Source: Candidatus Fervidifonticultor sextus (GTDB lineage Bacteria > Sysuimicrobiota > Sysuimicrobiia > Sysuimicrobiales > Humicultoraceae). Taken from it: a DNA stretch of 39,567 bases. The stretch is from contig JAVKHQ010000025.1 of assembly GCA_031459875.1 (NCBI GenBank), forward strand, positions 1 to 39,567, given 5' to 3'. Below, piece by piece: positions 1 through 39,567 of this stretch; the first letter of the stretch is position 1, and the number at the start of each line of letters is the position of its first letter. The translations under genes and the position numbers were made by a program. The notes beneath the pieces are model-generated. The model was not told the DNA's origin, searched no databases, and worked only from the letters and a program-made list of their open reading frames with translations.

Positions 1-690
<690 letters not shown>

Positions 691-740
691 AATCCTCGAA
701 CTCAAAGGATTCGGCAGACCTTGCGTGCGGCTCCTTGCCA

Positions 741-760
741 CTATGCGGTTGTCAAGGTGC
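741..760 (-). promoter_or_regulatory. rRNA leader boxA/processing-stem-like motif
   Basis: GCACCTTGACAACCGCATAG on the minus strand, between the promoter and 16S; resembles conserved rrn leader motifs. Confidence 0.55.
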
Positions 761-795
761 GGGGCGAGATGCGATTGTCTCGCAGAGCATTTTCT

Positions 796-824
796 CTTAT
801 AGCAATCGCCCCTGCGGCTGTCAA
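796..824 (-). promoter_or_regulatory. rRNA operon sigma70-type promoter (P2)
   Basis: TTGACA (824-819), 17-bp spacer, TATAAG (801-796), pointing into the 16S gene. Confidence 0.85.
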
Positions 825-862
825 GGCCCACTGCGACCGGGACAGCACGCCCCGGCACTTGT

Positions 863-888
863 ATTATACCACGGGCCGGCCTCTGCAA
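863..888 (-). promoter_or_regulatory. rRNA operon upstream promoter (P1), extended -10 type
   Basis: TGGTATAAT (TGn plus perfect -10, 871-863). The nearest TTGCAG is only 14 bp away, so the -35 is uncertain. Confidence 0.65.
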
Positions 889-944
889 GCCTGACGAGGT
901 GGTCAGACCAGGGGGCTGCGACGCCGTGGCGGAATAGTCCCGCC

Positions 945-1709
945 ATGCAAAGTCTTTTGCTCGCCGCCGTGGTGGCGGCCGCGGGCTGGCGGTGGCGGTG
1001 GTTGACGGCCGACGGCGCCCTCGCCGCGGCTCTGGCGGGCGCGGCCGTCCTCGAATTCGGCGGTGTGCGCTGGGCGGCGGCGCTGGTGGTGTTCTTTGCG
1101 TCGGGAAGCCTGCTCACACTGGCAGGACGGGCACGCAAGACGCAGCCCGAGCACCGCGGTCGCGGCCGGACGGCCGCTCAGGTGCTGGGGACTGGAGGGG
1201 TCGCGGCCCTGGTCAGCGTGCTCTGGGGGACCGTGACGTGGGATGCCCTGCGGCCGCTGTTGCCCCCGGCGTTCTTCGGCGCCCTGGCGGCGGCCGCCGC
1301 GGACACGTGGGCGACGGAACTCGGGCTGCTCAGCCCGACGCCACCTCGTCTGCTCACGAGCGGACGCCCCGTCCCCCCGGGGACTTCCGGCGGCGTGACG
1401 CTGCCGGGCACGGCTGCGGGCGCAGCCGCGTCGGCGCTGATGGCCGCGGTCGGCGTGTGGGCAACCGGTGGGGGGTGGAGGCTGTTCTGGTTCATCTGCG
1501 CGGCGGGGGTGGCGGCCATGTTCATCGACAGCCTCCTCGGCGCAACGGTGCAGGCAGTTTTCCGGCGGGACGGAATACTGACCGAGGAACCCGGCCCGGA
1601 CACCGTGCGGATCCGCGGGGTGGGCTGGATCACCAACTCCGTGGTCAACCTCTTCGCGACGGCAGCCGGGGCGCTGGCCACCGCAGCGCTGGCATTGCTG
1701 TGGTCGTAG
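945..1709 (+). CDS. DUF92/TMEM19 family membrane protein
   Basis: Multi-TM protein with family motifs GRTAAQV, ADTWATELG, PGTSGGVTLPGT, DSLLGATVQA and NSVVNL. Start set at ATG 945. Confidence 0.88.
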   Translation: MQSLLLAAVVAAAGWRWRWLTADGALAAALAGAAVLEFGGVRWAAALVVFFASGSLLTLAGRARKTQPEHRGRGRTAAQVLGTGGVAALVSVLWGTVTWDALRPLLPPAFFGALAAAAADTWATELGLLSPTPPRLLTSGRPVPPGTSGGVTLPGTAAGAAASALMAAVGVWATGGGWRLFWFICAAGVAAMFIDSLLGATVQAVFRRDGILTEEPGPDTVRIRGVGWITNSVVNLFATAAGALATAALALLWS

Positions 1710-1739
1710 GCTCGGTCGGCCCCGGGCGCATCGGGCCGC

Positions 1740-2147
1740 CTAGGGACTGATCCGGATGTTCGGGGCCGTCTCGGGCCCCAGGACGACATCTGGCGGCAGC
1801 AGGCCGTTCGCGTCCAGCACAAACGCCAGGATGTCCCAGTAGTCCTCGGCCTTCAGACTCCCGGGCGCGTCAAAGGGCATGTTGGCGCTGACAAAGTCAA
1901 AGAGGGTCTGCGCCGTGCGGTAGCTCCGGACCACGCTGGCGGGGCCGATCAGGGTCGGGCCCTCGCCCCCCTGGCCCTCAGGACCGTGGCACTTGGCGCA
2001 GCTGGACCGGAAGACCGTCCGGCCGCGGTCCACCTGTTCGGTGGCGGCCACCTGCGGCGGTAGCGCAGGGCTGGCGCGCGCCAGCACGCCCGACGACGCG
2101 GCCAGGAGGCAGAACACCACCGGCAGGGAGACGGCAGGTCGGTTCAC
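1740..2147 (-). CDS. Secreted monoheme cytochrome c
   Basis: Signal-peptide-like N-terminus, CAKCH heme motif, GPTL and a distal Met (NMPFDAPGSL). GTG start 2147 inferred. Confidence 0.88.
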   Translation of the reverse strand: MNRPAVSLPVVFCLLAASSGVLARASPALPPQVAATEQVDRGRTVFRSSCAKCHGPEGQGGEGPTLIGPASVVRSYRTAQTLFDFVSANMPFDAPGSLKAEDYWDILAFVLDANGLLPPDVVLGPETAPNIRISP

Positions 2148-2158
2148 AGGATCCCCCG

Positions 2159-3712
2159 TCAGTGCCGGAAGTGGCGCTCGCCGGTGAAGACCATGGCCAG
2201 GCCCAGGCGGTTGGCCGATGCGATCACCTCGGCGTCGCGCACCGAGCCGCCGGGCTGGATGATGGCGGTCACGCCGGCGGCGGATGCGGCTTCGATGCCG
2301 TCGGGAAACGGGAAGAAGGCGTCGGACGCCGCGACCGCGCCGCGGGCGCGGTCGCCAGCCTTGGCCGCCGCCAGCCGGACGCTGTCCACCCGACTCATCT
2401 GGCCGGCGCCCACGCCGACGACCTGACGGTCCCTGGCCAGCACGATGGCGTTGGACTTGACGTGCGCGCAGACCGCCCAGGCGAACCGCAGGTCCTCCCA
2501 CTCCGCCGCATCGGGGGCGCGGTCTGTAGCCACCACCCACCGGGACTCGTCCCGGCCGAGGACGTCGGCCTCCTGCGCCAGCAGGCCCCCGCGCAGGCTC
2601 CGCACCTCCAGGCCCCAGGGCCACGCGGCGACCGGACCGGCTCCTGCGTGTCCGGCCGCCAGGAGCCGGAGGGACTTCTTCGCCCGCAGCACCGCCAGCG
2701 CGTCCGGCTCGAACGACGGCGCGACGATCGCCTCGAGGAACAGATCGGCCATCTCCTGGGCCGCCGCCCGATCAACCGGCGCGTTGACGGCGGCGATCCC
2801 CCCGAAGGCTGAGACCGGGTCGCCCTCCCGGGCGCGCACGAACGCGTCCCGCACCGTCCCGGCCGTGGCGGCACCGCAGGGGTTGGCGTGCTTGATGATG
2901 GCTGCGGAGGGCGGCGGCAGGTCTCGGACCAGGGCCCACGCCGCCTCCAGGTCGGCGATGTTGTTGTATGAAAGCGCCCGGCCGCCCTGGACCTGCGCCG
3001 AGATCACCTCGCCGCAGACCGGGACCGTAGCCGCGTACAGGGCCGCACGCTGGTGGGGGTTCTCCCCGTAGCGCAACTCGGCCTGCCGGCGAAACGTCAG
3101 CGTCAGGCGCTCGGGGAACGGGTCCTGGCCGGCGGCCCGCTGGAAGTACGCCGCGATCGCGGCGTCGTAGGCGGCGACCCGCGCGAACGCCTCGGCAGCC
3201 AGCCGCAGGCGCGTTACCTCTGAAACGCCCCTGCCGGCCCGGATCGTTTCGATGACCTCGCCGTACTGCCGGGGATCGCTGAGCACGACCACCCGCGACC
3301 AGTTCTTGGCCCCGGCGCGCAGCAGCGTGACCCCTCCGATGTCGATCTCCTCGACGGCCCGGCCCATCTCAAGGCCGTGCGCGGCGGCCTCCTCAAACGG
3401 GTAGAGGGTCACGGCCACGAGACCGATCAGGCCGATGGCGTGGCGCGCCACCTCGGCGAGATCGCCTGGGTCGTCGCGGGCCAGCAGCCCGGCGGCCACC
3501 GCCGGGTGGAGCGTCTTCACCCGGCCGCCCAGCAGTTCGGGGAAGCCCGTGATCCGCTCGAGGGGCTGCACCCGCACGCCAGCGGCCCGCAGGTGGGCGG
3601 CGGTGCCGCCCGTCGAGACCACCTCGATGCCGGCCTCCTGCAGGGCCTGGGCCAGCGCGACGATCCCGGTCTTGTCGCTGGCGCTGAGCAGCGCCCGTCC
3701 GATCTGCGTCAC
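2159..3712 (-). CDS. purH: Bifunctional AICAR formyltransferase/IMP cyclohydrolase
   Basis: RALLSASDK, GRVKTLHP, IDIGG, LRYGENPHQ, KHANPCG, SDAFFPF, IIQPGGS, C-terminal RHFRH. Confidence 0.97.
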   Translation of the reverse strand: MTQIGRALLSASDKTGIVALAQALQEAGIEVVSTGGTAAHLRAAGVRVQPLERITGFPELLGGRVKTLHPAVAAGLLARDDPGDLAEVARHAIGLIGLVAVTLYPFEEAAAHGLEMGRAVEEIDIGGVTLLRAGAKNWSRVVVLSDPRQYGEVIETIRAGRGVSEVTRLRLAAEAFARVAAYDAAIAAYFQRAAGQDPFPERLTLTFRRQAELRYGENPHQRAALYAATVPVCGEVISAQVQGGRALSYNNIADLEAAWALVRDLPPPSAAIIKHANPCGAATAGTVRDAFVRAREGDPVSAFGGIAAVNAPVDRAAAQEMADLFLEAIVAPSFEPDALAVLRAKKSLRLLAAGHAGAGPVAAWPWGLEVRSLRGGLLAQEADVLGRDESRWVVATDRAPDAAEWEDLRFAWAVCAHVKSNAIVLARDRQVVGVGAGQMSRVDSVRLAAAKAGDRARGAVAASDAFFPFPDGIEAASAAGVTAIIQPGGSVRDAEVIASANRLGLAMVFTGERHFRH

Positions 3713-4347
3713 ACGCCTCCTCCTGGCGGCCTCCACCGGACCTGCCCGCCGTCCAGTGCCAGGCGGCCGGCCGCCCACCATCGGATGGCGTCGACGTAGA
3801 GGCGGCGCTCCTCGGCCTGCAGCCGCGCGGCCAGCGTGTCGGGAGTGTCGCCCGACAGGACCGGCACGGCCATCTGGGCGACGATCGGGCCTCCGTCCGG
3901 CGTCTCGTCCACTATGTGTATCGTACACCCGGTGAGGGCGGTCCCGGATGCCAGGACGGCGCGGTGGACCCGCTCGCCGTACATCCCCCTGCCCCCAAAC
4001 GCGGGTAGCAGGGCCGGATGGGTATTGAGGATCCGGCCCCGGTAACGGTGGACGAAGGCCGGCGACAGGATCCGCAGGAATCCCGCCAGGCAGACCAGAT
4101 CGGGCCGCTGCGCGTCGATCGCCGCAGCCAGGTCCGCTTCAAACGCCTCGACGCTCCGCCGCCGATGGTCCACCAGCAGGGAGGGAATGCCGGCGCGACG
4201 GCCCCGCTCCAGCGCCGCGGCCCCGGGGGTGTTGGAGATCACCGCGACGACGGCGATCCCCTCCGGAGAGCCTTTCGGCGGGAAGGCCTCCAGCAGGGCC
4301 TGCAGCGTGCTGCCCCGGCCCGAGGCCAGGACCACCAGGCGGGTCAT
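3709..4347 (-). CDS. purN: Phosphoribosylglycinamide formyltransferase
   Basis: LASGRGS, LAGFLRIL, LNTHPALLPAFGG, GCTIH, DGGPI. Confidence 0.96.
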   Translation of the reverse strand: MTRLVVLASGRGSTLQALLEAFPPKGSPEGIAVVAVISNTPGAAALERGRRAGIPSLLVDHRRRSVEAFEADLAAAIDAQRPDLVCLAGFLRILSPAFVHRYRGRILNTHPALLPAFGGRGMYGERVHRAVLASGTALTGCTIHIVDETPDGGPIVAQMAVPVLSGDTPDTLAARLQAEERRLYVDAIRWWAAGRLALDGGQVRWRPPGGGV

Positions 4348-5390
4348 GCCAACTCGACGCCCCGCGGCCCTTCCCCGACGGCGCCGATCTCGAACGCCGG
4401 GATGTCCTGGCGCTGGAAGTGGCGGATCACGGGCTGCGCTGCATGGGGCGAGACGATTACCACCATGCCGATCCCCAGGTTGAACGTCCTGACCATCTCC
4501 TCGTCGGGGATGCCGCCGACCCGCTGCAGCCATCTGAAGACCGCCGGCTGCGGCCATCCCGGCACCAGTCGCACGCGGCACCGCGCGGGCAGGATGCGGC
4601 TCAGGTTGTCCGGGAGCCCGCCGCCGGTAATGTGGGCGATGCCGTGGACGACGCCCTGTGAGAGCAGCGGGAGCACCGCGGGCACGTAGCACCGGTGGGG
4701 CGCCAGCAGCGCGTCGCCGACCGTGGCCCCCAGGTCCTGAACGGAGTCGTCCGGCGAGAGGCCGGCCTGTTCGAGGACCCGGCGGGCCAGCGAGTAGCCG
4801 TTGGTGTGCAGGCCCGTGGATGCCAGGCCCACCAGCCGGTCGCCGGGACGGATCGCCGATCCGGTGACCAGCCCGTCGGCGGGCGCGAGCCCGATCATCG
4901 TGCCGACGACGTCGCAGGCGTCATCCCGGTAGACCCCCGGCATCTCGGCGGTCTCACCCCCCAGCAGGACCACCCCCAGCGCGCGACAGGCACCGGCCAT
5001 GGCGTCCAGGAGCGCCCGGACGACCGCCGGGTCGAGCCGGGCCATGGCGATGTAGTCGAGGAACGCCACCGGGCGGGCCCCCACCGCGACCAGGTCGTTG
5101 GCGCAGTGCGCCACGATGTCCGCGCCGACCACGCGGTCCCGACGCATCCGGCGGGCCAGGAGCGCCTTGGTGCCGACGCCGTCGGTCGTAGCCACCAGGT
5201 AGCCGGCATCGGTAGGGGACACCCGCAGCGCCCCGGCAAACGCGCCGAGGCCGGCGACGACCGCGTCAGTCTGTGTGGCCGCGATCACCGGGGCGAGATC
5301 GGCCAGCAACCGGGCCTTGGCCTCGATGTCCACGCCGGCCTCCCGGTAGGTGAGCCCGGGAGCCGGGCGGTCTGCGGCGTCGCGGGTCAC
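4344..5390 (-). CDS. purM: AIR synthetase
   Basis: TYREAGVD, TDGVGTK, GGETAEMPG, GLHTNGYSL, HITGGG, TFNLGIG. Confidence 0.97.
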   Translation of the reverse strand: MTRDAADRPAPGLTYREAGVDIEAKARLLADLAPVIAATQTDAVVAGLGAFAGALRVSPTDAGYLVATTDGVGTKALLARRMRRDRVVGADIVAHCANDLVAVGARPVAFLDYIAMARLDPAVVRALLDAMAGACRALGVVLLGGETAEMPGVYRDDACDVVGTMIGLAPADGLVTGSAIRPGDRLVGLASTGLHTNGYSLARRVLEQAGLSPDDSVQDLGATVGDALLAPHRCYVPAVLPLLSQGVVHGIAHITGGGLPDNLSRILPARCRVRLVPGWPQPAVFRWLQRVGGIPDEEMVRTFNLGIGMVVIVSPHAAQPVIRHFQRQDIPAFEIGAVGEGPRGVELA

Positions 5391-6832
5391 GGCCGGACGC
5401 TCCCCACGGACGCCGGGACGAAGGCCTCGAGGGCCGCGCGGCCGGCCTCCTGCTCGGTCGGCACCCTCGTCGGATAGCGGCCGTCCAGGCAGGCCATGCA
5501 GAGCATTTCGCCCGGCAGGCCCACGGCCTCCACGAGCCCCTCCTGGCTCAGATAGCCCAGCGAATCGGCGTCGATCATCCGCCGGATCGCCTCCACGTCG
5601 ATGCGAGCAGCGATGAGTTCGCCCCGGGTACTGGTGTCGATGCCGTAGTAGCACGCGTGCCTGATGGGCGGCGAGGAGATCCGCACGTGGACCTCGCGGG
5701 CACCGGCCGCCCGCAGCAGCCTGACGATCCGGCCGGAGGTGGTGCCCCGCACGATGGAGTCGTCCACCAGGACCACCCGCCGGCCGACGACGACCTCCAC
5801 GTTGGGGTTGAGTTTCAGTCGCACGCCGAAGTCGCGGGTGGCCTGGTCCGGTTGAATGAAGGTGCGGCCGATGTACCGGTTCTTGATGAGGCCGACCTCG
5901 AACGGCAGTCGGGCGACCTCGGCGAAGCCCATGGCCGCCGAGGTCCCGGAGTCGGGCACCGCGATCACGACGTCGGCGTCGGCCGGATGCTCGCGGGCCA
6001 AGATGCGGCCCATGCGGCGCCGGACCTGGTGCACGTTCCGCCCGCGCAGCACGGTGTCCGGACGGGCGAAGTAGATGTACTCGAAGACGCAGTGCGCCGG
6101 ATGCGTCACTGGGAGCACCTGCCGCGTGCGCAGGCCCGCACCGTCCAGGATCACGAGTTGCCCGGGAGCCACCTCACAGACCGGCGCGGCGCCCAGGTGG
6201 TCGAGCGCGCAGGACTCCGACGCCAGGGTCCAGAACCCGGGCCCCCGTCCCACCACCAGGGGGCGGATCGCGCGGTCGTCGGAAAAGCCGTAGAGGCGAC
6301 CCTCGACGATCGCGGCCACGGTATAGGCCCCCTCGATGCGGGTCATGCAGTAGGCGACGGCGTCCTCGGCGCTCTTTGCCGGCGCGCGGGCGATCAGGTG
6401 CGCGATCATCTCGCTGTCGGTGGTCGACTGGAAGCAGACGCCTCCGGCTTCGAGTTCGCGGCGCAGGGCCGGCGCGTTAATGAGGTTGCCGTTGTGGGAG
6501 GTGGCCACCGGGCCCCACGGGGATGCGACGACGAAGGGCTGGGCGTTCTCGATCCGCGCGGAGCCCATGGTGGCATAGCGCACATGGCCGATGGCCACCT
6601 CACCGGGCAGCGCGGCGATCCGGTCGTGGTCGAACACGGTGGCGACGAGCCCCATCCCGCGGTGGTGGCGCAGGACCTCGCCGTCCCAGGCGGCGATGCC
6701 GGCCGACTCCTGGCCCCGGTGCTGGAGCGCATAGAGCGCCACGTGGACCAGGGCCGCGGCAGACTGGCCGTCGGTGCAGCACACCCCGCTGACGCCGCAT
6801 TCTTCTTTCCAGATGCCTGCAGGCGCAGTCAT
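5387..6832 (-). CDS. purF: Amidophosphoribosyltransferase
   Basis: Propeptide plus EECGV, LQHRGQESAG, CVFEYIYFARPD, VDDSIVRGTT, C-terminal CxxC Fe-S ligands. Confidence 0.97.
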   Translation of the reverse strand: MTAPAGIWKEECGVSGVCCTDGQSAAALVHVALYALQHRGQESAGIAAWDGEVLRHHRGMGLVATVFDHDRIAALPGEVAIGHVRYATMGSARIENAQPFVVASPWGPVATSHNGNLINAPALRRELEAGGVCFQSTTDSEMIAHLIARAPAKSAEDAVAYCMTRIEGAYTVAAIVEGRLYGFSDDRAIRPLVVGRGPGFWTLASESCALDHLGAAPVCEVAPGQLVILDGAGLRTRQVLPVTHPAHCVFEYIYFARPDTVLRGRNVHQVRRRMGRILAREHPADADVVIAVPDSGTSAAMGFAEVARLPFEVGLIKNRYIGRTFIQPDQATRDFGVRLKLNPNVEVVVGRRVVLVDDSIVRGTTSGRIVRLLRAAGAREVHVRISSPPIRHACYYGIDTSTRGELIAARIDVEAIRRMIDADSLGYLSQEGLVEAVGLPGEMLCMACLDGRYPTRVPTEQEAGRAALEAFVPASVGSVRP

Positions 6833-6835
6833 CCG

Positions 6836-9043
6836 CTAGACCTCCAGGCTCGTCCAGGCCGCGGCCAGGGTCTCGACCGCGATCTCAACAGACGTCCCCG
6901 CATCCCCGCTCGGGCTGACGCGCAGGACCTCCCCACCGACCCGGCCGATGACGGCGCACGGGACGCCGTGCCGGCGGGCCAGCGTCTCCAGCGCCTTCAG
7001 CCGGTCCGGGCTCACCGAGGCGACGAACCGCGCGGGCCCCTCGCCGAACCAGTCGTCAGGATCTGTCGGGAGCGCGACCGAGGCGCCACGGCCGCCGAGC
7101 ACGCAGGCCTCGGCGAGCGCGACCAGCAGGCCGCCGTCGCTGCAGTCGTGCATCGAGGCGACCAGGCCCGCGCGGACCGCGTCGGCCGCGCACCGAATCG
7201 CCGCCACCGACTCCCGGAACGCGGGGTCGGCGGGTCGGCCCTGGGAGCGGCCGCCAAAGTGGCGCACGTACAGACTGGCTCCCAGACCCGCCCGGCTGCC
7301 TCCCAGCAGCACGACGAGATCGCCGTCACCCCGAAACCCCGGAGGGGGGAGGCGACCCACATCGTCCACCAGTCCCACCATCCCGATCACGGGCGTGGGG
7401 GGAAGCCCCTCGCCGGCGTCCGGGCCTTCGGCCTCGTTGTAGAACGACACGTTGCCGCCGATGACCGGAACGTCCAGAGCCCGGCACGCCTCGGCGATCC
7501 CGTCGATCGCTTCGCAGAACGCCCAGAAGACCTGCGGGCGCTGTGGGTTGCCGAAGTTCAGGCAGTCGGTGACCGCCAGCGGCTGTGCCCCCACGCAGGC
7601 CAGGTTGCTGGCGGCCTCCAGCACCGACAGCGCCGCGCCGCGTCGGGGATCGGCGGCACACCAGCGCCCGTTCCCGTCCGCCGTCAGCGCCAGCCCCAGG
7701 GGCGGCGCCTCCAGGAGGCGCAGCACCGCCGCATCCGCGCCGGGCGGCGTCACCGTGCGGATGCCGACCATGTGGTCGTACTGTTCGAAGACCGCGCGCT
7801 TGGAGGCGACATCGGGATGGCCGAGGAGGGCCAGCAGGGCCCCGGCCGGATCGGTCGCGGGCACCGACGCCGCCTGCAGGCGCCAGCGCGCTTCAAGATC
7901 GTGTGGGGCCTGCGCCGCGGGATCGTAGGCGGGTGCGTCGGCCAGGACCTCGGGCGGGAGATCTGCCACGGTCCTCCCGCCGGCGCGCACGTGCAGCCGC
8001 GATGAGGCCGTCACGGTGCCGATCACCTCGGCGGCCAGGCCCCACTTGCGGTAGATCGCGGTCACGCGGTCCACGGCAGCCTGCGGGACGACCAGCAGCA
8101 TCCGTTCCTGGGACTCGGACAGCAGGATCTCCTCGGGCCGCATGCAGGCTTCGCGCAGCGGCACCCGGTCCAGGTCGATGGTCATGCCCACGCCGCCGCG
8201 CGCGGCCATCTCGCTGGCCGCGCAGGTCAGGCCGGCCGCGCCCATGTCCTGCACGGCGACGACCGTCCCCTCGGCCAGCGCCTCCAGCGTGGCTTCGATG
8301 AGCAGCTTGCCGGTGAAGGGATCGCCCATCTGCACGGAGGCGCGGTCTTCCGCCTCCCGGCCCCCGTCCAGATCCGCCGACGCGAAGGATGCGCCGCCGA
8401 TCCCGTCGCGGCCGGTGCGCGCGCCGACGTAGAGGACCGCGTTGCCGGGCCCAGACGCCCTGGCATGGGCCACGGCGCCGACGCGGACCAGGCCCAGGCA
8501 CGCCACGTTGACCAGGGGGGTGTCCCGGTACCAGGGATCGGTCAGCAGTTCTCCGCCGACTGTCGGCACGCCGATCGCATTGCCGTAGCCGGCGATGCCG
8601 GCGATCACCCCGCCGCAGAGGCGGCGCGTACGGGCCTCTGCCAGCGGGCCGAACCGCAGCGAGTCCAGCAGGGCGATGGGGCGCGCGCCCATGGCCAGCA
8701 CGTCGCGGACGATCCCCCCCACGCCGGTGGCGGCTCCGTTGTGTGGGTCGACGGCGCTGGGGTGGTTGTGGCTCTCCATCTTGAACGCGATCGCCCAGTC
8801 GGCCGTGATGGCGACGACCCCGGCGTGCTCACCGGGCCCGCCCAGGACCCGCGGCGAGGACGCCGGGAGCCGGCGCAGCGCCTTCTTGGAGTGCCTGTAG
8901 CCGCAGTGCTCCGACCACATCACGCCGACCATGCGGGCCTCGATGGGATTGGGCTCGCGGCCCAGGCGGCGGCAGAGCTCCCGGTAGTCCGGCTCGGACA
9001 GTCCCGAGCCTGCGGTCGGATCGGCTGTGCCCAGCTGGGTCAC
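6836..9043 (-). CDS. purL: FGAM synthase subunit PurL (small type)
   Basis: MWSEHCGY, KMESHNHPS, GAATGVGG, QDMGAAG, SESQERM, DCLNFGNP, GGNVSFYNE. GTG start inferred. Confidence 0.97.
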   Translation of the reverse strand: MTQLGTADPTAGSGLSEPDYRELCRRLGREPNPIEARMVGVMWSEHCGYRHSKKALRRLPASSPRVLGGPGEHAGVVAITADWAIAFKMESHNHPSAVDPHNGAATGVGGIVRDVLAMGARPIALLDSLRFGPLAEARTRRLCGGVIAGIAGYGNAIGVPTVGGELLTDPWYRDTPLVNVACLGLVRVGAVAHARASGPGNAVLYVGARTGRDGIGGASFASADLDGGREAEDRASVQMGDPFTGKLLIEATLEALAEGTVVAVQDMGAAGLTCAASEMAARGGVGMTIDLDRVPLREACMRPEEILLSESQERMLLVVPQAAVDRVTAIYRKWGLAAEVIGTVTASSRLHVRAGGRTVADLPPEVLADAPAYDPAAQAPHDLEARWRLQAASVPATDPAGALLALLGHPDVASKRAVFEQYDHMVGIRTVTPPGADAAVLRLLEAPPLGLALTADGNGRWCAADPRRGAALSVLEAASNLACVGAQPLAVTDCLNFGNPQRPQVFWAFCEAIDGIAEACRALDVPVIGGNVSFYNEAEGPDAGEGLPPTPVIGMVGLVDDVGRLPPPGFRGDGDLVVLLGGSRAGLGASLYVRHFGGRSQGRPADPAFRESVAAIRCAADAVRAGLVASMHDCSDGGLLVALAEACVLGGRGASVALPTDPDDWFGEGPARFVASVSPDRLKALETLARRHGVPCAVIGRVGGEVLRVSPSGDAGTSVEIAVETLAAAWTSLEV

Positions 9044-9774
9044 CGCATGCCCCCCGCCGCCGGCTGGCAGCGCCCCAGCAGCCAGGTCACGGCCGACTCG
9101 AAGAGCGCCCGGCCGTCGGTGGAGCCCAGCAGGAGTTCGCTGGCCCGCTCGGGATGGGGCATGAGGCCCACCACGTTGCCGGCCGGGCTGGCGATCCCGG
9201 CAATGTGGGCGAGAGAGCCGTTGGGATTCGCTGCCGGGGCGTCCCGGCCGCTCCGATCGCAGTAGCGGAACACGACGCGGCGCTGGGCGTCCAGGGCCGC
9301 AATCGCTTCCGGGGCGGCCAGGTACGCTCCGTCGCCGTGGGCGATCGGCATCTGCAGGATCTGTCCCACGCGGAGGCCGGCGGTGAACGGCGTCTCGGTG
9401 GACTCGACGCGCACCCAGGCCGCAGCGCACCGGAAGCGCCCACCGAGGTTGCGCACCAGCGTCCCTGGCAGCAGCCCCGCCTCGGTCAGGACCTGGAAGC
9501 CGTTGCAGATTCCCAGCACCGGCCGGCCGGAGGCGGCGAAGGCCCGCACGGCTCCCATGACCGGCGCGGTGGCCGCCACCGCGCCGCTGCGCAGGTAGTC
9601 GCCGTAGGAAAACCCACCGGGCAGGACCAGGGCGTCGATGCCGTCCAGCGACCGGTCCTGGTGCCAGACCTCCACCACGGTCTGCCCGAGGATTTCGCGC
9701 AGGACGTACTGGCAGTCCCGGTCACAGTTCGATCCCGGGAAGGTCACCACCCCCCACGTCGTCTTGCCGCTCAC
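9040..9774 (-). CDS. purQ: FGAM synthase glutaminase subunit
   Basis: FPGSNCD, PGGFSYGDYLR, GICNGFQ, NPNGS, MPHPER. Confidence 0.97.
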   Translation of the reverse strand: MSGKTTWGVVTFPGSNCDRDCQYVLREILGQTVVEVWHQDRSLDGIDALVLPGGFSYGDYLRSGAVAATAPVMGAVRAFAASGRPVLGICNGFQVLTEAGLLPGTLVRNLGGRFRCAAAWVRVESTETPFTAGLRVGQILQMPIAHGDGAYLAAPEAIAALDAQRRVVFRYCDRSGRDAPAANPNGSLAHIAGIASPAGNVVGLMPHPERASELLLGSTDGRALFESAVTWLLGRCQPAAGGMR

Positions 9775-10010
9775 CGCACGGCCTCCAGGTCCTCGATCTG
9801 CCAGGTCTCGATCAGGGGGTTGGCCAGAAAGCGGCGGCACATCTCGTCGAGCCTTCCCTGCATCGGGTCGGGCACGGTGAGCTCCACCACCTTGCCCATG
9901 CGGACGCCTTCGACCTCGTAGCCCAACGCCCGCAGTCCCTGCTGGACGGCCTGCCCCGGCGCGTCCAGCACCCCCGGCTTGAGCATGATCGTGATGCGGA
10001 CGGTCGGCAT
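9771..10010 (-). CDS. purS: FGAM synthase subunit PurS
   Basis: 79 aa, KPGVLDAPG and LANPLIE motifs, between purC and purQ. Confidence 0.95.
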   Translation of the reverse strand: MPTVRITIMLKPGVLDAPGQAVQQGLRALGYEVEGVRMGKVVELTVPDPMQGRLDEMCRRFLANPLIETWQIEDLEAVR

Positions 10011-10918
10011 CAGGCGAGCTCCCCTCCGGTCAGGCGCCGGTAGGTCTCCAGGTAGCGCTCGCGTGTGGCGGCGACGACGCCGGGCGGCAGGGGCGGCGCC
10101 GGCGGCTCCCGGTCCCACCCGATTTCCAGCAGGTAGTTGCGCACGAACTGCTTGTCGAACGAAACCAGCGTGCCTTCGGCATACGCCCGGGCGTCCCAGT
10201 AGCGGGAGGAGTCGGGCGTCAGGGCCTCATCGATGAGGATCACTTCGTGGCCGTCGGGTCCATCGATCAACCCGAACTCGAACTTGGTATCCGCCAGGAT
10301 CAGGCCGCGGGCGGCCGCATGCCGGCTGGCGTGCCGGTACAGCGCCAGGCTGACGCTGCGGAGCCGGTCGGCCAGGACTCCGCCGACGAGACGCACGACG
10401 TCGTCGAACCCGATGTTCTGGTCGTGGCCCGAGGCCGCCTTGGTCGCCGGCGTGAAGACCGGGTGGGGCAGCACTGACCCTTCGGTCAGCCCCGGCGGCA
10501 GGCGCACCCCGCAGATGGCGCCGTCGCGCCGGTAGTCCTTCCATCCCGATCCCGCCAGGTACCCCCGCACGACGCACTCGACGTCGATCCGCCGCGCGCG
10601 CCGCACCAGCATCGCCCGGCCGTCGAGCACCGCGGCGTGGGCCCGCACGGCATCGGGCATGCGGGCCACGTCCGCTTCGATCACGTGGTTTCCCACGATG
10701 CCCCGCGTCTGGTCGAACCAGAACGCCGAGAGCTGCGAGAGGATCCGGCCCTTGTCCGGCACCGGCGTCGGCAGGACGTGGTCGAAGGCCGAGATGCGGT
10801 CTGTCGCCACGATCAGCAGGGCACCGGCGACCTCGTAGACGTCGCGGACCTTGCCGCGGGCGAACGACGGGAATGGCAGGTCGGTCGTCGCGACCGCGGC
10901 GGCGACCGGCCGGCTCAC
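10010..10918 (-). CDS. purC: SAICAR synthetase
   Basis: GKVRDVY, TDRISAFD, ECVVRGYL, ADTKFEFG, TPDSSR, FDKQFVR. Confidence 0.97.
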   Translation of the reverse strand: MSRPVAAAVATTDLPFPSFARGKVRDVYEVAGALLIVATDRISAFDHVLPTPVPDKGRILSQLSAFWFDQTRGIVGNHVIEADVARMPDAVRAHAAVLDGRAMLVRRARRIDVECVVRGYLAGSGWKDYRRDGAICGVRLPPGLTEGSVLPHPVFTPATKAASGHDQNIGFDDVVRLVGGVLADRLRSVSLALYRHASRHAAARGLILADTKFEFGLIDGPDGHEVILIDEALTPDSSRYWDARAYAEGTLVSFDKQFVRNYLLEIGWDREPPAPPLPPGVVAATRERYLETYRRLTGGELA

Positions 10919-12261
10919 CGGCCTGTCCCCCGACCGCCCAGGGCCGCTGGCGGAGATGCCGAGGGCACCCCGCGCGGGATCCCGGCGCGCTCCAGGATCG
11001 CGTCCACGTGCTCGAGGTAAGGGGTCAGGTCGAAGCAGGCGTCGAGTTCGGCGGGCGACAGCAGGCCGGAGGCGCCGATGAGGTCCCTAAAGCGCCCCCG
11101 GCCCTCCTGCGCCGCCGCGGCCGCCTCCTGGACGAGACGGTAGGCCTCCTCGCGGGGCCGGCCCTTTTCGATCAGGGCCAGCAGCACCCGGTGGCTGAAG
11201 ACGAGGCCGCCTCCCGCGTCCAGGTTGCGCCGCATCGCCTCGGGGTAGACGCGGAGCCCGGTCAGGACGCGGTGCAGGGTCTTCAGCATGTAGTGGACCA
11301 GCCCGGTCGCCTGGGGGAAGATCACGCGCTCGGCGGACGAGTGGCTGATGTCCCGCTCGCCCCACAGGGCCTGGTTCTCCATCGCCGCCAGGGCCGCGCC
11401 CCGCACGAGGCGCGCTAAGCCCGCCAGCCGCTCGCAGAGAATGGGGTTGCGCTTGTGCGGCATCGCGGACGAGCCGGTCTGGCCCGCCGCGAAGGGCTCC
11501 TCCACCTCGCGGATCTCCGACCGCTGCAGGGCGCGGATCTCGGTGGCGATCTTCTCGATGGTCCCGGCCAGGATGGCCAGCGCGGCCACGTACTCGGCGT
11601 GGCGGTCGCGCTGGAGGATCTGCGTGCTGGCCGGCGCCGGGGTGAGCCCGAGCCGCGCGCACACCGCGGCCTCGACCTCGGGCGGGTTGTGGGCGAACGT
11701 CCCCACCTCGCCCGACAGTTTTCCGACCCGCACGGCCTCCCGCGCTGCCCGCACCCGCGCCTCGGCGCGGCCCAGTTCCGCGTGCCAGACGGCCACCTTC
11801 ACGCCGAAGGTGATGGGCTCGGCCTGGATGCCGTGGGTGCGGCCGGCCATCACCGTGTACCGGTGCCGGTCGGCGAGTTCGGCGGTGGCGCGGCGGACCC
11901 CGTCCAGGGCTTCGAGGATCAGGTCGGCGGCGCGCACCAGGAGGACCGACTGCGCGGTGTCCACCACATCCGAGGAGCCCAATCCCCGGTGCAGGTACGA
12001 CGCGTCGGGGCCGGTCAGCTCCGCCACCGAGCGCAGGAACGCCACCACCTCGTGCTGGGTCTGGGTCCGCTCGATCTCGTCGATGCGCTCGGGCGTCCCA
12101 CAGCGCGCCTGCCGCCTGAGGCGCTCGGCGACCTGGCGGGGCACCATCCCCCGCTCTGCCTGGGCCTCCACGGTGAGGAGTTCGATCTCGAGCCACAGCG
12201 CGAACCTCGCCTCGGGGGCCCACAGGGCGCGCATCTCGGGCGTGGCATAGCGGTCGATCAC
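10915..12261 (-). CDS. purB: Adenylosuccinate lyase
   Basis: IDRY N-terminus, GRTHG, GSSAMPHKRNP, ERDISHSSAER. Confidence 0.97.
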   Translation of the reverse strand: MIDRYATPEMRALWAPEARFALWLEIELLTVEAQAERGMVPRQVAERLRRQARCGTPERIDEIERTQTQHEVVAFLRSVAELTGPDASYLHRGLGSSDVVDTAQSVLLVRAADLILEALDGVRRATAELADRHRYTVMAGRTHGIQAEPITFGVKVAVWHAELGRAEARVRAAREAVRVGKLSGEVGTFAHNPPEVEAAVCARLGLTPAPASTQILQRDRHAEYVAALAILAGTIEKIATEIRALQRSEIREVEEPFAAGQTGSSAMPHKRNPILCERLAGLARLVRGAALAAMENQALWGERDISHSSAERVIFPQATGLVHYMLKTLHRVLTGLRVYPEAMRRNLDAGGGLVFSHRVLLALIEKGRPREEAYRLVQEAAAAAQEGRGRFRDLIGASGLLSPAELDACFDLTPYLEHVDAILERAGIPRGVPSASPPAALGGRGTGR

Positions 12262-13553
12262 CGCCGGACCTCCGAGCCGGCCGGGTGAGCGATGCGCAGC
12301 AGGTCCTCCCGGCCGCGGCCCAGCCCGACCATCGTCACCGGCACCCCGCAGAACGCGGCCAGGCGGTCGAGGAACCGCCGGGCCGCCGCCGGCAGCTCGT
12401 CCACGTGCTCCACGCGTTCCGGCAGCCGCCAGCCCGGCAGGGTCTCGTAGACCGGCTCGACCTCGAAGAGCACCGGGGTGTCCGGCATCGCCTCGAGCAG
12501 GGCACCGCGGTGGCGGTAGGCCGTGCAGATCTTCACGTGATCCATGCCGTCCAGCACGTCGAGTTTCATCACGGCCAGTTCGGTGAACCCGGCCACCTCG
12601 GCGGCAAACCGGGCGGCCACGGCGTCGAACCATCCGCAGCGCCGCGGCCGGCCCGTGGTCGTGCCGAACTCGCCGCCGACCTCGCGGATGCGTCGGGCGG
12701 TCTCGTCGTGGAGTTCGGTGGGCATGGGGCCCGAGCCCACCGCCGTCGTGTAGGCCTTCACGACCCCGACCACGCGGGTGATTCGACCGGCCGGAATGCC
12801 GGCGCCCGCGGCCGCGCCCCCGGGCAGGCAGGTGGACGACGTCACGTACGGGTAGACACCCCAGTCCAGGTCGCGCATCACGCCCAGGTGCCCTTCCAGG
12901 AGGATCCGCTGGTCGGCGCGCAGCGCCTTCTGCACCACGAGGTGGCTATCCACGATCCGAGGCCCCAGGACCTCGCGCCACCGCCGGCACTGCTCCAGGA
13001 CCGCATCGGGGTCGATCGGTCCGGCGCCGCCGGCCTCGGCCAGCATGCGGTTGGTGCGGGCCACCTGATGGCGCACCTGCGCGGCCAGGACCTCGGGGTG
13101 CAGCAGATCCCCCACGCGGACGCCGACGCGGCCGACCTTATCGGCGTAGGCCGGCCAGATTCCCTGCTTCGTGGTCCCGTGTCGTCCGGCTCCCCGCAGT
13201 TCTTCCTCGTGGATGTCGAGGGCGATGTGGTGGGAAAAGACCAGATGCGCCCGGCTGGAGACCACCACGTTGTGCGTGGAGATGCCCTGGCTCTCCAGTG
13301 CCGCCAGTTCCTCGATCAGGACATCCGGGTTCACGACGACCCCCGGGCCGATCAGGCAGGTCACCGCAGGGTGCAGGACCCCGCACGGGACCAAGTGGAG
13401 GCGGAAGATCCCCCGCGCATCCACAACAGTGTGGCCGGCATTCGACCCGCCGTTGTAGCGGATCACGAGATCGGCCTCGCCCGCCAGGGCATCCACCACC
13501 TTGCCCTTGCCCTCGTCCCCCCAATGTCCTCCCACGACCGCAGTGACCGGCAT
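12258..13553 (-). CDS. purA: Adenylosuccinate synthetase
   Basis: WGDEGKGK, NAGHT, YPYVTSS, EFGTTTGRPRRCGWFD, KLDVL. Confidence 0.95.
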   Translation of the reverse strand: MPVTAVVGGHWGDEGKGKVVDALAGEADLVIRYNGGSNAGHTVVDARGIFRLHLVPCGVLHPAVTCLIGPGVVVNPDVLIEELAALESQGISTHNVVVSSRAHLVFSHHIALDIHEEELRGAGRHGTTKQGIWPAYADKVGRVGVRVGDLLHPEVLAAQVRHQVARTNRMLAEAGGAGPIDPDAVLEQCRRWREVLGPRIVDSHLVVQKALRADQRILLEGHLGVMRDLDWGVYPYVTSSTCLPGGAAAGAGIPAGRITRVVGVVKAYTTAVGSGPMPTELHDETARRIREVGGEFGTTTGRPRRCGWFDAVAARFAAEVAGFTELAVMKLDVLDGMDHVKICTAYRHRGALLEAMPDTPVLFEVEPVYETLPGWRLPERVEHVDELPAAARRFLDRLAAFCGVPVTMVGLGRGREDLLRIAHPAGSEVRR

Positions 13554-13556
13554 CGC

Positions 13557-14846
13557 CTACGCCCTCCCGGCGACCGGTGCGGCCAGCAGCCTGGCGCCGA
13601 TGTCACGGCGGTACTGCATGCCGGCAAAGGCCACGGACGCCACCGCGCGATAGGCGCGCTCCCGGGCCGCCCGCGGCGTGGCGTCGCATCCGACGACGGT
13701 CACCACGCGGCCGCCGGCGGTGACCACCCGGCCGTCGCGCTCTGCGGTCCCGCTGTGGAAGACCAGCGCTTCTCTTGCGGCGGCCTCAAGGCCCTCCACC
13801 ATGACACCAACCTCCGGGGCGCCCGGATACCCCCGGGCCGCCAGCACGACCCCCACGGCCGCCCCTTCGGGGGTCGCGAGATCGTGTGGGCCCAGCCGCC
13901 CGGCGTGCAGCGCATCGACGGCATCGGGCAGGCCGATCCGAAGCAGCGGGAGGATCACCTGCGCTTCGGGGTCGCCGAGCCGGCAGTTGAACTCCAGCAC
14001 CTTCGGACCGTCCCGTGTGAGCATCAGGCCCGCAAAGAGCACACCGCGGTAGGGATGCCCTTCCGCGCACATCGCGCGGGCCACCGGCTCGATGATCTCG
14101 CGCAGGATCCGCCTGCGGAGCGCCTCGGAGAGGGGGTAGGGTGCGGCGGCCCCCATGCCGCCGGTGTTGGGGCCGCAGTCGCCGTCGCCGAGGCGTTTGT
14201 GGTCCTGGGCCGCGGGCAGCAGGGCCGCAGCCTCGCCGTCCACCAGGGCGAAGACGCTGACCTCGTCGCCCTCCAGGCGCTCCTCGATCACGATGCGCCG
14301 ACCGGCCTGGCCGAAGGCGCCGGCGAGCATCGCCCGGGCTGCAGCACGCGCCTGATCCGGCTCATCGCAGACCACGACGCCCTTGCCGGCGGCCAGGCCG
14401 TCGGCCTTGACGACCAGCGGACCGGGAGCCTGCTCGATGTAGGCCAGCGCCGCGCCCGCCCCGTCGAAGACGCCGTAGCGCGCCGTGGGGATCCCGTGCC
14501 GCTCCATGAGGGCTTTGGCAAACGCCTTGCTGCCCTCCAGCGCGGCGGCGGCGGCGCCTGGCCCCAGCACGGGCAGGCCGCGCGCCTTGAAGAGGTCGGC
14601 CAGTCCCGCCACCAGGGGGGCTTCAGGGCCGACGATCGTCAGGTCGGCTGCCAGCGCAGCGGCGGCATCCGCCAGCGCCGTCAGGTCGTGCGGGGGAATT
14701 GGAAGACATGTGGCGCCCCGGGCAATCCCGGGGTTGCCCGGAGCGCAGTACAGACGGGCATGCGGGTAGCACCTGCGGAGGTGCCAGGCCAGGGCGTGTT
14801 CCCTGCCACCGCCTCCTACGACGAACAAAGTGTGGTAATATGCCAT
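13557..14846 (-). CDS. purD: Phosphoribosylamine-glycine ligase
   Basis: GGGGREHAL, PGNPGI, VGPEAPL, LEGSKAFAK, KADGLAAGKGV, QDHKR, NTGGMGA, EFNCRLGDPE. Start at ATG 14846 is inferred and has no clear SD. Confidence 0.95.
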   Translation of the reverse strand: MAYYHTLFVVGGGGREHALAWHLRRCYPHARLYCAPGNPGIARGATCLPIPPHDLTALADAAAALAADLTIVGPEAPLVAGLADLFKARGLPVLGPGAAAAALEGSKAFAKALMERHGIPTARYGVFDGAGAALAYIEQAPGPLVVKADGLAAGKGVVVCDEPDQARAAARAMLAGAFGQAGRRIVIEERLEGDEVSVFALVDGEAAALLPAAQDHKRLGDGDCGPNTGGMGAAAPYPLSEALRRRILREIIEPVARAMCAEGHPYRGVLFAGLMLTRDGPKVLEFNCRLGDPEAQVILPLLRIGLPDAVDALHAGRLGPHDLATPEGAAVGVVLAARGYPGAPEVGVMVEGLEAAAREALVFHSGTAERDGRVVTAGGRVVTVVGCDATPRAARERAYRAVASVAFAGMQYRRDIGARLLAAPVAGRA

Positions 14847-14860
14847 ATATTGTTCGTAAT
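14818..14860. promoter_or_regulatory. Putative PurR (Bacillus-type) operator: two inverted PurBox-like sites
   Basis: ACGAACAA...TTGTTCGT, i.e. GAAC (14823-14826)-N25-GTTC (14852-14855), in an AT-rich island at the head of the pur operon. Confidence 0.7.
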
Positions 14861-14901
14861 AATCGCTAAAATAGAGGCGAAACCGCCCCTTTGCAGCGAC
14901 T

Positions 14902-14930
14902 ACAGTAGCACAGATACCGGACATTAGCAA
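14902..14930 (-). promoter_or_regulatory. Putative pur operon promoter
   Basis: TTGCTA (14930-14925), 17-bp spacer ending in TGC, TACTGT (14907-14902). Confidence 0.6.
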
Positions 14931-14959
14931 GTCCGGCAGGAAGCGAAGCGGAGGGAAGC

Positions 14960-15604
14960 CTACGAGGTCCCGGAAGCCGGGCGGGCGGTGAATCGGAATT
15001 CCAGGCGCGCTTCATTCTCGGCCCGGAGGATCCCCAGGATGGAGGGCGGGTCGAAGCCGAAGTCGGTCATCCTGATGGTGGTGGTGGCGGTTCCGGTCAG
15101 CGTCTCACCGTCGAGTTTGAGCGTCACGGCGAAGGTGGTCGGACGGGTCACGTCGCGGACCTTGAGGTTGCCCACGACCTGCAGGGAGAGTTCACGGCCG
15201 TCCTGATAGGTCTCCGGTAGACCCTGAATCGAGGTCGGCGTGAACTCGGCGAGGGGGAATCGGGCGGACTCCAGCCAGCGCGTCCGGATCGCGTTGTCCC
15301 GGCGGGCGCTGTCGGACCGGAACTGGCTGATGTCCACGGTGATGACCCCGATCCGGCTGTTCGCCGGACGCGCCCGGTCGACCAGAATCTCGCCGCGGAC
15401 CGCGCTGGTGACCCCGACCGCGATGTTCAACCGGTTCCCCTCGTTGAGGAAGACCTCCGCCACCCGGTAGGTGACGCTGGACTCGGCCGGCACGATGACG
15501 AAGCGCAGCAGTGCGGCAGGGGTGGGAGCGGCTCCCCTGACCGGGGACCCCGCCGTGGTCCCGACCAGCGCGATGGCGCACAGCACAACGGTGACGCGTC
15601 CCAT
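14960..15604 (-). CDS. YceI-family secreted lipid/polyisoprenoid-binding protein
   Basis: Signal peptide, SDSARRDNAI, FPLAEF, GNLKVRDVTRP, IRMTDFG. SD before ATG 15604. Confidence 0.88.
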   Translation of the reverse strand: MGRVTVVLCAIALVGTTAGSPVRGAAPTPAALLRFVIVPAESSVTYRVAEVFLNEGNRLNIAVGVTSAVRGEILVDRARPANSRIGVITVDISQFRSDSARRDNAIRTRWLESARFPLAEFTPTSIQGLPETYQDGRELSLQVVGNLKVRDVTRPTTFAVTLKLDGETLTGTATTTIRMTDFGFDPPSILGILRAENEARLEFRFTARPASGTS

Positions 15605-15662
15605 AGCTCCCCCCCCGTCAGATCGTCGGCGCGATGCGACCGTCGCTTCGCCGCTTATCACG

Positions 15663-15704
15663 GCGGGAGCCCGGTGGCGCGGGAAGCGGCCACCGGGCTC
15701 CCGC
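15663..15704 (-). terminator. Strong hairpin downstream of groEL (terminator/stabiliser)
   Basis: 15-bp perfect inverted repeat GCGGGAGCCCGGTGG / CCACCGGGCTCCCGC with a 12-nt loop and no U-tract. Confidence 0.6.
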
Positions 15705-15728
15705 GTCCGCGGAGCGCCGGCCGCCGCG

Positions 15729-17339
15729 CTACATCGGCGGCATCGGCGGCGTCGCCGCCGGCTTCTCCTCCTCGGGCTTCTCGACCACCATGGCCTCGGT
15801 CGTCAGCAGCAACCCGGCCACGCTCGCCGCGTTCTGCAGGGCCGAGCGCACCACCTTCGCCGGATCGACGATGCCGGCCTTGAACATGTCCACGAACTGG
15901 CCGGTCATGACGTCGTAGCCCCAGCCGGGCTTCTGCTCCTTGAGACGCTCCACGATGATCGAACCTTCCTGGCCGGCGTTGACGGCCAGCTGCTTGGCCG
16001 GCTCGGCCAGGGCGCGGGCCACGATGCCGGCCCCGGTCTTCTCGTCGCCGTCCAGGGTCAGTTTCTCGATCGCGCGCCCGGCGACCACCAACGCCGAGCC
16101 CCCGCCGGCCACGATGCCCTCCTCCACTGCGGAGCGGGTCGCGCGCAGGGCGTCCTCGGTGCGGGTCTTGCGGTACTTCAGTTCGGCCTCGCTGGGGGCG
16201 CCGACCCTGATGACGGCCACGCCGCCGGAGAGCTTGCCCAGGCGCTCCTGCAGTTTCTCGCGGTCGTAGTCGGACTCCGTCTCCTCGATCTGCTTGCGGA
16301 GCTGCTGGATCCGCCTGTCAATGGCCGCCCGGTCCCCGGCGCCCTTGACGATGATGGTCTCCTCCTTGCGGATCTTCACCTGGCCCGCGCGGCCCAGGTG
16401 ACGCACCTCGGCGTTCTCCAGCTTGAGCCCGACCTCTTCGCTGACGACCTGGCCGCCGGTCAGGATGGCGATGTCTTCCAGGATGGCCTTGCGCCGCTCG
16501 CCGAACGCCGGCGCCTTGACGGCGGCCACCTGTAGCGTCCCGCGCAGCTTGTTGACCACCAGGGTCGCCAGGGCCTCGCCCTCCACATCCTCGGCGATAA
16601 CCACCAGCGGGCGGCCCATCTGCACCACGCGCTCGAGCACCGGCAGGAGGTCCTTGACGGCGCTGATCTTCTTGTCCGTAATCAGCAGCAGGGCGTCGTC
16701 GAGGACGGCCTCCATCTTCTCGGGGTCGGTGATGAAGTACGGGGAGATGTACCCCTTGTCGAACATCATCCCCTCAACGACCTCGACGGTCGTCTCGATC
16801 CCCTTGGACTCCTCCACCGTGATCACGCCGTCCTTGCCCACCTTGTCCATGGCGTCTGCGATGAGCTTGCCGATGGTGGGGTCGTTGGCGGCGATGCTGG
16901 CGACGCTCTCGATGGCCTCCTTGGTCTCGACGGGCTTGGCCAGGGCCCGGATCTCCTCGACCACGGCGGCGACGGCCTTGTCGATGCCCCGCTTGAGGGC
17001 CATGGGGTTGGCGCCGGCCGCCACCATCTTCATGCCGTCCCGGGCGATGGCCGCGGCCAGGATCGTGGCTGTGGTCGTGCCGTCTCCGGCCACGTCCTCG
17101 GTCTTCGTGGCCACCTCGCGGACCAGCTGGGCCCCGGCGTTCTCGAAGGGATCGTCCAGCTCCACCTCTTTGGCCACCGTCACCCCGTCGTGGGTGATCG
17201 TGGGCGAGCCGAATTTCTTTTCCAGGACCACGTTGCGGCCTTTGGGCCCCAGCGTGATGCGCACGGCGTCGGCGAGCCTGGAGACGCCGCGCTCCATGGC
17301 CCGGCGCGCCTCTTCATCGTAGGCGAGAATCTTTGGCAT
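15729..17339 (-). CDS. groL: Chaperonin GroEL
   Basis: [45 protein letters not shown]. Confidence 0.99.
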
Positions 17340-17360
17340 GCCTGCCCTCCTCTGCCCTGC

Positions 17361-17675
17361 CTAGGCCTTGGCCGGTTCGGGAGTCTTCTCGACGATGGCC
17401 AGGATGTCGTTGGCCCGCAGGATGAGCAGCTCACCCTCGTCGGTCTTGACCTCGGTGCCGGCGTACTTCGCGAACAACACGCGGTCGCCCGGCTTCACAT
17501 CCGGGGCGATCCGGCGCTTGCCTTCCTCGTCCCACTCGCCAGGGCCGACGGCCACGACCTCCCCGTGCTGGGGCTTCTCCTTGGCGGTGTCCGGCAGGAC
17601 GATGCCGCCCTTGGTGCGCTCCTCCTCCTCCAGGGGCTTGACGACCACGCGGTCGCCGAGGGGCTTGAGTTTCAT
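17361..17675 (-). CDS. groS: Co-chaperonin GroES
   Basis: [33 protein letters not shown]. Confidence 0.99.
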
Positions 17676-17715
17676 GCGTGCGTCCCTCCTTGGCTGTAGG
17701 ATTTTGGGTTGGGGA

Positions 17716-17742
17716 TTAGCACTCTCGCCTTGAGAGTGCTAG
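17716..17742 (-). promoter_or_regulatory. CIRCE element (HrcA operator)
   Basis: TTAGCACTC-N9-GAGTGCTAG, one mismatch to consensus, between the promoter and groES. Confidence 0.96.
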
Positions 17743-17751
17743 CCACCCCCC

Positions 17752-17780
17752 ATCATATCGGGCGGCCCGGCCGCGATCAA
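17752..17780 (-). promoter_or_regulatory. groESL sigma70-type promoter
   Basis: TTGATC-17 bp-TATGAT immediately upstream of CIRCE. Confidence 0.8.
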
Positions 17781-17810
17781 GTCCCTTCCACGCTGAGGGG
17801 CGGGGAAGCG

Positions 17811-18815
17811 TTACAGCGGCAGGTCGGAAGCCACCGAGAGGGTCCAGTCGGCCCGCTCTCCCCGGGCCAGGCGGGAGGCGCCGCACGCGGCGATCATGGC
17901 GGCGTTGTCCGTGCACAGCGCGGGTGGGGGAATGGATACCGGGACGCCGAGCCGCCCGGCCTCGGTCTCCAGCCGCCGCCTGAGCACCGAGTTGGCCGCC
18001 ACCCCGCCGGCAAGGAGGATCGCGACCGGCGCGAACTCGCCGGCCGCCCGGGCCACGGTCCCGACCAGCGCTTCGGCGACCACGCGCTGGAGCGACGCCG
18101 CGAGGTCGGCTTGGAAGACCGGATCGCCCGCCGGCCCGGCATCCATGGCCCGCAGGGCGGCGGTCTTGAGGCCGCTGAAGCTGAAGTCGTAACCGCGGCC
18201 ATGCCGGTCGGCCATGGGGACCGGAAGCGGAACGGCCCGCGGGTCCCCGGTTCGACCCAGGCGGTCCAGGTGCGGTCCCCCGGGATACGGCAGGCCCATA
18301 GCGCGGGCCACCTTGTCGAACGCCTCGCCGGCGGCGTCGTCGCGGGTGCGGCCGAGCATCACATACTGGTGCGGGCCTTCGACGAGCACCAGGTCGGTGT
18401 GCGCGCCCGAGACGATCAGCCCGAGCGCCGGGTGGGGCAGCGGCCCGCGACCGATGGTGCAGGCGAAGAGGTGTCCTTCCAGGTGGTTGACCCCGACCAG
18501 CGGGAGCCCGCGGACGAAAGCCAGGGTCTTGGCCGCGGCCACCCCCACGGCCAGGGCGCCGACCAGGCCCGGCCCGCACGTGACGGCGATCCCGTCGATC
18601 TGGGGCCAGGCCACGCCGGCCTCCTCGAGCGCCAGGTCCACGACCGGGAGAAGCCACTCCAGGTGCCGGCGCGAGGCCAGTTCCGGGACCACGCCCCCGA
18701 AGCGGCCGTGGAGGTCGGCCTGGGACGCCACGACGTTACTGCGCAGGCGGATGCCGTCCTCGACGACGGCCGCCGCGGTCTCGTCACAGGAGGTCTCGAT
18801 GCCCAGCGTGCGCAT
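17811..18815 (-). CDS. tsaD: tRNA t6A37 threonylcarbamoyltransferase TsaD
   Basis: LGIETSCDET, GGVVPELASRRH, NHLEGH, DDAAGEAFDKVAR, FSFSGLKT, CTDNAAMI. Confidence 0.98.
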   Translation of the reverse strand: MRTLGIETSCDETAAAVVEDGIRLRSNVVASQADLHGRFGGVVPELASRRHLEWLLPVVDLALEEAGVAWPQIDGIAVTCGPGLVGALAVGVAAAKTLAFVRGLPLVGVNHLEGHLFACTIGRGPLPHPALGLIVSGAHTDLVLVEGPHQYVMLGRTRDDAAGEAFDKVARAMGLPYPGGPHLDRLGRTGDPRAVPLPVPMADRHGRGYDFSFSGLKTAALRAMDAGPAGDPVFQADLAASLQRVVAEALVGTVARAAGEFAPVAILLAGGVAANSVLRRRLETEAGRLGVPVSIPPPALCTDNAAMIAACGASRLARGERADWTLSVASDLPL

Positions 18816-18827
18816 GCCGGCGCCGCG

Positions 18828-19343
18828 CTACCCCTCCAGGCTCCGGCGAATCGCCTCGAGGCGGGCCTGGGCCTCCGGATCGCGGAGGTTCCCGCTCCAC
18901 ATGACGATGGCGTCCTCGCCGTTGTCGCTGTAGTAGCGCTTGCGCAGCGCGACGTCGCGGAACCCGAACCTGCGGTAGAGGGCGAGGGCGGCGGCGTTCG
19001 ACGGCCGGACCTCCAGCGTCATCCAGCGGGCGTCGCGCGCCAGGGCGTGGTCGATCAGCGCCAGGAGCAGCCGCGTACCGATCCCCTGCCCGCGGCGGCG
19101 CGGGTCGACGGCGATGGTGGTCACGTGGGCCTCGTCGAAGACGACCCACATGCCGGCGAATCCGGCGACCACGCCGTCCTCGTCCCGGGCCACCAGGTAG
19201 CAGGCCACCCGGTTCTCTTCCAGTTCCGCGCGGTAGGCATCCCGCGGCCACGGGACGGCAAAACTTGCCTGCTCCACCTCCCGCACGCGGGGGAGATCGG
19301 CCACCGTCATCGGTTCGATGCGGACGCGGGTGATCTGCCTCAT
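18828..19343 (-). CDS. rimI: Ribosomal protein S18 alanine N-acetyltransferase
   Basis: EAHVTTIAV, RGQGIG, TLEVRPSN, RKRYYSDNGEDAIVM; canonical position between tsaB and tsaD. Confidence 0.93.
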   Translation of the reverse strand: MRQITRVRIEPMTVADLPRVREVEQASFAVPWPRDAYRAELEENRVACYLVARDEDGVVAGFAGMWVVFDEAHVTTIAVDPRRRGQGIGTRLLLALIDHALARDARWMTLEVRPSNAAALALYRRFGFRDVALRKRYYSDNGEDAIVMWSGNLRDPEAQARLEAIRRSLEG

Positions 19344-19407
19344 CGCAGGCAGGGGCAGCGTCGGCCGCCGACGGCACTCCGCTTCTGGACTGGAGGCCGC
19401 GCTTCCT

Positions 19408-20091
19408 TCATGCCGGATATGGCTGAACCGCCTGCGACCGCACGTAGATCGGGACCAGCCCCAGCGGATCGTCCCGCTCCCCCCGCACGAGCCGGGCCCG
19501 GCCGAGGGCGCCGGCCACGGAAGCCCGCGGAAACCATTCCGCCCGCGGGAGCAGGCGGGCCCGGGGACCCAGCGCCTCGACGATCGCCGCCGCGTGACGC
19601 TCGAGGGCGTCGCCGGTGACAGCCACCGGCTCCGACGATGCGCCCAGGCAGTCGCGCAGCGCCGCGGGCGGTGCGATGAAGTCCGGCGTCACCCGCTGGA
19701 TGGCGCCGCCCCGGCGGAACACCGCTCCGGCGATCTCTCCGCGGCGGGCGTCCAGGGCGGCCAGCACGAGCCCGGACGCGGAGGCGCCTTCGGCCATCAC
19801 CTCGAGGGTCGACACGGCGACCAGCGGCCGCCCGGCCGCATGGGCCCAGGCGGCGGCGGTGGCGATCCCGATCCGCAGCCCGCTGAAGCCGCCGGGGCCG
19901 CGGGAGACGACCAGCCCCTCGATCGCCTCTCGCCGCAACCCCGCGTCGGCCAGCGCCGCGTCGATGGCCGGGAGGAGCCATTCGAGGTGACCGCCGGGCA
20001 CGTGCGCCGCCCGCTCGACCAGGAGGCCCTGAGGCCCCACCACGGCGACGCTGCCCCACGCGGTCGCCGTCTCAATGGCCAGAACGAGCAT
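19408..20091 (-). CDS. tsaB: t6A biosynthesis protein TsaB
   Basis: LAIETAT, GPGGFSGLRIG, DARRGE, PIYVR. Confidence 0.94.
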   Translation of the reverse strand: MLVLAIETATAWGSVAVVGPQGLLVERAAHVPGGHLEWLLPAIDAALADAGLRREAIEGLVVSRGPGGFSGLRIGIATAAAWAHAAGRPLVAVSTLEVMAEGASASGLVLAALDARRGEIAGAVFRRGGAIQRVTPDFIAPPAALRDCLGASSEPVAVTGDALERHAAAIVEALGPRARLLPRAEWFPRASVAGALGRARLVRGERDDPLGLVPIYVRSQAVQPYPA

Positions 20092-20095
20092 ACGG

Positions 20096-20578
20096 CTACG
20101 CCTCTGCCGCGCCGGCCATCCGGTCGGCCCACCGGGAGGGGATCTCCATGACGAACTGCCGGTCCTGGTCCCCCTGGCCGAAGCCGCACTGGATGCGCAG
20201 GTGGTCGGGCGGAAGGAGGCCGGAGGCGCGGTCCGCCCACTCCACGATGAGGATCCCCTCGTCGGCCAGCTCGTCGAGGCCCAGGTCTTCGATCTCCTGG
20301 GGACGTTCGAGCCGGTAGAGGTCGACGTGGTAGACGCGCAGCGGCCCCCGGTATTCACGGATGACCACGAAGGAGGGGCTGGCGATGTAGCCGGAGGCGC
20401 CAGCGCCCAGGGCCAGGCCCCGGGCCAGCACCGTCTTGCCCGACCCCAACGGCCCCACCAGGGCCACGACATCGCCCCGGCGCAGCCTGGCCCCCACCCG
20501 ACGCCCCAGGGCTTCCGTGGCCTCGGGCGAATGGGTGGCGATCACCACGCGCACCGCAGAGAGGGCTCCCGCCGGCAT
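20096..20578 (-). CDS. tsaE: t6A biosynthesis ATPase TsaE
   Basis: GPLGSGKT, SPSF, YHVDLYRL, IVEWA. Confidence 0.95.
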   Translation of the reverse strand: MPAGALSAVRVVIATHSPEATEALGRRVGARLRRGDVVALVGPLGSGKTVLARGLALGAGASGYIASPSFVVIREYRGPLRVYHVDLYRLERPQEIEDLGLDELADEGILIVEWADRASGLLPPDHLRIQCGFGQGDQDRQFVMEIPSRWADRMAGAAEA

Positions 20579-20590
20579 GCGCCGTGGGCG

Positions 20591-21922
20591 CTAGGACGGT
20601 CGGGGGGGTTCCGGCTTCACGCGCACGCGCAGCCCGTCCAGGCCGACGACGCGTACCGGCTGGCCGTCTGCGATGGGCCCGCCCACCGCCACGGCGCTCC
20701 ACATCTCACCCTGGACGTAGACCTGCCCCTCGGGATCCAGCGTCGACCGCGCCACGCCCACCGCGCCGATCAGGCGCTCACCGCCGCTGCGCGGCGCCGC
20801 CTTCTGGGCGCGGACGCCGGCGCTGACGGCGAAGAAGAAGAACCCGGCCATGAGCGCGGCCACCGCGATGATCAGGCGGATGGAGATCTGGAGGACCGGC
20901 GCCTGGCGCTCGGTCAGCAGGATCGCCCCGAAGATGAACGACACCACCCCGCCCACGGTGAGGATGCCGTGGCCGGGAATCTTGATGTCGGCGATGAAGA
21001 GCAGGATGGCGAACGCGATCAACAGCAGCCCGGCCACGTTCACCTGCAGGATGGCGAAGGAGGCCAGGCCCAAGATCAGGGCGATCCCGCCCACCACCCC
21101 GGGCAGGATGGCGCCGGGGTTGTAGAGTTCGACCAGGACGCCCAGGATGCCGATGTTCATGAGGATGAAGCCGATGTTGGGGTCGGACAGGAGCGTCAGG
21201 AACCGCTCGGTGATGTCCATGTCGAAGTCCACCACGCGCGCCCGGGCGGTGCGCAGCGTGCGGCGTCCGCGGTCGGTCTCCACGGTCCGGCCGTCCAGTT
21301 TGCGGAGCAGGTCGGTGAAGTCCTCGGCGACGAAGTTGACGACGTTGAGCTTCACCGCTTCGTCCTCGGTGACGGACACCGCCTTGCGCACCGCCTCTTC
21401 GGCCCAGTCGGCGTTCCGGCCGTGACGCCGCGCCATGGCGCGGATGTTGGCCACCGCGTCGCTGGTGACCTTCTCCATCATGGCCCGGTCGGGCTGCCGC
21501 TCGCCCTCCTGGCCGGTACTGATGGCGACGGGGGTGGCAGCCCCCATGTGGGTGGCCGGCGCCATGGCGGCGATGTGGGCCGCGTACGTGATGAAGACGC
21601 CCGCCGAGGCGGCCCGCGCCCCGCGCGGCGCGATGTAGACGACCACCGGCACCCTGGCGTTGAGGATGGCCTTGGTCATGTCGTCGGTGGACTTCAGCAG
21701 CCCGCCGGGCGTGTCGAGCTGGATGACCATCGCCTCGACGTTCTGCGCCTCCGCCTCGTGCAGGGCGCGGAGGATGAATCGGGCGGTCGCCGGGCCGATG
21801 ACGCCGTCTATGGTGATCCGCTGCACGACCGCGGGCGAGGGCACAGGGGGCGGTGCAGCGAAGGCCGGGACGGCCAGCAGCCCCAGCAGCAGGACGAATC
21901 CGCCCGGCCCCAAGCGGGTCAC
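20591..21922 (-). CDS. nfeD: Long NfeD (ClpP-class membrane serine protease, NfeD1a)
   Basis: Signal peptide, LDTPGGL, RAASAG, MGAATPV, TM bundle and C-terminal OB domain (GQVYVQGEMWSA). Confidence 0.92.
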   Translation of the reverse strand: MTRLGPGGFVLLLGLLAVPAFAAPPPVPSPAVVQRITIDGVIGPATARFILRALHEAEAQNVEAMVIQLDTPGGLLKSTDDMTKAILNARVPVVVYIAPRGARAASAGVFITYAAHIAAMAPATHMGAATPVAISTGQEGERQPDRAMMEKVTSDAVANIRAMARRHGRNADWAEEAVRKAVSVTEDEAVKLNVVNFVAEDFTDLLRKLDGRTVETDRGRRTLRTARARVVDFDMDITERFLTLLSDPNIGFILMNIGILGVLVELYNPGAILPGVVGGIALILGLASFAILQVNVAGLLLIAFAILLFIADIKIPGHGILTVGGVVSFIFGAILLTERQAPVLQISIRLIIAVAALMAGFFFFAVSAGVRAQKAAPRSGGERLIGAVGVARSTLDPEGQVYVQGEMWSAVAVGGPIADGQPVRVVGLDGLRVRVKPEPPRPS

Positions 21923-22653
21923 GGTCGCGCCGCCTCCACGAGCGCAGCGAACAGCCGGCGGTGTAGCGGATGCCGTCGCACCAGGCGCTCGGGATGCCAC
22001 TGCACCCCCACGACGAACCGGTGTTCGCGGCTCTCCAGCCCCTCCACCACGCCGTCCGGCGCGCGGGCGGTGATGCGGAATCCCGGCGCGGCTGCCGCGA
22101 CGGCCTGGTGGTGGAAACTGTTCACGCCGACTTCGCCCTGGCCGAGGATGCCGGCCAGGGCACTGCCCGGCCTCACCGTCACGGCGTGGACGAGGTCCGC
22201 GGAGGATCCCCGGCCGTCCCGATCGTGGACGGCGGGATCGACCCCGGCGAGCGAGAGGTCCTGCCACAGGGTGCCCCCCGCGGCGACATTGAGCAGCTGG
22301 ACCCCGCGGCAGATGCAGAGGATGGGCCGGTCGTCCGCCAGCGCCGACCGCGCCAGCGCCAGTTCGGCCGCGTCGCGGTCCTCGTCGGTGGTCAGCGTCG
22401 TCCGCACGGCCCGGTCGACCTCCTGGCCGTAGTGCCGGGGATGCACGTCGGGGCCGCCGGAGAACACGACGCCGTCGTAGTCCTCCGGGATCGGATCCCC
22501 GGGCCGGACGATGCACGGTTCGCCGCCTGCGGCGCGGATCGCTTCGACGTAATAGGCCAGGGACCTGGCCAGGCGCTCCACTGCGGCCGGAGGGGTCGCG
22601 GACGTGAGGCGACGCGCCGTGAGGAGAATGCGGGGCCGGCCGTCAGGGCGCAT
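21919..22653 (-). CDS. Peptidase C26 / gamma-glutamyl-gamma-aminobutyrate hydrolase family glutamine amidotransferase
   Basis: GGPDVHP, RDAAE, ICRGVQLLNV, VNSFHHQA, GVQWHPE. Confidence 0.92.
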   Translation of the reverse strand: MRPDGRPRILLTARRLTSATPPAAVERLARSLAYYVEAIRAAGGEPCIVRPGDPIPEDYDGVVFSGGPDVHPRHYGQEVDRAVRTTLTTDEDRDAAELALARSALADDRPILCICRGVQLLNVAAGGTLWQDLSLAGVDPAVHDRDGRGSSADLVHAVTVRPGSALAGILGQGEVGVNSFHHQAVAAAAPGFRITARAPDGVVEGLESREHRFVVGVQWHPERLVRRHPLHRRLFAALVEAARP

Positions 22654-23365
22654 AGCTCGGGACCGGACCCCCGCCGCACGCCGCGCACGTGCCGTCGGCC
22701 TGGGTGCTGACCGTGAGCGCCGCCGCGTCCAGCCGCACCGTCCGGATCTTGAAGGTCACCGGCCACTGGCGCTGGTGGAGGATCGGGTTGATGGCGCGCT
22801 CCAGGTCGCGGATCACCGACGTCGGAAGCGGCCAGCCGTTGGCGTGGAGGTAGTCGAAGTAGAAATACACGTCGGTGGCCCCGGACGCAGCGAAGAATCC
22901 CTTCATGCGCATCGCCGTGGGCCGGCCGTTGAACAGCACGGTTCCCGTCCCGTGCAGGTATCCGTTCTCGGCCCACAGGCGGATGTCCCCAAAAGGACTG
23001 CTCGCGTTGAAGTACTCCTGGAGGCTGCGCAGCAGCACCCGGACCTGCATGGCGCTGTCGCGGAAGTCCAGCACCCGCAGGGTCCCCGCCCGCAGGGCCT
23101 CGACATCCAGGCTGACCCCCACGAGCCGGATGGCCACTTCGTCCACGCGCATCCCCTCGGTGAGGACGACCCGCCGCGCCTGGACGCTGATGCGGGCGTA
23201 GCCGCCCTCGTAGAGATCGGGGATCGCCTCGAGGCGGAATTCCTCCGCGGCCCGCACGAAGGCCCCCAGCGCCCTGCGCAGCAGCGCCTCGTCGGCCGCG
23301 GCCGGCCACGCCGCCAGGACGACGGCGCCCAGCGCCCAAAGGCCCCTACGGGTAAGCCCGCGCAT
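22643..23365 (-). CDS. Exported protein, DUF2993/LmeA-like
   Basis: Twin-Arg-like signal (TRRGLWAL...AAA), beta-rich body, INPIL motif; overlaps its neighbours in operon fashion. Family call tentative. Confidence 0.6.
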   Translation of the reverse strand: MRGLTRRGLWALGAVVLAAWPAAADEALLRRALGAFVRAAEEFRLEAIPDLYEGGYARISVQARRVVLTEGMRVDEVAIRLVGVSLDVEALRAGTLRVLDFRDSAMQVRVLLRSLQEYFNASSPFGDIRLWAENGYLHGTGTVLFNGRPTAMRMKGFFAASGATDVYFYFDYLHANGWPLPTSVIRDLERAINPILHQRQWPVTFKIRTVRLDAAALTVSTQADGTCAACGGGPVPSYAP

Positions 23366-23368
23366 CCC

Positions 23369-24361
23369 TCACCCCTCGGCCAGCCAGTCCGCGTAGGCGA
23401 ACAGGGCCGGCTGTCCTCCCGTATGCCAGAATACCACGGTCTGGTCAGGCGCGAACTGCCCCCGGCGCACCATGTCGATCAACGCCGCCATGGCCTTGCC
23501 CGTGTAGACCGGATCGAGCAGGATCCCTTCGGTGCGCGCCACGAGGCGGATGGCGTCCAGGCACGCCGGCGTGGGGAGCCCGTAGCGCTCACCGACGTAC
23601 TCGTCGGTCACGACGATATCATCCGGATGGACCCGCCAGTCAAGCCCCAGCAGCCGGATCAGGTCGTCGACGAGTCCCCGCACACGGCTGGTCACCACGT
23701 CGCGGGGCGGCCCGGCACTTATGCCCAGGACCTGAATGCCCGACTGGGTGACCTTCATCGTCGTGTACAGCCCGGCCTGGGTCCCGCCGGAACTGGTGGC
23801 ATGCACGACGGCGTCGGCTCGGATGCCGCGGCCGTTGAGTTGGTCCAGCAGCTCCAGGCCGGCGTTCACGAACCCGGCGGCGCCCAGCGCCGAGGCGCCT
23901 CCCCGCGGGATGACGTACGGGTGGCGCCCCTGGCGCCGCAGGTCGCGGGCCACATCCTCCACGACCCCCATGAGCACGAACTCGTCGTCGGTGTTGACGA
24001 TGCGGACATCAGCGCCGAAGATCGCGTCCAGCAGGAGGTTGCCCTGACGCTGCGGGGTATCCTCGCCGCTCAGCACGACCACGGCGTCCAGCCCCAGGCG
24101 CCTGGCGGCGGCGGCGGTCACGCGGGCGTGATTCGACTGGACTGCGCCGACGGTCAGCACCACGTCGCACCCGCGGTCGACGGCCTCGCCCATCAGGTAT
24201 TCGATCTTGCGGACCTCGTTGCCCCCGAACGCGAGCCCCGTGATGTCGTCGCGCTTGAACATGATGCGCGGACCCCCCAGGTAGGCCGACAGCGACGGGG
24301 CCTCCTCCAGCGGCGTGGGCAGGGCGGCGAGCTTAAGGCGCGGGAGCCGTCCGAGTTGCAC
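23369..24361 (-). CDS. D-cysteine desulfhydrase/ACC deaminase family protein (PLP lysine replaced by Glu)
   Basis: LPTPL, KRDD, GGNEVRK, QSNHAR, SSGGTQAG, EGILLDPVYTGK, FWHTGG. GTG start 24361 inferred; the ORF is open to 24400. Confidence 0.9.
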   Translation of the reverse strand: MQLGRLPRLKLAALPTPLEEAPSLSAYLGGPRIMFKRDDITGLAFGGNEVRKIEYLMGEAVDRGCDVVLTVGAVQSNHARVTAAAARRLGLDAVVVLSGEDTPQRQGNLLLDAIFGADVRIVNTDDEFVLMGVVEDVARDLRRQGRHPYVIPRGGASALGAAGFVNAGLELLDQLNGRGIRADAVVHATSSGGTQAGLYTTMKVTQSGIQVLGISAGPPRDVVTSRVRGLVDDLIRLLGLDWRVHPDDIVVTDEYVGERYGLPTPACLDAIRLVARTEGILLDPVYTGKAMAALIDMVRRGQFAPDQTVVFWHTGGQPALFAYADWLAEG

Positions 24362-24387
24362 CGCAGCACCTTCCGTTCGGTCCCATC

Positions 24388-26001
24388 CTACGGGTTCCAT
24401 CGGGCCGCAGACGCCCGAGAGGCTTCATGGGCTGCGGCGACCGTGACCGCCTGGAAACGGACCGTCCCGCCCGGGGTGATCTGCGCGACCCGATCCAGGT
24501 CCGCGTCGATCACGAACGCGATCTTTGCATAGCCCCCAGTCGTCGGCCCGTCGGCGAGGATGACAATCGGCTGGCCCTCCGCAGGCACCTGGATCGCGCC
24601 GGGAAGCAGCGCGTCAGAGAGGATCTCGGCCCTGTCGCGGTGTCCCAGGACCGGGCCGCGCAGTCGCATGCCGCTCCGGTCGCGGTGGACGGTCGCCTCG
24701 AACGGCTGGCTGAGCAGTGCGGCCTCGGCCTGGATCGAAAACTCGCCGGCCTGTGGCCCCATGATCACCCGAACCGGCGCGGATGGGGGCGGTGCAGCGA
24801 CCGAACGTCCCCTCCTGCGCGGACCGGTCGCTCCTTCGCCTCTGCCGAGAACATCTCCTGCCCGAAGCGGGCGTCCCGCGACGCCGCCCAGTCCACCCCG
24901 CGCGTAGGTGGCCCGGCTCCCACACACCGGCGGCACGTCTATGCCGCCCGCCACCGCCAGGTACGCCCACTGGCCGCGCCGGGGCGCCTCGAAGGTGACG
25001 ACATCGCCCGGCCGCACCACCACCGGGTCTTCCAGATCGAGCGGGGACCCGTTGAGGCAGGCCTCGAGGTCGGCGCCGGCGACGGCGATCTCTGCCGCCT
25101 CGAGCACGCGGAGGGTGGGGCCGGGAAACGTCAGTTCCAGCGCGGCGGCATCGGGCGGGTTGCCCAGTGCGGCGTTGGCCCCGACCAGGGCCGCGCGGTC
25201 GAGGGCACCAGACGAGGGCACCCCGAAGCGCCGCCATCCCGCGCGGCCCAGGTCCTGCACGGTGCTCATCAGGCCGGGCTGGAGCACCTCGAAGGTGGGC
25301 CGGTGCGGCCGCACCGGAGAGCGGGCCGGGGCGGCTTGGGGGGCCGCATCCCGCACCGGCACGAAGCGGACCCGGTCCCCGGGCCGCAGCAGGAACGGCG
25401 GGGTACGGGCAGGATCGAACAGGACCAGCGGGGTGCGGCCCACTAGGTGCCAGCCGCCGGCGGTTTCCTGTGGGTAGATGCCTGAGAACTGGTCGGCGAT
25501 GGCCACGCTCCCGGCCGGGACGCGGAGCCGAGGCGCGGCCCGGCGGGGCAGGCGCAGCGGCGCGGGCAGCAGCCCCAGGTACGGGTAGCCCGGTGCGAAG
25601 CCGAGCATGTAGACCAGATAGGTGGGCTCGCTGTGGAGCCGGATCACGTCATCGGGCCGGAGGCCGCACGCCGATGCCACCGCCTCCAGGTCCGGGCCGG
25701 CCGCCCCCCCGTAGACCACCGGCACCTCGACGAGCCTCCCGGACTCCAGCGCCACCGGCGTGGCCCGACGCGTCGCCCCTTCGGCGCGGTCGGCCAGGTC
25801 GTCGAACGAGACCGCCCGCGGATCGTAGACCACGAGCACCGACCGGAACGCCGGCACGGTCTCGACGACGCCCGGCAGGCCGGCCAGCGCGGCGTCGGCG
25901 CCGAGGACCAGCGCGCAGGTCTCCGGCGAGACCTCCAGCGGGTACTCCACCAGGATCCCGCGGTCACCTGCGGGCCGAAGGTGCGGTCGAACGCCGTTCA
26001 C
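24388..26001 (-). CDS. pxpBC: Fused 5-oxoprolinase subunits PxpB-PxpC (KipI/KipA, allophanate hydrolase subunit 1/2 family)
   Basis: N-half AGDRG, GFAPGYPYL, VPAGSVAIA, GGWHLVGRT; C-half TVQDLGR, GALD, DRSGMRL, GAIQVP, TTGGYAKI. Confidence 0.92.
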   Translation of the reverse strand: MNGVRPHLRPAGDRGILVEYPLEVSPETCALVLGADAALAGLPGVVETVPAFRSVLVVYDPRAVSFDDLADRAEGATRRATPVALESGRLVEVPVVYGGAAGPDLEAVASACGLRPDDVIRLHSEPTYLVYMLGFAPGYPYLGLLPAPLRLPRRAAPRLRVPAGSVAIADQFSGIYPQETAGGWHLVGRTPLVLFDPARTPPFLLRPGDRVRFVPVRDAAPQAAPARSPVRPHRPTFEVLQPGLMSTVQDLGRAGWRRFGVPSSGALDRAALVGANAALGNPPDAAALELTFPGPTLRVLEAAEIAVAGADLEACLNGSPLDLEDPVVVRPGDVVTFEAPRRGQWAYLAVAGGIDVPPVCGSRATYARGGLGGVAGRPLRAGDVLGRGEGATGPRRRGRSVAAPPPSAPVRVIMGPQAGEFSIQAEAALLSQPFEATVHRDRSGMRLRGPVLGHRDRAEILSDALLPGAIQVPAEGQPIVILADGPTTGGYAKIAFVIDADLDRVAQITPGGTVRFQAVTVAAAHEASRASAARWNP

Positions 26002-26813
26002 TCCGAGGCCCGGGGGTACGAACCGAGCACGCGCAGGAACGCAGTCAACCCGGCCAGGTCGGCCAGCGCGGCCCGACCCTCGGGGCTGTCCTGGTGCGCT
26101 TCGAAGTCCACGTAGAACATGTACTCCCAGGGGCGGTCGCGCCTGGGCCGCGATTCCAACTTCGTCAGGTTGATCCCCCTCGTGGCGAAGGCTCCCAGCG
26201 CTCGATACAGCGCACCGGGCACGTTGGGAGTGGTGAACACGATGGAGGTCTTGGCCGGCTCGGTTCGCGGCGCCGCGTTGACGGCCAGCACGAGGAACCG
26301 CGTGTAGTTGATGGGGCTGGTCTCGATGCCCTCGGCCAGGACCTTCAGGCCGTAGATCTCGGCCGCGTGCCGGCCGGCGATGGCCGCGACACCGCGCCGG
26401 CGCTCGGTGGCGATGATCTGAGCGCTACCGGCGGTGTCGTAGGTGGCGATGGTCTCCCACCCGCCGCGGGCCAGGAAGACGTCGCACTGGGCCAGCGCCT
26501 GCGGATGCGACAACACCGTGCGGATCGTCTCCAGGCTGTCCTCGGGCAGGGCCAGCAGGCAGTGCTCGATGCGCTGGTTGCGCTCCCCCACGATGTGCAG
26601 CGAGCGGCGGGCCAGCAGGTCGTAGGTCTCGTTGATGCTGCCGGCCTGGGAGTTCTCCGCCGGCACCATGCCGCGCTCCGCCTCTCCGCGCTCCACGGCG
26701 TCGAAGACCGCCGACAGCGTCCGGCACGGCAGCGGGTCGATGGCGCCGAAGTACGCGAGGGCGGCCGCCTCGCTGTAGGCCCCCCGCTCGCCCTGGAACG
26801 CCACGCGCATCAT
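25998..26813 (-). CDS. pheA: Prephenate dehydratase with ACT domain
   Basis: AFQGERGAYSE, ENSQAGS, SHPQALAQC, NYTRF, NLTKLESRP, LGSY. Confidence 0.96.
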   Translation of the reverse strand: MMRVAFQGERGAYSEAAALAYFGAIDPLPCRTLSAVFDAVERGEAERGMVPAENSQAGSINETYDLLARRSLHIVGERNQRIEHCLLALPEDSLETIRTVLSHPQALAQCDVFLARGGWETIATYDTAGSAQIIATERRRGVAAIAGRHAAEIYGLKVLAEGIETSPINYTRFLVLAVNAAPRTEPAKTSIVFTTPNVPGALYRALGAFATRGINLTKLESRPRRDRPWEYMFYVDFEAHQDSPEGRAALADLAGLTAFLRVLGSYPRASE

Positions 26814-27285
26814 CGCACCTCGATCCCCGTGGGGCGCACGGCCGCGGGCACCGTCGCGGCGATGGCCACCGGACGGCCGTCGCACAGGTAGATACGGGGA
26901 ACGCGCCGGCTGACCCTGCCGGACAATTCGTACGGGACCGTCCCGGCCGCCTGTGCCACCTGATCCGCCCCGAGGCCGGGGCCGAACACCGTCACCTCAT
27001 CGCCCTCGCGCACGGGCGCCCCGCTGACGTCGAGCATGGTGTAGTCCACGCAGACGCGCCCGGCACGCGGTGGCGGGTGGCGCCGACCAGCATCGTCCCC
27101 ACGTTGCTCAGTGCGCGGGGAGCCCGTCCGCATAGCCCACCGGGACCGTGACGATAGTCGTCGGCCGCGGCGCCCGGTCGTGGCGCCGTAGGCGCCCCAT
27201 GCCCGTTGTGCGCGACGGCCCCCAGATCCACCTCGGCCCGGGTCCGGGACGTGGCGAGGGCCAGGCCTGAGAGCGGCGAGGTCAC
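26810..27285 (-). pseudogene. alr: Alanine racemase remnant (large internal deletion plus frameshifts)
   Basis: N-terminal TRAEVDLGAVAHN is joined directly to C-terminal motifs YGAT, TVPVGYADG, PRALSN, GRVCVDYTMLDV, GTVPYE and RVPRIY, which lie in different frames. Only 476 bp in total. Confidence 0.9.
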
Positions 27286-28865
27286 GGCGGGAGGAGCGGC
27301 GTCACGAGTTCAGCATACGAGCCCGTCCGCACAGCGGCCAGCGCCGCGGGCAGGGCATCGGCGACCTCCCGGGCCAGGATGCCGGCCGGCCCGCGCGCCG
27401 CCGCCACCTGGTCGCCGGCCAGGCCGTGGAGGTACGCGCCCGCCCAGGCCGCCGCCAACGGGGTCACGTCCTGTCCGATCAGGGCGGCGATCACCCCCGC
27501 CAGCACGTCACCCATGCCGCCGGTGGCCATGGCGGGATTGCCCGTCGGGACCACGAACACATCGCCGGCGGGCTCGGCCACCACGGTCCGGGCCCCCTTG
27601 AGGACCACGACGGCGCCCAGGCGCTCGGCGGCGACCCGCGCCACCTGCAGCCGGTGTCGCTGGACCTCCTCCGTCTTCGCCTGCAGCAGGCGGGCCATCT
27701 CGCCGGGGTGAGGGGTCAGCACGAGGGCGCCGCGGGCGGCCGGCCAGTCGCTGGAGCCCGCCATGAGGTTCAATGCGTCGGCGTCCAGGACCATGGGCTT
27801 TGCGCACTCCGCCACCAGCCGTCGGATCACGGCTGCAGGCCCCGGCCGCGTGGACAGGCCGGGCCCGCAGGCGATGGCGTCGGCTGCGGCCGCCAGGTCC
27901 AGGATCGGTCCGGCCGCCTCGGCGGCCAGGGCGCCGTCCCGGTCCGGCAACGGCACCGGCATCCCTTCGATGACCGCCGGCCCCACGACGGGGTAGATCG
28001 CGGTGGGGACGGCCAGGGTCACCAGCCCGGCCCCCGCCCGCAGGGCGCCCTGGGCGGCCAGCACCGCCGCCCCGCTGTGCCCCACCGAGCCCGCGACCAC
28101 CAGCACCCGGCCAAAGTCGCCCTTGTGGGCGGCCAGCCGGCGGGGGCGGATCGCGCCATCCACCATCTCCCGCGTGACCAGCCGCGTGCGGATGCCGGCC
28201 GCCTCAAGCAGACGCCTGGGATGCCCCACGTCGGCCAGCCAGATGCGGCCGGCGTGCTCCGCCCCTGGAGGCATGATGAGCCCGATCTTGGGCAGGCCCA
28301 TGGTGACCGTGGCCGCCGCGCGGACGGCCACCCCGTCCACCGCACCGGTATCGCCCACGACGCCAGAGGGGATGTCCACCGACAGCACGGGTCGGCCGCA
28401 CGCGTTCATCGCCTCGATGGCCTTCGCGGCCAGGCCCACCACCGGGCCGCGGAACCCGGTCCCGAAGAGGGCATCCACGACCACGTCGGCGGCGGCCAGG
28501 GTCCCGCGCAGGCCCGGGACCGCCGTGCTGTCCAGGTTGACCACCTCGACCCCGGCGCGGCGGGCCGCCCGCAGGTTGAGGGCCGCATCACCGGCCAGTT
28601 CGGCGTCCCGCGCCAGCAGGACGACGGTGACGCGCCACCCGGAGGCGAGCAGCACCCGGCTGGCCACAAACCCGTCGCCGCCGTTGTTCCCCTTACCGGC
28701 CACGACCACGGCCCGGGCGACCTCGCGGCCGACGAGCCGGCGCGCGGCCTCGGCCACGCTGCGGCCGGCGGCCTCCATGAGCAGCAGGGTGGACACCCCG
28801 AACTCTTCGGCCGCCCGGCGGTCTAGAGAGGCCATCTCCTCGCTGGTCGGAAGGTACACGCCCAC
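27282..28865 (-). CDS. nnr: Bifunctional NAD(P)H-hydrate epimerase/dehydratase
   Basis: LMEAAG, GKGNNGGDG, DALFGTG, DIPSG, HKGDFG, DADALN, LTPHPGEM, GGMGDVLAG. Start uncertain (28859, 28865 or 28916). Confidence 0.96.
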   Translation of the reverse strand: MGVYLPTSEEMASLDRRAAEEFGVSTLLLMEAAGRSVAEAARRLVGREVARAVVVAGKGNNGGDGFVASRVLLASGWRVTVVLLARDAELAGDAALNLRAARRAGVEVVNLDSTAVPGLRGTLAAADVVVDALFGTGFRGPVVGLAAKAIEAMNACGRPVLSVDIPSGVVGDTGAVDGVAVRAAATVTMGLPKIGLIMPPGAEHAGRIWLADVGHPRRLLEAAGIRTRLVTREMVDGAIRPRRLAAHKGDFGRVLVVAGSVGHSGAAVLAAQGALRAGAGLVTLAVPTAIYPVVGPAVIEGMPVPLPDRDGALAAEAAGPILDLAAAADAIACGPGLSTRPGPAAVIRRLVAECAKPMVLDADALNLMAGSSDWPAARGALVLTPHPGEMARLLQAKTEEVQRHRLQVARVAAERLGAVVVLKGARTVVAEPAGDVFVVPTGNPAMATGGMGDVLAGVIAALIGQDVTPLAAAWAGAYLHGLAGDQVAAARGPAGILAREVADALPAALAAVRTGSYAELVTPLLPP

Positions 28866-28939
28866 CGGTTCTTGTCGGCCGAGCGGGTTTCCTCTTGCAT
28901 TGCCCACACTATCCACATCCCCAGAACGGCCGTTGGGGA

Positions 28940-28968
28940 TTGACGGTCTGGAGGTCCCTTGATACGGT
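28940..28968 (+). promoter_or_regulatory. Sigma70-type promoter for the intergenic RNA
   Basis: TTGACG (28940-28945), 17 bp, TGn, TACGGT (28963-28968). The expected +1 (~28975) is the first base of the RNA's closing stem. Confidence 0.75.
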
Positions 28969-28974
28969 AACGTC

Positions 28975-29144
28975 AGAGGGGCGCGAGCCTAACGGCGAAG
29001 TAGCCGAGTCAAACGCCGCGCACGTGGACGCCGAGAGTTTGCTAAGTGTACTTCGGGGGTAACTCCGGAGAACGGCTGGCGGACGGTAGGCACCGGCGGT
29101 GCGGCCGAAGACGGTGAAAAGCCGGAGGAAGCCAGCGCCCCTCT
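28975..29144 (+). ncRNA. Putative ~170-nt rod-shaped ncRNA (6S RNA-like candidate, family not confirmed)
   Basis: Perfect 10-bp closing stem AGAGGGGCGC/GCGCCCCTCT, nested symmetric helices with G-U pairs, apical GUAA (GNRA) loop, own promoter, no ORF. Confidence 0.7.
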
Positions 29145-29190
29145 TCGCTGCTCCCTGAACCCCTGCGGGCCACCCTGGATCGAAGACGCG

Positions 29191-29571
29191 TCAGTGGCCG
29201 AGCGCGATCGCCTGGGCGACGGCGTGCTCGTGGGTGTGGGACAGCGCCACCATCACGGTGACGATGCCCCGTTGCTGGGCGATGCGCCGGGCCGCGCCGT
29301 GCAGGCGGACGGTGGGCCGGCCGGCGGGATCGTTGGCAATCTCGATCTCACGCCAGGCCAGCGCCCGCCAGCCCACGCCGAGCGCCTTCATGACCGCCTC
29401 CTTGGCCGCAAACCGGGCCGCCAGCCGCGGGCCGGACGGGGCCGCCGACGCCGACCGTTCGATCTCGCCAGGCGTGTAGATCCGGCGGACGAAGGCCTCA
29501 CCCCACCGGGCCACCGCGCGCTCGATCCGCTCTACCTCGACCATGTCCACGCCCACGCCGAGCACCGTCAT
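29191..29571 (-). CDS. acpS: Holo-ACP synthase
   Basis: GVGVDMVE, LAARFAAKEAVMKALG, GRP, LSHT. Confidence 0.96.
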   Translation of the reverse strand: MTVLGVGVDMVEVERIERAVARWGEAFVRRIYTPGEIERSASAAPSGPRLAARFAAKEAVMKALGVGWRALAWREIEIANDPAGRPTVRLHGAARRIAQQRGIVTVMVALSHTHEHAVAQAIALGH

Positions 29572-29732
29572 GCCGGCCACTCGGCCTCCTCGATGAGCAT
29601 GATCGGAATGCCGTCGCGGATCGGGTACCGGCGGCCGCACTGCGTGCAGATGATCCGGTCGCCCTGCCGCACCACCGGCGCGTGGTCGGCCGGACAGGCC
29701 AGGATCTTCAGGAACTCCTCATCGATGTCCAC
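29568..29732 (-). CDS. Trm112/YcaR-like small zinc-binding protein
   Basis: ILACP...CTQCGRRYPIRDGIPIML; SD GGGAGG before GTG 29732. Confidence 0.92.
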   Translation of the reverse strand: MDIDEEFLKILACPADHAPVVRQGDRIICTQCGRRYPIRDGIPIMLIEEAEWPA

Positions 29733-29800
29733 TTCAAGCCTCCCAGCGTGCCTCCGGGTCACCGCTTCGCCTCCGACCGGACCGGTCCCTACCGTCGAGG

Positions 29801-31648
<1,848 letters not shown>

Positions 31649-31749
31649 GCGAAACCTCCATGAGGGGACGCGCGTCGCGCAGCGCGCACGCGGAAGCCTC
31701 CCCGGGATTCCTTTCCCTGTCAGCGGACCTGACAGACTTGCCGTGGGAT

Positions 31750-31923
31750 CCCTGACCGCCTTTTGGCCCGGAGTCGCCTCCGGGGTTTGTGGGCGGCCTT
31801 CACCTCAGCGCGCGGTGGTCTGGCTGAGGCTGTGCAGGCCCGGGCCGGGCCTAGGGTCACCCGCCGAACACTTCGAGATCCCCTCCCTCGTCAACCCGAC
31901 ATCGACGCCGGGTCCGGGCGCTT
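31750..31923 (-). ncRNA. glmS ribozyme (GlcN6P-activated riboswitch)
   Basis: A^GCGCCCGGAC-P1-GUUGACGAGG-GGGG-UCGAAG-UUCGGCGGGUGACCC core, then ACAAA-CCCGGAG-GCGA-CUCCGGG-CAAAA P4; directly upstream of glmS. Cleavage predicted between 31922 and 31921. Confidence 0.95.
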
Positions 31924-32078
31924 GGGGCACACCGACGAACCGTCTCACCTCCTCGCGTGCTGTCGTGTCGGACGGTGGCCTCTTCGAGGCTCCCTCCCCC
32001 GTTCCCTGTCACATGGAAGACGCCCGTGACCTGGTAGAAGCGCTCGCCGGAGATCGTCTGCCGGCATGGGCGTGGCGG

Positions 32079-32837
32079 CTACCGACGCCGCAGGCGCTCC
32101 CACAGCGCCAGAAGGAACAGCGGCGGGATCGTGCGGACCACGCCCCACCGCCTGGGCTCGCGCAGCGCCCGGTAGAGCCACTCCAGTCCGGCCTGCTGCA
32201 TCCAGCGGGGCGCGCGGGGGATGCGGCCGGCCAGCACGTCGAAGGAGCCGCCGACGCCGATCGAGACCGGCACGCCGAGTTCGGCGTGCCACCGGCGCAT
32301 CCAGCGCTCCTGCCGGGGCGCCCCCAGCGCCACCAGGAGGATGTCGGGCCGAACCTGGCGGATGCGCGCCCCGATGGCGGCCTCGTCCTCAGGATCGTAG
32401 AAGCCGTCGTGCGTGCCGACCACCTGCAGGGACGGGTGGATCCGGCGCAGCGCGTCGGCGGTGGCGTCGGCGACGCCGGGACGGCCCCCGAAGAGAAACA
32501 CCCGGTAGCCCGCTGCGGCCGCGACCTCGCACAGCGCCACGGTCAGATCGATCCCGGCCACCCGCTCCCGCAGGTCCACGCCGAGGATCCTCGCCGCCAG
32601 GATCACGGCGATCCCGTCCGCGGTCACCAGACCGGCATCGTTCACCACCGCGCGAAGCTCAGGGTCGCGGGCTGCCTGGACCAGCAGCGCGCCGTTCAGC
32701 GTCACGACGTAGGCCGGCGTCCGGGCGGCGACGCGGGCGCGGATCCACGCCAGGGCGCCCTCCATCCCCAGGGCGTGGACCTGCGTGCCGAACAGTTCAC
32801 GCCTGAGGGGCCCCTCCGTCGCGGTCGCGAGGCTCAT
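32079..32837 (-). CDS. WecG/TagA/CpsF family glycosyltransferase (GT26)
   Basis: VVTLN, TADG, ERVAGIDL, HDGF, VALGAPRQE, GVGGSFDV, RAP, GLEWLYR, EPRRW. Confidence 0.94.
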   Translation of the reverse strand: MSLATATEGPLRRELFGTQVHALGMEGALAWIRARVAARTPAYVVTLNGALLVQAARDPELRAVVNDAGLVTADGIAVILAARILGVDLRERVAGIDLTVALCEVAAAAGYRVFLFGGRPGVADATADALRRIHPSLQVVGTHDGFYDPEDEAAIGARIRQVRPDILLVALGAPRQERWMRRWHAELGVPVSIGVGGSFDVLAGRIPRAPRWMQQAGLEWLYRALREPRRWGVVRTIPPLFLLALWERLRRR

Positions 32838-34171
32838 CGGGGCGGCTCCGCGCGCCGCGCGATGACCGCCGCCACCTCCTCGGCCACGGCCTGGGCCTCG
32901 TCCAGCGACTCCGCTTCCACCATCACGCGGATCAGGGGCTCGGTGCCGGACGGCCTCACCAGGATCCGGCCCCGCGAGGCCAGCCGGCTCCCGGCCGCGG
33001 ACACCGCCCGGGCCACCTCCGGGGCCTCCATCACGCCCTGGCGGTCCCGCACCCGGACGTTGCGCAACACCTGGGGGAACCGCGGGATGGCGGCGCTGAG
33101 CTCTGAGAGCCGCCGGCCGCTGCGCAGCATCACGTTGACGATCTCGATGGCCGTCACCAGGCCGTCGCCGGTGGTCGCGCGGTCGAGGAAGATCAGATGC
33201 CCGCTCTGCTCGCCGCCGAGGCAAGCGCCGAGGGCGCGCATGCGCTCCAGCACGTAGCGGTCGCCGACCCGCGTGCGCTCCAGCCGGATGCCGGCCCGGG
33301 TCAGCGTCTGCTCGAATCCCAGGTTGCTCATGACGGTCGCCACCACGATCCCCCCGGCCAGCGCCCCGCGGCGGTGGCGGTCCAGCGCGCAGATGGCCAG
33401 CAGCGCATCGCCGTCGACGGTCCCCCCGCGCTCGTCGACGGCCAGCACGCGGTCGGCGTCGCCGTCGTGGGCGAAGCCCAGGTCGGCACCACTGGCCAGC
33501 ACGGCGCGGCGCAACGGCTCCAGATGCGTGGAGCCGCACGCCACGTTGATCCGCGCGCCGTCGGGCTCATCGTGGAGGGGCAGCACCGTCGCCCCCAGCG
33601 CCGCCCACAGGCGGGGCGCCAGGCGGAAGGCAGCGCCGAAGGCGCAGTCCACCACGATCCTGGTGCCGTCCAGCCGTCCCAGCGCCAGGCCCGTCAGGTA
33701 CTCGAGATAGCGATCCTCGCCCTCCGGGACGGTCCGGATGGTGCCGATGGCGGTGCCGGTGGGCCGGGGGAGGTCGTCGCGGTCCAGCAGGGCTTCGATG
33801 GCCTCTTCGCGGCTGTCCGGGAGCTTGAAGCCGTCGCCGCCGAAGAACTTGATCCCGTTGTCCTCCACGGGATTGTGCGAAGCCGAGATGACCACCCCGC
33901 AGGCCGCGTCCCGCCGACGCGCCAGGTAGGCGACCGCGGGCGTCGGGAGGATCCCGCCGAGTTCGACGGCGGAGCCGGTGGAACTGATCCCCGCGGCGAG
34001 CGCTGCCTCCAGCATCGGGCCGGAGAGCCGGGTATCGCGGCCTACAAAAAACGGCCCGCCCAGTCCCCCGAGCGCCGTGCCCGCGGCACGGCCCAGGCGG
34101 AAGGCCAGTTCGGGCGTGAGGTCGGCGTTGGCCACGCCGCGGACGCCGTCGGTGCCGAAGTAGCGTCCCAC
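32834..34171 (-). CDS. glmM: Phosphoglucosamine mutase
   Basis: YFGTDGVRG, ISASHNP, HDGDADR, TVMSN, GGEQSGH, RPSGTEP. Confidence 0.98.
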   Translation of the reverse strand: MGRYFGTDGVRGVANADLTPELAFRLGRAAGTALGGLGGPFFVGRDTRLSGPMLEAALAAGISSTGSAVELGGILPTPAVAYLARRRDAACGVVISASHNPVEDNGIKFFGGDGFKLPDSREEAIEALLDRDDLPRPTGTAIGTIRTVPEGEDRYLEYLTGLALGRLDGTRIVVDCAFGAAFRLAPRLWAALGATVLPLHDEPDGARINVACGSTHLEPLRRAVLASGADLGFAHDGDADRVLAVDERGGTVDGDALLAICALDRHRRGALAGGIVVATVMSNLGFEQTLTRAGIRLERTRVGDRYVLERMRALGACLGGEQSGHLIFLDRATTGDGLVTAIEIVNVMLRSGRRLSELSAAIPRFPQVLRNVRVRDRQGVMEAPEVARAVSAAGSRLASRGRILVRPSGTEPLIRVMVEAESLDEAQAVAEEVAAVIARRAEPPR

Positions 34172-34183
34172 CGCCGCCCGCTC

Positions 34184-34570
34184 CTACGGCGCCGGCCGCG
34201 ACAGCGTCACGGCGACCGCAGGCGGCGTGGCCTGGACCGCCGTGACACCGGCGGGCACCTGGATCCTCAGCGTGACCCGGTGGCGCCCGGCTTCCAGGGC
34301 CGAGAGATCGGCGATGGCGCGCACGTCCTCCGGTCGAATCGCCAGGATGGCCGAGGCGGGCCAGCGCATCTCGATGTCCACGGCCGGCGGATCTGCGGCG
34401 GCCCTCCACCCCTCGGGCAGGCCGGTGAAGGACACCTGCACGCTGTGGAGCCGCATGGTCGCTGCGGCGGCGTCCTGCGGCGCCGGCCGGACGACGGCCA
34501 CCACGTAGTACCACATGGTCACCGCGATGAGCGCCGAGAGGAATAGCAGCCGCGGGCGTTCGGAGACCAT
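34184..34570 (-). CDS. cdaR: CdaR/YbbR-like regulator (single TM plus one short domain)
   Basis: SALIAVTMWYYV TM and a YbbR-like DVRAIADLS.LEAG.H.V segment; lies between cdaA and glmM. Confidence 0.75.
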   Translation of the reverse strand: MVSERPRLLFLSALIAVTMWYYVVAVVRPAPQDAAAATMRLHSVQVSFTGLPEGWRAAADPPAVDIEMRWPASAILAIRPEDVRAIADLSALEAGRHRVTLRIQVPAGVTAVQATPPAVAVTLSRPAP

Positions 34571-34579
34571 GCCGGGGCT

Positions 34580-35392
34580 CTAGCCTCGCGGGGCGGGTTC
34601 GGTGCGCCGCCACGGCCACAGCGATGCACCCCGCGCGCCGCCCTGGGTGAACAGGTCGAGCAGCGCGACCTTCAGTTCCTCCTCAGAGAGGCCGCGGACG
34701 AGGTGGCCGTCGCGGGCGATGGAGATCCCCCCGGTCTCCTCGGAGACGACGACCGCGACCGCGTCGGAAACCTCGCTGACCCCCACCGCCGCCCGGTGCC
34801 GCGTTCCCAGCGTGCGCGAGAGGCGCGGGTTCTCGCTGAGCGGCAGGATGCAGCGGGCTGCCATGATGCGGTTGCCGCGGATGACCACGGCGCCGTCGTG
34901 CAGGGGGGTCTCGGGGAAGAACGTGGTGATCAGGAGCTGGACGGTGGCCAGCGCGTCCATCCTGATCCCCGACTCAATGATGTCGTTGAGCCCCGTCCGC
35001 CGCTCCAGCACCATCAGCGCGCCGGCGCGGCGCCCCGACAGGATCCGGCAGGCACGCGCCACGTCGTTCACCATCCGGATCGTCTCCTCGCGGCCCAGCC
35101 CGCCCGCAAACCCCGAGACGAACGCGCCGCCGCGGCCCAGTTGTTCCAGCATGCGACGCAGTTCGGGCTGGAAGATCACCAGCAGCGCGATGGGGATGAC
35201 CACGCCCAGGTAGGACAGGACCCACTGGAGGGTGTTCAACCCGAGCACGCGGCTGGCGGTGTACACGCCGAAGAGCACCGCCAGCCCCATCGCCAGTTGG
35301 ACGGCCCGCGTGCCGCGCAGCAGCAGGAGGACCTGATAGATCAGGGCCGTCACGAGCGCGATGTCGAGCAGGTCCAGGGGCCGAATGGGCAT
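34580..35392 (-). CDS. cdaA: Diadenylate cyclase CdaA
   Basis: N-terminal TM segments, IFQPELRR, PLHDGA, GTRHRAA, VSEETG. Confidence 0.96.
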   Translation of the reverse strand: MPIRPLDLLDIALVTALIYQVLLLLRGTRAVQLAMGLAVLFGVYTASRVLGLNTLQWVLSYLGVVIPIALLVIFQPELRRMLEQLGRGGAFVSGFAGGLGREETIRMVNDVARACRILSGRRAGALMVLERRTGLNDIIESGIRMDALATVQLLITTFFPETPLHDGAVVIRGNRIMAARCILPLSENPRLSRTLGTRHRAAVGVSEVSDAVAVVVSEETGGISIARDGHLVRGLSEEELKVALLDLFTQGGARGASLWPWRRTEPAPRG

Positions 35393-35417
35393 CGGGCGTT
35401 CCGCCGGGGTCCGCTGT

Positions 35418-36344
35418 CTATAGGATCATCGCCAGCAGCGCCTTCTGGGCATGCAGGCGGTTCTCAGCCTGATCGTAGACGATGGACTGCGGACCGTCGA
35501 GGACGTCGTCGGTGATCTCCTCGCCCCGGTGGGCCGGCAGGCAGTGCATGACCACGGCGGTGGGCCGCGCCCGGGCCAGCAGCATGGCGTTCACCTGGTA
35601 GGGGCGGAAGACGCGCGCCCGTTCCTCCCGCTGGGCCTCCTGGCCCATGCTGGCCCACACATCCGTGTAGACGACGTTGGCGCCCTCCACCCCCCTGACG
35701 GGGTCGGTGACCAGAGTGATGGTGGCCCCGGTCGCGGCGGCGATGGCCCGGGCCCGCTGGACGATCGCCTCCGAGGGCGCGTAGCCCGGCGGGGTCGCCA
35801 CGGTCATGGTCATCCCCAGCTTGGCCGCGCCCAGCAGCAGCGAGTGGCACACGTTGTTGCCGTCGCCGACCCAGGCGATCCGGACATCCTGGAGGCGCGG
35901 GAACCGCTCCGCCACCGTCAGCAGGTCGCCCAGGGCCTGGCAGGGGTGCTCCAGGTCGGAGAGGCCGTTGACGACCGGGCAGCGGGCCGCTTCAGCCAGC
36001 CCGGTCACGGTGGCGTGCGCGAAGGTGCGGGCCATGATCCCGTCGGCCATCCGTTCCAGGTTGCGGGCGGCATCGGCGACGGACTCGCGGACGCCGAGCT
36101 GGATGTCCTGCGGCCCCAGGTAGATGGCCATCCCGCCCAGCTGGAACATCCCGACCTCGAAGCTCACCCGGGTCCGCAGCGATGGCTTCTCGAAGACCAT
36201 CGCCAGGGTCTTGCCCGCCAGCAGGGGCGGCCGGTCGCCGGCGGCCGAGCGGGCCTTGAGGTGGCGGGCGAACTCGATCAGCCCGGCAAACTCCTCAGGG
36301 GTCAGGTCGTCTACCGAGAGGTAGTCGCGTCCGCGCAGGGTCAT
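35418..36344 (-). CDS. argF: Ornithine carbamoyltransferase (ArgF/ArcB)
   Basis: FEKPSLRTR, HPCQ, GDGNNV, DVWASMG, HCLPAHRG, QAENRLH. Confidence 0.95.
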   Translation of the reverse strand: MTLRGRDYLSVDDLTPEEFAGLIEFARHLKARSAAGDRPPLLAGKTLAMVFEKPSLRTRVSFEVGMFQLGGMAIYLGPQDIQLGVRESVADAARNLERMADGIMARTFAHATVTGLAEAARCPVVNGLSDLEHPCQALGDLLTVAERFPRLQDVRIAWVGDGNNVCHSLLLGAAKLGMTMTVATPPGYAPSEAIVQRARAIAAATGATITLVTDPVRGVEGANVVYTDVWASMGQEAQREERARVFRPYQVNAMLLARARPTAVVMHCLPAHRGEEITDDVLDGPQSIVYDQAENRLHAQKALLAMIL

Positions 36345-37684
36345 GGTCGCTCCTTCGTCTGTATGGTCTGTGCCCAGGTCGTCAGGATCTCGCGCAGGGT
36401 CGGTGCCGTCCGGTCTTCGACCTCGTAACTCACGCGTACGACGGGCACCCGCAGCGACAGCAGCCGTCCCAGGTCCGCCGGGGTGCCGGTTACGACGACG
36501 TCGGCCTCCGCCCGGTTGACAGTCGCCTCCAGGTCCCGCAGCTGCGCCTCCCCGTACCCCATGGCCGGCAGCACCGCGCCCAGATGGGGATACTGTTCGA
36601 GAACCTCCCGCAGGGCTCCCACGGCGAACGGCCTGGCGTCGACGACCTCGGCCCCGTAGCGCCGGGCGGCCAGGAACCCCGCCCCGTAGGCCATCCCTCC
36701 GTGGGTCACCGTCGGGCCGTCCTCGATGACGACGGCCCGCCTGCCCCTCAGCCGTTCCGGGACGTCCACGACGGGCGGCATGGCGACCTCCACCACCGTG
36801 GCGCCGGGATTGACCCGGCGGATCGTCGCCCGGACGGCGTCCACCGCCCCGGGCGGGGCGGTGTCCACCTTGCTGATGACCGCCACGTGGGCCATGCGCA
36901 GGTTCGCCTCCCCAGGATGGTAGCGCACTTCATCCCCCGCGCGGTGCGGATCGACCAGGACCAGGTGCAGGTCGGGCCAGACAAACGGGAAGTCGTTGTT
37001 CCCGCCGTCCCAGATCAAGATGTCGGCGTCGGACTGTGCCGCCCCGATGACCTCGGCGTAGTCCACACCCGCGTAGACCGGCGTGCCCCGGGCCAGGTGC
37101 GGCTCGTACTCTTCGCGCTCCTCCAGGGTGACCTGGTAGCGGTCGAGGTCGGCGGAACCGGCGAAGCGCTGGACCCGCTGGCGCGCCAGGTCGCCGTAGG
37201 CCATCGGGTGGCGGACGACCGCGATCCGCAGGCCCAGGGCGTGCAGGTGGCGGGCCACGTAGCGGGTGGTCGGGCTCTTGCCGGCGCCGGTGCGCACGGC
37301 GCAGACGGCCACGACCGGGATCTGCGCGCGCAGCATGGTCTCGCGCGGCCCCAGCAGCCGGAATCCGGCGCCGGCGGCCAGCGCGGCAGAGCCCAGGTGC
37401 ATGACGTGCTCGTGGGAGACGTCGCTGTAGGCGAAGACGACCTGGTCGACCGCCTCGCGGCGGACCAGGTCGGCCAGATCGGCCTCGTCCACGATGGGGA
37501 TGCCGTCGGGGTAGAGCGGGCCGGCCAGGTCCGGCGGGTAGTGCCGGCCGGCGATGTGGGGGATCTGGGTGGCGGTGAAGGCCACCACCCGGAAGTCGGC
37601 ACGGGGGCGGAAATACGTGTTGAAGACGTGGAAATCCCGGCCGCCGGCGCCCAGGATCACCACGCGCGTGGGGGGAGTCACCAC
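36341..37684 (-). CDS. P-loop protein of the cDPG synthetase-like / arginine synthetase (ArcE) family
   Basis: GAGGRDFH, AFTATQIP, AVRTGAGKS (P-loop), RHPM, EEREEYEPH, WDGGNND, EDGPT.THG, LPAMGY; 4-bp overlap with the OTC gene. Confidence 0.8.
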   Translation of the reverse strand: MVTPPTRVVILGAGGRDFHVFNTYFRPRADFRVVAFTATQIPHIAGRHYPPDLAGPLYPDGIPIVDEADLADLVRREAVDQVVFAYSDVSHEHVMHLGSAALAAGAGFRLLGPRETMLRAQIPVVAVCAVRTGAGKSPTTRYVARHLHALGLRIAVVRHPMAYGDLARQRVQRFAGSADLDRYQVTLEEREEYEPHLARGTPVYAGVDYAEVIGAAQSDADILIWDGGNNDFPFVWPDLHLVLVDPHRAGDEVRYHPGEANLRMAHVAVISKVDTAPPGAVDAVRATIRRVNPGATVVEVAMPPVVDVPERLRGRRAVVIEDGPTVTHGGMAYGAGFLAARRYGAEVVDARPFAVGALREVLEQYPHLGAVLPAMGYGEAQLRDLEATVNRAEADVVVTGTPADLGRLLSLRVPVVRVSYEVEDRTAPTLREILTTWAQTIQTKERP

Positions 37685-37841
37685 ACCACCTGCAGGCCGG
37701 GGACCGCGGCGAGGGCGGCGTCCCGGGAAATCAACCGGGAGCCGCTCGCCCGGGCGGTGGCGGCAATGACGAAGATTCGCCGGGCCCGCTGGCTCGCCTT
37801 CTTCTGCGAGGGACGGGGAGCCCCAGTCAGCCCGCGCCGGG

Positions 37842-38504
37842 TCACACCAGCCGACCGTACGAGAACACCAGTCTCAAGCCTGCCTCGCGAATCTTTTCCC
37901 GCACTTCCGGCCGGGCCCGGTAGCAGAAGCAGACGCCGAATACCTCGCCCTGCAGGTGCCCCCGCGCCCGCTCGACCTGAGCGACGAACTTCTCGACCTG
38001 TCGCAACGTGAGGTTGTGCTTGGCTTCCCCCACGATCCAGATCACCTGTCCCGGCCGCGAAGGGTCCCTCGCCTGCCCAAAGACGTTGACCTCCTCGGCC
38101 TCTCCATCCCACATCTGCCAGGAGCGCTCCAGCACGCCGACCTCCCACCCGAGCTCGCGCTGCAGGACGTCGTGGAGGACGATGTAGGCGATGTCCTCGA
38201 TGTCGCCCCCGACCGTCTCGCTCAGGCCTCCGACCTGCCGGGTCAACCGCTCGAGCGCCTCCTCCGTTCGGGCCTGGGCCTCCGCCAGACGGGCCAGCGC
38301 GGCCTCGACCCGGTCCATCCGGTCTTCCAGGCGACCCACCCGCTCCTCCGTTCGGGCCTGGGCTTCCGCCAGTCGGGCCAGCGCCGCTTCGACCCTGTCC
38401 GTCCGCTCGGCGAGCACGGAGAGGGCATGCTCTGTGCGCGCCTGCGCTTCGGCCAGGCGAATCAGAGCCTGCTCCAGACGGTCAACACGCTGTTCTTGGA
38501 CCAA
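37842..38504 (-). CDS. Coiled-coil repeat protein with C-terminal PD-(D/E)XK-like domain
   Basis: SD GGGAGG and TTG start; three 28-aa repeats; then helix, EEVNVFG and IVGEAKH, a restriction-endonuclease-like pattern. Confidence 0.8.
   Translation of the reverse strand: MVQEQRVDRLEQALIRLAEAQARTEHALSVLAERTDRVEAALARLAEAQARTEERVGRLEDRMDRVEAALARLAEAQARTEEALERLTRQVGGLSETVGGDIEDIAYIVLHDVLQRELGWEVGVLERSWQMWDGEAEEVNVFGQARDPSRPGQVIWIVGEAKHNLTLRQVEKFVAQVERARGHLQGEVFGVCFCYRARPEVREKIREAGLRLVFSYGRLV
38256..38483 (-). repeat. Three degenerate 84-bp tandem coding repeats
   Basis: Core DR(V/L)E(A/Q)AL(A/I)RLAEAQARTE recurs every 28 codons. The DNA at 38256-38316 and 38341-38400 is closely similar. Confidence 0.9.
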
Positions 38505-38524
38505 GGCGCCGACCTCCCGGGCCG

Positions 38525-38553
38525 ATCATATCCCGGCAGTGACTTGGGATCAA
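38525..38553 (-). promoter_or_regulatory. Sigma70-type promoter for the coiled-coil gene
   Basis: TTGATC (38553-38548)-17 bp-TATGAT (38530-38525), just upstream of the SD. Confidence 0.7.
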
Positions 38554-38693
38554 CAACGCGCCAACGCACAGCCCCATGCCGGCCCTCCATCCAGATAATG
38601 ATCGGCCGGATCTGCGGACTTGTGGGAGGGAACACGCCCACACCACAAGCCGCCAGCGCAGAAGTGCCGCCGAGGGACAGGAGCGAGGGGTGT

Positions 38694-39092
38694 CTAGCGC
38701 TTGCTGTACTGGAAGCCCTTGCGCGCCCGCTTGCGGCCGTACTTCTTGCGTTCCTTCTCGCGGGAGTCGCGGGTGAGGAACCCGCCCTTGCGCAGCGGCG
38801 CCCGGAGGCCCTCCTCGACCTCCAGCAGAGCCCGCGCGATCCCGTGGCGAACCGCTCCGGCCTGCCCGGAGATGCCCCCGCCGGAGACGTTCACCACGAT
38901 GTCGAACCGGCCCTCGACCCCGGCGGCCGCCAGCGGCTCGCGGATCAGCGTCTGCAGCGGCACGGTGGGGAAGTAGGCCTCGAAGGGCCTGCCGTTGACG
39001 GTGATCGTCCCCGTCCCCGGGATCACCTGCACCCGGGCGACGGCCTCCTTCCTGCCGCCTGCCGCCAGGGCCAGAACCTGCGTCGCTGCCAT
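38694..39092 (-). CDS. rpsI: 30S ribosomal protein S9
   Basis: [39 protein letters not shown]. Confidence 0.99.
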
Positions 39093-39113
39093 GGTAGTCC
39101 CTCGCTCTCCGAC

Positions 39114-39542
39114 CTACACCCGCATCGGTGCAGGCTGCTGCGCCTGGTGGGGATGGGTGGGCCCGCGGTAGACTTTGAGGTTCTTGAGCAGGCGGCGGCC
39201 CTGCCGGGTCTTGGGCAGCATCCCCCGCACGGCCTCGACGAGGGCGCGCTCGGGGTGCTTCTGCATCAGGACCTCGTAGGACGTCTCCTTGAGGCCGCCG
39301 GGGTAGCCCGAGTGGCGGACCCATTTCTTCTGCTGGAGCTTGCGCCCGGTCAGCCGCACGCCCGCGGCGTTGACGACCACGACGAAGTCGCCGACGCCGG
39401 CGTGCGGGGTGAAGGTCGGTTTGTGCTTGCCCCGCAGCAAGACCGCGATTCGGGCCGCCAGCCGGCCGAGCACCTTGCCCTCGGCGTCCACCAGGTGCCA
39501 GCGGCGCTCGATCTCCGCGGGCTTGGGTACGTAGGTCTTCAT
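39114..39542 (-). CDS. rplM: 50S ribosomal protein L13
   Basis: [47 protein letters not shown]. Confidence 0.99.
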
Positions 39543-39567
39543 CAAGTCCTCGCCGGCTCGATTCGGG

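Follow-up and report, generated by a model that had tools for sequence, protein, structure and literature searches.

A rod-shaped structured RNA of the Sysuimicrobiota with DnaA-box-like and LexA-box-like elements at its promoter

Introduction

Between the acpS and nnr genes of Candidatus Fervidifonticultor sextus lies a stretch of about 170 nt that an earlier note, made from the DNA letters, described as a free, rod-shaped RNA with its own promoter, running antisense to both genes and representing either a very divergent 6S RNA or a new class. Is there an RNA gene at this place, to which family does it belong, and what might it do? Few structured RNAs of bacteria combine such a size with strong covariation and an absence of known relatives; 6S, OLE, raiA and ROOL are earlier examples, each of which opened a line of work. 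Here, we address these questions for the RNA, called RNA-1, and for a second RNA, RNA-2, driven by the same type of promoter. Positions refer to the window, the whole stretch of 39,567 nt that was analysed (contig JAVKHQ010000025.1).

Results

A strand-specific rod with covarying pairs

All the sequence features that the earlier note had listed for promoter, closing stem and apex are present (Table 1). The closing stem, P1, is a perfect 10-bp helix, whose first base reads as an A at 28975 in the sequence. When folded, the + strand of RNA-1 reaches -92.3 kcal/mol against a shuffle mean of -67.8 (sd 4.3), which corresponds to a z-score of -5.73, and none of 200 shuffles was as good. Its reverse complement reaches -65.4 kcal/mol (z-score -1.36), a value equalled by 21 of 200 shuffles. 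The structure is thus strand-specific and far beyond chance.

Table 1. Features of the RNA-1 locus in the window; promoter numbering is relative to the predicted +1.
Feature	Position	Strand	Description	Basis
nnr	27282..28835	-	YjeF_N + NAD(P)H-hydrate dehydratase; divergent from RNA-1	Pfam
Two abutting DnaA-box-like 9-mers	28900..28917	+	TTGCCCACA + CTATCCACA; -75 to -58
Inverted repeat, LexA-box-like	28924..28935	+	GAACGGCCGTTG (GAAC-N4-GTT); -51 to -40; 4 nt upstream of the -35
-35 element	28940..28945	+	TTGACG; -35 to -30	conserved while the spacer varies
Spacer	28946-28962	+	17 nt
Extended -10 element	28960..28968	+	TGa-TACGGT; TG at 28960-61, TACGGT at 28963-28968; ends at -7
RNA-1	28975..29144	+	unbranched rod of about 170 nt with conserved internal loops and a GUAA apex	fold, covariation, model R1 (197.4 bits)
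Closing stem P1, 5' half	28975..28984	+	AGAGGGGCGC; partner 29135-29144, GCGCCCCUCU
Apex hairpin	29051..29070	+	CUUCGGGG-GUAA-CUCCGGAG
acpS	29191..29640	-	4'-phosphopantetheinyl transferase; convergent with RNA-1	Pfam
glmS	29801-31648	-	preceded by the glmS ribozyme	Pfam

Comparison with relatives supports the same fold. In an alignment of 30 copies made without a model (A1, 82% mean column identity), RNAalifold recovered the nested + strand rod that had been proposed from the single sequence, with 44 pairs, 15 of them showing compensatory changes. A second alignment (A3), comprising 73 copies of which 63 are distinct, was fitted to the model, so its figures lean towards the structure; among the 63 distinct sequences, 97.1% of the cells are paired and 26 of the 44 pairs carry changes on both sides. 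None of 500 column shuffles of A3 matched any of five measures; with the pairing partners slid by 1-3 columns, no more than 12 compensatory pairs were left and the covariation score did not exceed 0.078, whereas 0.296 was observed. On compensatory pairing, the model-free A1 agrees with A3. As the relatives are not independent, these counts overstate the support. Two unpublished genomes (G013 and G022) are within the counted genomes and aligned rows, and nothing depends on them alone. At the level of single helices, 5 of the 8 modelled pairs of P1 change on both sides in A3, and the fourth pair of the apex hairpin swaps between C-G and G-C (37 vs 23 sequences).

Two details of the fold proposed earlier did not survive this comparison. 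The bubble of roughly 10x9 nt placed inside the rod is not open: it contains conserved C-G, G-C, U-G and G-C pairs, the flanking pairs covary, and in the helix that holds it 12 of 13 pairs do so. The alternative fold with two T-loop-like hairpins is also disfavoured, because the rod pairs change in a compensatory manner in A3 (CG/UA/GC at 21:210, GC/AU at 22:209 and 23:208), whereas the alternative would require a 197:210 pair that 10 of the 63 distinct sequences do not form.

The most conserved bases of RNA-1 sit in short internal loops on both sides of the rod, with the loops AGUA/GAA, UCAAAC/GAAGA and CGUGG/CGGCG (containing a G.G mismatch) being invariant. The window copy has a rod of at least 44 pairs and the four blocks of the family, UAGCCGAnUCAAA, ACGUGGA, CCGGCG and AAGACGGUG, at the fixed spacing of 8, 64 and 9 nt; in all 30 sequences of A1, the spacing between the conserved blocks is 78-82 nt. 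Variation among paralogues is concentrated in the distal part. In the predicted fold, almost all of the RNA is paired, and in the alignments, judged by eye, no single-stranded stretch of at least 8 nt is conserved across all families, which argues against a base-pairing seed. No conserved ORF was found inside RNA-1, only short arginine-rich frames. We therefore rejected a small-ORF or type I toxin mRNA, as there is no conserved ORF for a hydrophobic peptide and substitutions occur pairwise rather than codon-wise.

A new RNA family confined to one phylum

A DNA search detected RNA-1 in 34 of 41 related genomes, with 73-93% identity. Using a covariance model (R1), we found it in 74 of the 94 genomes of the class, with about 130 hits in all, and a search at the phylum level yields the same 94 genomes. 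By family (f1 to f7), R1 matched 31 of 33 genomes in f1, 17 of 22 in f2, all 23 in f4 and the single genomes of f6 and f7, but not the single genome of f3 or any of the 12 in f5. In f5, most of whose genomes are 94-100% complete, no RNA-1 was found at E<=1 (best E 0.34), and the RNA is therefore dispensable.

A pattern scan of named genomes returned at least 119 stretches, at least 80 of them with flanking DNA. Among the matches listed, R1 confirmed 25 of 80 flanked loci, and the confirmed named records were all Sysuimicrobiota-type MAGs, with names that include Armatimonadota bacterium, Candidatus Geohabitans tengchongensis and Candidatus Fervidifonticultor secundus; Candidatus Geohabitans is classed by NCBI in Candidatus Sysuimicrobiota. 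R1 had no match in 151 sampled Chloroflexota, 151 sampled Actinomycetota and 5 other genomes. As far as searched, the RNA-1 family is confined to the phylum Sysuimicrobiota (CSP1-3).

With Rfam 15, no family matched RNA-1 at the gathering threshold or credibly at E<=10, where the one match was a chance sucC fragment (16.4 bits, E 0.98). For 6S RNA (RF00013), there was no match at E<=10 in 28800-29300. The sole 6S match in the genome, canonical and of full length, lies at G000:C1:76457-76645 (69 bits), which also answers whether the organism has another 6S gene. No match to SRP RNA was obtained either, and the SRP RNA of this genome, of the large type, is at C2:15531-15797 (172.5 bits with the large model, 74 with the small one). 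With Rfam negative and both RNAs found elsewhere, RNA-1 is neither of them. From the earlier alternative of a divergent 6S RNA or a new class, the new class thus stands and the 6S assignment falls.

A Y RNA (YrlA) was likewise rejected, as no Rfam Y-RNA model matched and TROVE/Ro proteins were found in 0 of 94 genomes by a search that was positive in Deinococcus as a control. Bacterial Y RNAs resemble RNA-1 in having a closing stem formed by the two ends and in that their copies can be multiple, and they are linked to DNA-damage responses in Deinococcus.

A literature search of main texts for noncoding RNAs of the CSP1-3 phylum found no report, and the accessible text of the Sysuimicrobiota paper PMC11604079 makes no mention of non-coding, noncoding, sRNA or 6S RNA.

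RNA-1 is a free-standing gene in unrelated genomic contexts

In the window, no + strand gene follows RNA-1. The start of the divergent nnr at 28835 agrees with residue 1 of its relatives. Across 30 loci, RNA-1 is flanked by both nnr and acpS in 20, by nnr alone in 3 and by neither in 7. In f1 it is always located between acpS and nnr, on the opposite strand (20/30 loci), and it adjoins nnr in two families only. Its neighbours are a ferredoxin gene and a beta-CASP nuclease gene in f6, and in f4 an M20 peptidase or DUF1844 gene plus a DUF255 thioredoxin-like gene. Other f4 copies adjoin genes for ABC binding proteins, peptidase M50, formate-tetrahydrofolate ligase, LonC, molybdopterin oxidoreductases and others. 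Genomes of f4 carry 1-8 copies, some in tandem and in either orientation; in 20 f4 loci, the downstream gene is close and co-directional in about 7 and convergent in about 9, so there is no orientation rule.

Unrelated contexts, multiple copies and both orientations indicate that RNA-1 is free-standing, and neither an antisense element nor a leader, in agreement with the earlier proposal of a free + strand RNA gene with its own promoter. Taken with the covariation and the Rfam search, we are highly confident that RNA-1 is a real gene for a structured RNA, that it is free-standing and that it belongs to a new family. The newness is claimed for the RNA family.

A conserved promoter and a hint of expression in two metatranscriptomes

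The TGnTAnnnT of the extended -10 element is conserved in f1, and a strict TTGnnn-16..18-TAnnnT pattern is found upstream of 33 of 62 distinct RNA-1 copies, 27 of them with the TG. A generic sigma-70/terminator scan called neither a promoter nor a terminator at RNA-1. It misses the promoter because TACGGT keeps no more than 3 of the 6 letters of TATAAT; our promoter call is based on its conservation across relatives. At the 3' side, the U-run after the stem is weak in the window copy (CUCUUCGCUGCUCC) and strong in other families, in which P1 and the U-run form an intrinsic terminator by sequence. At least 5 T in the 8 nt 3' of the stem are found in 45 of 62 distinct copies.

Contigs assembled from two metatranscriptome studies hint at expression of this locus. 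Neither the strand nor the true ends can be read from such contigs, and DNA may be present in RNA libraries. Contigs of a sediment metatranscriptome (X3) are 100% identical to the locus and cover only 28977-29129, at a depth of about 27-58, and those of a hot-spring metatranscriptome from another study (X6) cover 28980-29080. Coverage of the flanks (28722-28943 and 29166-29350) is zero in both, while a DNA run (X1) continues through both flanks. Run X19 and parts of X3 and X6 were discarded as evidence of expression, as their coverage represents conserved coding bits of other organisms.

The RNA contigs contain two chimeric joints (29129->28977 and 29080->28980), both leading back to within 2-5 nt of the predicted +1, and one X3 contig is without exactly 29050-29070, the apex hairpin. 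We interpret both the joints and the gap as artefacts that arose when an abundant and very stable RNA was reverse-transcribed; the joints hint at its 5' end. The joints and the 21-nt gap could also reflect a circular or processed form of RNA-1; template switching and hairpin skipping by reverse transcriptase account for them equally well.

DnaA boxes and a LexA-box-like repeat at the promoter

When the upstream regions of RNA-1 copies were aligned, conservation reached well past the -35 element. The first element there is the pair of abutting 9-mers, each with one mismatch to TTGTCCACA or TTATCCACA, which we take to be the consensus words that identify DnaA boxes. In f4, the boxes are often perfect copies of TTATCCACA, with 2-4 per promoter. 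The genome contains 13 perfect boxes, 4 of which lie upstream of dnaA (rpmH side, C6:27374-27605), and the organism therefore uses the usual DnaA box. At least one box with at most one mismatch is present in 45 of 61 distinct RNA-1 upstream windows, and at least two in 24 of 61; among background windows of the same loci, such a box occurs in 20 of 5396 (0.4%). Same-strand box pairs at 9-nt spacing are found in the assembly only upstream of RNA-1 and RNA-2. Judged by the DnaA boxes at its promoter, RNA-1 is a candidate member of the DnaA regulon.

The second element is the inverted repeat: of the 62 distinct copies, 48 have GAAC-N4-(G/T)TT here, at a constant position. It resembles the LexA-type boxes of this organism, which are GAACATTTGTTT between the recA hexamers, GAACACGTGTTT at lexA-1 and GTAC-N4-GTTC, present twice, at lexA-2; the two LexA paralogues are encoded at the C1:7175 and C6:14424 loci. 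Yet at recA the box sits between the hexamers, whereas the RNA-1 repeat lies upstream of the -35 element. Its spacer is rich in GC, where those at recA and lexA are AT-rich, the right half of the repeat is degenerate (GTTG in f1, TTTC in f4), and GAAC-N4-GTT alone is common, with 162 sites in the genome. For these reasons, we name it LexA-box-like rather than a LexA box.

Nearly all RNA-1 copies carry this cassette of DnaA boxes and LexA-like repeat. A subfamily (L008, L188, L193, L195, L196, L199 and L200) is without it and has another upstream motif, AATAC...CCCGATRG, with no boxes. In the whole 3.05-Mb assembly, the composite GAAC-N4-KTT-N4-ATTG has just two occurrences, one at RNA-1 and the other at RNA-2 (C67:68164). 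A stricter promoter pattern, which was over-specific, matched only 2 of 94 genomes across the phylum.

A second RNA under the same cassette

RNA-2 is an 89-nt hairpin (G000:C67, about 68216-68300; -54.5 kcal/mol) driven by the shared cassette, here composed of two abutting DnaA-like boxes, GAAC-N4-GTT, ATTGACG, 17 nt and TGnTAnnnT. It is free-standing, its 3' end consists of a stem plus a U-run, and 7 of its 31 pairs show compensatory changes. No Rfam family matched it. In the aligned f1 loci, the GAAC repeat is kept in 30/30 and the DnaA box in 28/30. By blastn, RNA-2 was found in 31 of 33 genomes of f1, 11 of 12 of f5, 11 of 22 of f2, the single one of f7 and 1 of 23 of f4. It is thus present in f5 and nearly missing in f4, whereas RNA-1 shows the reverse.

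Although both RNAs share phylum and cassette, they differ in sequence and fold and are not homologous; in agreement with this, the R1 genome search gave no match to RNA-2. We considered a motif that the two have in common, CACGUGG...CCGGCGG, and rejected it: in RNA-2 the helix that holds it is variable and relatives do not keep the motif, so that we regard it as a coincidence in this genome.

Discussion

Which function would suit such an RNA? We tentatively propose, with a little less than even confidence, that RNA-1 is a trans-acting, protein-binding rod switched by replication or DNA-damage status. RNA-1 would be transcribed from its own housekeeping-type promoter, with a start at about 28975-28977, and transcription would stop at the closing stem, which would double as a terminator. 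DnaA and LexA, or a LexA-like factor, would set this transcription through putative binding at the cassette. As the cassette combines DnaA boxes with a LexA-like repeat, RNA-1 synthesis is probably tied to replication initiation and/or DNA damage, and RNA-1 may respond jointly with RNA-2 through their common cassette. The rigid rod of fixed length would then dock a presumed protein partner through its invariant loops, titrating or scaffolding that protein. Among the candidate partners looked for by presence, Ro/TROVE is missing from all 94 genomes, CsrA was not found in this genome, and Hfq gave no match over the cut-off there, only a sub-threshold one inside a 587-aa frame.

Known systems resemble parts of this arrangement. 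The Bacillus subtilis sda gene has a DnaA-regulated promoter outside oriC. Such promoters and that of RNA-1 have DnaA box pairs just upstream of a non-origin promoter in common, but the product of RNA-1 is a structured RNA, whereas the DnaA-regulated promoters compared (sda) yield protein. SOS-linked RNAs of the IstR/tisB type in enterobacteria are LexA-controlled; they are short, work by antisense or base pairing and are linked to a toxin gene. Like RNA-1, LexA-controlled sRNAs are small non-coding genes with a LexA-box-like operator at the promoter; unlike the IstR/tisB type, RNA-1 forms a rod of 170 nt, has DnaA boxes in addition and lacks a toxin ORF both nearby and inside. Closely spaced pairs of DnaA sites are described for E. 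coli in the accessible text of PMC11317965. At the level of titles and abstracts, our literature search found no description of DnaA boxes in front of a gene for a structured RNA.

We see base pairing with mRNAs as a less likely mode of action. An sRNA acting in this way in trans would fit a gene that stands alone and has a promoter and terminator of its own, a promoter that looks stress-responsive, and an expansion of paralogues with varied distal parts, which is typical of some sRNA families. However, the most conserved bases lie in short loops on either side of the rod rather than in one accessible stretch, and the molecule is almost fully paired. In addition, the genome has no Hfq match over the cut-off. 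We therefore consider a base-pairing sRNA unlikely.

A bolder form of the protein-binding proposal, which we rate as a rather long shot, is that RNA-1 and RNA-2 are the RNA effectors of a phylum-specific checkpoint for replication and DNA damage, with promoters that would sense the occupancy of both DnaA and LexA and a rod that would restrain a core machine. In that case, RNA-1 would stay bound to a machine such as the replication initiator, the replisome or RNA polymerase for as long as the stress lasts. If true, small checkpoint proteins such as Sda would have a counterpart made of RNA, and direct control by DnaA would be seen for the first time in a class of structured non-coding RNAs.

RNA-1 might instead bind RNA polymerase as a 6S- or Ms1-like RNA and join the canonical 6S as a second global regulator of transcription. 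Some bacteria carry two 6S RNAs, and the rod of about 170-180 nt, the strong promoter and the precisely sized, conserved architecture would be in line with this. Both RNA-1 and 6S RNA (RF00013) are rods of about 170-190 nt with a long end-closing stem, encoded by free-standing genes with their own promoter. RNA-1 differs, though, in giving no match to the 6S model even at E<=10 in a genome whose canonical 6S lies elsewhere, in having its supposed bubble paired and covarying and thus no large open-promoter mimic, and in occurring in up to 8 diverged copies per genome in f4. We regard this identity as improbable.

Could RNA-1 act in cis on its neighbours, as a regulator antisense to an acpS-nnr read-through transcript? 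The constant position between the two genes in f1 would suggest so. Against it, the same RNA, promoter and terminator occur in unrelated contexts in f4, f6 and f7 and as second copies, conservation follows the RNA structure through compensatory pairs, and nnr is divergent from RNA-1 and may have its own promoter. With neither gene near 7 of 30 loci and with the many contexts in f4, we rejected this cis-antisense role; the action on the acpS-nnr transcript that the earlier note had also raised is unlikely to be the main role, and we consider an RNA dedicated to it very improbable.

Similarly, we give little credence to the idea that the DNA itself is the functional part, a cluster of boxes titrating or reactivating DnaA in the manner of datA or DARS, with the transcript as a by-product or modulator. 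Tandem DnaA boxes upstream of nearly all copies and several copies per f4 genome would favour it, but selection on the RNA fold, with 26 of 44 pairs compensatory, speaks against it, and there are only 2-3 boxes per site. Finally, a 5' leader or riboswitch-like attenuator, with the closing stem as the terminator of a downstream gene, can in effect be set aside: several f4 loci do have a co-directional gene 28-110 nt past the stem and U-run (among them DUF255 thioredoxin-like, SBP_bac_5 and peptidase M50 genes), but the downstream genes are mutually unrelated and incoherent, orientation is mixed with about as many convergent loci, and f1 has no + strand gene downstream.

RNA-1 represents a signature non-coding RNA of a globally common, uncultured phylum, and the cassette it has in common with RNA-2 points to an RNA-based branch of the response to replication or DNA damage. 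The accessible text of PMC11604079 reports Sysuimicrobiota enrichment cultures, which makes this branch directly testable. The R1 model allows RNA-1 to be annotated in MAGs and corrects a tempting '6S' label.

As a minor point on the loops of the rod, we also considered a K-turn in GCC-GAA-GA-CGG and rejected it in a hand check against the consensus, as the opposite strand is without the required G-A. Separately, the genome encodes a member of the L7Ae family.

RNA-2, a second RNA gene behind the common cassette

RNA-2, whose 89-nt hairpin is encoded outside the window, is a second new RNA gene. It gave no match in a search of Rfam and is conserved across the Sysuimicrobiota families f1, f5, f2 and f7, being almost missing in f4. 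As judged from its sequence, the upstream region carries the same cassette as RNA-1, with DnaA boxes, the GAAC repeat and the promoter.

This cassette was not found upstream of a diverged RNA-1 subfamily (loci L008, L188, L193, L195, L196, L199 and L200; 47–174 bits), where another conserved motif, AATAC...CCCGAT(A/G)G, was present instead. This difference suggests that the diverged copies would be regulated separately from those bearing the cassette. In the f4 tandem pairs the RNA-1 copies are separated by ~130–155 nt, and in the relative G017 the RNA-2 and RNA-1-like copies lie tail to tail, with 60 nt between them.

Features of the RNA genes, the window and the wider genome (G000, same organism)
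Feature	Location	Strand	Remark
RNA-2 gene	G000:C67:68140-68300		locus L211/L212
RNA-1 tandem pair, f4	G067:C21:20779-21267		both copies same strand
RNA-1 tandem pair, f4	G068:C33:96036-96551		both copies same strand
RNA-2 copy	G017:C32:20014-20148	+	
Diverged RNA-1-like copy	G017:C32:20208-20370	-	63 bits
LexA paralogues, two	G000:C1:7175-7366; G000:C6:14424-14612		
DnaA-box cluster	G000:C6:27374-27605		4 perfect, 1 near-perfect
dnaA C-terminal domain	G000:C6:29630-29830		
16S rRNA gene, 5' part	window 1-691	-	runs off window start
glmS	window 29801-31648	-	ribozyme upstream
glmS ribozyme	window 31744-31933	-	50.2 bits, full length

DnaA and LexA boxes elsewhere

The DnaA-box cluster upstream of dnaA, situated between the rpmH side and this gene, is likely the oriC or the dnaA promoter of Candidatus Fervidifonticultor sextus. 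Each LexA paralogue is preceded by its own predicted LexA-type boxes, and since these read GAAC-N4-GTTT at one and GTAC-N4-GTTC at the other, the two proteins may have two operator specificities. Upstream of the 16S rRNA gene (window ~700–1000, minus strand) we found several putative TTGACA-type promoters but not the DnaA/GAAC cassette. The glmS ribozyme upstream of glmS is an ordinary arrangement.

Finally, in a single RNA contig from the sediment metatranscriptome run X3 (window 28977–29129), position 29129 was joined back to 28977 and the apex hairpin of RNA-1 (29050–29070) was missing. Either this is an artefact of reverse transcription, or RNA-1 takes a form that is circular or processed.
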